NCBI GenBank assembly: GCA_950097015.1
Contig: CATNEN010000001.1
Coordinates: 1,736,001 to 1,800,000 of the forward strand
Direction of reading: 5' to 3'
Length of the DNA stretch: 64,000 nt
Origin: Macrostomum hystrix
Lineage: Eukaryota > Animalia > Platyhelminthes
The translations under genes were made by a program, and so were the position numbers. Below the pieces are notes generated by a model. The model saw only the letters and a program-made list of their open reading frames with translations. It was not told the origin of the DNA and did not search any database. Below, piece after piece: positions 1 to 64,000 of this stretch (within the stretch, counting starts at the first letter, position 1; the number at the start of each line of letters is the position of its first letter).

Positions 1-271
1 TAAGTCATGTCTTCCCTTGCGCGGTTGGCTGCACACACTCGACTGAAAATATAACAAGACACAGAATTGATTTTTCCTCCCTTGCCCATGCCCTTATTGC
101 AGAGCTTGCCATTTGCAAACGCTTCGCTAAATATGGCAGCGCTCATATTAGCTTCGCTGGCGTTTGAAATTTGTCTATATCCACACCCTCTAAGAACCCG
201 AGCTACTAATGTACGCGCTTAGTTCTAAAACCCGCTTCACTTTTTCACCCTTGTCGTGCATGCCAGCTTCA

Positions 272-297
272 TTTGACCTTGAAGAGTAGCCAATCAG
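272..297 (+). promoter_or_regulatory. Candidate proximal promoter motifs of the ChaC gene (TGACCTTGA nuclear-receptor-type site plus CCAAT box)
   Basis: tttgaccttgaagagtagccaatcag about 430 bp upstream of the ATG; motif match only. Confidence 0.3.
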
Positions 298-720
298 CGG
301 GCTGCAGAGAAGCGGAAAGCAAAGGACTGATATAGAAAGCATAGAGAAAGTTGTAGTTTGTGCCGATCTATTTTTATCATCAATGCGTCCTAGCTTGGTG
401 AGTGTGATGAATGTACATTCCTGCCATTTCGTCAGTTCTCTCTCTCCATTGGACCCCTGATTTCATTCAACCCCCCACCAAAATGCAAGAGAATAACTTA
501 ACTTCGTAGTAAGCGCAGAAGCCCATTCATTCAGCCGGAATTCCTCCCGCTATATTAACGCACTGAGCTCTGTTTTTCTTCTCAATTACCCCCTCTTTTT
601 TGTTGATGTTTGAGTCACAATTTGAGCACAGCGTCGTCTATCTAGAAGTAGATCGGACTCATATTCGTTTCTAATTTGTCTTGGCTCTTTGCTGGGGTTT
701 AAAGAGAAGCTAAATAAACT

Positions 721-3700
721 ATGCCGCCAATCGAACTGGAGAAGCTAATCCAAGACCTGGTGTCCGTTGACGGCTCTCTACGAATATTTGGCTACGGATC
801 GTTGATTTGGAAGCCGAATTTTCCATTTAAGAGTAGAACTGTCGGCTACATTAAAGGCTACGAACGGAGATTTTATCAGGGCACAACTACGCATAGAGGG
901 ACGCCAGAATGGGTAAGATTGCGAATGGTCTTTAAGTAATGCGGAATCATTAATCCATTAAAACAGCTAATCCCATGAGATAGTGCTATGTAAATACGTC
1001 CCAAATCTATTCCGAATTATTTAGCCAAATGGCTGAAATAGGATATATTTTCCCTATAGTAATTGAAGTTCTCTTTGATTTGGCTTACTGCAAATCAAAT
1101 TATCTAGTTAATCTAGTTTGGTTCTGCTTGAACTTTTTCTGTCTAGCTATTGTCAGTCATTCTTCTGCAGTCAGTCATTTCTTCTCCTGTCAAATAGATG
1201 GGTCCAAAGTTTGCCTAGGTCGAGCTTGTGCTTCAGTGAGTAAATTAAAGTTCAAAGTTCAACATTTTCCACCGTTTTAAACTACGGTATAAAAATACTT
1301 GGATACTTGTGTGATTTGTGTCTCGTCTTCTTTCAAGTCTCATTTTGGAATCTTGGATTGATATAGATCTAAGTACAGTTACAGACAATCAAGGTCATTT
1401 TAAAGCTAATTTCAGATTAATTTAATTAACGCACATTATCAGTCAATCGTTGTGAATGCTAATAGTACATCTTACCCGGGGAATTCCCCTAACGGACAGT
1501 TGCATTATTTAGCCTCTATGGTCACGCAGCATATTCGTGACACCGTGTCAAATTCAATTCGCTTGTCTGCCTTGTCGTTTATAGCGGGGCCTTGGTCAAT
1601 TATGTTTGGCCCATTGGCTTATTACTGTAAGATACGATAACGAACTGCATTATTCTATATGAGCGAGTCACTCTACTGCATACGCCCCACTAAAATAAAT
1701 ATATATCGTGGGTTAAACGTTTAAAATAGTGGCCTACAAGCAAGGGCCGGAATGAGGCTCTTTGTTAGTCTTAGTAGCTGCCAGGTTTTGAAGAATCAGG
1801 GGTTCTGGAAGGATCAGGGGTTCTGAAGGATCAGGGGTTCTGAATGGTCAGGGGTTCTGAATGGTCAGGGGTTCTGAAGGATCAGGGGTTCTGAAGGATC
1901 AGGGGTTCTGAAGGATCAGGGGTTCTGAAGGATCAGGGGTTCTGAAGGATCAGGTGTTCTGAAGGATCAGGGGCTCTGGAAGGATCAGGGGTTCTGAAGG
2001 ATCAGGGGTTCTGAAGGATCAGGGGCTCTGGAAGGATCAGGGGTTCTGAAGGATCAGGGGCTCTGGAAGGATCAGGGGTTCTGAAGGATCAGGTGTTCTG
2101 AAGGATCAGGGGCTCTGGAAGGATCAGGGGTTCTGAAGGATCAGGGGTTCTGAAGGATCAGGGGTTCTGAAGGATCAGGGGTTCTGAAGGATCAGGGGTT
2201 CTGAAGGGTCAGGGGTTCTGAAGGATCAGGGGTTCTGAAGGATCAGGGGTTCTGAAGGATCAGGGGTTCTGAAGGATCAGGGGTTCTGAAGGATCAGGGG
2301 TTCTGAAGGATCAGGGGTTCTGAGGGATCAGGGATCATATCATAATATCATTCACTCGGCTCTCCAATCAACAGCCAGGCCGTGTTGCCACCCTGGTTCA
2401 GTCCAAGCCTAACGGCGAGCTGCAGACAACAGTGCGCGCCTCCAACGCAGCCGTGGCCTGCTGCAACTGCCCGCTAGTCTGGGGCGTCGCCTACGAGCTC
2501 CGCGGCCTAGCGGACATTCGCTCTGCCCTGGCCCACCTGGCCGAGAGAGAGATGATCCTTGGCGGCTACAGATTCGACTGCGTACAGTTCTTCCCCTATT
2601 TGGGCCGTAAAGCCACGCCGCAGGATGTGGCCGCGGCTGCCTATGCTGTGCAGGTGTACATTGCCGAACCTGGCAATGATCAGTATCTGGGACCTGCGCC
2701 GTTGGACTTGCAGGTGAGCGCTAATTAGTTTGTTATTGCGATGCGGATCAGGATCCTGTATCGGAGGGGATAGTGAATCAGGATCCTGTATCGAAGTGGA
2801 TAGGGAATCAGGATACCGTATCGAAGGGGATAGGGAATCAGGATCCCATATCTGAGGGGATAGAGAATCAGGATCCTGTATCGAAGGGGATAGGGAATCA
2901 GGATCCTGTATCGAAGTGGATAGGGAATCAGGATCCCGTATCGAAAGGGATAGGGAATCAGGATCCCGTATCGAAGGGGATAGGGAATCAGGATCCCGTA
3001 TCGAAGGGGATAGGGAATCAGGATCCCGTATCGAAGGGGATAGGGAATCAGGATCCCGTATCTGACGGGATAGGGAATCAGGATCCTGTATCGAGTGGGA
3101 TAGGGAATCACGATCCCGTATCGAAGGGGATAGGGAATCAGGATCCCGTATATGAGGGGATAGGGAATCAGGATCCCGTATTGAAGGGGATAGGGAATCA
3201 GGATACCGTATCGAAGGGGATAGGGAATCAGGATCCTGTATCGAAGGGGATAGGGAATCAGGATCCCGTATCGAAGGGGATAGGGAATCAGGATCCTGTA
3301 TCGAAGGGGATAGGGAATCAGGATCCTGTATCGAAGGGGATAGGGAATCAGGATCCTGTATCTGAGGGGATAGGGAATCAGGATCCTGTATCGAAGGGGA
3401 TAGGGAATCAGGATCCTGTATCGAAGGGGATAGGGAATCAGGATCCTGTATCTGAGGGGATAGGGAATCAGGATCCTGTATCGAAGGGGATAGGGAATCA
3501 GGATCCCGTATCTGAGGGGATAGGGAATCAGGATCCTGTATCGAGTGGGATAGGGAATCAGGATACCGTATCTGACGGGATAGGGAATCAGGATCCTGTA
3601 TCGAGTGGGATAGGGAATCAGGATCCTGTATCTGAGGGGATAGGGAATCAGGATCCCGTATCTGAGGGGATAGGGAATCAGGATCCTGTATCGAAGGGGA

Positions 3701-4361
3701 TAGGGAATCAGGATCCCGTATCTGACGGGATAGGGAATCAGGATCCTGTATCGAGTGGGATAGGGAATCAGGATCCTGTATCTGAGGGGATAGGGAATCA
3801 GGATCCTGTATCTGACGGGATAGGGAATCAGGATCCTGTATCGAGTGGGATAGGGAATCAGGATCCTGTATCTGAGGGGATAGGGAATCAGGATCCTGTA
3901 TCGAAGTGGATAGGGAATCAGGATCCTGTATCTGAGGAGATAGGGAATCAGGATCCTGTATCGAAGGGGATATGGGATCAGGATCCCGTGTGGCGTTGTC
4001 TCATTATGATTGCTGATTACCGGTAAGATCCCAAAAAATTATTTTATAGGCCTACCAAATTTCCCGAGCCGAGGGATTTTGCGGTCGCAACATTGAATAC
4101 GTCAAAAAGGTGGCCGTCTTCATGCTCGAGGAGGTGCCCAACGGTCAGGACAAGGATCCGCACGTGTTTGAACTTGTTCGCCGATCAGAGGCCTTCCTTT
4201 ACGATGAGGACGACCTGACACCGGAGCAGAAAGCTCAACTACCTGTGCGCGTGCACTGCCCGCACCGCGACAATCAGCTGAGAGAGGCCAACGCCAAGTG
4301 CACCTGCCAGTTGGCCGATCGGCGGTACAGCGACGAAGTGCTGCGCGACCTCATTCTGTAG
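721..4361 (+). CDS. CHAC1: ChaC-family glutathione-specific gamma-glutamylcyclotransferase (CHAC1-like), 3 exons: 721-912, 2375-2713, 4050-4361
   Basis: Family motifs [31 protein letters not shown]|[24 protein letters not shown] (catalytic Glu region, CHAC1-type) and [15 protein letters not shown]. Both introns are GT-AG, phase 0 (913-2374, 2714-4049), and keep the frame. Confidence 0.93.
1790..2335. repeat. 17-bp minisatellite (gaaggatcaggggttct)n, ChaC intron 1
   Basis: Directly visible tandem array. Confidence 0.95.
2746..3990. repeat. 30-bp minisatellite (ggatagggaatcaggatcctgtatcgaagg)n, ChaC intron 2
   Basis: Tandem array; source of spurious ORFs 2773-4026 and 2725-3111. Confidence 0.95.
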
Positions 4362-4452
4362 CTCTATAGTCCCATACGGGTGGTACTTTAGAGACTAAAC
4401 TGTGCGCCTTTGGGGTGAGAGGTCCTTCTCTAGAGGACTGAATTGTCAGCTG

Positions 4453-4701
4453 GTGGGTGTAGATAAGAAGCGGCTCGTGGAGTGAGGCGGGTGCAGATAA
4501 GAAGCGGCTCGTGGAGTGAGGCGGGTGCAGATAAGAAGTGGCTCGAGGAGTGAGGTGTGTGTAGATTAGAAGCTGCTTGAGGAGTGAGGTGGGTGTAGAT
4601 AAGAAGTGACTCGAGGAGTGAGGTGGGTATAGATAAGAAGTGGCTCGAGGAGTGAGGTGTGTGTAGATTAGAAGCTGCTTGAGGAGTGAGGTGGGTGTAG
4701 A
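4453..4701. repeat. 34-bp minisatellite (gtagataagaagtggctcgaggagtgaggtgggt)n
   Basis: About 7 degenerate tandem copies just 3' of the ChaC stop. Confidence 0.9.
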
Positions 4702-6958
4702 AAGGAGATGTCTAGTGAAAACTTAAGGCACGAGGTTGGCTCTAAAGTTTTGGCGCTGTTTTTCAGAGTCATGAGTTGTTGTGTACACAGTTCCTGACGA
4801 CGTTATTAATGACAAAAAACCCGTATATAGATCTTGTTTCTGCATCAGTTCGTTTATTGCGCGTATCTGTATGATAATTACCAGCTAATTAAAAATATAT
4901 CCTCGTATTAGAAGCTTGCATTATTTGTCTATTTGAGATTTACCCACTACTTCCTATTTGAGGAGTTATTAACAAATGCTGATTAATTAACGAAGGCTGT
5001 TGTAAAATTAAATTTTTTTCTTAGGCATAGATTCTGCATACACAATGATATGTTATATGGTATTACTCTAATGGCATCGCAGATTTGTATTACCCTAAAG
5101 CTTGAATTCTATTGTTTTAGATTTCCCTGTCTTACACAAGTCTTTAGCTTGTACATATACGCTTGAACGACCCACCACCATATTTGCGTTTGTCTTTTTC
5201 CCATTGTCCTTAATATCGAAGTTCTGTCTAACTTCTAACCCTGAAATCACTAGTCCTTAGATCGATTCCTAGTGTTTGTTCATTGTTACCTGTTTAGTTT
5301 ACAAAACTAAATATCATCTTAAAGGTTATTAATAATTATTCTTTCGTCCATTGCTTCGAGTGAACGCCTATTTCAACTTTCACCTTGATTTTGTGCGTGG
5401 CAACAATTAACAAGCAATAAACCATACTAAATATATTAGAAATTGGTGTTGGAAATCAGTTTTGCACAGAGAGGTGCAACGAACTTTAAGAAGCGTATTC
5501 TTTAAATTTTCTTTCGTATGTCTTATCTTTTACTTTTTATAAATAAAATATCCACGTTCTTTCCCCCTGCAATTTGCAGAAAGGCGTTGTCGTACGCACT
5601 CAGCATTGCACAAAAATATTAATGACCTATCAAATTTAAACGTTTTAATTAGAAATAAAAAACCATGTGCTGTAGCGGCTCTTTCACCATCTCTTGAACA
5701 CAAAATTAATACTGCATACTATACCCTCAAATTAATAATCTCTAAATAACTTCAGCCACTTGTCTGTGACTCAGTCAGACATCATTCACACATTTCTAAG
5801 TGGACAAGCAAACTATTCTGATAGTTTGGGTCGCGGCGTTCTGCACGATAATTTCTGGTTTTTCTAGATTCAGATCTAGTTTACTTATAGAGAAACTAAT
5901 CTCTGGGTGATTCTGAATGATTCAGATAATAACAGGCTCTCTGGTCAGTCCCTTCACGGGCTTTACCCGGATCGGTATTATAACGGTTTTCACTCACTTA
6001 GAAATCAGTAAGGCTTTTTCAATGTGCTCACGAAAAGACAAAACTGTTTAAGCTCCAGTTTAATGGCAGGTCAAATGGTTAAATTCCCTTCAGAAAAACC
6101 CTTTGTATTTATAATAAAAATTTATCGAATATGCCCAGTGTATTATGGTGACGTTAAACAAATATATATATTTGAACATTCGTAGCATATAAAATTATTT
6201 TTTGCACTCATTTGAATTAAAAATTGAGACACGTCACATATATTTATCCAATTTGTTTAGCAAGAAAAGAAAATTGACACTCTAAAGGAACGAAATATTT
6301 TTAAAGTTTGTTTAAGTAAACAGCTTCTTGCACGATTACGTTTAAATATTTTCTCCTCGTGACTTCAAACCCTTCGTCGCTTTTGCGTGACGGTTGCAAG
6401 AGATCTGGCATAGAAATCATGGTTTTAAATATTTTGTTTTGAGGTACAAAAAGAGCACAACAAAACTTTGTAGCTCGTTTGCTTATAGTAGTCATATGCT
6501 TATTTTTCTCAAACAAACTGACATGACGTAAAAATATAATTTTAATTTACTTTAGGCTTTCATGCTATTAAAATATTATTTTTAGGCTTGCTGAATTAGT
6601 ATTACTTAAAGCCAATCTTTTCAGTTATCAAAAAGTTTTGAATAAGATCTTATTGCAAATATTTTAATGCATTTTCTGAAGGACTATGCTAAGTAAATAA
6701 GTATTCAGTATTCAACATAAAATATTCCTACTTTACTCTTATGATGTTTTAATGCTTTAAGTTAAATGTAGCTAATTACAATATACATGTAAATTAGCTA
6801 CTACAAAATTTGTAATATTTTTTATTGAATAACTATTTCAAACTGTCATTTTAATTTGCTTAATTTCTCTGTAAAATATTTATTTCATAAATTCATACTC
6901 CATTTCATTTTAATGTTTTTTTCAGGTAGGTAGCTTTTGTCATGGTTGTGTCAGCATA

Positions 6959-9900
6959 ATGCTCCCATGGACCCTTCTTATACTACTTGGTAAGTTATTC
7001 ACATATTTTATTGAAAGTAAAAAACATTTCATTTGTTTTGTTAAATTGAAATTAGTTGCTCAGAAAGGGATTAAATTTTTGTCCTGTTATGGCTATGTTT
7101 GTAAAACAATATGTCTGTTTTGAAGCGTTTATATCCTAAATTATATTAAAATGATGTAAAATACATTGTTGGCATTAGGCCTACAAATTAATGATGCAAT
7201 TTTGGCACTAGGAGCCCTAATTGAGGGTACCAACATTTGGTCAAAAAACCTAAAGTAAATGATTTTTACTACCATAAATTATTTTAATAGCTTTTATATG
7301 ATCTTAAATTACCATTCATTCTAAGCTTCGAATTTTCGATCAGCAATTCAGCATGGGTTACCTATTGAATCTGAGCGCAATGTTAGCTGTCCTCAATTCT
7401 CTACATTGGCAATGGCTTACTGTCGTCATGTGACGCTCAGCTCAGCCCAACAATCACCAGCCGAAGTTGTCTCATTGACATGTCGCCCCGGCTACAGCCC
7501 GCTAGTTCGTCGAGTTCGAGCTGGTTGTCAGGGCGAGAAGGCAAGTGTCGATTCTGCATCGAGAATTGCCGACATTTGTCGACGAGATTTCCTGGAAAAT
7601 GGCCAAGTCGATTTCACAGGCTGCCATCTCGCACTGCAGGACTTTTGTGGCGTGGAGGCGGACAATGGGGGTGTCGGCTGTCGCAGATGCCGATTGAATT
7701 TCACCGCTCGAGTGGACTTTACCTGCTATAGACGTAAGCGTCTTGTAAGGATTCCATTCTGATTCCTGACTCGTTTGGAAAGATCCCATTCGGATTTCGG
7801 ACTTGGTTTGAAAGATCCCATTCAGATTCGGTTGAAAAGATCCCATTCAGATTCGGTTGGAAAGATCCCATTCAGATTCGGTTGGAAAGATCCCATTCAG
7901 ACTCGGTTCGAAAGATCCCATTCTGATTCTGTTGGAAAGATCCCATTCTGATTTGGTTGGAAAGATCACATTCAGATTCGGTTTAAAAGATCCCATTCAG
8001 ATTCGGTTGGAAAGATCCCATTCAGACTCGGTTCGAAAGATCCCATTCTGATTCGGTTCGAAAGATCCCATTCTGATTCGGTTCGAAAGATCCCATTCTG
8101 ATTCGGTTCGAAAGATCCCATTCAGACTCGGTTCGAAAGATCCCATTCTGATTCGGTTCGAAAGATCCCATTCTGATTCGGTTCGAAAGATCCCATTCTG
8201 ATTCGGTTCGAAAGATCCCATTCTGATTCGGTTCGAAAGATCCCATTCTGACTCGTTTGGAAAGATCCCATTCTGATTCCGGACTCGGTATGAAAGATCC
8301 CATTCTGACTCGATACTTAAGAAAGATCCCATTCTGACTCGGTATGAAAGATCCCATTCTGACTCGTTAAGAAAGATCCCATTCTGACTCGCTAAGAAAG
8401 ATCCCATATTGACTCGTTTGGAAAGATCCCAGACTCACCTGGTCATCCCATTTTTTTTGCCCTTTAATTAATTTACTAAAATTTTTTTTCAAAAAGTCCA
8501 TTTATCTTCCACAGGCTCCGACAGATACCAGTTGTGCAATCAGCACCTGCACATAACGAAGCCCGATCAGCTGATTGAAGCCGCACCAGCTGTGGCCGCG
8601 TCAGCCAATAGCGACGCTGTGCTACAAGACGAATCCTGCGATGGCAGACTGGACATTTCCGAATCTCCCACATCCGCCGTGCTGTTAACTGTTCTAGACC
8701 TGCGAATGAAAATTTCCAGTCTACAAGAGAGCTCTGCCAGCTACTTTGAGCTGCTCAGCGAACAACCTGATGATCAAACGGGCGCTGTACTAGTTAGAAT
8801 ATCCGATAGGGACGCTGCCCCACCGCCCTACTTTCCTATCTACGCCAGCAATGTCACCCGGTTGAGGATTCGATATCGATACGCTGAGCAGCTGGTGGGA
8901 TTTCATCCCTATCTCATCAGGCTGCAGAGTGAGCTTCTGTGCCGTCCTGTCAATCGGGATTGGGATTTTGGAATGGTACTTTCCGAATTTGGATAGGCAG
9001 TTTCGGTACTGGGATTTGCAGATTCGTTACTGGGATTTCCAGATTCGGTACTGGGATTTGCAGATTCGTTACTGGGATTTCCAGATTCGGTACTGGGATT
9101 TCCAGATTCGGTACTGGGATTTGCAGATTCGTTACTGGGATTTCCAGATTCGGTACTGGGATTTGCAGATTCGTTACTGGGATTTCCAGATTCGGTACTG
9201 GGATTTCCAGATTCGGTACTGGGATTTGCAGATTCGTTACTGGGATTTCCAGATTCGGTTCTTGGATTTCCAGATTTGATACTGGGTTTTTCGGATTTGG
9301 TACTGGGATTTCCATATTTGGTACTGGGATTTCCATATTTGGTACTGGGATTTCCAGATTCAGTACTAGGATTTCCAGATTCGGTACTAGGATTTCCAGA
9401 TTCGGTACTAGGATTTCCAGATTCGGTACTAGGATTTCCAGATACGGTACTAGGATTTCCAGATTCGGTACTAGGATTTCCAGATTCAGTACTACGATTT
9501 CCAGATTCGGTACTAGGATTTCCAGATTCGGTACTAGGATTTCCAGATTCGGTACTAGGATTTACAGATTCAGTATTAGGATTTCCAGATTCGGTTCTGG
9601 GATTTCCAGATTTGGTTCTGGGATTTCCAGATTCAGTACTAGGATTTCCAGATTCAGTACTAGGATTTCCAGATTCGGTACTGGGATTTCCAGATTCGGT
9701 ACTGGGATTGCCAGTTTTGGTCCTGGGATATGTTGCTCTTGCCTACAGCTGGTTATCATTTCTACTATTAGTCTACTATGTAAGGCCTTTTTTCTATCCA
9801 ACACTTTTCAGAGGCCTGCTACTTGCCTCCCAGTCTGTGGACATTGGACGGAGCGAAATTTAAGCTTGAAATTCTATCCGTTTGCCAAGAGTACAATCTA

Positions 9901-12900
9901 ATCAGAATGCTGTTGAGCCTGTCACACCACGCACATGGCGGCTACACCTCATTGAGCTACAGATGTCACTCGGATACTGGCTATCCGGCTGATACGGCCT
10001 CCGATTGTCTGCATAGATTCGGACCTAGGCCCGACTGTGTTAGGCTGGCTAGTACCGGTCATTATGGAGATGGTGAGATGTGAATGAACAGATAGATAGA
10101 ACAGGCTGGGATGTAAAGAGTCTGGTAGATAGAACAGGCAGGCATGTGAAGAGTCTGGTAGACAGAACAGGCAGAGGTGTGAAGAGTCTGGTAGACAGAA
10201 CAGACAGGGATGTGAAGAGTCTGGTAGATAGAACAGGCAGAGGTATGAAGAGTCTGGTAGACAGAACAGACAGGGATGTGAAGAGTCTGGTAGATAGAAC
10301 AGGCAGGGATGTGAAGAGTCTGGTAGATAGAACAGGTAGGCATGTGAAGAGTCTGGTAGACAGAACAGACAGGGATGTGAAGAGTCTGGTAGATAGAACA
10401 GGCAGGGATGTGAAGAGTCTGGTAGATAGAACAGGTAGGCATGTGAAGAGTCTGGTAGACAGAACAGGCAGGGATGTGAAGAGTCTGGTAGATAGAACAG
10501 GCAGGGATGTGAAGAGTCTGGTAGACAGAACAGAGCAGGGATGTGAAGAGTCTGGTAGATAGAACAGGCAGGGATGTGAAGAGTCTGGTAGATAGAACAG
10601 GCAGGGATTTGAAGAGTCTGGTAGATAGAACAGGCAGTGATGTGAAGAGTCTGGTAGATAGAACAGACAGGGATGTGAAGAGTCTGGTAGACAGAACAGA
10701 CAGGGATGTGAAGAGTCTGGTAGATAGAACAGACAGGGATGTGAAGAGTCTGGTAGACAGAACAGGTAAGGCTATGAAGCTAGGTCCAACAAGACTAGAG
10801 TAGTGTTTTTCTAATTGTTTGGCTGCTCAGTCTTAAAAGATATTTCTTTTCTGCTATGAATCATCCCACTTGCTCATTGATCGAACTAATTTCTGAGCAT
10901 CCTAAACTGTTGAATATACATAGCTATATACACGCTTAGTCCAAGAAGCGGAACATGCGAATGTGTGAGATTACGTTTTCAGCTCCAATGCACCAGTAAA
11001 ACTAATTATTCTAATCAGTGAAGCGGTTATGTGTGGTCTATGAGTAGTCTGTACTTGGTTGTAACTAAAAACTTTTTATTGCTCTTCGTAGATACTAGCA
11101 AGAGTTAAGCCTAATTGTAGCTAACTGACATAGCTCAGAATTTAATTAAATTTAATATTTATAGGAAGAAAACTATTTCCAGTCTAATAAACTCCAATTA
11201 AGAATATTTAACGTAACCGAAGACGGAAGTTACTGCCGACTGGTAGTCTAGTAAAATTAAACTGATTTCGCTACTTTTAAAGCCCTTTCGCCACATGTTT
11301 TTGTGTGTTTTTTGCCTGAAAAGCAATGATGATAAAGAGAAAATAAAAAACATTGACGACAAAAAAGGTTTGAGCTAAGAAAAAGGACATACATTTAAAA
11401 AGGTCTGCATAGGTTACATAAAATGGATCTAGATTACAGAAATCGAAAAGAATATAATATCGATAGTGGTTAGAAAAAAATCGATAATGAATTAAGGCAA
11501 TCGATAATGAATCAAAGCGATCGATAATGAATCAAGGCAATCGATAATGAATCAAGGCAATCGATAATGAATCAAGGCGATCGATAATGAATTAAGGCAA
11601 TCGATAATGAATCAAGGCAATCGATAATGAATTAAGGCAATCGATAATGAATCAAGGTAATCGATAATAAATCAAGGCAATCGATAATAAATCAAGGCGA
11701 TCGATAATGAATTAAGGCAATCGATAATGAATCAAGGCATTCGATAATGAATTAAGGCAATCGATAATGAATCAAGGCGATCAATAATGAATCAAGGCGA
11801 TCGATAATGAATTAAGGCAATCGATAATAAATCAAGGCAATTGATAATTAATCATGACAATCGATAATGAATCATGACAATCGATAATAAATCAAGGCAA
11901 TCGATAATGAATTAAGGCAATCGATAATGAATCAAGGCGATCGATAATGAATTAAGGCAATCGATAATGAATCATGCCAATCGATAATGAATCATGGCAA
12001 TCGATATTGAATCATGACAATCGATAATAAATCAAGAAAGTCGCTAATGGATCATGACAATCGATAATGAATCAAAACAATCGATAATGAATCAAAACAA
12101 TCGATAATTAATCAAAACAATCGATAATGAATCAAGAAAAGTGATAATGAATCATGAAAATAGATAATGAATCATGACAATCGATAATGAATCAAGAAAA
12201 TCGATAACAATTTAAGAAATTCGGTAATGATGTAATAATATCCATTCAAATTTAAGAAAATCTATAAAGATTAGAGAAAAGTTTTAATCGATAACGAATA
12301 CAGACTGTAAAACGATCATAAAATCTATAATTTTTACGATTACAGAAAATCGATAGTCGATAACAATTAAAGAATGTCAATAAAGAAAACGAATAAAGAA
12401 TAAAAATCAACAAGTGCGCACTGCACCTACCTGTACATTCAACAAAATTATTTAAGAAACCGCTTTAGATTGATATATAATAAAATATAATTGGCAAGCT
12501 AAGCAATGTATCCTTATCCTAAGTCTATAAAATTTCAGTTGTAACTACACCAAGTAACTACAACACTTGTATTTGCCATAATAATGATAATAATAATTGA
12601 TTACACCTGCCCCAATTGGGTCAGATGTGCAGCCGACAGCACAGCCGCAGCTAATGCGCGGCGCATCTGAAGGCTGCGTACAGCTGTTCAGTCCATGGAC
12701 TGGGGGGACGCCACACCCACCTTCAATTATCCCAGCTGATGCTGGTACCCATTTAACAGCTGGGTGAACTGAAGCAATGCAGAGTTAAGTGTCTTGCTAA
12801 AGGACACAAATTGTTCAGGGGAGTCGGGAATCGAACCCCCGACCTTCAAGTCGTGAGTCCGACGCCCTAACCACTAGGCTACAACCTCTGTGAATGCGTA

Positions 12901-15900
12901 GATCTGCTTACAAAGCAGTTTTTATTCTCGTATTTTATACTGGGCCCAATATAGACGCCAAATAATTGCGACTGATCCAAAAACTGGATACATTTGCACT
13001 AAATAAGCTCTTTAACTGGATAGGAACAGAAATCTCTAATATACTTATTTTGCTCGTATTGTTTTGCTTTTTTCTGCTTCCATAATTCAAAGTTTAGTCG
13101 TCCGTTTCTCTCGCACAGATTCGGCACTGCACAATGCGCTGCGCAGTGAGGATTCCACTATAGCGAGCGAAACGGCGACCCACGGCCTGTCTGCGCCTAC
13201 TCGAGCCTGGGTCTTTGCCGGTGAGACCTCATTCTGTCACCCCAGCCTCATTCTGTCACTCCAGCCTCATTCTGTGACTCCAGCCTCATTCTGTCACTCC
13301 AGCCTCATTCTGTGACTCCAGCCTCATTCTGTCACTCCAGCCTCATTCTGTGACTCCAGCCTCAATCTGTCACTCCAGCCTCTTTCTGTCACTCCAGCAT
13401 CATTCTGTCACTCCGGCCTCACTCTGTCACTCCAGCCTCATTCTGTCACTCCATCCATATTCTTTACTGTCACTTCAGCCTCATTCTGTCACTCCAGCCT
13501 CATTCTGTCACTCCAGCCTCATTCTGTCACTCCAGCCCCATTCTGTCACTCCAGCCTCTTTCTGTCACTCCAGCCTCTTTCTGTCACTCCAGCATCATTC
13601 TGTCACTCCAGCCTCATTCTGTCACTGCAGCCTCATTCTGTCACTCCAGCCTCATTCTGTCACTCCAGCCTCATTCTGTCACTCTAGTCTCATTCTGTGA
13701 CTCCAGCCCCATTCTGTCACTCCAGCCTCATTCAGTAATGTCACTCCATCCACATTTTGTCACTCCAGTCCCATTCTGTCCCTCTAGCCTCATTCAGTGC
13801 TGTCACTCCAGCCTCATTCTGTCACTCCAGCCTCATTCTGTCACTCCAGCCTCATTCTGTGACTCCAGCCCCATTCTGTCACTCCAGCCTCATTCTATCA
13901 CTCCAACATCATTCTGTCACTCCAGCCTGTGTCACTCCAGCCTCTTTCTGTCACTCCAGCATCATTCTGTCACTCCAGCCTCATTCTGTCACTCCAGCCC
14001 CATTCTGTCACTCCAACTTGTGTCACTCCAACATCATTTTGTCACTCCAGCCCCATTCTGTCACTCCAGCATCATTCAGTACTGTCACTCCAGCCCCATT
14101 CTGTCACTCCAGCATCATTCTGTCACTCCAACATCATTTTGTCACTCCAGCCCCATTCTGTCACTCCAGCATCATTCAGTACTGTCACTCCAGCCCCATT
14201 CTGTCACTCCAGCATCATTCAGTACTGTCTCCGGCCTCATTGTCTACTGTATCGCACAACTTAGGTGTCTCGCCGCTTTGTCTGTCCTTAACTGAGCGTA
14301 GAGCTCGTTTTCGTATGCGGCACATTTCGGACTCCTGTTAGTCTTCACTAAAGAAGTCATGGATACAAACAGTCACTAGGTTACATAACACACACATCAC
14401 ACATCCATATGGACTGCTTAAACTAACGTTTGCTCACTTTTTTCTTAGGCTTTTCTTCCAAACAACAAGGCCTCTCAAAGCTGTGAATAATTTATGAAAA
14501 TTAACTGCAAACATTCTTTGTTCTTTGTCATTTTTATACCGCTTTCTTCTTTCTTCTAAAAGCAAAGACAGCACCATCTAAGAACGAGTAGGTGTTGAGT
14601 TTTCTGCCGTCTCAAATTTGTCTCTGATTAAAAAATCAGGTTTGTCCTCCTATTGTGGTGACCTCACTCACCCGAACCGAGCACTGGGGGTCACTACTGC
14701 TTTTTCTTCCATTCAAGTTCAAGTTATTCCTGCCCCAAACAGAAGAAATCTGTGGGTGGCCTGGCAGGGCAGGTTGCATAATCGCCTCAGCCCCCCCCTA
14801 GGACTCCGCGTATTTTTAATTCAACCTGCTCAGTTTCAGTTTAGTCGTGCCGATGCCATTTTTAGTTTTTACAAACTCAGATACGAGTATTCAAGCCTTC
14901 TCGCTGTTAGTTTGAACAATAAATGGAGAACCTCGCATGGTTAGATATGAGGTATTCTATCTCCTCCATCGGGTCATGCGCAGGTGCTTCGTTTGCTTAA
15001 TTAGGACACGGCACTCCACTATCAGTCTGGTTTTCTAGATTCTTTTCTTTTTATCTTTCAGTGCCTTCAGCTGTATCGTTGGTGCTCATGCTGCTGCTTG
15101 GCGCCGGCCTCTGGCTTTTAATGCGTCGGCGATATAATAAGCGAGACAGGTGTGCATTGTTTAAATAAAGTGGAACATTTAATTCTGTTAAATAGTTACA
15201 AGCCACCCTCACTTTATATTTAAAACTGGTAGAAATAATTTCATTCCATCCCAAAAAAATTTAATTTTTAATTTGGTTCTAAAAATAGACTGCTTTCTAT
15301 TCATTGGTTGGCTCGTCTTATCTAGTAAACATTTATTCCTATCCCTCTTAGACACCCACCCCACACCAATCTGACTCCCATAGCCAGCCACCACTATTCA
15401 CTGGCCATTCCACTATTTAGCCCGCACTGCCCCAGAGCTTAAAAATCTTATTAATTTACGCTCGTATTTAACACCGCTTCCGGCAATTTAATTTTTTCAT
15501 CATCTTTTCGTGGCTAATTCTAAAAATAGACTCCTTTCTAATTTTTGACTGCCCACAGGCTTTATGTAGTAAACTATTTTCCTATCCCTCCTGAACACCC
15601 ACCTCACGCCTAGATGACTCGCATTGCCACCCACCTCACTCCGCTATCCCTGCCTTCAGCGTTTCTAAAAATAGCTACTTGGTGCTTATTGGGCTGAAAC
15701 AACCTACTTATCATTTCCTTCATTTCATTATCATCACAGAAAGCTTCGCGGTCAGTCGCTAGTCATGGAGGCCCTAGTTCATGAACAACGCTGGCAGCTG
15801 CAACGACTCCGCTGTTCTCTGATGCTACCACCAACGCCGCCGGAGCAGCAGCAGCAGCAGCAGACTTTCAGTTCTCTATTATTCGATCCCTCTTCACTAA

Positions 15901-16061
15901 ATCAATCGTCCAGTTTAGAAACCTACCTGCAACCGTCCTGCCTTGACGCCGTCTCCGGCGGTCCAGGCGCTGAGTCCGGCACCTATTATTTCACAATGAG
16001 CGCCCAGCCAATCTACGAGAGCCTAGCCGATTCGACAACCATGGGCTCGCCTTATTGTTGA
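6959..16061 (+). CDS. Orphan type I transmembrane protein, 7 exons: 6959-6989, 7344-7733, 8515-8928, 9812-10072, 13119-13220, 15062-15149, 15740-16061
   Basis: All six introns are GT-AG and join in frame (phases 1,1,1,1,1,2). Signal peptide MLPWTLLILLA; Cys-rich exon 2; possible CUB-like exon 3; Sushi/CCP-like exon 4 (CYLPP...YRCHSDTGY...C...PDC); TM AVSLVLMLLLGAGLWLLM followed by stop-transfer RRR; cytoplasmic tail with Tyr motifs. Confidence 0.8.
7750..8430. repeat. 25-bp minisatellite (gaaagatcccattctgattcggttc)n, intronic
   Basis: Tandem array starting about 16 nt after the donor at 7734. Confidence 0.95.
8955..9730. repeat. 21-bp minisatellite (ggtactgggatttccagattc)n, intronic
   Basis: Tandem array. 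Confidence 0.95.
10090..10770. repeat. 33-bp minisatellite (gtgaagagtctggtagatagaacaggcagggat)n, intronic
   Basis: Tandem array. Confidence 0.95.
11480..12210. repeat. 20-bp minisatellite (tcgataatgaatcaaggcaa)n, intronic
   Basis: Tandem array degenerating toward its 3' end. Confidence 0.95.
12578..12888 (-). mobile_element. tRNA-derived SINE with CORE-like central domain
   Basis: Minus strand: A box TAGCCTAGTGG (12871-12881), B box GGTTCGATTCC (12827-12837), then TGTGTCCTTTAGCAAGACACTTAAC...CACCCAGCTGTTAAATGGGTACC resembling the CORE-SINE domain, and an (ATT)n tail at about 12578-12597. Confidence 0.85.
13227..14230. repeat. 19-bp minisatellite (cattctgtcactccagcct)n, intronic
   Basis: Tandem array beginning about 6 nt after the donor at 13221. 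Confidence 0.95.
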
Positions 16062-16403
16062 TGGCAATCTTTCCCAAGATAATTTTTGTAATGAACTGCT
16101 TTAAATCGACTATTCTGATCAAGGCACCTTACTATCGAACACGCATCGTGTACACACATTCCATACTGCTTCTTTTTAGTCTACTTAATCAATCAAAGTG
16201 GCAGTGTACGCAATGTTCTATCAAGATACTTGCTGAAATCTACTCACTTCTCAAAGTCTTGCTTTTTTTTATTAAACTTTAATTTTTACGCAAAATCACG
16301 AACACGTACACTAATGTTTTGTTTATCAAAAAACCTTGCCTATTTACCTCGCATAATCACAACGACCTTTAATAAGTTCAACGGGTGTCATCCACATAAC
16401 CTT

Positions 16404-16892
16404 CAGTACAGTACATCAACTGTCACCCACATGACCATCAGTACATCAGCTGTCACCCACATGACCATCAGTACATCAGCTGTCACCCACATGACCATCA
16501 GTACATCAGCTGTCACCCACATGACCATCAGTACATCAGCTGTCACCCACATGACCATCAGTACATCAGCTGTCACCCACATGACCATCAGTACATCAGC
16601 TGTCACCCACATGACCATCAGTACATCAGCTGTCACCCCTATGACCATCAGTACATTAGCTGTCACCCCTATGACCATCAGTACATCAGCTGTCACCCCT
16701 ATGACCATCAGTACATCAGCTGTCACCCACATGACCATCAGTACATCAGCTGTCACCTACATGACCATCAGTACATTAGCTGTCACCCCTATGACCATCA
16801 GTACATCAGCTGTCACCCCTATGACCATCAGTACATCAGCTGTCACCCCTATAACCATCAGTACATCAGCTGTCACCCACATGACCATCAGC
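16404..16892. repeat. 30-bp minisatellite (cagtacatcagctgtcacccacatgaccat)n
   Basis: Near-perfect tandem array. Confidence 0.95.
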
Positions 16893-17353
16893 AGTTTATA
16901 GTTCGTTCCATGGTATCCTTTCTAATTAGTACTCATTGCATTTGGTTGTTGTCTAATTGCAGCTGCAAAAACGGTAAGTCTGACTACTTATGTTCTGTTA
17001 CGAGTAGTAGTTGTGAGTTATTACTGTCCTGTAATATTTATACTGCTAAATCAATCGCCAACGAATCTGCTATATAAAATTAGCAATTCAACTTTTACTC
17101 GTGATTCCAGACTTATGCACTATTCTGCTTTGAATTTCAAAAGTAAAAAACATACTTTATCTTTTAAGTTCGTACCAACATAATAAATGCATGCAATAGC
17201 CATTAAACGCTCTTTTAAAAAGTCTAAAACTACAGTTCATGCTACTTCTTTGATAACAGTAGCATTATTAGTTTTTTTGTAACGGATAATGACATAAGAC
17301 TTTTGGAATAAAACTCATTTCTCTAATTGCTACATGCAATGATCATGGCTTCC

Positions 17354-19232
17354 GTTCCTGCTACGATTCCTAGTAGTTCCTGCTACGATTCCTAGTAGTT
17401 CCTGCTGCGATACCTAGTAGTTCCTTTTACGATTTCTAGTAGTTCCTTTTACGATTTCTAGTAGTTCCTGCTGCGATTTCTAGTAGTTCCTGCTGCGATT
17501 TCTAGCAGTTCCTGCTACGATTTCTAGCAGTTCCTGCTGCGATCCCTAGTAGTTCCTGCTACGATTTCAAGTAGTTCCTGCTGCGATTCCTAGTAGTTCC
17601 TGCTGCGATTCCTAGTGGTTTCTGCTACGATTCCTAGTAGTTTCTGCTACGATTCCTTCGTCAATCCTGCTACGATTCCAAGCTACTGTTCGCGCTACGA
17701 TTCCTAGTAGTTCCTGCTACGATAGCTTGTTGTTCCAGCTACGATTCCTAGTAGTTCCTGCTGCGATTCCCAGTGGTTCTGCAACGGTTCAAAGCTACTA
17801 TTCCCGCTTCGATTCTATATAATTTTCCCGGAGACAATTTTCGTTATTTGTAACAGTCAATCTGAAAAAATGCTTTTAGATTAGCAATTAGAGAAATTTC
17901 TGTGAAAAAAAGCTTGCAGCGGTGTTTTGACGAAGGTAGCACAATCAAAGAATGTTTGAACAATCGCCATTCGATAATTGGCAAATCAAGCTTTGATGGC
18001 GCATTTTAAATCTCTTTTTTATATCCCAAATTTCTGGGGGGAAAGCAGCGATTTGGCTTCGCATTTGCAAAACAAAAGACGGAAAAAGTGTTTGAAAGCG
18101 TTTGCAGACAAATTAGCGACTATAATACGCAAATCAACAAAGGCCACTAATTCCCAGGTTTAATTAGATCCAAAAATTTGTATCCACGCGAATGCAAAGC
18201 TGTTGCAATATAAGCTCCAATTTTCCACTATTTGACTGGTTTTCACAGAAAAAAATCTATTTTAGCATGCCAATTCAGGGTATTTGTATAGTAGCTAACT
18301 TAAATTTCGTTCGCGTATTGAAATGCAGGGATTTCTGTCCTGTATTTTGCGCAATTCAATCGCATATTTTAGGATTTTATAACTGCGCCACTGGCCAGGG
18401 CCATTAAAAACTTGCTTTTTTAATAGTCTTTCACATCATTTGGCCAGTAGCTACGGTTCTTGCAACCATTCCTGCTACGATTCCTAATGGTTCCTGCTAC
18501 GATTCCGAGTATTTCCTGCTACGATTCCTAGGGTTTCCTGCTACGATTCCTAGTAGCTACTTTTCCTTGTATTCCTTATAGTTCCCGCTAGGATTCATGG
18601 TGGTTCCTGCTACGATTCCTAATGGTTCCTGCTACGATTCCTAGTAGCTACTTTTCCTTGTATTCCTTGTAGTTCCCGCTAGGATTCATGGTGGTTCCTG
18701 CTGCGATTCCTAGTGGTTCCTGCTACGATTCCTAGTAATTCCTGCTACGATTCCTAGTAGTTCCTTTTACGATTTCTAGTAGTTCCTGCTGCGATTCATG
18801 GTTGTTTCTGCTACGATTCCTAGTGGTTCCTGCTACGATTCCTAGTAGTTCCTGCTACGATTCCTAGTAGCTACTTTTCCTTGTATTCCTTGTAGTTTCT
18901 GCTAGGATTCATGGTGGTTCCTGCTACGATTCCTAATGGTTCCTGCTACGATTCCTAATAGTTCCTGCTACGATTCCTAGGGTGTCCTGCTACGATTCCT
19001 AGTAGCTACTTTTCCTTGTATTCCTTGTAGTTCCCGCTGGGATTCATGGTGGTTCCTGCTACGATTCCTAATGGTTCCTGCTACGATTCCTAGTAATTCT
19101 TGCTACGATTCCTTGTAATTCCTGCTACGATTCCTAGTAATTCTTGCTACGATTCCTTGTAATTCCTGCTACGATTCCTAGTAATTCCTGCTACGATTCA
19201 TGGTTGTTTCTGCTACGGTTCCTAGTGGTTCC
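17354..19232. repeat. Two blocks of a 22-bp minisatellite (gttcctgctacgattcctagta)n at about 17354-17810 and 18467-19232
   Basis: Same unit in both blocks, separated by about 650 bp of unique sequence. Confidence 0.9.
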
Positions 19233-20059
19233 TCTAATTAAGTGCGCCACTGGCCAGGGCCATTAAAAATTGCTGTTTTAATAGTCTTTCAAATTATTTG
19301 GCCCACTAAAGTTGGAAAATGACTTTCAAAAAATGAAATCTTTTGTTTTAAAATGCTCGCTGTCGGCTTTTGTTTTCCATCGCAAATCAATGCCTATTAA
19401 GAAGGCAAAGTCTGTCTTGGCTGGTTATGAAGCAAAAAAACACATTTAGCATTTTGTACCTGCTCTAACTTGCCAGTCATTTAGCTAGGGACACTCGATT
19501 GACAATTCTGAGTGCGCCTCAGATGTAAGTTAAATTGTTCTCAATAAGCCATGAGTGATGACTTGTTTGACAGACTGAAATCTATACCAGCTTCTGTCTA
19601 TTTGGCAGTTCTAATTCTCATTGTTAGACAATTTCTCCCGGAACAAAGGAAGTGAAGACTCAAGAATCTGAATTTCTGAAAGATTTTTTTCCACTTTCTC
19701 TCTCATTTGGCTTCGCATTCCAACACTGTAAAAAGAGATTTTAGTCAGGCAAGTCAAGTGTGTGCCCTGCTGCTTCAAGATATTTGAGACAGAAAGTCTG
19801 ACTGACTCACTCACTCACTCACTCACGGCCAAAATTGTTCGAGTACGTTCGGAATGGGGCGAAAGTTGGGAATTTTTTTGACAAAGGAAGATTCTGAATG
19901 AAAGCTTGTCAATTTGATGCGCAGATCGCGCAAAATATACGGTGTTTTACTGAGCAGATTTTTGCCTGAGATTTTAAACTACCTAGTCTCTTATTTTTGT
20001 GATTTACTTAAATGAAATACGAACATGTATGCATTTTCCCATGCTCACAGTCAAATCAT

Positions 20060-21620
20060 GTTCATCCCAGATCCTTCATTCTATGATCACTGATCGATCA
20101 CACATTAAATGATCCCAGATCCCACATCCTTTGATCCCATATCCAACATTCTATGATCCCAGATCCTACATCCTATGATCCCAAATCCCACATCCTATGA
20201 TCACAGATCCCACATCCTGTGATCCCAGATCTTACATCCTTTGATCCCAGATCCTTCATTCTATGATCCCAGATCCTACATTCTATGATCCCAGATCCTA
20301 CATTCTATGATCCCAGATCCTACATTCTATGATCCCAGATCCTACATTCTATGATCCCAGATCCTTCATTCTATGATCCCAGATCCTACATTCTATGATC
20401 CCAGATCCTTCATTCTATGATCCCAGATCCTACATTCTATGATCCCAGATCCAACATTCTATGATCCCAGATCCCACATTCTATGATCCCAGATCCTACA
20501 TCCTATGATCCCAAATCCCACATCCTTTGATCACAGATCCCACATTCTATGATCCCAGATCCAACATTCTATGATCCCAGATCCTTCATTCTATGATCCC
20601 TGATCAAGCATTCTATGATCCCAGATCCAACATTCTATGATCCCAGATCCCACATTCTATGATCCCAGATCCTACATCCTATGATCCCAAATCCCACATC
20701 CTATGATCACAGATCCCACATCCTGTGACCCCAGATCCCACATCCTGTGATCCCAGATCTTACATCCTTTGATCCCAGATCCTACATTCTATGATCCCAG
20801 ATCCTTCATTCTATGATCCCAGATCTTACATTCTATGATCCCAGATCCTACATTCTATGATCCCAGATCCTACATTCTATGATCCCAGATCCTTCATTCT
20901 ATGATCCCAGATCCTTCATTATATGGTCCCAGATCCTTCATTCTATGATCCCAGATCCTACATTCTATGATCCCAGATCCCACATCCTTTGATCCCATAT
21001 CCAACATTCTATGATCCCAGATCCTTCATTCTATGATCCCAGATCCTTCATTATATGGTCCCAGATCCTTCATTCTATGATCCCAGATCCTACATTCTAT
21101 GATCCCAGATCCTACATTCTATGATCCAAGATCCTACATTCTATGATCCCAGATCCCACATTCTATGATCCCAGATCCTTCATTCTATGACCCCAGATCC
21201 TACATTCTATGACCCCAGATCCCACATTCTATGACCCCAGATCCCACATTCTATGATCCCAGATCCAACATTCTATGATCCCAGATCCTTCATTCTATGA
21301 TCCCTGATCAAGCATTCTATGATCCCAGATCCAACATTCTATGATCCCAGATCCCACATTCTATGATCCCAGATCCTACATCCTATGATCCCAAATCCCA
21401 CATCCTTTGATCACAGATCCCACATCCTGTGATCCCAGATCCCACATTCTATGATCCCAGATCCTTCATTCTATGATCCCAGATCCCTCATCATATTATC
21501 CCAGATCCCACATCCTAATGATCCCAGATCCCAGATCCTTCATTCTATGACCCCAGATCCCACATTCTATGATCCCAGATCCCACATCCTATGATCCCAG
21601 ATCCTCATTCTGTGATCCCA
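20060..21620. repeat. 22-bp minisatellite (gatcccagatcctacattctat)n
   Basis: Tandem array of about 1.5 kb. Confidence 0.95.
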
Positions 21621-22869
21621 GAATTTCTGAAAATCCCTAACCCTTTCACTGCCTAATAACTTTCACTTCCTCCTATTTTAAAATCCAGTTATGGCACTCT
21701 ATGAGTTGGGAGCAATTAAGGAACTCAAAACTTGTTTGACCGCTGCAACACGGTGAAATAAATGTTTCATAGACTAGGCCAATACAACTTTTCCTTTCAC
21801 CAGCCGAAAAAAAAGAAGAAAACAGGAGAAGGGGGAAGCTGCAACATGGTTGACTTGCCAGCCATTTGCCGTTCGCTTTTTGATAGTTTTTTTCTTTCTT
21901 CATTTTTCTGTCAGAACAGAGAGAGAGAGAAGCTGTGTGTGAGTGTGACTGATGATGATGTTGATGCTGCTAACCTACAACTTCTACACCTACCCCCCCA
22001 GCCTTTCTTTCACTATTATTATACAAAACTAAACGCTGCCGTCTGTATTCTCTCTGGTCTGTCTAACTTTCTAGTTTTTTCCTAGTTCTGGGGGTGGAAC
22101 ACAGTATTTCTCTGTGTATATGTGTATGTAGGAAAAGAGGGCTCGCTGGAATCTCCCGCAGACACGGTGGCGCCAACAACAACCTCCATCTTCACCTTCT
22201 AGAAGAAGCAGACACGCGCAACACACTCTAAACAGCGCCGGATGATTGCTGAAGAATCCTTCCTCCCTTCCCCCCCTATAGGCCCTTAAAAAACGAAGTG
22301 GTCATACATCTACTCTCTCTCCCTCACTCACCCTCTCTCGCTGACCCATCTGCAGTGCAAAAAAGGTGTGTCGCATTGTGTATAATTGACGTATGTGTCA
22401 ACCGGTCCGGCTGTATTGTGACAAAGCATAAATGTTTGATGTGCCTCGGACCATCCAAGTCATTGTCAGAAATAAAATTCAAAAAGTATCGCTTGCCAAA
22501 ATATTTTAAGTGCATTGCATTGTGTTTGGAGTGTAGTGGACCTGTCATATTTTTTCTGTTCTGCCTAATAATCTGTAGCTCCTTGAATCGACATGTGTGG
22601 TCCGCGGATAAGATTTCTGCAACAATTCAAGCATTGTCCTAAGAATTCTGCCGACTAAAATATTTTCAGGAAATTTCTGCAGCCTCCTAGCAGAAATATT
22701 GGCGATTCTCTGATTGACAAGTTGGCGATAAAATCTTCAGTTTTAATTTATTTGTGAAGTTGATTGTGCCATTCATGGGGATGGGAGTTTGTTAACTATT
22801 TTAAGGGCTAATGTGGGTTAATGTAAGCTGACAGAATGTGATAGGATGATTTTATGGGAATTAGGGAAA

Positions 22870-23125
22870 TACAGATGTAGGGAGATAATATAAGAGATGT
22901 AGGGAGGGAAGATTGGAGATGTAGGGAGAGAAGACTGGAGATGTAGGGAGAGAAGACTGGAGATGTAGGGAGAGAAGATTGGAGATGTAGGGAGAGAAGA
23001 CTGGAGATGTAGGGAGAGAAGACTGGAGATGTAGGGAGAGAAGATTGGAGATGTAGGGAGGGACGATTGGAGATGTAGGGAGGGACGATTGGAGATGTAG
23101 GGAGGGAAGATTGGTGATGCAGGTA
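22870..23125. repeat. 22-bp purine-rich minisatellite (ggagatgtagggagagaagact)n
   Basis: Tandem array. Confidence 0.9.
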
Positions 23126-23554
23126 GAGCGGATTGGAAATAAGTAACGTAAGATAAAAGTAAAAATAAATAAATTGATCTCAAACAATCGATTTGATTTC
23201 CAGAGAAAATCAAATACACCATGTTTGATAATTGCAACTTCCCTACAATGGGTAGTGACAAAGCTTGTCTGAAATATAAGTCAGCTTTCTGAGCCGACAA
23301 GCACACTGGACCCTCTTGTTAATTTCCTGTCATGTAAGTATCTTCCATTTCACTTTTCATCAAAATTCAATTATTTGCCTGTCCTAATTTGAGTTCAATT
23401 TTCGTCAGCAACATTTTCCCGTGGCAACCTGGGTCATATCGTTTCAAGTGTGTGCTCGTGGGACGATTATTGTGTCTTTTTGGTGTTTCATTTCGTTTAG
23501 TAAGGCTTTTTGAGAACAATGCTGATTAAATGATAAAGCTACCGACATTACGGT

Positions 23555-23955
23555 AATTACCCGCATCCCAGTCATTACCCACAACCCAGTCATTACCCAA
23601 ATCCCACTCATTACCTAGAACCCAGTCATTACCCGTAGCCCAGTCATTACCCAAAAACCGGTAATTACCAACATCCTAATCATTACCCACATCCCAGCCA
23701 TTACCCATAGCCCAGTTATTACCCAAAAACCGGTCATTACCAACATCCCAGTCATTATCCATAGCCTAGTCATTATCCACACCCCAGTCATTACCCACAT
23801 CCCAGTTATTCCCCACATCCCAGTCATTATCCACACCCCAGTCATTACCCACATCCTAGTCATTACCCGTAGCCCAGTTATTACCCAAAAACCGGTCATT
23901 ACCAACATCCCAGTCATTATCCATAGCCTAGTCATTATCCACACCCCAGTCATTC
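23555..23955. repeat. 18-bp minisatellite (cccagtcattacccacat)n
   Basis: Degenerate tandem array. Confidence 0.9.
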
Positions 23956-25339
23956 ATTTAAGCCATCTGTCTGGTTTAACAATCAAGTAAGCGTCATAGA
24001 ATAGGTATTTATTTTTGTTCATTCCAACAGACAGTTCTGCTAAAGTTGTCAGTCTGTGATGACAGCGCGAATGCGCTATGACCTAAATAAGAAAACCAAG
24101 GCCTTAACAATTAAACGGAAAGTGGCCATATTCTTCTCTATGTTATAGTTTGTTAGCGATAAATGAAATGTGTGAAAACATTGAATTCGTGTGTGGCCCT
24201 CACACAGCCTACACACGCTTTCATTTAACTTCAGTTATTTATCTATAGTTCTCTTCCATTGCTTCAAACAACAAACACGCGCAGCGCATTGCTTGAAGCT
24301 TGCTTTGAAAAGACAAAGACTTCTGCTTTTATGTTAAACTGCTTCTCTACTGCTCTAACCTATACCTTTTAGCAAATATTGTTCCACACTTCAAGTTTTA
24401 TCAGTTCGTTAACTAACAAAAAAGCAGTAAAACTAAAGGGTTTAGAAGCGCGAATTCATAATTAATTATTGTCTATGGGCTTTGTCTGCACAATTGGTTT
24501 TGTTGTGATTAGCAACTTTCAAGTGGCACTTTCACCTCTATAGTTTAAGGGTGATTTGTGCCTGAACATACTAATTAATAAAAACCTTTTCATACGGTAG
24601 AATATCGATTCGAATAGTATACCATTCGACTATTCTGTTTTGATTTAGATTCAATCGATCTTATCCTAGTGTAACTATTTGTATGTAACGTTCACGAGAT
24701 CACTGATAAAATGCACATTTAGAAAAATATCAGTTTTCACACCTTTTGAATATGATTTTTTTAAAGAAAATTCACTCCGTGAGAAGTTAACAGTTCTGGG
24801 ATCTATTTAAAATATGTTTTAATTTCTGAGTAAATACTTTAAACAGTGTAACCATAGTAACAGCATGGCAACTAAATAATCAACCCACCTATTCACGTGT
24901 TTTGTCTAAACCAGTCTGAAATTAATACCACTTATCATCAAAGGTGTTCGGAACCACTTTTTTGACCTACTTGAGATAAAATTGAGTCTACCATATTGAG
25001 CACTCGAAAGCTAGTATGGGGAAAGTTAAGATGAGCCATCCCTCTCGCAGGGTGTTAAATATCCCATTGATTAAAGCGAAACAATAAACTAGTGTCTATC
25101 GTTTATTTGTAAACTGACGCGGCTTTACCTTGTGTGAGATGTTCTTCAATAGTTTTTTTGTCCGTTCTTCATTTGTTTCCTCCACACTTTCACACTCAGT
25201 TACACAAAACACTACTGTAAACTGTTCTATGTTATTCTCACTTTTCCTCTCCACTCTATCCCTATCTCCTCATCCTTTATCCCCTTCCCCTTTACCACAC
25301 TCTCCCTCTTAATCTCTTCCAATCTCTCTCAATTATAAA

Positions 25340-25674
25340 AATAATAATAATAATTGCAGGAGGGCTGCGGGCAATGGCACATTATTTTTATGACACTAGA
25401 CCCGCAGTCAGCGAGGAGGCAATTCTGCCGATTTCCCTGACTCCTGAGTACACACGCACACAGGTGTGTACATCTGCCCTGACTTTCTCATCGTCAGGCA
25501 GTGTACACTCTCACTGTGCCTTGGAGATTGGCCCTCAATGACGTAAATTGCACGACAAGCCACCAAGCCTTCTCACAGCGGCTGCGCCCCCAAATAAATG
25601 TGGCCTCGCCGTGGAATTGAACTTCGGGACCTTGGTGCGAGAGGCAAACGCGTTAACCGCTCTGCCACCGACCC
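25340..25674 (-). mobile_element. tRNA-derived SINE (second family)
   Basis: Minus strand: A box TGGCAGAGCGG (25657-25667), B box AGTTCAATTCC (25613-25623), GC-richer body unrelated to the 12.6 kb SINE, (ATT)n tail at about 25340-25354. Confidence 0.75.
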
Positions 25675-26427
25675 CATCTCTCTCTTAATCTCTCCTTATC
25701 AATCTCTCCCTATCACCCACCCGTAGATATATACACTGTCTTCAATTAGCTCACAAACCTACAATCAAAGCTTGTTGTCCACTTTTGTCCACTAAACGGT
25801 GAATGCCTCAACACACGGGTATGTAGCCAGCTAAAAGCTATGCAACAAGAAGCTCACAGTGTATTAGGAAATGCTTGTCACACTAATTAATACACGTCAG
25901 TCAAGCAAACTTTGGCAAATATACTCAAATTCCTAATAAATGTTGCATTATTAGCATTATTATCGGATATTGAACGAGTGTAATAAGGCAGCATGTCAGG
26001 CAAAATGTTAGCCAACTCTCGGACTCATAATTGTCTGTTTTTTAATTCTGTACATTAACACGAACATCCGGACTGTGTGTGCTGTTCAACACTTGGCTGC
26101 CAGTCGCCAACAAATCGCTGATGCATGCCAATAAAATGCTTCGAAAATTGTATTTGCACAACGAACAGCCACACTTATATGGTATTACTAGCAATGTTCC
26201 TTCATGAGCACTGGCAAGTGACAGGAAGACTCACTGCCTCAACTATTTACCCTCGTGTTTGTATAGAGGCAGAAATTGCTGCTTCTGTTGAATTTTAGTC
26301 ATTTTCTGCTTTTTTGGCAGGTTTATCAATAATTTTGACACCAGCTGCGGAATTAGATGAAAGGTAGACAAAGGTAGTAAACTAATTGGTGGATAGGAAA
26401 GTAGAGCGAAGAAAAAGCTTTTAACAC

Positions 26428-26700
26428 TAGAGAGTCCAGAACATAGACTAGAGAGTCTAGACCATAGACTAGAGAGTCTAGACCATAGACTAGAGAGTCT
26501 AGACCATAGACTAGAGAGTCTAGACCATAAACTAGAGAGTCTAGACCATAGACTAGAGAGTCTAGACCATAGACTAGGGAGTCTATACCATAGACTAGAG
26601 AATATAGACCATAGACTAGAGAGTCTGGACCATAGACTAGGGAGTCTGGACCATAGACTAGAGAGTCTGGACCATAGACTAGAGAGTCTAGACTATATAG
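26428..26700. repeat. 21-bp minisatellite (actagagagtctagaccatag)n
   Basis: Tandem array. Confidence 0.9.
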
Positions 26701-27502
26701 ACTATAGTCTTTGAAATGATAATTCCAGGAGGAACTATATTTCCAGAGATAATTATCTCTACTTACTTGCCGTTCAGTTTGTTAAACATGCAATCTCCAT
26801 GGTCGAGAATTTTTCTATCTTGTTTAAATCGGGCCGTAATCTTGTAGAATGTATATATATATAAGTGGCGCACAAGACATGCCACATGCCGTTGCATCGA
26901 CTGTAGCTTAGAAACTCATAATCCTATATACTTCTCAAATAGTAAATATTAATATTTACTCTGATCCTCTTTCTAAAACGCGTCCCTGAGTATATTCTAG
27001 TAGCCATTTTATAATAAACTAAATAATGACATACGACAAGTGTGGCAACTATTTAGAGATAGATTTTCGCGAGGGAGGGGGAATAAATCATTTTGATAAA
27101 GTTTGCATATTTAAGATACAGTCCTAAGGGTGTTTGCTCAATCTGTCTGGCGGCAAAGAAATATCCTCAATAGACTATAAAGATTTGTTTCATATTTCAA
27201 TCTCTTGGATTGTCTCTAAAAATTTGGGAACAACCGCCTTATCGCCAAAATTTCTTGTTGGCACACACGACACAATCATCCCTTTAGGTTTGTTCTGTCA
27301 ATATTGCCGCTAATAATTCCTTAAAATCCTTCCCATACTTTACTTAAGCTAGCGGCCACATTGCCAGTTTCCCATGGCGGTGTCTCGCTTACAGCTGTGT
27401 GTCTGGTTGCTATGGGATAAACTACAGTGTTTTGGGAAGACACAAAATTATCAGTTTCGGCGATTGCGAAAAATCCCATTATATATGGGCCTATATTAAT
27501 CG

Positions 27503-27731
27503 AGGACCACTAGAAGAAGAAGGACGGGAAACTTTGTTTCTTTGAAAATTTATTCAAAACTGTGGGTGCATTAGAAGCATTCTAAAACTCGCTGAAACAT
27601 TATGAACATTTTTATGTGAGAAAATTGAAAAATTCCTATCTCGCCAGTGCATTTTTTCCGTGAAAATCATCAGGATTTAAAATTTATTTCCTAGAAACTA
27701 AGTACCGTGTCCTTCTTCTTCTGGTGGTCCT
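27503..27731. mobile_element. MITE-like element with 23-bp terminal inverted repeats
   Basis: aggaccactagaagaagaaggac (27503-27525) vs gtccttcttcttctggtggtcct (27709-27731): 22/23 reverse-complement match around an AT-rich non-coding interior. No clear TSD. Confidence 0.65.
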
Positions 27732-27856
27732 TGAAATAAATATAATTTAACAGTAAAATTTTCTGTTTCCACGCGCCCTGCTTATCGTCTCTGCGCTGAG
27801 TTAGTTAAAACAAACTATATTATCCCAAGTCCCAACACTATTTTTGCATATCCCAA

Positions 27857-27964
27857 CCAATGGGCGATTGCCCAGATCCCAATCTCCCGGTCGGAGGGGA
27901 GATCCGACCAACGGACCAATCCGGTGGGAGCGGCCTGTCACAGTGGAGCCGCCCAATTTAAATG
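27857..27964 (+). promoter_or_regulatory. FoxD proximal promoter: four CCAAT boxes and a TATA-like tttaaat
   Basis: CCAAT at 27857, 27879, 27916 and 27953 in a GC-rich patch 110-210 bp upstream of the ATG. Confidence 0.55.
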
Positions 27965-28067
27965 CCTTCTTTTCCAATTCCTCTATTTTTCAAATCCCAT
28001 TTTCGAGTGAAACTGATTTTATTCGATAATAAAAGAGTCACTATTTCATTTTAAAATCCTCTGAATC

Positions 28068-28102
28068 ATGATGCTACCACCGGTTGGGTACTCGAGTTGC
28101 AC

Positions 28103-28151
<49 letters not shown>

Positions 28152-29339
28152 GAGCAGTCAGCGGCAGCAGCAGCCGTTGCAGCGCACCATCTCAACAACA
28201 TGATGCAAATAGGCGAGGATGAAGAACCCGACGAGGAAGCCGGACCTGATATTGACGACGAAGACGATCAAGAAGACATTGGCGACTACGCTGATGACGA
28301 GGAGTTGGACGGAGCGAACGAGGCTGCTTCGACTAGCACAGCTCAGCAGCAGCAGCAGCAGCAGCAGTCGGGATCGCAAAAAAAGCGAAGTCACCATGTG
28401 AAGCCGCCCTACAGCTACATCGCGCTGATCACAATGGCCATCCTACAGTCAGGCAGCAGGAAACTCACGCTTAGCGGCATCTGCGAGTTCATCATGAACC
28501 GCTTTCCGTATTATAAGGAGAGGTGAGTCACTGCCTGGGGGCGGATAAACGTTTGAAGTGTCGGATGAAGATTTTAAGGGAGCGAATGAAGGTTTGAAGG
28601 GGGCGGATGAAGGGTTAAGAAGGGGGGCGGATGAAGGGGGCGGATGAAGGGGGCGGATGAAGGGGGCGGATGAAGGGGTGGATGAAGGATTAAGAAGGGG
28701 GCGGATGAAGAGGGCGGATGAAGGGTTAAGAAAGGCGGCGGATGAAGGGTTAAGAAGGGGGCGGATGAAGGGTTAAGAACGGGGCGGATGAACTGTTAAC
28801 AAGGGGGGATGAAGGGTTAAGAAGGGGGCGGATGAATGGGGCGGATGAAGGGTTAAGAAGGGCGCATGAAGGGTTAAGAAAGGGGCGGATGAAGGGTTAA
28901 GAAGGGAGCGGATGAAGGGTTAAGAAGGGAGCGGATGAAGGGTTAAGAAGGGAGCGGATGAAGGGTTAAGAAGGGAGCGGATGAAGGGTTAAGAAGGGAG
29001 CGGATGAAGGGTTAAGAAGGGAGCGGATGAGGGGTTGAGAAGGGGGCGGATGAAGGGCTAAGTATCAAGGCCCTTGAGCATAGATTGAGAAACTATTGTT
29101 ATTAATTCCATAAAACGAAACATTACTATTCTGATACTAATGAGACTGAAGAAAAACACAATAAACATGACTGGAATATTCAATGAAACTCAGATTTTTT
29201 CATAAACAAAGCATTCTGAAATATAGATAAATTAGAGTTATAGAAATTGAAGCAACACTGATTTATGCCAATGTTTATACACAATATTGCGGGATGCGAA
29301 TAAGCGCGGTTCGTGCCATTTTAACAATTTAGAAAACAT

Positions 29340-29384
<45 letters not shown>

Positions 29385-30957
29385 GTGTTTGCATGGATCT
29401 GTTGCTATGTGGCTCTGTTTTTGGCCGCATAGATAGTACGAGCTAAGAAGCCAAAGAAGCCTGCCTAGCCGTATTAGTTTTGCAAGGAAGAAAATATATA
29501 ATCACTCGGTTGCGGTCAGTAGGAACAACCGCGGTATTCTTAATGCCAGTGGGTGGTCCGGGGCCATATAATAAAGGCGTTTGTGAATTTGACTGGCACA
29601 ACCGAATTCACAACGAAAATTCTTCCAATTCTTCTTGTAGAATAATATTCTTTGAATTTTAACCTTCTTGGCAAACTCTAAACAATGGCACTCTCTTTAT
29701 TGACTACATTTTCTGTTTTTATGTTTTCCAGTTAAATTCAACATATATTTCAGAATACTTCTATTGTATAGGCATTGTTAATTTATTATGCCCGCCAGAT
29801 TTTCCTCTGATTTCTAAAGAAAACTAAAATACTCATTCTCCCCCCTTTCGTTCTACCTCTATCATTCTCCCCTCTCATTCTCGCCTCCCATTCTTCCCTC
29901 TCATTGTCCCCTCTCATTGTCCCCTCTCATTCTCCCTCTCTCATTCTTCCCTCTCATTGTCCCCTCTCATTGTCCCCTCTCATTGTCCCCTCTCATTCTC
30001 CCCTCTCATTCTCCCCTCTCATTCTCCCCTCTCATTGTCCCCTCTCATTCTCCCCTCTCATTCTCCCCTCTCATTCTCCCCTCTCATTCTTCCTTCTCAT
30101 TCTCCTCCTATCATTATCCCCTCTCATTGTCCGCTCTCATTCTCCCCTCCCATTCTCCCATCTCATTCTCCCCCTCTCATTCTCCACTCTAACTATTCAG
30201 TCTCTAGTCTATGGCAATCCCAACCAATGATCTCCATCCATGGGCAAATTCTCGCAGATTCCCAGCCTGGCAGAACAGCATCCGTCACAACCTGTCCCTG
30301 AACGACTGCTTTGTGAAGATTCCGCGCGAGCCAGGAAACCCCGGCAAGGGCAACTACTGGACCCTGGATCCCCAGTCCGAGGACATGTTCGACAATGGCA
30401 GCTTCCTGCGTAGGCGGAAGCGTTACAAGCGGCAGTCCATGGTGCCCGACCTGTTCGTCGGTCCGCCGGGTTTCTTAGGGCCGCACTTCAATGCCCATCT
30501 GGCCGCAGCTCACCAGCATCATCACCAGCATCATCACCAGCATCATCACCAGGCTCCGCCGCCGCCGCCACCACAGATGCCGTTTCATCTGCCTCCACCG
30601 TTTGGCCTGATGCCTCCTCCGCCTCCTCCGCCGTCATCGAAGTCGCTAGCTTCACCTAAGACTGCGTCGACTAGCAAGACTTTTACCATAGACAGTTTGA
30701 TCAGCAAATCGGACAGCTCCGCCGCCGCCGCCATCGCCGCCGCTCCTGTCGTCTCGTCGGCGGCTTCAGTTGCCGCCGCGGCCGCCGCCGCCGCCGCCGC
30801 AGCAGCTGGCTATCCGCCATTGATTCGCCTGCCACAGCATCAGCAGCAGCCGCCGCTACCGCCGCTGCCACCGCATCCTCAGTTTGATCTGGCCATCTAT
30901 CAGAAACTCGTGGCAGCTTCTGCCGGTCTGCTACCGCCGACCTCTTGGCTTGGCTGA
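28068..30957 (+). CDS. FoxD: Forkhead transcription factor, FoxD class, 2 exons: 28068-28522, 30258-30957
   Basis: [18 protein letters not shown]...[20 protein letters not shown]|[58 protein letters not shown] is the FoxD-type forkhead domain. Acidic N-terminal patch; eh1 motif FTIDSLI (30682-30702); phase-2 GT-AG intron 28523-30257. Confidence 0.96.
28537..29060. repeat. About 23-bp G-rich minisatellite (ggatgaagggttaagaagggagc)n, FoxD intron
   Basis: Tandem array next to the donor site. Confidence 0.9.
29340..29381. repeat. (CAG)14 microsatellite, FoxD intron
   Basis: Directly visible. Confidence 0.9.
29833..30190. repeat. 13-bp pyrimidine-rich repeat (attctcccctctc)n, FoxD intron
   Basis: Tandem array near the acceptor site. 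Confidence 0.9.
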
Positions 30958-31871
30958 GCACCTGTTGAGTACACAGATACCGTAGCAACGGATTTATATG
31001 CTTTTCATATAACTGTGTTTGAAAAAAAGTAAATTGCTAAGTTTTAGCATCGAGATCTCGCTCGTTAAGTATAGAAAATGTTCTTTTCTGCGTACATGAC
31101 CCTTTGTACCGTACAGTACACCGATTCACTAACTCTATATCCTCATTTCACGCAATGCCAAGATGAATTACTTTTTTACTAATCTACCCACCTAGGCGAT
31201 TACCCAAATTTCTACCCACCCTCCCACCCTGATTACACAAATCTGTCTAATTAGATGAATGAACTGGTTTAACTGAACAAACTATTCTACATGCCATTCC
31301 ATGCATTGAAAGCGCTGAAATAAAAAAACTGTCCGTATGAATTTCAGCTGCTGGTTAAAACAAAACTCTCGCGCGAAAATACAAAAATCAATTTTTTGTT
31401 ATTCTCATTGCATGCCAATCGCTCTGAACAATTTACAAAATTTATTTGTTTTTAGCTGTTGAATCAAATACCGTTATCGCTTTTTGATATTGTACAGTCT
31501 CTTTTGTTTTTGTCTTTTTTTCTTTGTTTAAATTTGATGCCTTTCGCACCGATTCAAATTCAAAACTTGTCTTTTGAATTCACAACGTTTTACATATTCT
31601 GAATCTTTCTGACCATCAAGTTAAATGCACCAATCTGCTTAATTAGTAACAAATCTGATTTACCGAATATCATACCATGAATGTACTTTTTGCTCTTTGT
31701 TTTATTGCGAGAATAAATTGCATGAAATCTCTTCTGTTTAATACATAGTTTCTATGCGCACGGATCGATTGTACACCACTGTCAAATGGTCATTGTAAAG
31801 ATTTATTTATCTAACAATATTTATTAATTGAATATACTGAATTTATAATTGTAAAAAACAATATTGTGTCA

Positions 31872-32618
31872 CGATTTTGGGATTCTGGTTGTTTCGGGAT
31901 TCGGATCGTTTCGGGATTCTGATAGATTCGGGATTCTGATAGATTCGGGATTCTGATAGATTCGGGATTCTTATAGATTCGGGATTCTGATAAGATTCGG
32001 GATTGTGATAGTTTCGGGATTGTGATAGATTCGGGATTGTGATAGATTCGGAATTCTGATCGTTTCGGAATTCTGATAGTTTCGGGATTGTGATAGTTTC
32101 GGGATTTTGATAGTTTCGGGATTGTGATAGTTTCGGGATTCTGATATATTCGGGATTGTGATAGATTCGGGATTGTGATAGTTTCGGGATTCTGATAGAT
32201 TCGGAATTCTGATAGTTTCGGGATTGTGATAGTTTCGGAATTCTGATAGATTCGGGATTGTGATAGTTTCGGGATTCTGATAGATTCGGGATTCTGATAG
32301 ATTCGGAATTCTGATAGATTCGGAATTCTGATAGATTCGGGATTCTGATAGATTCGGGATTCTGATAGATTCGGGATTCTGATAGTTTCGGGATTCTGAT
32401 AGATTCGGAATTCTGATAGATTCGGGATTCTGATAGATTCGGGATTCGGATCGTTTCGGAATTCTGATAGTTTCGGGATTCTGATAGATTCGGAATTCTG
32501 ATAGATTCGGGATTCTGATAGATTCGGGATTCGGATCGTTTCGGAATTCTGATAGTTTCGGGATTCTGATAGTTTCGGGATTCGGATCGTTTCGGAATTC
32601 TGATAGTTTCGGGATTAT
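31872..32618. repeat. 17-bp minisatellite (gatagattcgggattct)n
   Basis: Tandem array. Confidence 0.95.
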
Positions 32619-33934
32619 TGTAACGAACTCCCTGACTCGAAAGTAACGCTCTGAACTTTATAATATACCCAGCGCTGGTTTCTTGAACAAAACTAAACAA
32701 AACCAAAGCACAATTTTCGCCAACTGTTAAAGAAATATTTTTACAAGTCTGACTCTGAAAGGAAAAGCTGAGAAAACGCCGCAACTATGCTCAAAGGAAG
32801 CTCTAACTCGGGGAAAGGCACTGACTGTAGAGAAAAGTTACTGAGATGTGTTTGACGATTAAATATTTGTGATAGAGAGAGTGAGTGAGTGAGTGAGTGT
32901 GAGTTGACACAACACCAGCTTTATACCTGGGAAATCTCAGAAATTTGGCTTGCAAAACACAAAATGCGTGTGTTTAGAGCTGTATAGCTGTTTTCATACT
33001 CAAAGCGGCAGTTGTGACAAATGCGATCTGAAAAGGAAATTTTAAGAAAAAAAATTGTGTCGGGTTTGGGGCTGGGGTTTGGTCCCTAATGTAAACAGAA
33101 GTCAAATCCAGCAGATCTAAAAATACAAGCATTTATGCAGCCCGTTTTCGTATTTGTTGAGGCCATTTTTAAAGACACACGCCATCAAACACCTGCTTGC
33201 CCTACTCTCTCTAACTTTCTCTCTTTTTAAAAACACATTTCTAGTCTGCTTTTTGTTTCTGATTCTCAACATTTTAGTGGCCTGCATCCATAGTTTAGTG
33301 GCCAACAACACCCATACCTCATTCACGCTCTCACCCTATCTCACCCTCTCTCACCATCTGTCACCCTCTCTCATCCTCTGTCACCCTCTGTCACCCTCTG
33401 TCACCCTCTCTCACCCTCTCTCACCCTCTGTCACCCTCTCTCACCCTCTGTCACCCTCTTTCACCCTCTGTCACCCTCTCTCACCCTCTCTCACCATCTG
33501 TCACCCTCTCTCATCCTCTGTCACCCTCTCTCACCCTCTGTCACCCTCTGTCACCCTCTCTCACCCTCTCTCACCCTCTGTCACCCTCTCTCACCCTCTC
33601 TCACCCTCTCTCACCCTCTGTCACCCTCTCTCACCCTCTCTCACCCTCTCTCACCCTCTGTCATCCTCTTTCACCCTCTGTCACCCTCTCTCACCCTCTC
33701 TCACCATCTGTCACCCTCTCTCATCCTCTGTCACCCTCTCTCACCCTCTGTCACCCTCTGTCACCCTCTCTCACCCTCTCTCACCCTCTGTCACCCTCTC
33801 TCACCCTCTCTCACCCTCTCTCACCCTCTGTCACCCTCTCTCACCCTCTCTCACCCTCTGTCACCCTCTGTCACCCTCTCTCACCCTCTCTCACCCTCTG
33901 TCACCCTCTCTCAACCTCTGTCACCCTCTGTCAC

Positions 33935-34330
33935 AATTCAATGGGCAGTGTCCTCTCTCCTCTCTCCCGCTCTCTCTCTCCCTCTCTCCCTCTCTCTCTC
34001 AGGCCAGCACCGGCGTCTCGTACGACCGAGTCAGTGCCACGGAGTTGAGTGAGTATGGATTGAGTTGCGGGGCGCTGCCGAATCGATTACGATATGTTGA
34101 GATTGAAAGCTGGATTTGAACAAGCGCCTATAGCCTAATGGCTAGAGCGCTAGGCTAGACTCTACTGATGAGCTCCAATAAGAGCGAAACGCGTCTGGAG
34201 TTGCCTTGGTTCGAATCCTGATTTCAATTTTTTCGATACATATCGGAATCGATTCCAACATTAGATTTTTGAAATTCAATGGGCAGTGTCCTCTCTCCTC
34301 TCTCCCGCTCTCTCTCTCCCTCTCTCCCTC
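33935..34330 (+). mobile_element. Retrozyme-like / SINE-like element: 338-bp unit plus 58-bp terminal redundancy, carrying Pol III boxes and a hammerhead ribozyme
   Basis: 33935-33992 is identical to 34273-34330. Interior has A box TAGCCTAATGG (34131-34141), B box GGTTCGAATCC (34208-34218), a T6 run (34228-34233), a hammerhead, and nested inverted repeats. Confidence 0.7.
34152..34206 (+). ncRNA. Type I hammerhead ribozyme
   Basis: Stem I aggc-ua-gacucua (34152-34164) pairs with uggaguu-gccu (34196-34206). Core CUGAUGA 34165-34171; stem II gcuc/gagc with loop caauaa; GAAA 34186-34189; minimal palindromic stem III acgcgu; GUC cleavage triplet 34193-34195. All conserved core nucleotides are present. 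Confidence 0.88.
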
Positions 34331-35227
34331 CCTCTCTCACCCTCTGTCACCCTCTGTCACCCTCTCTCACCCTCTCTCACCATCTGTCACCCTCTCTCAC
34401 CCTCTGTCACACTCTCTCACCCTGTCACTCTCTGTCACTCTCCGTCACCCACTCTCACCCTCTCAGGCCCTCTCTCACCCTCCCAGCCTTTTAATTTGTT
34501 ACCAGAACACTGAAGCAGATTAACCGGTTTTTCAACGACACTAAACCGAGTGACTAAAATCGTCTTATATGTATCTGATGAGCTAGTTAGTAGAAGCTTG
34601 TAAATACTATAGTCCCATAAATTATCCTACCAATCCTTAACCATTAGGCAAATTATTAATTAAACCTATGACAAACTGACGCACCTGGCTAATCGTTTAT
34701 ACCGCCACCTGTATTTGCAGCTTCTCTACGCTTCGTGTGTAGCCGTTTAGAGTTGCACGGATACCATTTTGTGTGTCTGTCTGTCTGTTTTCATTGAAAC
34801 TTACTGATGAGAATAACCGATGCCGTCGTCTGTATATACATATACGCTGGGCTGTTAAAACAAAAACTAGGCTTGCTTAAGTTTGCCAGATACGCAGCCT
34901 TGCCTGTGTGTGTGTGTGTTTATGAATTCTGAACAAAACAATCGTTATTTTGGCCGGTACTAACACGCGCTATAGAAGAAGAAGAAGATAGTTGATGAGG
35001 CGTCAGCCGATAGCGCTAGGCTCAGGTAATGGCATTAACAGACTATAATGACGCGGCGTTGCAGTATTATAGAACTTCTGTGTATAGTGTTTTAACAGAT
35101 TGTGTGGCGTTAACATTTTTCAACAACGCCCGTAAAAGCAAGCAACTTACAATGCGCTAGACAAACAATTTTATTCCATGGGATTGCATGGGTTTTGCGG
35201 GGGAAAAATACTCATATGAAATCATCG

Positions 35228-36215
35228 AGAATAGATGTGAGATTTGGGGAGAATAGATGTAGGATTGGGATTGGGGGAGAATAGATGTAGGATTGGGGGA
35301 GAATAGATAGGAGATGGGGAAATAGATGTGAGATGGGGAAATAGATGTGAGATAGGGTAGAATAGATGTGAGGTTAGGGAGAATAGACGTGATGTTAGGG
35401 AGAATAGATGTGAGGTTAGGGAGGGTAGACGTGATGTTAGGGAGAATAGATGTGAGGTTAGGGAGAATAGACGTGATGTTAGGGAGAATAGATGTGAGGT
35501 TAGGGAGAATAGACGTGATGTTAGGGAGAATAGATGTGATGTTAGGGAGAATAGATGTGATGTTAGGGAGAATAGATGTGAGGTTAAGGAGAATAGATGT
35601 GATGTAAGGGAGAATAGATGTGAGGTTAAGGAGAATAGATGTGAGGTTAGGGAGGGTAGACGTGATGTTAGGGAGAATAGATGTGATGTTAGGGAGGGTA
35701 GATATGAGGTTAGGGAGAATAGACGTGATGTTAGGGAGAATAGATGTGATGTTAGGGAGAATAGATTTGATGTTAGGGAGAATAGATGTGATTTTAGGGA
35801 GAATAGATGTGAGGTTAGGGAGAATAGATGTGAGGTTAGGGAGAATAGATGTGAGGTTAGGGAGAATAGATATTAGGTTAGGGAGAATAGACGTGATGTT
35901 AGGGAGAATAGACGTGATGTTAGGCAGAATAGATGTGATGTTAGGGAGAATAGATGTGAGGTTAGGGAGAATAGATAGGAGGTTAGGGAGAATAGACGTG
36001 ATGTTAGGGAGAATGGACGTGATGTTAGGGAGAATAGATGTGAGGTTAGGGAGAATAGATATGAGGTTAGGGAGAATAGACGTGATGTTAGGGAGAATGG
36101 ACGTGATGTTAGGGAGAATAGATGTGATGTTAGGGAGAATAGATGTGATGTTAGGGAGAATAGATGTGAGGTTAGGGAGAATAGACGTGATGTTAGGCAG
36201 AATAGACGTGAGATT
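35228..36215. repeat. 21-bp minisatellite (gggagaatagatgtgatgtta)n
   Basis: Tandem array; a related array in opposite orientation lies at 36908-37490. Confidence 0.95.
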
Positions 36216-36907
36216 AATAAAGAATGAGATGAAAATAGTCGAGTATGATTAAACTAACCAGTACCAAAATAGATGTAGCGGAAATTTCAATTTGTATCGT
36301 CAAACAATGCGGTCTCTAATCTCATTAAAACGAAAAGCTTACTCGGCAGAAACTTAGACCATCTACGAATCTGGCAAGCTATAACGATGCCCCTGTTATC
36401 ATTTCGCGGTTATTTTTCTAAGACCTTTATTAGACTAGGGAACCTGCTTTACGGCACAAGGTGTTTTCGTTTGTTCGCTCATCGAATAACTTGGCGGGGG
36501 GCTCAGATTCAGTGTAGAATAAGAAAACAAGAGCACACACCGCCCACCACACACCTCAATCAATCTAACAGCCACTGTAGATACTATATATGCTTTTAGT
36601 TGCTTGTTCTTGTACATCAACTGGTCCGCAGGATGTGCCTGTTTAAATAATAATAAAATTGTTAGGCAAAAAATGGTTGAGAAATTCTACCAAGTAGTCT
36701 GGCGCAGATTGGGTCATTATTTTCTTTAACATCCCAAAGCCTATATTAGCCTCATCCCTGTAGTGTGTTCGCTTATGGCACACTTAATTTGGTTTATAAG
36801 TGTGTGTAAAATGATATTATGCCCTGGTCTGGTAAATGCGCTGCCTGCGAATATGGCTCTACAGATAAGATATGAAATTCAATCTCTAGTTGTCTTGTGC
36901 TGCCGCT

Positions 36908-37490
36908 TATCTATTCTCCCCAAATCTCATATCTATTCTCTATAATCTCACATCTATTCTCTACAATCTCACATCTATTCTCCCCAAATCTCATATCTAT
37001 TCTCTACAATCTCATATCTATTCTCTACAATCTCACATCTATTCTCCCTAATCTCACATCTATTCTCCCCAAATCTCATATCTATTCTCTACAATCTCAC
37101 ATCTATTCTCCCCAAATCTCATATCTATTCTCACAATCTCACATCTATTCTCCCCAAATCTCATATCTATTCTCTACAATCTCACATCTATTCTCCCCAA
37201 TCCCAAATCTATTCTCCCCAATCTCATATCTATTCTCTACAATCTCACATCTATTCTCCCCAATCTCACATCTATTCTCCCCAATCTCATATCTATTCTC
37301 TACAATATCACATCTATTCTTCCCGATCTCAAATCTATTCTCCCTAATCTCATATCTTTTCTCCCCAATCTCATGTCTATTCTCCTATAACCTGATATCT
37401 ATTCTCCTCCAATCTCACATCTATTCTCCCCCAATCTCACATTTATTTTCGTGTAGATTATAGATTCTACCTAATCTTACATCTATTCTC
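36908..37490. repeat. 20-22-bp minisatellite (tctcacatctattctccccaa)n, reverse complement of the 35.2-36.2 kb family
   Basis: acatctattctccc is the reverse complement of gggagaatagatgt. Confidence 0.9.
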
Positions 37491-38910
37491 CTCGTGAGAC
37501 TGAAAGGTATACTCGGTGTTGTAATGGTACATTGCGAGCGCAGAGGTACTATCACACACTGCGCTCGCGATTCACAGTCACCCCGACCTGACCCGGATTT
37601 CAGAAAATCGAAGCCGCAACCACCATAATTGCCGAAATTTTCCCTGTTTAAAATCTGATTTAAAAAAATTCTCTTGGAAACGAAATCACCAATCAACATC
37701 GATAAAAGCTGCTTAATGATCACTTCTGCAGATTTTTTTAACAGCATCCAATTAAAGTGCCACTTACAATTTCGTGTGACCTTCTGTACTGCTTTTGGAA
37801 CAATTTTCAATCATTTTACAACTTTGCTAATTGTCAGTCAGGCGGCCCCTGTCTTCGCAATTCTCCCAAATATTTGGCTAGCTGCTTGCCACACTTTCCA
37901 AAACGGTGTCACGATATTTACAGCCTCCCCAAACTAGCGGACAAAAATCCCTCTGATCAATAATAATTATCGCCAAACGCCAAAAGTTATAAAATAAGTT
38001 TTCAACATCTGCGATGCAGTTGAAAAATGAAAAATAAAATTATAAAATTTCGAAGTCAAAATCGCTGGATTACCTGTCACTTGGCATCACCGTTGCTATG
38101 GCCCCCCCGTGCCCGAGGAGATATGTTTCTGGTTCCCCTCCCCCCCAGCCAGGCTGTGTTGAACCTGCTGTGTCAACAATCCCCCCTCAGTCATTATAAT
38201 AGAACCTGTTTTGATCATCACTGCTGGCCCGTTTAACATCTTCTTCTTCTATGGAATTTTCACACCTCCACTTCGAATCGTCATTATTGTCTGCCGCGCC
38301 CTTCATTTTCGCACAGATGCATTCCTGGCTAGCAGATGGGCAAGCTGTTGCCGCTGCATAATTAACAAGCTGCCTTGTTTTAGTTTCTATGGGCCAATTT
38401 CTGACGCTGGCGAAATAAATACGGGAATAACAGATTCTTCCGCAACTAACTATCATATTTTTCACTCGTTTCACAAAATAATGACTCTATACCCTCAAAC
38501 TCCTGCGTCCGCTCCGTGTCCGGTATAAAAATCCCTTTTTTATGATGTTTACAAAGCAAATATTGCCCATATCAGGGACTGCAGATTCTCTAATATCGGG
38601 CGACAAAAGCTTGTAAAAATTGCAAAACCCACCCACTGCTTTTCCACCAGAAATAGTCTTTGAAATCCCAACTTTCCCATGAAATCTTCAAACTAGACAA
38701 ATAGTGTAAGCATCAATTCGCTCATATGTTAGCAGACTGAAGCCACGAAGAAGATATTGAAAAACTCGAGCTAAGCCGAATGAATCGAAAAATTCTCAAC
38801 AAAATGTCAAATAGAAAATATTCTTGCAATTTCTGATGAAATTTTCGAGTGGTTGACCCGCCATACTGATAGATAGCAGGCAGCTTATTGCTCGGAGCAT
38901 TTGAGTCATC

Positions 38911-40260
38911 TCTCAGTCTGTATCAGTCTGTCTCAGTCTGTCTCAGTCTGTCCCAGTCTGTCTCAGTCTGTCTCAGTCTGTCTCAGTCTGTATCAGTCTG
39001 TCTCAGTCTGTATCAGTCTGTATCAGTCTGTATCAGTCTGTATCAGTCTGTCTCAGTCTGTCTCAGTCTGTATCAGTCTGTCTCAGTCTGTCTCAGTCTG
39101 TCTCAGTCTGTCTCAGTCTGTCTCAGTCTGTATCAGTCTGTATCAGTCTGTATCAGTCTATCAGTCTGTCTCAGTCTGTCTCAGTCTGTCTCAGTCTGTC
39201 TCAGTCTGTCTCAGTCTGTCTCAGTCTGTCTCAGTCTGTCTCAGTCTGTATCAGTCTGTCTCAGTCTGTATCAGTCTATCAGTCTGTCTCAGTCTGTCTC
39301 AGTCTGTCTCAGTCTGTCTCAGTCTGTCTCAGTCTGTATCAGTCTGTCTCAGTCTGTCTCAGTCTGTATCAGTCTGTATCAGTCTGTCTCAGTCTGTCTC
39401 AGTCTGTCTCAGTCTGTCTCAGTCTGTATCAGTCTGTATCAGTCTGTCTCAGTCTGTATCAGTCTGTATCAGTCTGTATCAGTCTGTCTCAGTCTGTATC
39501 AGTCTGTCTCAGTCTGTCTCAGTCTGTCTCAGTCTGTCTCAGTCTGTATCAGTCTGTCTCAGTCTGTATCAGTCTGTCTCAGTCTGTATCAGTCTGTCTC
39601 AGTCTGTCTCAGTCTGTCTCAGTCTGTATCAGTCTGTATCAGTCTGTATCAGTCTGTATCAGTCTGTCTCAGTCTGTATCAGTCTGTATCAGTCTGTATC
39701 AGTCTGTATCAGTCTGTCTCAGTCTGTATCAGTCTGTCTCAGTCTGTATCAGTCTGTCTCAGTCTGTATCAGTCTGTATCAGTCTGTATCAGTCTGTCTC
39801 AGTCTGTATCAGTCTGTCTCAGTCTGTCTCAGTCTGTATCAGTCTGTATCAGTCTGTCTCAGTCTGTCCCAGTCTGTCTCAGTCTGTCAGTCTGTCTCAG
39901 TCTGTATCAGTCTGTCTCAGTCTGTCTCAGTCTGTATCAGTCTGTCTCAGTCTGTATCAGTCTGTATCAGTCTGTCAAAGTCTGTCTCAGTCTGTCTCAG
40001 TCTGTCTCAGTCTGTATCAGTCTGTCTCAGTCTGTATCAGTCTGTCTCAGTCTGTATCAGTCTGTATCAGTCTGTATCAGTCTGTATCAGTCTGTCAAAG
40101 TCTGTCTCAGTCTGTCTCAGTCTGTATCAGTCTGTCTCAGTCTGTATCAGTCTGTCTCAGTCTGTCTCAGTCTGTCTCAGTCTGTCTCAGTCTGTATCAG
40201 TCTGTCTCAGTCTGTCTCAGTCTGTATCAGTCTGTCTCAGTCTGTATCAGTCTGTCTCTG
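38911..40260. repeat. 10-bp satellite (t[c/a]tcagtctg)n
   Basis: Array of about 1.35 kb with two main unit variants; source of spurious 486 and 534 aa ORFs. Confidence 0.97.
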
Positions 40261-41369
40261 TCTGTTTTCCCAAATTCTTCAAAATCCCTTTCGCATTATT
40301 CACCGCACGAATCGCCAGATGGACACACAGCGGCTCCATAGTGTCTAGCGGGAATCCTTATGTAGAGGAAATTGTTCCCACAGCGGAAAACAGAATTGCA
40401 AACGTTTCTTGCGATCAAGCTGCTTCTATCGTGCTTCCAACAGCTAGACAGTTGTCGCGATCTAAATTTGAGATTTCCAAAGAGATTTTTTCTGACCATC
40501 ATTGAAAATCAACATTCTACAACTCTTTTAAAAAGCAGCAGATTACGGAACAAAAATTCTTTCGATTTTTCAAAGTGACCAAAAAGGCTTTTTTAGATGG
40601 CAAAACAGTATTTTTGCTAGACAAATCTTTTTCTGCGAGAAAGGATTTGGGTGGAAGAGATTAATAGCCGCAGATAAAGCACCCACACACACACAAGTGT
40701 TAACAGAGTGTGTGTCATTTGCCTTTTACATCGTCAGAAGCAGCAGCTGGTTCTGTCATTCTTGGCGACACCCTTAGCAGTCAGCCTTCGAACCCGCAGC
40801 TGGCTGGTTGTCAATGAATAATAATTCACACTTCCTTTTCTGCTTGTGCGGTGTTGGCAAAACACGGAGCAGAAACACAATGCTTACTGCATGGTGGAAT
40901 TCAGCCATAGAATACGGGGGGGTTTCGTAGTAGACATCCGCCAGATTCCCTGTGTCAGAGGTGTTTTTCGAGCGGACTGGGATATAAATGATGCAGAAAA
41001 AAACCCAGCTGCAAATAACTCGGTCAATCAGTCGGGAGTCCATCATTCATTTGCTGACTTACTGGGTGCCAGTGACGGAACAATCACTTAACACTGTACC
41101 AACAATTATTTGTATTGCATAATATTCAGCGCGACACTTCTAGGTCCAACGAAGCTTTCTCATTCGGAAAGACTGCACTCCAACACTTTCCCGAAACTAA
41201 AATGTTTTTTTCTCCAAAATCTAACCCCTCTTTCACCGAAACAGAATTTTTTTTTCGAAACTCTGCAGCCCTTTTAGATCGAGATAATCTTGTTATAGTA
41301 CTTATAATAAGTAGCTAATTCCGTAGTGTCCTGTTATTTCTCGATGGATGCCACTGTAAGGAGATTCGA

Positions 41370-42143
41370 TCTCTCCCCTGTCTTATCTCTCCCCTGTCTT
41401 ATCTCTTCCCTGTCTTATCTCTTCCTTGTCTTATCTCACCCCTGTCTTATCTCTCCCCTGTCTTATCTCTCCCCTGTCTTATCTCTCCCCTGTCTTATCT
41501 CTCCCCTGTCTTATCTCTCCCCTGTCTTATCTCTCCCCTGTCTTATCTCTCCCCTGTCTTATCTCTCCCCTGCCTTATCTCTTCCCTGTCTTATCTCTCC
41601 TCTGTCTTAACTCTCCCCTGTCTTATCTCTCCCCTGTCTTATCTCTTCCTTGTCTTATCTCTTCCCTGTCTTATCTCTCCCCTGTCTTATCTCTCCCCTG
41701 TCTTATCTCTCCCCTGTCTTATCTCTCCCCTGTCTTATCTCTCCCCTGTCTTATCTCTCCCCTGTCTTATCTCTCCCCTGTCTTATCTCTCCCCTGTCTT
41801 ATCTCTCCCGTGTCTTATCTCTCCCCTGCCTTATCTCTTCCCTGTCTTATCTCTCCTCTGTCTTATCTCTCCCCTGTCTTATCTCTCCCCTGTCTTATCT
41901 CTTCCAATTCTTATCTCTTCCCTGTCTTATCTCTCCCCTGTCTTATCTCTCCCCTGTCTTATCTCTCCCCTGTCTTATCTCTCCCCTGTCTTATCTCTCT
42001 CCTGTCTTATCTCTCCCGTGTCTTATCTCTCCCCTGTCTTATCTCTCCTCTGTCTTATCTCTCCCCTGTCTTATCTCTCCCCTGTCTTATCTCTCCCCTG
42101 TCTTATCTCTTCCTTGTCTTATCTCTCCCCTGTCTTATCTCTC
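41370..42143. repeat. 16-bp minisatellite (tgtcttatctctcccc)n
   Basis: Tandem array; inverted partner at 43013-43725. Confidence 0.95.
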
Positions 42144-42721
42144 AGCCAGTCGTCCTTTTCATTTGCCGTTGGTAAAGCCAACATCATTAAAAAAATTTAC
42201 TGATGCAAAAAACCTTTAAGTGTATTGACGACTGAGAAAAGAATGAATAGTCGAATTCATAGCCTATGCATATTGAGCACTTTTAGCACACTTTGAGCAG
42301 TTAAATAATGGTAAATTATTCAGTAGCACGCCCCCGCGCAATTCGATATAGGAGTATAATAAACTACATTCCGCCAGGCCAATAAAAACTTATCGATTAA
42401 ATTGTCCCCTTTCCCAATAGTGCGCGCAGTGACTTGTGGGCTAGGGAGTGTACACCGATTCCCCCTTGATCTGTTAATCCTGAATTTCCTATTTGGCTCT
42501 GGGGGTTATTTTCCTGTATTGAGCAAAATTGGCTTCCCCGAGAAATTTCCTAGAACCACATTCTTTTCTGTACAGACTTGCGTAGAGATTGTACGCCCAG
42601 GCTAGGGAAAACTAGTTTTGCACATTTTTTGCCCAACGATTCAACTCGAGTACACGCGCGGGTTTTAAAAATGCTGGTCTAAATTTGTTTTAATTTGATT
42701 TTAACTAATTAGACTCTCACA

Positions 42722-44983
42722 ATGATGACAGAAATGCAGGAGGTCCATTTGAATCAACAGCAGCAGCAGAAGACATCACAAGCAAGAGAGCCGCCGCCGC
42801 CGCCGCAGCAGCAGCAGCAGCAGCAACTGCTTTTGCAGGGAAGACTATTTAGAATCTTGAGAAACGACTCAGTGCAGCTTCTACTACCCGTAATGCTTGA
42901 CAGGGTCCCTCAGCATATAGCAGTGAGGTGAGTCCTCTGCTACAACTTTGGTTTGGTTTCATTGAATATACTCGTAGTGCTATTATTTAATCTTACATTA
43001 AACATAATGTAAGGGGAGAGACAAGACAGGGGAGAGATAAGACAGGGGAGAGACAAGACAGGGGAGAGATGAGACAGGGGAGAGATAAGACAGGGGAGAG
43101 ATAAGACAGGGGAGAGACAAGACAGGGGAGAGATAAGACAGGGAGAGATAAGACAGGGAAGAGATAAGACAGGGAAGAGATAAGACAGGGGAGAGATAAG
43201 ACAGGGAAGAGATAAGACAGGGGAGAGATAAGACAGGGGAGAGATAAGACAGGGGAGAGATAAGACAGGGGAGAGATAAGACACGGGAGAGATAAGACAG
43301 GGGAGAGATAAGACAGGAGAGAGATAAGACAGGGGAGAGATAAGACAGGGCGAGATAAGACAGGAGAGAGATAAGACAGGGGAGAGATAAGACACGGGAG
43401 AGATAAGACAGGGGAGAGATAAGACAGGGGAGAGAAAAGACAGGGAGAGATAAGACAGGGGAGAGATAAGACAGGGGAGAGATAAGACAGGGGAGAGATA
43501 AGACAGGAGAGAGATAAGACAGGGGAGAGATAAGACAGGGCGAGATAAGACAGGGGAGAGATAAGACAGGGGAGAGATAAGACAGGGGAGAAATAAGACA
43601 GGGGAGAGATAAGACAGGGGAGAGATAAGACAGGGGAGAGATAAGACAGGGGAGAGATAAGACAGGAGAGAGATAAGACAGGGGAGAGATAAGACAGGGG
43701 AGAGATAAGACAGGGGAGAGATAAGTGTCTAATCTTATTATTTAAATTTAGCACTATTTACTTTTCTAATCTGATATCTCTCTAACCACTCCTTTCTCCC
43801 TTCTCCCTCTCCCATATTCCTCTCTCCCCTCTCCATCTCTCCCCTCTCCCTCTCCCTCTCTCCCTCCCTCCCCTCTCCCCTTTCTATCTCCCTCTCTCCC
43901 CTCTCTGCTTCCTATTTCCCTCCTCCCCAAGAGAGAGAGACTCAGAGTGTTAAATCTAACGCAGAAATGCATCCGCCCTTTCAAGGCGCCTAGGCCAATG
44001 GCAAGTGCCCTGCCTGCAGGTGATCACGGACTCGTCTCCGTTGCTACATTTCGGTGACCTGATCCTAGAATGGTGCGGCGTCCAGTGCCTGGATAGGTCA
44101 GACAATTATCACGAATTTCTGGCTCGCCTGGTGTCGGCTGGTCAGCGAGCTGTGGCGGGTGGTCGGCAGCTGCCGCTGGTTGTGCTCCGCTGTCAGCCAG
44201 GGCCGCTGCACGAGCTGGCAGACCGGCTGCTGATGGACGGCGCCGAGAGGCAAGTGGCAGCGTTGAGCCTTCGGCTGGACAGCCTGGCCGAACGGCGAAG
44301 CGGTGACAGCGGCGTCGGCGGTCTCAGTGTGAGAACCGCGCCAGCGGCCATGACTTCGTCGGATGGTTTGACAGCCTCGTCGGCGTTATTGCCGACGTCG
44401 ACTGGCGGTGTCGGAGGCTTCGCCGTTGACGGTTCGGTGACTGAGGAGGTAGGTGCACTGCCGGAGGTCAGGTGTCAAATTCTGGGTGTCGAATGTCGGG
44501 TGTCAAATTTCAGGTGTCGAATGTCGGGTGTCGAATGCAAAATGTCGGGTGTTAGGTGTCAAATGTCGCTTGTGGAGTGTCGAATGTCGGGTGTCGAATG
44601 TCGAATGCCGGTTGTCGAATATCAGGTGTTGAATGTCGCGTGTCGAATTTCGGGTGTCGAATGTCAGGCGTTTTTACCCCGCCCACTCACGCATTTCCCG
44701 ACACTGTCACCAGGAGGTGCCGTGTCGCAAGTGTCGCCAGCGGCAGCGCAGTCTGCAAGCCCTCCTGGAGGAGAAGAACCGTCGCATCATTCGTCTGGAA
44801 TGCGCCCTGAGACTGCAGCGTCAGCTGCTGACCGCGAGGTCGCCGGCAGCCGCGGCGAACGCAGAACTGGTCAGCCTGATCATGGAGGAAGCTCCGGGAT
44901 TGTTGGAATCTGCAGGAAAGCGGCTGCGCGGACGTCTCGACGGTGAAATGCACGCGGAGCCAAGCGGTGGCAGACGGCATTAA
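42722..44983 (+). CDS. Uncharacterised protein with divergent PDZ-like segment and C-terminal coiled coil, 3 exons: 42722-42927, 43965-44448, 44714-44983
   Basis: In-frame GT-AG joins: phase 2 AG|gtgagt...ctaacgcag|A and phase 0 GAG|gtaggt...caccag|GAG. An alternative join 42922/44020 is also in frame. SPLLHFGDLILEWCGV resembles the PDZ 'L..GD.ILEVNG' motif; CRKCRQRQRSLQALLEEKNRRIIRLECAL is heptad-like. GC-rich coding-like composition. Confidence 0.65.
43013..43725. repeat. 16-bp minisatellite (ggggagagataagaca)n, intronic, inverted relative to 41370-42143
   Basis: Unit is the exact reverse complement of the 41.4-42.1 kb unit. Confidence 0.95.
44466..44667. repeat. Degenerate (gtcgaatgtcgggt)-type repeat filling intron 44449-44713
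   Basis: Short degenerate tandem units. Confidence 0.8.
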
Positions 44984-45133
44984 ATTTTTGTTCCTGGAAA
45001 CTCCGAACCCGAAATCGTGTTGGCTTTAATTTCGCATCTACAAGCGTATAGTCGAATTTATACAAACTCTATTGACCTGCGAAAATGCGTGTCTTCGTCC
45101 TGATTGGTTGGCTGATTAAAAATTGAGATGGCT

Positions 45134-45500
45134 TTTAACTTTGACCTTGACATTTACCGCGCCAACAATCAGATTGGATTTTGCCGTCTAGGGCGTGAGG
45201 TGGTGCGGTTTAATTTTGACCTTGAACTTTACCGCGCCAACCAATCAGATTAGAGTTTGCCTTCTAGAGCGTGAGGTGGTGCGGTTTAACTTTGACCTTG
45301 AACTTTACCGCGCCAACCAATCAGATTAGAGTTTGCCTTCTAGGGCGTGAGGTGGTGCGGTTTAACTTAGACTTTGAACTTTACCGCGCCAACCAATCAG
45401 ATTAGAGTTTGCCTTCTAGGGCGTGAGGTGGTGCGGTTTAACTTTGACCTTAAACTTTACCGCGCCAACCAATCAACCAACTAATGCCGTCTAGGGCGTG
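45134..45500. repeat. 76-bp tandem repeat, about 5 copies
   Basis: Unit tttaactttgaccttgaactttaccgcgccaaccaatcagattagagtttgccttctagggcgtgaggtggtgcgg; starts at 45285, 45361 and 45437. Confidence 0.92.
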
Positions 45501-46109
45501 ACATTTTGCGGCTTGAGGGATCATGGAAAATCCGTAATAAAGGAACGCAATGTACATGTTTCCCTACCCAATGTACCAATGAGCCTATACCTATTTGTAT
45601 AGCTGGCTATATTACTCTGTAAGTGAGATTTACTGCTCAAACAACAAAAAATAACTGTTTCATTCATGTACATGTAAATTCAGTGCCTAGTAATAAGTGT
45701 CTTAGTTCGGATACATTTTTAACTAGAGCGAAGCTTGCTCTAATGCTTCTATTTTACTGTCAGTAGTAAATGCGGTATTGGCTTACTGTCTGAAATAACA
45801 GTTTCTGTAATTTTTTGCGAGTTAAACTTACTTTTATGTTCTTTGTTTCGATGTAAATTCGAATAGACGTTTTTGTCCTTTTTATTTTATATTACTATCT
45901 ATCTATATTTGTTTATCTGCTTAAGGTCCTTTTTAATTATTACACTATATCTGATAAGACTAATTGCGTTTCGACTAATTAACTTTCACCACTCCATTTG
46001 TGAGGCCCAGAGTTCAAAAACTTTGTTAAGAAGAGACTGCTATCTTTAATTAGTTTTTTACAACAAAATGCGATAAACGGCTGAGTCAGAAAATAAACTA
46101 GATAAGAAA

Positions 46110-46330
46110 GAAACTTTCCAGGTAAAAAACTTTCCAGATAATAAACTTTCCAGATAAGAAACTCACCAGATAAGAAACTCACCAGATAAGAAACTCACCA
46201 GATAAGAAACTCACCAGATAAGAAACTCACCAGATAAGAAACTCACCAGATGAGAAACTTTCCAGATAAGAAACTCACCAGATAAGAAACTCACCAGATA
46301 AGAAACTCACCAGATAAGAAACTTTCCAGG
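46110..46330. repeat. 16-bp minisatellite (ccagataagaaactca)n
   Basis: Tandem array. Confidence 0.9.
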
Positions 46331-46820
46331 TGATTGGCTTTGCAAAACAATTAATTAAACGATAAATCTTACTCCAAGTACTCGTATGGGTATAAATTTG
46401 CGCCAAAAACGGCAGTAGAAAAAACAAAGTTTAGTTTAAGAAAGATGCAGCGCAGCAAAGTGCAGGAATTTTTTAGCAAAGGTGCTCAAGTGGCTGCCGA
46501 ACTGCTCAAGCTCAACTTGAATTCAAAATTATGAGTAGCTGAGACGTACAGAACGGGCTACACAGTATTCTATTCACTGTTATTAAATGGCTATCGGGTT
46601 TTAGAAGAGAATGTGATAAGAAATGAGCGGTTTCTATTAAACCAGTGATGGTCCTGTTGCTAACCAGATTTCGCGGCAAGTACAATAAAATAAGAGAGAC
46701 TGTGCTTGTATATAGCTGCACAAAAGACTTACAAAAACCCATGTAGGTGCAGACAATTCTAACGCGAACTCAGAAAACAAGAAACAAACAGAATTAAATA
46801 ATTTTTTTGCTTAGAGAGCA

Positions 46821-49582
46821 ATGCTTTGGAGACCGCAGCAGAAGAAGCTGATTTACACTGCATTGCACCAGGCTGTGCTGGATTGTCGCACTGACCAGGT
46901 TCGCCTGCTGGTGGAACGCTGCGGCGCCGATGTTGATAGTCGAGAGGTGAGATTGACTACCATGACAGGGGCACTTGGTGCTTGGCTCTCCTGAGCACTT
47001 TCTAAGATATGGACTGAGGCTAGCCTGAAGATTTTCTAGGAAATGGATTGAGGCTTCCCTGAAATTTTCTAGGAAATGGGTTGAGGCTTCCCTGAAATTT
47101 TCTAGGAAATGGGTTGAGGCTTCCCTGAAATTTTCTAGGAAATGGATTAAGGTTTTCCTGGAGATTTTCTAGGAAATCGATTAAGGCTTCTCTGAAGATT
47201 TTCTAGGAAATGGATTAAGGTTTCCCTGAAGATTTTCTAGGAAATGGATTGAGGTTTCTATGAAGATTTTCTAGGAAATGGATTGAGGTTTCTCTGAAGA
47301 TTTTCTAGGAAATGGATTGAGGTTTCTCTGAAGATTTTCTAGGAAATGGGTTGAGGCTTCCCTGAAATTTTCTAGGAAATGGATTAAGGTTTCCCTGGAG
47401 ATTTTCTAGGAAATGGAAATGGATTGAGGCTTCCCTGAAATTTTCTAGGAAATGGATTAAGGTTTTCTTGGAGATTTTCTAGGAAATTGATTGAGGCTAC
47501 CCTAAAGATTTTCTAGGAAATTGGTTAATGCTAGCCTAAGGATTTTCTAGGAAATGGAAATGGCTTGAGGCTTCCCTGAAGATTTTCTAGGAAATGGATT
47601 GAGGCTTCCCTGAAGATTTTCTAGGAAATTGATTGAGGCTTCCCTGAAGATTTTCTAGGAAATGGATTAAGGCTTCCCTGAAATTTTCTAGAAAATGGAA
47701 ATGGATTGAGGCTTCCCTGAAATTTTCTAGGAAATTAATTTAGGTTTTCCTGGAGATTTTCTAGGAAATGAATTTAGGTTTTCCTGGAGATTTTCTAGGA
47801 AATTGATTGAGGCTACCCTAAAGATTTTCTAGGAAATTGGTTAATGCTAGCCTGAAGATTTTCTAGGAAATTGATTGAGGCTTCCCTGAAATTTTCTAGG
47901 ATTTTACTGAGGCTCTCCTTACTTTCCCTGAATAATTTTGTCAGGTATTCGGCCGGACGCCGCTCATGCTCTGCTGCATGCTCGACTGTTTGCCAGTTGC
48001 CATGGCAATAGCCAAAACGCTGTTAAAAGCCAAACCGGATCTGGAGCTCAAGGACAATTTGGGTCGCACCGCTCTAGCCTACGCTTGTATCTATGGCAGG
48101 GAGGCACTCGTCATTCACCTGGCCAGAACTCAGGTGAGTTCGGGATGACAAATCGTTACCAATGGTCGCAGGTAGAATAAACTGAATTTCCACCTGAAAA
48201 CTGAAAACCCAACGCAGGTGCTTGATCCAACTGAGCCAGACAATGACGGCTGCACCCCGTTGCATCACATCGCCGTGCAGGGCAACTCGCGAATCGCCTG
48301 CATGCTAGTCGACCTCGCACTGGAGAACCGCGCCACAGTGGACTGCCGCAATCGCCTGGGCCTGACGCCGCTAATGCTTGCCTGTCAGAGCGGCAATTTT
48401 CGGGTCGGTCTCTACCTGCTACTGAACGGTTGCGCCTCCGCTTACCTGCGCGACAACGCCTGCTTCATGAGCGCCCTAGAATGGCTCGAGAAGGGTGGTC
48501 ATGGCGCAGCCGACAAACGCGGCTCCGCCAAGGCGGACGAAGTTCGCCGGGTGTACACGGCCGGCGCTGTGCGACCACGCGTACCCGAGAATCGCCAGCA
48601 TCAGCACTGGCACCGTCATCAGCGCCAGGAGTTCACCTACCGCCAGCTGCACAGCGCCCGGCACTCTTCGACGTCGGCTTCCACCGGAAGGCCCGCCAAC
48701 GGAGGCGGTCCAGCGGACGACGCTCTTCCGCGTCTACTGTCGACAACGCCGCCAGCGACTGCGATGTCAACGTTGACAACGCCGCCAGCGGCATTGGACA
48801 CGGGCCGTCGACCGTCGGTCGACGATCCACTCTGGTCGGAGCGGACCAGACTGCGACCGCGGCCAGCCACGGTCAGCGCCTTCCGCGTCCAATTCATCGA
48901 CGACGACGACGTGGACGAAGTTCTAATTCACGCCGCTGTCAAAGACGACGAGAATCGTCCTCCAGGCATCAGCGGCAAGGTTGTCACCGTTGACGTTGAC
49001 AACCTGACGGAGGCAGCCGCCAGACGGCTTTTGGCCCGACGCCTGCGAGCCCAAGCTGCTCAGTACAGCTACCTCGGTGGCACTGCTGGGGGCGCGAACT
49101 CGCGACTCTCCTCAGCAGCTTCGATCACGTCGGCAGGCGAAGGTTGCGGCCAGCAGCGCCCAGCTACTGCAGCCAACTCAACCGCCTCTGGAAACAGCGA
49201 GGTGGTCAACGCATGCCGGCTGCTGCAAATGCTGCACGATGCCAGAGCTGCGCCGCTTCCAGCCAAACGACTGACCCCTGCGGCCACCGCGGCCCTCGCT
49301 GCCGCCGCCTCCCGGTCTGGCTCGGCGTCGGCGTCGCTGGCCGGCTCCAGGCGTCAGAGCCAAACCACGGGCCCTTCAACATCTGCCATTGTGACTGTGG
49401 CAGCCGCAGCAGCAGCTGCCGCAGCCGCCGCCGCATTCTCAAACGCTGGCAAGTCGACGCTGGCGCCGGCCGTTGTCAGGGACACTCCGAGCCCCAGGGA
49501 GCGGCGCAGCGTCACCTTCAAAGAGCCCGCAACGGCTGCTGCTGCTGCTGCTGCGGCTCTGTCTCAGTCGTTGAGAAAGTGA
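46821..49582 (+). CDS. Ankyrin-repeat protein (ANKRD34/ANKRD63-like architecture: N-terminal ankyrins, long disordered tail), 3 exons: 46821-46946, 47945-48133, 48218-49582
   Basis: Five ankyrin repeats: TALHQAV...GADVDSRE|VFGRTPLMLCC, GRTALAYAC, GCTPLHHIA, GLTPLMLAC. Both introns are phase-0 GT-AG. The start ATG is tentative because an acceptor-like ttag precedes it. Confidence 0.88.
47000..47905. repeat. 32-34-bp minisatellite (ttttctaggaaatggattgaggcttccctgaaga)n, intronic
   Basis: Tandem array filling the intron. Confidence 0.95.
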
Positions 49583-49869
49583 ATTAAGTGAACCTTGCTA
49601 TCGGAAACCGTATTAGATATTTTTGTCTGAAACCAACAGAATTTCGAGTATCATATTGCGTTCTAAGATTGGTAAACATTTTAATTTCTTTAAAAAAATT
49701 GTCTGACTACTACAAGCTAGAATAACGAAAGTTACATCAAACTTACTCTATATGTATTGCCAAACTTTTATATTAATTCGGCTAATTTTTTATGGACTTC
49801 ACTGTTCGATATGAAACGACTTTAATCAGCAAGCGAAACTGGGAGATAATCTCCGATAGCTGTCGATCA

Positions 49870-50213
49870 GTTAGCAGTAGAAGGATCACGCTATTTTCCC
49901 CTAGGGAAAGACCACAAGGGCATTTCAAATACCCACTGCCTACTTCACGACAGCTCCCAAACCGAATGACCTATTTTCGTGGAAGTCCAACATTAGAATC
50001 AAATTTTGTCGTCATCAATAACTTTCAAAGCCGTCCGAATCAGCATCGTCGAGATATTCAGCGGTTCTTGTTGAAAATCGTAAACCTATTTGGTGAATCA
50101 ATTCAAAAAGTGTATAAATTAACAATATAATCAATACAAAATTAGTCGACAACAATATACAAAAGAGAAAACTCTGGATTTTTTAAATACCCTATGGTAT
50201 TTGTACTGTTAAA
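49870..50213. mobile_element. MITE-like dispersed repeat, copy 1
   Basis: Shares tttcaaatacccactgc..ctacttcacgacagct and ataactttcaaagccgtc..cag.atcgtcgagatattcagcg with 62398-62672; imperfect inverted ends of about 20 bp. Confidence 0.6.
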
Positions 50214-50931
50214 ATGAGATAAACAGAATGTAATACATATCGTTACAATAGTCATGTGCAGAAAATAGCTTTAGCCAGCAAAAGCCATAGACATTAAATA
50301 CAAAAATAGAACTAATTAAGCTTGGTTCTCAAAAGCGCGCCTCAGATGCAATGGAACACGAATAGAGCTTTTATTCTATAATAGCTATATTTTGCGTTGC
50401 ATGACAAAAGTTGGCAACCTTGCGAGACTGTCTGTCTGTCTCTTGACGGTGGATTAAGAGAGGACACAAGTCACAGCGGTGCGTCATCATCAACTAGCAT
50501 CATAAGTCCTAGCTAAACGATTAGGCGCAGCTGCCTGGGAGGCAGGCTGGACGGCAGCGGGCAAGATCGACATGACGTCGTCGATGTCTTTGCCGCGTCG
50601 TCAGCTGTACATCACGGGACTAATCCAAAGCTGAGGGGACCCGATCGCGGACTTCACCTTCAGAATAATGTCAACAATACACACACGGACCACAGTTCAG
50701 TTAGTCGTCGCCGCCATTATATTTTTCGTCGACAAAGAAGAACTGGAAACAGCCGCCGCTACAGACGCAACAGCAGCAGCAGCAGCAGAAGAAAAAGCAA
50801 AAACAGCAATGACGATCAAAACAATCAGAATAGACGAAAAGGTAGAACGCGTTGCCCTACCCGAGAGACACAGTTATCACATACCGCAGCCTAATAAATG
50901 TTCTGAACTCATTCCGACCTTCCGTTTGCAG

Positions 50932-53339
50932 GCTCTGCTAGTAGTCGCTGCGATCCCCACTGCCGTTACAACCTGACTGTGGAATTCTGCCATCGCAGCT
51001 GGCGCCGCACCTTCAAGGCTTCAGCGTCAGTGTCTTCCGTAGGAGACACGGAGAAGTCTTTTTCCACTGAGAGTTCGTCGCTGTCTTTTTCAATCAGCAA
51101 CACGCCGAGGAAGCGTGCCGGAAGGCCCCTTCGGCATGGGCGAGGAATTGAACGGCTGAAACGGGATCATTGGAGGAGCGAGGTATCTTGGCACAGCGCG
51201 AGTTGCATGCTGCAAGCCAAAAACAGCGACTGCCAATCAAATTCTTATGAAGAATCCTCAAGACATCAACAATCCTTGGAGCAGCCCATGTCCCCACGAA
51301 CACTTTGTAGTCAGGAGCCCAGCAGCTGCAGCAGCTGCAGCAAGTCAGATATGGGGTCTTCCTGCGAGGAAAGCTGCAGCCCGAATTCGTCGCTGTACTT
51401 AGAATGCTCAGATGAAGACTCGAGCTGTTTTTTATTCAAGTCGTCCTCAACACATCGTCAATTTTTCACAGTTCTGCTCGTCTGTATGAAAATTAAAAGA
51501 GGCCAGATGCGGCCTTTAATAGCCTCCAAAATTTCCCAGAAGACAGAGAAGGAGAAAATTAGTCAGCAGCCTTCGAGTTCGAAAAGCAGCGAATCGGACG
51601 AATCGCTTGACTCACTGCCAGCGCCATCAAGACGATCAGATCAGTCATCAGCTCAGCAACATCCGCGCTCGACGGTGTTGTCGTCACGTCCTCCGTCTTC
51701 GGCGCCAACGGTTCGGAAGGCACGGCAGTCTTCACAACAGCGGCCATCTCAGCCGCTAGAACGGAAATCAAAGTCAACAATTCGCTCAGACAAGCCAACA
51801 GCCTTCGATGTGGTATCGACGGAACCGCCGTCTAGACAGCAGAAATATTCATCAGAAAGAGTTTCACAGCGTTCTCAGTTGCAACATTGGTCAATGCAGC
51901 CAACAGAATTCGATGACCAATTGACAGAACCACCGACAATACAACAGAAATATTCAACAGACAGAGTTTCACAGCAACCTCAGTTGCAACATCGGTCAAT
52001 GCAGCCAACAGAATTCGATGACCAATTGACAGAACCACCGACAATACAACAGAAATACTCAACAGACAGAGTTTCACAGCAACCTCAGTTGCAACATTGG
52101 TCAATGCAGCCAACAGAATTCGATGACCAATTGACAGAACCACCGACAATACAACAGAAATACTCAACAGACAGAGTTTCACAGCAACCTCAGTTGCAAC
52201 ATCGGTCAATGCAGCAAACAGAATTCGATGACCAGTTGACAGAACCACCGGCTATGCAACAGAAATACTCAACAGACAGAGTTTCACAGCAACCTCAGTT
52301 GCAACATCGGTCAATGCAGCCAACAGAATTCGATGACCAATTGACAGAACCAACGTCTAGACAGCAGAAATACTCAACAGAAAGAGTTTCACAGCAACCT
52401 CAGTTACAGTATCGCCCTAGCCGGCTAAGTGAGAATCAGCAAACGTCCTATGACATGAACGAACAAGAATCGGTACTCATCGGTACAGCAGCTAGGCCAA
52501 CCTCGGCAGCGCGGGAGCCCTTTTCGCCACCGACGCCTCACGCCCCGCGATCATCCAGACATTCTCAAATGCGGCACTCAAACCGAAAGACCACTTTTCA
52601 GACCGGACAGACTTCTTTCTCTTTAGAGTCACTGGGATATCCTTCTGAACAGACGCAGCACCCGCCGCAACCTCCGTCGCTGCCGCCCTCATCGCTTCAG
52701 TCAGTTTTTCAGCCACTGACTTCTTCTTGTGGTAAAAATTCATTTTACAGCGAGCAGCCGCCAGCCCAGTCGATGTCGACGTCTTTATTTCAGCGGCCAT
52801 CAATACCGGCATCACAACTAGGACAAGCTACGCCGTCGCAGCAACTAGAAGACTGGTCAACATGGAGTCGGCGGCTAACTGAGCAGGTGGAAAATTCCTT
52901 TCAAAAGTTGCAATCGCAACTTCGGAAGGATTCAGACCGCACATCGCCCAGGTCGATCGCCTCCACGCAGCGTCGGAATCGTCAGCCGAGTCGAAAATGC
53001 CGACCACCGAGCAACCCTTCGCCGTCCAGCTGCTGCAGCAGCCAAAGTTCGTTTTACCTGCCCAGCTCGGATTCTGACAGCTGTCTTCAAAAGCCGTCAC
53101 CAGATTCCTCATATAAGCAGTGTACAATGAGCATTCGAAGCAGTCACAGTCGTATCTGCAACAATCGCTGCCGTCAGCTTCTGATGCTGCAACGATGTCA
53201 ACAGCAACGTTCGGCGAAGCTACGGCAGCGGTGCAGGCATGCGCCTCTTTGTGCAGACGATTCCCGTTCAACGGGAGTCGGTGGTTCATCAATTTGTCAT
53301 TGCTGCCTACAGTCAGCAAAAAAGTTTACATACATGTGA
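50932..53339 (+). CDS. Uncharacterised Ser/Gln/Arg-rich low-complexity protein with an internal 35-aa tandem repeat and a Cys-rich C-terminus (probably the last exon; candidate upstream exon ending at 50841)
   Basis: 2.4-kb open frame, mostly non-repetitive. Acceptor tttgcag|50932 joins in phase 1 to an upstream Arg/Ser-rich frame via a 90-nt GT-AG intron (50842-50931). No recognisable domain; start codon not located. Confidence 0.6.
51820..52415 (+). repeat. 105-bp coding tandem repeat (about 5.6 copies)
   Basis: Encodes TEPPTIQQKYSTDRVSQQPQLQHRSMQPTEFDDQL; period 105 nt (51921, 52026). Confidence 0.93.
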
Positions 53340-54075
53340 CTCTTTTTACTATTGTCATTGCGAACTGGCCCTGTACTTTTTTTATTGTATTGAGCAAGTG
53401 TTGCGGCGACTTCAAAGTTTAAATTGGTGCCATGGAAGAAGTCATTTTCAGCGCCCATTTAAATTTGAAATACGCTTCATCTTGAGAAATGCAACGAATC
53501 CATTTCTTACAGCATGACCATTTATATTTTAAATCAAAGTGTTTACGATGACTTTCAGTGAGTAAAAACATGTGGAGACCAAATACAGACTATCGTTTAT
53601 AAACATATTTTCATGGGCCCTTTGCCTGGCTAACGTAGATGGAGTGCATTCAGCTTTTTTTATTTGCTAAGAATTTGATCATGCTCAGGTACAGGCAATT
53701 ATACTGTCTCAATAGCATGATGTGGTAACTTTCCTTGACAATATAACGTACTTTATTCACATGTTACTGTGTCAGAACTGAACGACCATTCAGCTGTGGT
53801 TGAATAAATTTTTTTTTGAAAGTTTAGAATGTCGACAGCTTTTTAGAAATGACGAAAAATAACTGAACTGTCAAACGAACTTATTCACTCAGAAAAAACT
53901 AATTCTCACCTGTCTGTAATTTTGGAGTTTAAAACCACTTTTAAGGGAATGGAAATCAATTTATTTTTATTAAAAAACAAATATAACAAGCAGAATAAAG
54001 CACGAAACAGAACTTTCCTACTTCCGGCTTTTTCCGGTCAAACGGCTTTCACAAAGTGTTATTCAACAACATCTT

Positions 54076-54190
54076 CAATTCAATTCAATTCAATTCAATT
54101 CAATTCAATTCAATTCAATTCAATCCAATCCAATTCAATTCAATTCAATTCAATTCAATTCAATTCAATTCAATTCAATTCAATTCAATT
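54076..54190. repeat. (CAATT)n microsatellite
   Basis: Directly visible. Confidence 0.95.
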
Positions 54191-54647
54191 CTACGGCTCG
54201 TATTACAACTGAAACAGTTCTTATCGAGCTAATTTCGCTCAGCATTATCTTTAATAAATTTTCGAATGATAATCTGCAATAAGCGCTTATTTAATTAAAA
54301 AAGATTACTAGTAAAACCACTCCGAAGCCTTGATAAACATGTACATACACCAGAGTGTGTACATGTTTACTTGAATGGCCAGGCTGGTGGGGAGGTGGGT
54401 GCCCACTGTCTAAACTAAAGATCGAGTAGCGGAAAGAAAGTTTGAAAACAAACCAGTCGCTTATCGATCCCAGCTTGAGCTATTTTTAGGCACGACGCCA
54501 AACGCGTACAACTTTCGCACATCATGAAGTCAGATAAAGCATAAAAAAGTGAAACCTCAATGTGCATTGTTTTTCATTGATTATTCGCTTCAAGTTCTAG
54601 TGCGACAAAGAGCATTAGTTAAACAAAGGCACGTCAGTTTTAAACAT

Positions 54648-57600
54648 CTAGAGCGACGGATCGCCGAACCCAACCTCGGACTGCAGGCTGCGCAATTCGT
54701 TGATTAGCAGTTCGTCTTCCAGGCCAACCTTGACAGCGTATTTGTATGTCTGTTCAGCTTCCAGGCGGCGGCCAGTGCGCAGACAGACTAGGCTGAGATA
54801 GGCCCAAACCTCCGGGTCGCGATTGTTCAGCAGGTTAGCTTCGGCCAGAGCGTCCTCGGCTTCCTGCAGATCGCCGAGCCGATAACAGGCAATGCCGACA
54901 CCAAGCCAGGACACGGCGGAAGGCGACCGTTTGCAGGCTAGCAGGAAGGTCTCCCTGGCCAGTCGGTAATCGCCAAGCTGCAGGTGTATGCTGGCCAGAC
55001 GCAGGATGACCGGATGCGGCTCGTCCGGATCGGTGGTCAGCGCCAGGACACGCTGATAACAGTCTCGGGCAGCCTGCACGTAGCCGACGAGGTACTTGAG
55101 ATGACCCATCAGGGCCCAGCCGTTGGCATCTGTTGGCGCCAATTGAAGCAGATCGTTAAGCGACACTTCGGCCGTTTCAAACTGCCTTTGCTGCATAGCT
55201 AGTCTAGCGTGAGCCAAGAAATAGTCCGGCGTCAGATCGCGTCCGGCGCCGCGCAGATGAGCGACTTCGTGAGCCAGGGCGCGCTCTGCGTAGGCCAGGG
55301 CCGAGTTAGCGATCAGGAACTTGGCGGCTCGCATGAACACCGACTGGCTGGGCGTTGGCGGTCTGGCCTCGGCTGCCGCTGCGGCTGCCGCCTCGGCTGC
55401 GGCTGCTGTGCCTGCTTCGTCAGATGAAGGTGCCGGTGTGCCAGAGGATGAGTTCTTGCCGGCTGGTTAAGGAAGGTAGGTTGCGTTGTACGTAAATTAG
55501 ATTAATTATATATATTGTGTGCCATTAAGAAGGACCAGAAGGTGATTGTCCAATGTTCTGAAGGACCAGAAGGTGATTGTCCGATGTTCTGAAGGACCAG
55601 AAGGTGATTGTCCGATGTTCTGAAGGACCAGAGGGTGATTGTCCAATGTTCTGAAGGACCAGAAGGTGATTGTCCAATGTTCTGAAGGACCAGAAGGTGA
55701 TTGTCCAATGTTCTGAAGGACCAGAAAGTGATTGTCCAATGTTCTGAAGGACCAGAAGGTGATTGTCCAATGTTCTGAAGGACCAGAAGGTGATTGTCCG
55801 ATGTTCTGAAGGACCAGAAGGTGATTGTCCGATGTTCTGAAGGACCAGAGGGTGATTGTCCAATGTTCTGAAGGACCAGAAGGTGATTGTCCAATGTTCT
55901 GAAGGACCAGAAAGTGATTGTCCAATGTTCTGAAGGACCAGAAGATAATTGAGCGAAGTTCTGAAGGACCAGAAGATAATTGAGCGAAGTTCTGAAGGAC
56001 CAGAAGGTGATTGTCCGATGTTCTGAAGGACCAGAAGGTGATTGTCCGATGTTCTGAAGGACCATAGGGTGATTGTCCAATGTTCTGAAGGACCAGAAGG
56101 TGATTGTCCAATGTTCTGAAGGACCAGAAGGTGATTGTCCAATGTTCTGAAGGACCAGAAAGTGATTGTCCAATGTTCTGAAGGACCAGAAGGTGATTGT
56201 CCAATGTTCTGAAGGACCAGAAGGTGATTGTCCGATGTTCTGAAGGACCAGAAGGTGATTGTCCGATGTTCTGAAGGACCAGAAGGTGATTGTCCAATGT
56301 TCTGAAGGACCAGAAAGTGATTGTCCAATGTTCTGAAGGACCAGAAGATAATTGAGCGAAGTTCTGAAGGACCAGAAGATAATTGAGCGAAGTTCTGAAG
56401 GACCAGAAGATAATTGAGCGAAGTTCTGAAGGACCAGAAGGTGATTGTCCGATGTTCTGAAGGACCAGAGGGTGATTGTCCAATGTTCTGAAGGACCAGA
56501 AGGTGATTGTCCAATGTTCTGAAGGACCAGAAGGTGATTGTCCAATGTTCTGAAGGACCAGAAGGTGATTGTCCAATGTTCTGAAGGACCAGAAGGTGAT
56601 TGTCCAATGTTCTGAAGGACCAGAAGGTGATTGTCCAATGTTCTGAAGGACCAGAAGATAATTGAGCGAAGTTCTGAAGGACCAGAAGGTAATTATGAAA
56701 ACTCCGAAGGATTAGAAGACACTTTACAAGCCACTGCTGCAAGCAAGAAAGCGATCATTTCGGCAAACACTTAAAGCGGCTAATTAGTTTTAAAACTACT
56801 CGGAGGCCGTAGCTACAGCAAAAAGGGCATAGAAGCACACATTGTTAATTTACTTTTTTAATGGCTAAAATGCTTTAAGCAATAAAGCACACAAGTGTTA
56901 AAATTGATAACAACAGCTATACAAAAAACGATTTAATAAAAACAGTTGAAGTGCTGAACGCAGCGTTTTAGATAGTTTTCTTACTTCAAAAATGTTAAAA
57001 TGAACGCACAAAAACCAATAAACCAATTAAAAGTAGATACCCAAAGTTGAATTGTCACACAAAATTTAAGTTGTGTCATCGGACAAAATGCTAGTCTAGC
57101 ATTAGTTATTCGGCTGTTTTTTATTTCTCTAATACCTTTGACGCTAGGCGTCTGTTTTCGTGTGTTGACCTGCGACTTTGACACCTGGCTTGTCTTTGCC
57201 AGCTTATTGTCGCTGTTCTGCAGCTGCTCGTTGCCGGCGGCCTCCACCTGAGGCGGCTGCGGCCCGGGCTGCGACGGGGAGTCGCCAGCCGCGGCTCCCA
57301 GCAAGTCGGCAGTTTTCTCTGCGATTTTTTTCAAGCGAGCCCGAAAATCGGTTTATTTAAGAGACTTAATGTCGTTTGCGGGCATCTAGTGAGTCATAGT
57401 GACTGTGCAATACAGAGGTGAAACTCGTGATATAGTAAGCTTTATAAGAAAGTTAATGTAAAAAACTGTTTAAACGTCAAGTTAATAACATGCAATTAAT
57501 CATAACTCAAAAACAGTGCATACGAGTAAACAAGGTACGTAGGTAGAATGATACGAGCGAATGTAACTTTAAGACATCATGATACCCACATCACTCTACA

Positions 57601-60600
57601 ACACCCACCTCAATCCGTGACAACCTCCTCACTCCGCGACACCCATCTAACTCCGCGACACCCACCTCACTCTGCGACACCCACCTCACTCCGCGAAACC
57701 CATCTAACTCCGCGACACCCACCTCACTCCGCGCCACCCACCTCACTCCGCGCCACCCACCTCACTCCGCGACACCCACCTCACTCCGCGCCACCCACCT
57801 CACTCCGCGCCACCCACCTCACTCCGCGACACCCACCTTAATCGAAGTCATCCATCTCATTTCGCTTGCGACAATCTTTATGTTTTCTAATCCAGTCTTA
57901 TATTACACGGCACTTTGACATACATGGTACTCCGCATAACCCAATATATCATCCAATGATTTTTAAATCGAGGTTTTAAATCGAGGTTCAGCTAACTTCA
58001 CACATTTCTAAAAAATCTAAGTAGAAAAGTCTAAAAAATCATAAGCTAAATCGTCGGCAAAACATTTTGTGCCTATGAAAGCTTACCCTCCTGAATGAGG
58101 TGCAACTGGCTGACGCCCGATTCCGCGTGAAGTGCAGCCGCAGCATCCTTCTCAGCTCTCTGCTTCGCCGCAGCCTCGGCCGTGTTGATCCGGTTAGCCT
58201 CCAGGAGGCTCATCTCGGCGCCAATATCGTTGCCAACAGAGTCGTAGTAGAGCAGCAGTAGGGTCCAAGCCACCAGAGAGTCCGGCCGGTGAGCTGTGGC
58301 CGCCTCAAGGTAGGTCTGCGCCTCCTGGTGACGTTCCTGAAGAGCTGTCACTACGCCCAACATCATCAGGCCCTGTGAGGATTTTCGAGGGAAACAAAAC
58401 TAAATTATGCTTAAGAAAGCATGCCGACGCCTCCTCACTTCAGGAAAACTCCCTCTCAGGGCACCAGACTATAAAACAGCCACCCCACTCCAGGACATCC
58501 ACCTCACTTTGCGAACAGCCAACCCACTCCAGGACAGCCAGCTCACTCCAGGACAGCCACCGCACTCCGCGGACAGCCAGCTCACTAAGCGGACAGCCAT
58601 TTCAATCCAGGATAGCCACCTCACTTCCCGGACAGACACCCCATTCCACGACATCTTTCTCACACAACCATCTCACACTCGTGTTTGGCTGAATCAAACA
58701 ATCACTCACATCCAGATGTGTCTGGTCCAGCGCTACAGTCTCGCGGAAGCACTCCTCGGCTTTGCCAACATCGCCAGTGGACAATGAGAAGACGCCATAG
58801 TCGTACCAGTGCTGCGGTCGCAACCGGTCCCTGGCAATGCGCTCCTGGTAGAGCTGCTGCGCCAGGCCCAGATTCTCGTTCACTTCAGCTTCGCGAGCAA
58901 AGTGGAGCAGCTGCTCCGAGTCGGTCACAGGAGCGGGCACTGGGACGCGGTCCTGCAGGCTGATAGCCTTTCGCATGCCGACCTGGAGCTGGTCGACCAG
59001 GTAGACGAACAGGTCTCGCAGGAATAGCTGCATCTCGGCCTGCGAATTCACGACAAAATGAGTTTTCCTTCAATTTCTTACCTTCGATAACGAGCTAGAA
59101 GAAATTTCCTACCTGATCCTGAAATCCAGTAGTTTTCATGTACTTCTCGCGAACAACCTTAATAACGGCGTATTTCAACTGCTCTTTGAAGGCGAAGTAT
59201 TTGCCGCTGGAATTCAACGAATACATCAGCTCCTGCCGCATTGACTCAATGCCGTCTGGAGTCAGCGGCAGTTGGCCGCTGCGAATGCTGTCGGCGAATA
59301 GGGAGCGAAATTCTTCCAGAACTCGGCCGGAAATCTCCGCAACCTGTTGGTGATAGTCGCCCAGAGCCTTCTCAGCCGAATTGGTGCGCTTCGGGTACAT
59401 CGGCCGAGCCGGAATGTACTCGGCAACTCTGCGGTAGAGGGATTACATTCATTAGGGACTATAGGGAGGAATTTATCAAAAACTTTTACGCATGACCTCA
59501 CCCCACCTCACTCAGATCGAAGCCCTCAACCGGCACCCACCTCACTCCCTGCCCTGCAAAGCAATCCTCACCCGATACTTACCTCACTCCCTGCCCTGCA
59601 AAGCAATCCTCACCCGACACCCACCTCACTCCCTGCCCCAGATCGAAGCCCACAACCGGCACCCACCTCACTCCCTGCCCTGCAAAGCAATCCTCACCCG
59701 ACACCCACCTCACTCCCTGCCCTAGATCGAAGCCCTCAACCGGCACCCACCTCACTCCCTGCCCTGCAAAGCAATCCTCACCCGACACCCACCTCACTCC
59801 CTATCCTGCAAAGCAATCCTCACCCGACACCCACCTCACTCCCTGCCCCAGATCAAAGCCCTCAACCGGCACCCACCTCACTCCCTGCCCTGCAAAGCAA
59901 TCCTCACCCGACACTTACCTCACTCCCTGCCCCAGATCAAAGCCCTCAACCGGCACCCACCTCACTCCCTGTCCCAGATCGAAGCACTCAATCGACGCCC
60001 ACCTCAAGCCGCGAGTTAATAGAGCAGAATTTCACCCACCTCTTAGCCATCTCTTCTGGTGTGCGCTTCGGCACAAGCGGCTTGTCCAAGCAGATTTCAA
60101 TCATGACGTAGCTCTTGTGCTCCAGATACTGCTGGCCCTCAGGATTGGCCGGGACCTCTTCGGACTCGCTGATTTGAGCCTTGCTAGCCTGAAGTTTTTC
60201 AGAAAAATTGTAATAAAAAAAAACTGTACAAATTCGTTGAAACTTTAACCTTATTATAAGAATATTCAAATTAAAAGACAAGGAAGCTGCATTATGCATG
60301 GGGTCAATAAAAATTTATAAAGCGGAGGGCAAGAAAACGACTTATTACAGTACTCGTATGTATTGGTCTGCGTTAACGGACTCATGGCGCCATAGCAAAG
60401 TACTCGCGGTTCCGACTGCAGACAGCGCCGCTGTGTGTTCTGAGTTCCAGATTTTATCAATGACATTTACCCACCTCGCTCTATTTTTCATTCACCTCAC
60501 TTCCTATTTCACCCACCTCAATCTATATTTCACCCACCTCACTCCATATTTCACCCACCTCACTCCATATTTCACCCACCTCACTCCATATTTCACCCAC

Positions 60601-63079
60601 CTCACTCCATATCTCACTCACCTCACACACATTTCATCCAACTTCACCCACCATTAATTTTCATAAGGTGTGTACTGATACTGAATTTTAGGATTAAGAA
60701 TTAAGAGGAAACCTATTTTGATTTCTTAGGTACATAGGTACTTCAGGTGCGCAATAATGGTGTGGGATATTGTTGTGACAATTTTTCAGGATTCAGATAT
60801 TTTCCTTTCTTTACAAAAAGGAAGAAAGTTGTCGTGCGCTTTAAGGTTTAGTGTGTCACTTTGATTTGTCCAACAATTTGCACTTATGGACTACAAAAGT
60901 TTATTCTCTAGTTCTCCATGTCTGCCATTGTCTTTACTTTCATAATCGCGCCGGCTGCTTGCAAAGATTGTTGCTGTTGCTGGCGAATTGAAACACGCTA
61001 GAACCAGAAAGGAGTAATATTTATATGATTGTTAATGTCGTTAATTCCAGAAGCATCTAGCTCTGTATATATTGCCTATTGGAGTAGGAGTGGTTCACTA
61101 AATGAGACATTTGCATGCAGCTCTTTGTACGACATCGTACATACATATGCGCTGATAAAACATGTAAATAAAAGCGCATAAAATGGTTTTGTTCTGTAAA
61201 CATTATTACATGTTCATGCACAATTCAGGATTAAAACTAAGCAGATAAACATGGGCAGTAAACAGCGCTTCCTCAACCAGAAGGCGAGAAGCGACAAAAG
61301 CGATTCCATATCTAGCGTCGTAGAAAGAACTCCCAGTTAAAAATCCCAGTTTGAATTCGCGCGCAAAAGCCGGAAATTTTCAACCAAGACGCATACTTTT
61401 CTAGATAAATGCCGATAACACACAAAACACTGCCTCGTGAAAACAAAATGATAATATAAGCACCAGATATTTTATCAACACTGAGATTTCAAGAATGACA
61501 AGAGGGCCCAATAGAAATGTGCGTTCAGCCATTAAGTTTTGTGCTGCTTGACATCTGACAGTCGGAAAGTGCATGAGATATCAGCTAACAGAAAAACAAA
61601 CACGCTGAAATAATATCACACTCATAAACCAATCAAAACAAATAAAAAATACTTTCAAATTACCATCTAAGACACATAAGCAACAATAATGATTTTTTGT
61701 GGAAGTTAGTAGCTCAAAATATTAGTTATCAAGTTTATCAACGAAAGAGGAAGCTAATTTCCACATTAGTAGTTGGTATGAAAACACATGTACAACTTCC
61801 TTAGGAAACTAATTTACTGGAAGAATAGAAAACTTTTTGTTATCTAGCACCATATTCAAGTAAATTTTTTTCTTTGTAACCATCACGTGACGCTTACTTT
61901 GAAGCTAAAAATAGAACTGACGTCAGTTGGCGCTTAGATTCGCCTAATAGCCACTGTTTTTAGCCACACAAACCAGAGGTTGCTATTAAAACCTTACCAA
62001 AGCTGGCTTGAACATTGAGCCCCTGCGACTAGTGGCACGATTTTCCTATCGAAAAATTGTGTTCGAAATGTGAGAAAATTCTGGCGCGATTCTCGTGACC
62101 TTGGTGACATACGTCTCGTATTCACTGAATCAATCAATAAAAGCGGAAAATTTGATATAACGTTTCTTGAGTAAACAATTGCTGTAAGAAATGGGCTATA
62201 CATCGAGTAATGAGAACTCGTGTTTTATAAATATAGATTTAATCAATAATAAAGTTAGTAAATTTGTTATAACTTGATCTGTTTAGGAACTCGTCAATTT
62301 AGACGAATTGTTTTGTGAATTGTTTGTAAAGGGAATTTGCGAGTAGGCTATCAGTGGGCAGACAAGTTTTACGTACATTTTGTGCATCAAATGTTGATTT
62401 AGCAGTAAAAATACCACGCTATTCTCCTCTGGGGAAAAACCACGGGAGGTTTCAAATACCCACTGCATGCCTACTTCACGACAGCTTCAAAAACTTATGA
62501 CCGATTTTCGGGAAAGTACACATTACTTTCGAAATTTTCCACCGATGAAATAACTTTCAAAGCCGTCGGATTCAGAATCGTCGAGATATTCAGCGATTGT
62601 TGCCAAAGACCCTGGTGACACGGTAAATATATATCGGTATTTGAAATACCCAGTGATCTTTCTGCCGTTAAACTCGAACTTTCAGACTTTTTGTATTATT
62701 ATATCGAACAAATTTTACATTTTCTTAGCATTCTGCTACTCATAGTAATACGTTAAGCGCTGGATTAAATATTCATTAAAAATACTTAAATATTATCAGT
62801 TCTATTAAATATCAATGCCTTAAAATTCAGTGAGCTAAATACATTCGTTAAAATATTAAAAAAATCCGTTACTTTAGATTTAGCCAAATATCTCACCTGC
62901 GGCTTCTTGTCGGCCCCAGCGGCGGCGCCTGCGGCTTTGTCGCCAGCCGCAGCGCCGGCGGCTTTCTTATCGGCGCCAGCTTTGTCAGCTTTCTTGCCAG
63001 TAGGGGTAGTGCTCGCCCTGTACATGTAGTTCACGGCAATGCGACCCGCCTCCTCGCCTAGGCCAGACTTGCGCTTCGT
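54648..63079 (-). CDS. CFAP70: Cilia- and flagella-associated protein 70 (TTC18, TPR protein), 3' part; exons 62897-63079, 60040-60188, 59113-59428, 58710-59039, 58087-58372, 57136-57318, 54648-55462; 5' exons lie beyond the window
   Basis: Recognisable CFAP70 segments SYVMIEICLDKPLVPKRTPEEMAKRVAEYIP, LNSSGKYFAFKEQLKYAVIKVVREKY and LFVYLVDQ, then C-terminal TPRs (WALMGHLKY, WLGVGIACYRL, AEDALAEANLLNN). All six introns are GT-AG with consistent phases (0,2,0,0,1,1). Confidence 0.92.
55527..56690. repeat. 31-bp minisatellite (gttctgaaggaccagaaggtgattgtccaat)n, CFAP70 intron
   Basis: Tandem array; source of three spurious minus-strand ORFs. Confidence 0.96.
57580..57840. repeat. 20-bp minisatellite (cacccacctcactccgcgac)n, CFAP70 intron
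   Basis: Tandem array. Confidence 0.88.
59500..60005. repeat. 42-bp minisatellite (cacccacctcactccctgccctgcaaagcaatcctcacccga)n, CFAP70 intron
   Basis: Tandem array with two alternating variants. Confidence 0.9.
60466..60652. repeat. About 21-bp minisatellite (tttcacccacctcactccata)n, CFAP70 intron
   Basis: Tandem array. Confidence 0.85.
62398..62672. mobile_element. MITE-like dispersed repeat, copy 2 (CFAP70 intron)
   Basis: Homologous to 49870-50213; ends tttagcagtaaaaataccac / gtgatctttctgccgttaaa form an imperfect inverted repeat. Confidence 0.6.
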
Positions 63080-63094
63080 CTGATTGGCGGAGCA

Positions 63095-63150
63095 GTAGAT
63101 AGTAGATGGTAGATAGTAGATAGTAGATGGTAGATAGTAGATAGTAGATG

Positions 63151-63192
<42 letters not shown>

Positions 63193-63215
63193 ATAGATGG
63201 TAGATAGCAGACAGC

Positions 63216-63252
<37 letters not shown>

Positions 63253-63278
63253 ATAATAGATTGTAGATAGTAGACAGC

Positions 63279-63311
<33 letters not shown>

Positions 63312-63325
63312 ATAGATAGTAGATG

Positions 63326-63374
<49 letters not shown>

Positions 63375-63465
63375 ATAGATAGTAGATGGTAGATAGTAGA
63401 TAGTAGATAGTAGATAATAGCTAGTAGATAGTAGATGGTAGATAGTAGATAGTAGATAGTAGATG

Positions 63466-63499
<34 letters not shown>

Positions 63500-63528
63500 G
63501 GTAGATAATAGCTAGTAGATAGTAGATG

Positions 63529-63570
<42 letters not shown>

Positions 63571-63575
63571 ATCGC

Positions 63576-63619
<44 letters not shown>

Positions 63620-63624
63620 ATAGC

Positions 63625-63668
<44 letters not shown>

Positions 63669-63759
63669 ATAGATAGTAGATGGTAGATAGTAGATAGTAG
63701 ATAGTAGATAATAGCTAGTAGATAGTAGATGGTAGATAGTAGATAGTAGATAGTAGATG

Positions 63760-63793
<34 letters not shown>

Positions 63794-63822
63794 GGTAGAT
63801 AATAGCTAGTAGATAGTAGATG

Positions 63823-63864
<42 letters not shown>

Positions 63865-63869
63865 ATCGC

Positions 63870-63913
<44 letters not shown>

Positions 63914-63918
63914 ATAGC

Positions 63919-63969
<51 letters not shown>

Positions 63970-64000
63970 ATATATTATAGCTAGTAGATAGTAGATGGTA
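63095..64000. repeat. 7-bp satellite (tagatag)n, CFAP70 intron, runs off the window
   Basis: Directly visible. Confidence 0.97.

What the first reader, a model, noticed from the sequence alone, without database searches (positions are those of the whole stretch)
33935..34330. 338-bp terminally redundant unit folding into a rod: candidate retrozyme or circular-RNA retroelement inserted in a satellite
Seen: 58 bp at 33935-33992 recur exactly at 34273-34330 (period 338). Nested complementary blocks surround the ribozyme: 34112-34121 with 34209-34218, 34102-34108 with 34222-34228, 34080-34096 with 34239-34255 (16/17), and 34070-34079 with 34282-34291. There is also a local hairpin at 34123-34151. 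One pairing arm (ggcagtgtcc) lies within the duplicated block, so the duplication appears to belong to the element (about 1.2 monomers) rather than being a target-site duplication. Established: metazoan non-LTR retrozymes are hammerhead-containing monomers of a few hundred nt that form structured circular RNAs and integrate as partial tandem copies. Inference: this is a rolling-circle reverse-transcription product of a 338-nt circle that carries its own Pol III promoter.
Basis: partly seen in the sequence, partly recalled or inferred. Interest (0 to 1): 0.82.

Follow-up and report, generated by a model that had tools for sequence, protein, structure and literature searches.

The report
Hammerhead retrozyme splitting a tRNA promoter
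This is a 1.2-unit copy of a 338-base non-coding repeat in an animal genome, in which a predicted self-cutting hammerhead RNA sits between the two halves of a tRNA-type promoter motif; it is likely a jumping element copied from a small RNA circle or multimer, a known kind of element with an unusual layout.

Summary
The 58-bp repeat is exact (period 338) and the rod core folds far better than shuffles (z -9.0). A type I hammerhead with an intact core and a 2-bp palindromic helix III lies at 34152-34206. Removing 33935-34330 restores the 10-bp satellite in phase. Contigs of six runs of the same organism hold near-identical sequence. One run has 50 contigs with scattered ends, and four contigs run 25-36 nt past the unit junction unbranched. 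This fits a young non-LTR retrozyme family, and this copy is 1.17 units with one ribozyme. Layout: consensus A and B boxes flank the hammerhead, which sits where a tRNA anticodon loop would be; the schistosome precedent is described as promoter followed by hammerhead. Not shown: multimers, cleavage, any RNA, a circle, or the mobilising enzyme; no genome was available. Verdict: new variant of a known kind.

The parts
33935..34330 (+). Whole insertion, 396 bp = 1.17 units of 338 bp (right end may lie at 34340)
   Evidence: Excising to 34330 or 34340 restores the period-10 satellite (9 and 10 of 10 matches; the other 18 end points tested gave 7 or fewer)
33935..33992 (+). First copy of the 58-bp redundant block (18 complex nt + 40 CT-rich nt)
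34273..34330 (+). Second copy of the 58-bp block; 8 more matching nt after one mismatch (34332-34339)
33953..34000 (+). CT-rich block of the unit; predicted to pair with purine-rich 34041-34071 in the circle; holds the right junction in its second copy
   Evidence: TRF; circular fold
34070..34121 (+). Left arm of the rod
34209..34291 (+). Right arm of the rod (overlaps box B and the T runs)
34124..34156 (+). tRNA-like 5' half (D arm and 5' strand of an anticodon-type stem)
   Evidence: 34131-34156 matches the window's tRNA-derived SINE head at 19 of 26, all 7 differences transitions; 7 of 300 shuffled 26-mers did as well somewhere in the window
34131..34141 (+). Pol III box A, full match to consensus
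   Evidence: consensus from PMC10137851
34152..34206 (+). Type I hammerhead, HH9-like; helix I 34158-34164/34196-34202, helix II 34172-34175/34182-34185, helix III 2 bp within a palindromic hexamer 34189-34194; predicted cut after 34195
34208..34218 (+). Pol III box B, full match to consensus, 66 nt after box A
34228..34233 (+). T6 run, predicted Pol III terminator (a T5 run follows at 34266-34270)
   Evidence: T6-7 serves as terminator in PMC10137851
33328..33934 (.). Host 10-bp CT-rich satellite, left of the insertion
34331..34482 (.). Same satellite resuming in phase, right of the insertion

Best explanation
This is a 1.17-unit insertion of a 338-base hammerhead-bearing repeat that is likely a young non-autonomous retroelement of the non-LTR retrozyme (Sm-alpha-like) kind, likely made by reverse transcription running once round an RNA circle, or along an uncut multimer, and about 58 bases further. 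Shown by sequence: one intact hammerhead core, terminal redundancy in unit register, an in-phase insertion in a satellite, near-identical sequence in other runs. Inferred: source loci with two or more units are read through by a host polymerase; paired hammerheads cut at 34195/34196; a host ligase closes the monomer; a LINE or Penelope-type enzyme copies it into a nicked CT-rich target. The ribozyme is predicted to be nearly silent as a monomer because helix III does not form. This locus has one ribozyme, so it cannot release a unit-length RNA by itself. The A and B boxes are a tRNA-derived relic or drive only a short RNA of about 110 nt that ends at T6.
For: HH9 match with all core bases. In the circle helices I and II form with probability 0.95 or more except one closing pair at 0.61, and helix III with 0.0; this is the short palindromic helix III said to need a dimer (PMC4209133). 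Unit size 338 bp, longest ATG-started frame 35-39 codons, GC 0.49, within the 150-450 bp and <50% GC described in PMC7229834. Run X5: 50 contigs, two of them identical to this copy at depth 2,647 and 4,264, covering to 34289. Its 6 displayed loose ends fall at 34063, 34081, 34181, 34188, 34192 (5' side) and 34234 (3' side). Contigs of X1, X2, X3 and X6 extend 25, 30, 36 and 31 nt upstream of 34001 unbranched. X1 and X3 pass 34302, where this locus alone would break a 31-mer contig. X3's contig is 375 nt, longer than one unit. The host is an animal (Fox, ankyrin and CFAP70 genes).
Against: No full dimer or multimer was seen and no genome was held. The overhanging letters upstream of 34001 were not displayed, and the tool masked the CT block. 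X3's 375 nt exceeds the 368 nt of a perfect 338-nt cycle, so that run's unit or CT block differs. Contig depth is not copy number, no single-copy baseline was laid, and the DNA/RNA labels of the runs are guesses. The hammerhead scores below Rfam's gathering threshold. In a published test 8 of 9 Xenopus retrozyme dimers did not cleave. Reviews state that metazoan retrozymes seem to lack promoters (PMC7761336), which these boxes do not fit.
Confidence: 0.68

Rival explanations
1. A linear tRNA-derived SINE with a CT tail; the upstream 58 bp is a local duplication or a remnant of an earlier copy.
For: Consensus A and B boxes. The right end lies in a microsatellite-like block. Five of the 6 displayed X5 loose ends are 5' ends, as 5' truncation would give, and 3' ends in the CT block were masked.
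Against: Box A lies 130 nt inside the unit counted from 34001, not at its start. T6 follows box B by 9 nt, whereas the window's ordinary SINE has no run of 4 T in 289 nt. Four contigs run past 34001 unbranched, and one X5 variant has CT letters directly before the left arm.
Confidence: 0.1
2. A DNA satellite unit spread at DNA level (unequal exchange or extrachromosomal DNA circles); the ribozyme is a passenger.
For: The window is full of tandem repeats (74 TRF rows). A DNA circle would also give permuted ends and terminal redundancy. The minus strand of the core also folds well (z -6.2).
Against: Over the whole insertion only the ribozyme strand folds better than shuffles (z -4.3 against -0.09). 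The catalytic core is intact. The left junction has no homology to the target.
Confidence: 0.1
3. A fragment of the terminal repeat of an autonomous Penelope-like element, present as a partial tandem.
For: Penelope repeats carry type I hammerheads, form partial tandems and in some clades prefer microsatellites (PMC4209133, PMC8557442). 24 of 57 Xenopus retrozyme families matched known elements, 21 of those 22 elements being Penelope-like.
Against: Helices I and II have canonical sizes rather than the minimal Penelope form. Only 0.01 of what was laid in X5 runs on into unlike sequence. No reverse transcriptase domain in the 17 of 85 window ORFs scanned.
Confidence: 0.08
4. An endogenised viroid-like RNA that replicates RNA to RNA.
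For: Rod-like circular fold and 338-nt size.
Against: No hammerhead core on the minus strand. tRNA-type DNA promoter boxes. Near-identical sequence in runs labelled as probable DNA.
Confidence: 0.04

Closest known systems
Metazoan non-LTR retrozymes (Cervera and de la Pena 2020, PMC7229834; abstract, Results parts 1-2 of 3 and Discussion read)
   Same: Type I hammerhead, 338-bp non-coding unit, GC under 50%, highly paired circular fold with the hammerhead helices free, no LTR structure. Helix III resembles the weak amphibian type that works as a dimer.
   Different: Consensus Pol III boxes in the unit, which a review says retrozymes seem to lack (PMC7761336, passages). Tandem arrays and circular RNA are not shown here.
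Schistosome Sm-alpha / Sj-alpha hammerhead repeats (passages of PMC6765202, PMC2770079, PMC4918200, PMC2576457, PMC8490949; the original 1998 paper was not held)
   Same: About 335-bp unit with a type I hammerhead and tRNA-derived A and B boxes. Earlier scan notes call the host a likely flatworm; I did not confirm that.
   Different: Sm-alpha is described as a promoter or full tRNA followed by the hammerhead. Here the hammerhead lies between box A and box B, the cut separates the boxes, the tRNA is not intact, and T6 follows box B. Sequence homology to Sm-alpha was not tested.
Penelope-like elements and their terminal repeats (PMC4209133, PMC8557442, PMC11167929, passages; bioRxiv 10.64898/2026.07.22.740005, parts 1-3 of 5)
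   Same: Type I hammerhead, partial tandem layout, insertion in simple repeats; the proposed mobilisers of retrozymes.
   Different: No ORF, canonical rather than minimal hammerhead, no inverted end copy at this locus.
tRNA-derived SINEs, and Helenus/Ajax TRIMs (PMC10886601, passages)
   Same: tRNA-derived A and B boxes in a non-autonomous element.
   Different: Boxes are internal and followed at once by a terminator-like run; termini are not TG..CA; no polypurine tract on + (longest purine run 5 nt).

Membership tests
Non-LTR retrozyme | Type I hammerhead with intact core | tested here: met
   HH9 38.7 bits, E 2.3e-8, below gathering 52; all core bases present
Non-LTR retrozyme | Non-coding unit of 150-450 bp, GC under 50% | tested here: met
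   338 bp, GC 0.494, longest ATG frame 35-39 codons
Non-LTR retrozyme | Tandem organisation with a hammerhead in two or more units somewhere in the genome | tested here: inconclusive
   This locus is 1.17 units with one hammerhead. Four contigs pass the unit junction but no dimer was seen; no genome
Non-LTR retrozyme | No LTR, primer binding site or polypurine tract | tested here: met
   Termini not TG..CA, longest + strand purine run 5 nt; a primer binding site was not searched against host tRNAs
Non-LTR retrozyme | Highly self-paired monomer | tested here: met
   69% paired as a circle, z -4.9; PMC4918200 quotes above 70%
Non-LTR retrozyme | Self-cleavage and circular RNA in vivo | not testable with these tools
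   All 15 listed runs are contigs and none is on record as RNA
Non-LTR retrozyme | Long target-site duplication when present | tested here: inconclusive
   Insertion is in phase in a 10-bp satellite, so a duplication of 0, 10 or 20 bp cannot be told apart
Sm-alpha-like repeat | tRNA-derived A and B boxes in a hammerhead repeat | tested here: met
   Both boxes match consensus; 3 of 100,000 dinucleotide shuffles gave an A..B pair
Sm-alpha-like repeat | Full tRNA or whole promoter placed before the hammerhead | tested here: not met
   Hammerhead lies between the boxes; no tRNA by ARAGORN default or Rfam at E up to 5
tRNA-derived SINE | Promoter at the 5' end and no terminator before the tail | tested here: not met
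   Box A 130 nt inside; T6 and T5 after box B
Penelope-like element | RT plus GIY-YIG ORF joined to the repeat | tested here: inconclusive
   None at this locus or in the 17 of 85 ORFs scanned; genome not available

The most novel reading that the evidence does not exclude
A retrozyme whose hammerhead is grafted into the anticodon loop of a tRNA gene, so that each genomic copy is also a Pol III mini-gene: box A, ribozyme, box B, T6. The 110-nt transcript would supply the partner hammerhead in trans that the weak helix III needs, switching on cleavage of unit-length precursors. Because the cut separates the boxes, only copies made from a ligated circle or a multimer would keep a working promoter.
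Probability: 0.2. Interest if true: 0.75.

Novelty: new variant of a known kind. Interest (0 to 1): 0.45.

Why it matters
How animal retrozymes are transcribed, and how weak hammerheads that need a partner are switched on, are open questions in the papers read. This family has consensus Pol III boxes around the ribozyme and a terminator-like run right behind, which gives a sharp test: a 110-nt RNA and its 74 + 38 nt pieces, against a 338-nt circle. The 1.17-unit insertion with ends far from the cut site is also a clean record of copying from a circle or multimer. As a class, hammerhead repeats with tRNA boxes are already known from schistosomes, so the novelty is the layout.

Tried and rejected
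Own genome: none held, so no census of copies. Second copy in the window: none by blastn. Viral contigs, hammerhead-plus-box-B pattern: 0 matches. Metagenome contigs: 4 matches, none homologous to the element by blastn. Sequencing runs: no RNA holder listed; X9 and X10 are only guessed to be RNA, so they were not used as evidence of expression. X12 had no contig on 34001-34062, which may be a false blank. No joint going back was listed; the CT block was masked. The X5 depth peak at 34187-34214 was not used, because overlapping contigs are summed. G-U asymmetry: 7 of 8 non-Watson-Crick positions in the chosen helices are G-U, but those helices were picked from the + strand fold; in the two ungapped inverted repeats, only 1 of 4 mismatches is G-U (read by eye), so it was dropped. 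Relaxed ARAGORN gave only calls in other registers. The two-core cofold output could not be interpreted; only the palindrome and its -7.5 kcal/mol duplex are cited. Priming by base pairing to the CT block (8-nt match at the right junction) stays a guess: one Penelope enzyme starts on RNA not homologous to the cut DNA (PMC11167929). Host taxon: best named CFAP70 relatives are 50-58% identical across many phyla and the atlas search was uninformative, so the host is 'animal' only. Earlier-findings searches by sequence and by place with words gave nothing.

Full report
Observation. The 58-bp repeat at 33935-33992 and 34273-34330 is exact, period 338, with no extension to the left. It continues for 8 nt past one mismatch (66 of 67). 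Forty of the 58 bases are CT-rich; the first 18 are complex and occur only at these two places in the window. The insertion folds better than shuffles on + (z -4.32) but not on - (z -0.09). The core 34070-34291 folds well on both strands (z -9.04 and -6.21), as an inverted repeat would. As a 338-nt circle the unit reaches -121.7 kcal/mol (z -4.9) with 69% paired, and the CT block pairs with the purine-rich 34041-34079 to extend the rod.

Ribozyme. Rfam HH9 matches 34147-34218 at 38.7 bits, E 2.3e-8, below the gathering score of 52; at gathering thresholds the window has no match. The core bases are all present and the predicted cut is after 34195. In the circle helices I and II form with probability 0.95 or more (one closing pair 0.61) and helix III does not form. 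Helix III is two pairs inside a palindromic hexamer, the form that PMC4209133 (passages) says cleaves poorly alone and well as a dimer. There is no core on the minus strand.

Promoter anatomy. Box A (34131-34141) and box B (34208-34218) both match the consensus given in PMC10137851 (passages; test). Three of 100,000 dinucleotide shuffles of the unit gave such a pair, and the only other pair in the window is a tRNA-like SINE head at 12881-12827 on - (Rfam tRNA 28.9 bits, E 4.6e-4). The element's 34131-34156 matches that head at 19 of 26 with all 7 differences transitions (7 of 300 shuffles did as well), and 34208-34224 at 13 of 17. In that register 34150-34154 is the 5' strand of the anticodon stem and pairs 4 of 5 with 34204-34208. 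The hammerhead therefore occupies the anticodon-loop position and the cut falls between the boxes. The halves are not a recognisable tRNA. Box spacing is 66 nt, against 33 in the SINE and 32-43 in most human tRNA genes. A T6 run begins 9 nt after box B and a T5 run follows; the SINE has no run of four T in 289 nt. By the usual Pol III rule the boxes would give about 110 nt (34122-34233 is 112 nt; the start is inferred), not a 338-nt unit.

Insertion. Removing 33935-34330 (or to 34340) restores the 10-bp satellite in phase; 18 other end points did worse. A target duplication cannot be resolved in a satellite. Both ends lie far from the cut site and the ribozyme is whole in the middle, so the template was not a cut-to-cut linear monomer. 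It was a ligated circle, an uncut multimer, or a DNA array (inference).

Other copies. No genome was held. Fifteen runs hold part of the unit, 8 of them half or more of the words, all 8 of organism A from two studies; none is on record as RNA. I laid 8 of the 15, six of organism A. X5 gave 50 contigs, 35 at 99% or more; two identical to this copy have depth 2,647 and 4,264, and cover reaches 34289, including the 18 complex bases of the repeat. Depth is not copy number and no single-copy baseline was laid. Eight of 12 loose-end rows were shown and 6 more at repeats were dropped by the tool. The six X5 rows are 5' ends at 34063, 34081, 34181, 34188, 34192 and a 3' end at 34234. The 34081 row is a variant with CT letters directly before the left arm, and the 34181 row has a CT-rich flank (read by eye). 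Single contigs of X1, X2, X3 and X6 extend 25, 30, 36 and 31 nt upstream of 34001. If colinear, X1 spans 33976-34307 and X3 33965-34339. A 31-mer graph of this locus alone breaks at 33963 and 34302, and a perfect cycle gives 368 nt. So these contigs look like collapsed units whose upstream side is shared, but the letters were not shown and X3's 375 nt does not fit a perfect 338-nt cycle. Organism C has a 157-nt contig over 34077-34233 with one difference; organism B has the hammerhead (5 differences, unlike flanks) and 34220-34289 (5 differences). X12 gave nothing on the stretch laid.

Host. Forkhead, ankyrin and TPR frames (17 of 85 ORFs scanned) and CFAP70 relatives at 50-58% across animal phyla show an animal. 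Two earlier scan notes call it a likely flatworm; I did not confirm this.

Mechanism. Best reading (0.68): a young non-LTR retrozyme. Loci with two or more units are read through, paired hammerheads cut, a host ligase closes the monomer, and a LINE or Penelope enzyme copies round the circle into a CT-rich target, here for 1.17 turns. These steps follow the model of PMC7229834 (Results parts 1-2 of 3 and Discussion) and are inferred here. This copy has one ribozyme and cannot release a unit alone. Rivals are a SINE with a local duplication (0.10), DNA-level satellite spread (0.10), a Penelope terminal repeat (0.08) and a viroid-like RNA (0.04).

Comparison and novelty. Hammerhead repeats with tRNA boxes are known from schistosomes, described as a promoter or full tRNA followed by the hammerhead (passages of PMC6765202; PMC4918200; PMC2576457; PMC2770079; PMC8490949). 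The 1998 original was not held, so the exact box positions in Sm-alpha rest on these summaries. A review says metazoan retrozymes seem to lack promoters (PMC7761336, passages). A 2026 preprint ties retrozymes to Penelope repeats and found cleavage in 1 of 9 dimers (parts 1-3 of 5). Eight literature searches (listings and abstract starts only) showed no title or abstract start describing a hammerhead between boxes A and B; supplements were not seen. Earlier scan notes report promoter-then-hammerhead repeats in other genomes (unchecked), so the combination recurs. What differs here is the nested order and the terminator-like run. Verdict: new variant of a known kind, interest 0.45.

Noticed in passing
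window 12600-12888, - strand: A tRNA-derived SINE-like element: head matches Rfam tRNA at 28.9 bits, consensus A and B boxes, no T4 run in 289 nt.
   Followed up: partly
run X5, loose end at window 34192: One copy of the element starts just before the cut site, directly behind letters that match the box B end of that SINE head (by eye): a SINE-retrozyme chimera or nested insertion.
   Followed up: no
run X5, window 34181-34192: Three of five displayed 5' loose ends fall within 15 nt before the predicted cut site; possibly a pause of reverse transcription after the ligation junction. Few rows, four hidden.
   Followed up: no
L001 300-401, L002 960-1075, L004 1001-1070 (- strand): Metagenome contigs with a hammerhead-like core shortly before a tRNA T-loop motif; L001 folds like a type III hammerhead. 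Rfam did not call them at E 0.01. Possibly hammerheads inside tRNA-like genes of microbes or phages. L003 is an ordinary tRNA overlap.
   Followed up: partly
L004 1865-1930, - strand: Twister-P1-like match, 45.6 bits, below gathering 67.2, about 800 nt from the hammerhead-like motif.
   Followed up: no
window 28065-30957, + strand: Forkhead gene split in two exons (Pfam hits); the element lies about 3 kb downstream.
   Followed up: partly
window 54651-55466, - strand; 48176-49582, + strand: C-terminal part of a CFAP70 homologue and an ankyrin-repeat frame.
   Followed up: partly
window 1-64000: Very dense in short-period tandem arrays (74 TRF rows), most with units of 10-45 bp.
   Followed up: no

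Follow-up and report, generated by a model that had tools for sequence, protein, structure and literature searches.

The SINE-like Schistosoma elements Sm-alpha and Sj-alpha, reportedly described by Ferbeyre in 1998 and by Laha in 2000, and the pseudo-LTR hammerheads of Penelope-like elements, which are said to go back to Cervera and de la Pena in 2014 and to Lunse in 2017, are among the described systems that most resemble the repeat presented here. Sm-alpha is, to our knowledge, the sole known pairing of a Pol III promoter with a hammerhead, the two lying side by side. In published depictions its promoter comes first and the hammerhead follows (PMC6765202), and tRNAscan-SE recognises its heads as complete tRNA-Gln (PMC2770079). 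Metazoan non-LTR retrozymes are non-coding units of 150-400 nt carrying one type I hammerhead (Cervera & de la Pena 2020, PMC7229834) and, according to a review, seem to be without promoters (PMC7761336). Dimeric-type hammerheads have been described both for Penelope-like elements and for amphibian retrozymes (PMC7761336; PMC7229834). Penelope-like elements are further characterized by partial tandems, a bias for microsatellites and hammerheads in pseudo-LTRs; in the Athena and Coprina elements, the hammerhead adjoins a complement of the target repeat, and the priming of reverse transcription is attributed to this complement (PMC8557442). A 2026 preprint proposes that animal retrozymes derive from Penelope and are non-autonomous (10.64898/2026.07.22.740005).

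The family described below bears on the question of how animal retrozymes are transcribed. It was encountered in a stretch of 64,000 nt from Macrostomum hystrix (hereafter the window), where an earlier note had seen a hammerhead placed between the A and B boxes of a tRNA-type promoter and had supposed a Pol III transcript that cuts itself, roughly where tRNA introns are cut. It shares with Sm-alpha the make-up of a mobile, multi-copy repeat of ~335 nt uniting a tRNA-derived Pol III promoter and a type I hammerhead, whose stem II and loop II are similar and whose stem III is very short. An intact tRNA head with the ribozyme downstream of both boxes is absent at the locus: compared with Sm-alpha as described in secondary sources, the ribozyme here has taken the place of the tRNA's middle part and separates the two boxes. 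The earlier note had called this nesting unusual, in agreement with the published accounts, in which the Sm-alpha ribozyme follows an intact tRNA-Gln head (PMC2770079; PMC6765202).

With metazoan retrozymes the family shares dispersed and short-tandem copies, a predicted highly self-paired RNA, hammerheads that are in some cases dimeric, and Penelope-like elements as suspected mobilisers. It differs from them in that its hammerhead sits within a tRNA-derived module that includes an A box, a B box and a T-run, in that most insertions measure 1.0-1.6 units and are not multi-copy tandems, and in its strict insertion into CT-rich satellites through a CU-rich tail. With Penelope-like pseudo-LTR hammerheads it has in common the loop-less palindromic stem III GAAACGCGUC, identical in several local Penelope-like families, and with Penelope-like elements generally the partial-tandem insertions and the microsatellite bias. 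Athena and Coprina target telomeric overhangs, whereas the targets here are internal CT-rich satellite DNA. An exact-sequence literature search for the element found nothing. What sets the family apart is that the ribozyme is nested between the boxes and that a complementary tail directs it strictly to CT satellites; its closest known kinds are non-LTR retrozymes and Sm-alpha.

A 336-nt repeat in CT-rich satellites

Positions 33935-34335 of the window are a single insertion, ~1.2 units long, of a young, protein-less 336-nt repeat (Table 1). A partial upstream unit supplies its terminal redundancy, and the same 10-bp minisatellite is present on both sides. The 3' boundary of the window unit is uncertain by ~6 nt because the CU-rich tail blends into the CT-rich target. 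Two further minisatellites, one built of 17-bp units (GATAGATTCGGGATTCT) and one of 21-bp units (GAGAATAGATGTGAGGTTAGG), flank the locus at 32400-32620 and 35190-36200, and with the 10-bp array they form a satellite-dense stretch around the insertion. A 321-aa ORF at 33154-34119, which passes through the minisatellite, was discarded as spurious.

Table 1. Parts of the insertion and its flanks, in window coordinates
Feature	Position	Strand	Remarks
Host 10-bp minisatellite (CTCACCCTCT/GTCACCCTCT)n	33310..33934	+	5' flank and target of the insertion
Partial upstream unit	33935..33999	+	Unit positions ~274-336; aattcaatgggcagtgtcc and 44-nt CU-rich tract
Full 336-nt unit	34000..34335	+	Unit position 1 = 34000
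Purine-rich arm	34041..34075	+	Partner of the CU-rich tail in the predicted rod
GGAUUUGAAC	34112..34121	+	B-box complement in the rod, with one G-U pair
tRNA 5'-half relic	34124..34149	+	GCGC/GCGC stem around a D-arm-like hairpin with the A box (34131-34141)
Type I hammerhead	34152..34206	+	Stem I, CUGAUGA, stem II, GAAA, ACGCGU palindrome, GUC
Predicted cut site	between C34195 and U34196	+	Hammerhead
B box GGTTCGAATCC	34208..34218	+	T-loop relic; T stem reduced to 2-3 bp
T6	34228..34233	+	Pol III terminator-like run at the tRNA-terminator place; partly paired in the rod
T5	34266..34270	+	Second terminator-like run, upstream of the tail
CU-rich 3' tail	34293..34335	+	Modal length 44 nt; presumed priming site on CT-rich targets
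Host minisatellite resumes	34336..34490	+	3' flank

Across the 220-Mb assembly, the 336-nt family has at least 114 non-coding copies at 82-100% identity. For the 266 nt around the motif, 48 or more matches at 96-100% identity are spread over many contigs; the 31-nt hammerhead core is present 91 times when up to 2 mismatches are allowed, 48 of these being exact, and unit positions 197-219 are found 114 times. Other genomic copies that conserve the core, for which the earlier note had asked, do exist, and the locus is one copy of a mobile repeat, not a discrete Pol III gene. As in retrozymes, the repeat is short, non-coding and dispersed in the genome, with a type I hammerhead within the unit.

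We aligned 76 non-redundant copies from 65 loci. The unit consists of 292 nt of complex sequence followed by a CU-rich tract of 31-92 nt, with a mode of 44 nt, giving 336 nt. The 3' end falls at this tract in every aligned copy, with ~8 to more than 44 nt of tail kept at the junction, and the 5' ends are scattered (unit positions 1, 17, 52, 61, 85, 98, 107, 113, 126-169 and beyond). An extra partial upstream unit accompanies 13 of 36 full units, up to a maximum of ~1.6 units, and the genome-wide set of 91 cores includes no long tandem arrays. Two hammerheads, 336 nt apart, occur in ~4 of the 36 full insertions sampled, so that most copies would be unable to release unit-length RNA in cis. The flanks are almost always CT-rich micro- or minisatellites. 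Junctions at the 5' side coincide with CTCT or CGTC microhomologies, for instance at unit 161 (CTCT) and 191-197 (CGCGTCT); their location in short C/T patches is as expected of microhomology joining. A constant 3' end, scattered 5' ends and partial tandems are what target-primed reverse transcription would leave behind if its template, multimeric or circular, exceeded a single unit.

Enrichment of 5' ends at U197, the first base of the predicted cleavage product, is weak and confounded by the CT microhomology: one copy is unambiguous, two or three are ambiguous and several have their 5' end at 191-193. The 5' end of one copy in unique DNA (L003, G000:C38:31507767-31511032) lies exactly at U197, as in the predicted 5'-OH product, and this copy is flanked by a direct duplication (locus 1262-1356 and 1822-1916; 88 of 94 bases identical, ~76 nt of unique sequence), which is unusually long for a target-site duplication. 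The family is of too recent origin for covariation within it to be informative: copies differ too little, and the variants that they share fall in loop II and at other unconstrained positions.

Two further loci depart from the common pattern. At one of them (L033, G000:C7:10881669-10884740, minus strand, 1485-1656), unit positions 64-235 stand alone in AT-rich, non-satellite DNA; the copy stops directly past T6 and is followed by AAAA, and it may be a retrocopy of a transcript terminated at the T-run or a product of rearrangement. The other (L041, G000:C38:21522500-21530000) holds five identical 5'-truncated copies (unit 113-336) whose spacing alternates between 1589 and ~685 nt, and appears to be a single insertion that was later amplified within a higher-order tandem repeat of ~2.27 kb.

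The hammerhead and the tRNA relic around it

The core elements CUGAUGA (34165-34171), GAAA (34186-34189) and GUC (34193-34195) stand at the correct spacing and correspond to the general hammerhead core CUGANGA ... GAAA ... NUH. Stem II is a GCUC/GAGC helix of 4 bp with the loop CAAUAA (34172-34185). Stem I comprises 11 bp: 7 bp between 34158-34164 and 34196-34202, a UA bulge at 34156-34157, and 4 bp between 34152-34155 and 34203-34206. Both stems form in the predicted fold, and all these parts lie where the earlier note had placed them. In a permissive Rfam scan of a 251-nt stretch, Hammerhead_HH9 aligned end to end at 38.7 bits (E 1.1e-8), with the stem III loop alone deleted; on a per-genome scale the E-value is 2.4e-6, and scores range over 38.7-42.1 bits. 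The curated Rfam cut-offs are not reached, at 38.7-42.1 against 52 bits for HH9 and at best 31.4 against 34 for Hammerhead_1, which is why a gathering-level scan of the whole window is blank; the absent stem III loop accounts for the shortfall. The Hammerhead_1 similarity that had been foreseen thus exists below the cut-off, and HH9 scores better. The motif exceeds what chance would give: in shuffled sequences the exact 26-mer has an expected number of occurrences of 0.00. As judged from sequence, the hammerhead motif is real yet atypical.

The atypical feature is stem III. The element earlier described as a palindromic 2-bp stem III is the 6-nt palindrome ACGCGU, which has no loop; the palindrome stands, and its closure within one molecule does not. 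Helix III would form solely as a 6-bp duplex between two ribozyme copies, so that the predicted cleavage requires a dimer. The proposal that a single Pol III transcript cuts itself fails for the same reason, as a monomer lacks the loop needed to build stem III.

Around the ribozyme, the A box TAGCCTAATGG and the B box, 66 nt apart, and the T6 run, which begins 9 nt past the B box, were all found as previously reported. They agree with the layout of a type 2 promoter, in which an A box TRGCNNARTGG and a B box GGTTCGANTCC lie less than ~90 nt apart with a T-run downstream, and a spacing of 66 nt is within the range that such promoters tolerate. ARAGORN detects no tRNA in the window and none in 20 SINE loci; the Rfam tRNA model gives no plus-strand match at the 251-nt hammerhead stretch, where the acceptor and T stems of the tRNA-like module do not pair. 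We discounted a tRNA-like match on the minus strand (15 bits, E 1.7), which we attribute to the GGAUUUGAAC arm that pairs with the B box in the predicted rod.

The relationship to tRNA emerges from comparison with other repeats of the same genome. A 20-mer from the A-box region has ~1,900 genomic occurrences at up to 3 mismatches, against 19 and 34 for controls, and these places are the heads of a tRNA-derived SINE. The head of this abundant SINE is GGTTGTAGCCTAGTGGTTAGAGCGTCGGACTCACGACTTGAAGGTCGGGGGTTCGATTCCCGAC, and a conserved core, ...GTGTCCTTTAGCAAGACACTTAAC..., comes after it; a copy in the window (12783-12892, minus strand) scores 28.9 bits with the tRNA model, slightly below the cut-off. 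An nhmmer profile built from 17 heads of the genome's own tRNA-SINE matches 34124-34226 with an E-value of 5.4e-5, covering both halves of the module: the D arm and the anticodon-stem side align with 34124-34156 and the T-loop side with 34208-34226, the ribozyme being an insertion between them. The D-arm 20-mer differs from one SINE subfamily at 2 positions. By this similarity the boxes are tRNA-derived, their source being the head of the genome's tRNA-SINE or its source tRNA. The predicted hammerhead in effect stands where a tRNA would have its anticodon loop, the 3' strand of the anticodon stem, the variable loop and the 5' strand of the T stem, and the 5' anticodon-stem strand is reused by the outer 4 bp of stem I. 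The central observation of the earlier note, a hammerhead between tRNA-type boxes with a T-run at the place of a tRNA terminator, is upheld by this alignment. The supposed cut near the tRNA intron site is contradicted by it, as the cut maps to the variable-arm and T-stem region and not to position 37/38.

RNA fold and the meaning of the boxes

Folded as a circle, the unit has a predicted minimum free energy of -121.7 kcal/mol, whereas dinucleotide shuffles come to -93.2 +/- 6.2 (z -4.6), none of the 200 being as stable. In this fold 70% of the bases are paired, as in the stable and highly self-paired RNA expected of a retrozyme. The predicted structure is a rod in which unit positions 1-121 pair with 208-336: the purine-rich arm with the CU tail, 34081-34110 with 34223-34258 (including part of T6), and GGAUUUGAAC with the B box. 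A knob at one end of the rod is made up of the tRNA 5' hairpin together with the hammerhead. The complementary strand reaches -106.4, with 5 G-U pairs against 11 on the plus strand; the advantage of the plus strand in these model folds points to selection on plus-strand RNA.

We consider it probable that the family is a non-autonomous retroelement of the non-LTR retrozyme or Schistosoma Sm-alpha-like type. Its structural basis would be a decayed tRNA in which the segment from the anticodon loop to the T stem was replaced by a hammerhead, leaving the A box on one side and the B box and T6 on the other. Copies would be transcribed mainly through read-through, since T6 and T5 should halt Pol III inside the unit. 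Two hammerheads, brought together from the few two-ribozyme insertions or from two separate RNAs, would then pair via the ACGCGU palindrome and, to judge from their sequence, cut after unit C196. By analogy with published retrozymes, the unit-length RNA would be circularised by the tRNA ligase RtcB. It would be copied by a reverse transcriptase, most probably from one of the genome's many Penelope-like elements: the insertion pattern is seen directly, and the enzyme is inferred. Priming would take place at nicked CT-rich satellites, through annealing of the CU-rich tail to their AG strand, and would result in a constant 3' end, variable 5' truncation, reading round into a further, partial unit and, occasionally, long duplications of the target. 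With the ribozyme inside a tRNA relic, the two boxes would be parted by self-cleavage and brought together again when the RNA circularises or forms a dimer.

The boxes invite other readings. If they recruit TFIIIC and Pol III, the predicted product is an RNA of ~110 nt, and a stronger version of this idea holds that A box, hammerhead, B box and T6 constitute a working Pol III mini-gene, whose tRNA-shaped transcript of that length would cut itself and be rejoined by RtcB as the main function of the element. The consensus fit of both tRNA-derived boxes, their tolerable spacing and the terminator-like position of T6 speak for such a gene, as does the fact that subfamily-level substitutions avoid the defining box positions while T6 is retained or lengthened; a related SINE head is, moreover, clearly active in the same genome. 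Against it stand the impossibility of stem III in a monomer and the spread of the family, which a transcript without the tail common to all copies leaves unexplained. Nor do the 5' ends of copies accumulate ~12 nt upstream of the A box, the signature that a Pol III start site would leave, and the retention of the B box and T6 could be explained by the rod alone, since both form one strand of it. The putative 110-nt product is of unremarkable stability by itself (z -1.2). We hold the mini-gene to be quite unlikely as the main function. Use of the boxes by Pol III in any form seems doubtful, and Pol III is very improbable as the source of the transposition template, which is disfavoured by T6 and T5 lying between the boxes and the constant tail: a stop at T6 would fall ~60 nt short of the CU-rich tract. 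In a bolder combination of the two ideas, the split tRNA module would be a functional Pol III gene and would link the retrozyme with the tRNA machinery. Its abundant ~110-nt tRNA-shaped hammerhead RNA would serve as the dimer partner in trans, cutting read-through transcripts via ACGCGU, and might present 2',3'-cyclic phosphate and 5'-OH ends to RtcB in a scaffold resembling tRNA halves. This is decidedly unlikely in our estimation; were it true, the module would give a retrozyme an internal promoter and a ligase handle, both of which are said to be absent from other retrozymes.

The tRNA-derived part, the 5' truncations and a simple-repeat 3' tail (the unit terminates in ...CAGTGTCC(CT-rich)) also recall an ordinary tRNA-SINE, mobilised by a microsatellite-tailed LINE that reads the tail, with the hammerhead as a passenger. 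In such an element the tRNA part would be expected at the 5' end; here it lies mid-unit, full copies start upstream of it and often enter a second unit, T6 and T5 separate the boxes from the tail, and the rod fold and the Penelope-type stem III argue otherwise, so that we regard LINE mobilisation as highly unlikely. The pairing of the B box with GGAUUUGAAC in the rod, and the lack of a plus-strand match to the tRNA model, would also suit boxes that arose by chance or as a by-product of the self-complementarity of the rod, with no tRNA ancestry. The SINE-head profile, which spans both sides of the ribozyme, and the near identity of the D-arm 20-mer to a SINE subfamily reduce this possibility to almost nothing.

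Under the preferred retrozyme or Sm-alpha-like reading, a young family of more than 100 copies with a clean insertion signature in CT-rich satellites is a convenient system. It would suit the study of the part played by Pol III in retrozyme RNA, of dimeric hammerheads in cells and of the reverse transcriptase that mobilises retrozymes. Should the boxes be dead relics, the family is merely another retrozyme, with an unusual pedigree.

Penelope-like elements as candidate mobilisers

The 336-nt unit has no ORF for a reverse transcriptase and GIY-YIG endonuclease, and its mobiliser has to be sought elsewhere in the genome. Penelope-like protein matches number at least 134, and one intact Penelope-like ORF of 713 aa combines an RVT_1 domain with a C-terminal GIY-YIG domain. 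Minimal hammerheads of the form CUGAAGA-U-stem II-GAAACGCGUC are located ~230-300 nt past Penelope-like stop codons, and other Penelope-like hammerheads have the same layout with AAGCUU or UGCAUU palindromes. The pattern CTGANGA-N8-24-GAAACGCGTC occurs 152 times genome-wide, against 2 and 1 for controls; ~60 of these places are of the Penelope type, and their stem II sequences covary.

The family nonetheless differs from the local Penelope-like elements in having a CUGAUGA-G core with a 4-bp stem II and a 6-nt loop, in the style of HH9 and Schistosoma, and not CUGAAGA-U; nor does it share an ORF with them or any detectable similarity beyond the core. A BLAST comparison of the unit with 14 Penelope-like loci returned just 13-18-nt chance matches, with no common tail or body. 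We are inclined to see a Penelope-like element as the mobiliser of the 336-nt family, by an analogy of style and not of sequence.

Rfam at E<=1 reports no hammerhead in 13 of the 14 Penelope-like loci, although hammerheads of the CUGAAGA type can be read there by eye. In loci L063-L074, minimal hammerheads (CUGAAGA or CUGACGA ... GAAA and a 6-nt palindrome) were recognised by eye in all four Penelope-like families sampled, and the 3' ends of these elements have a common motif, roughly AGCGAGYTNCYCTACC.
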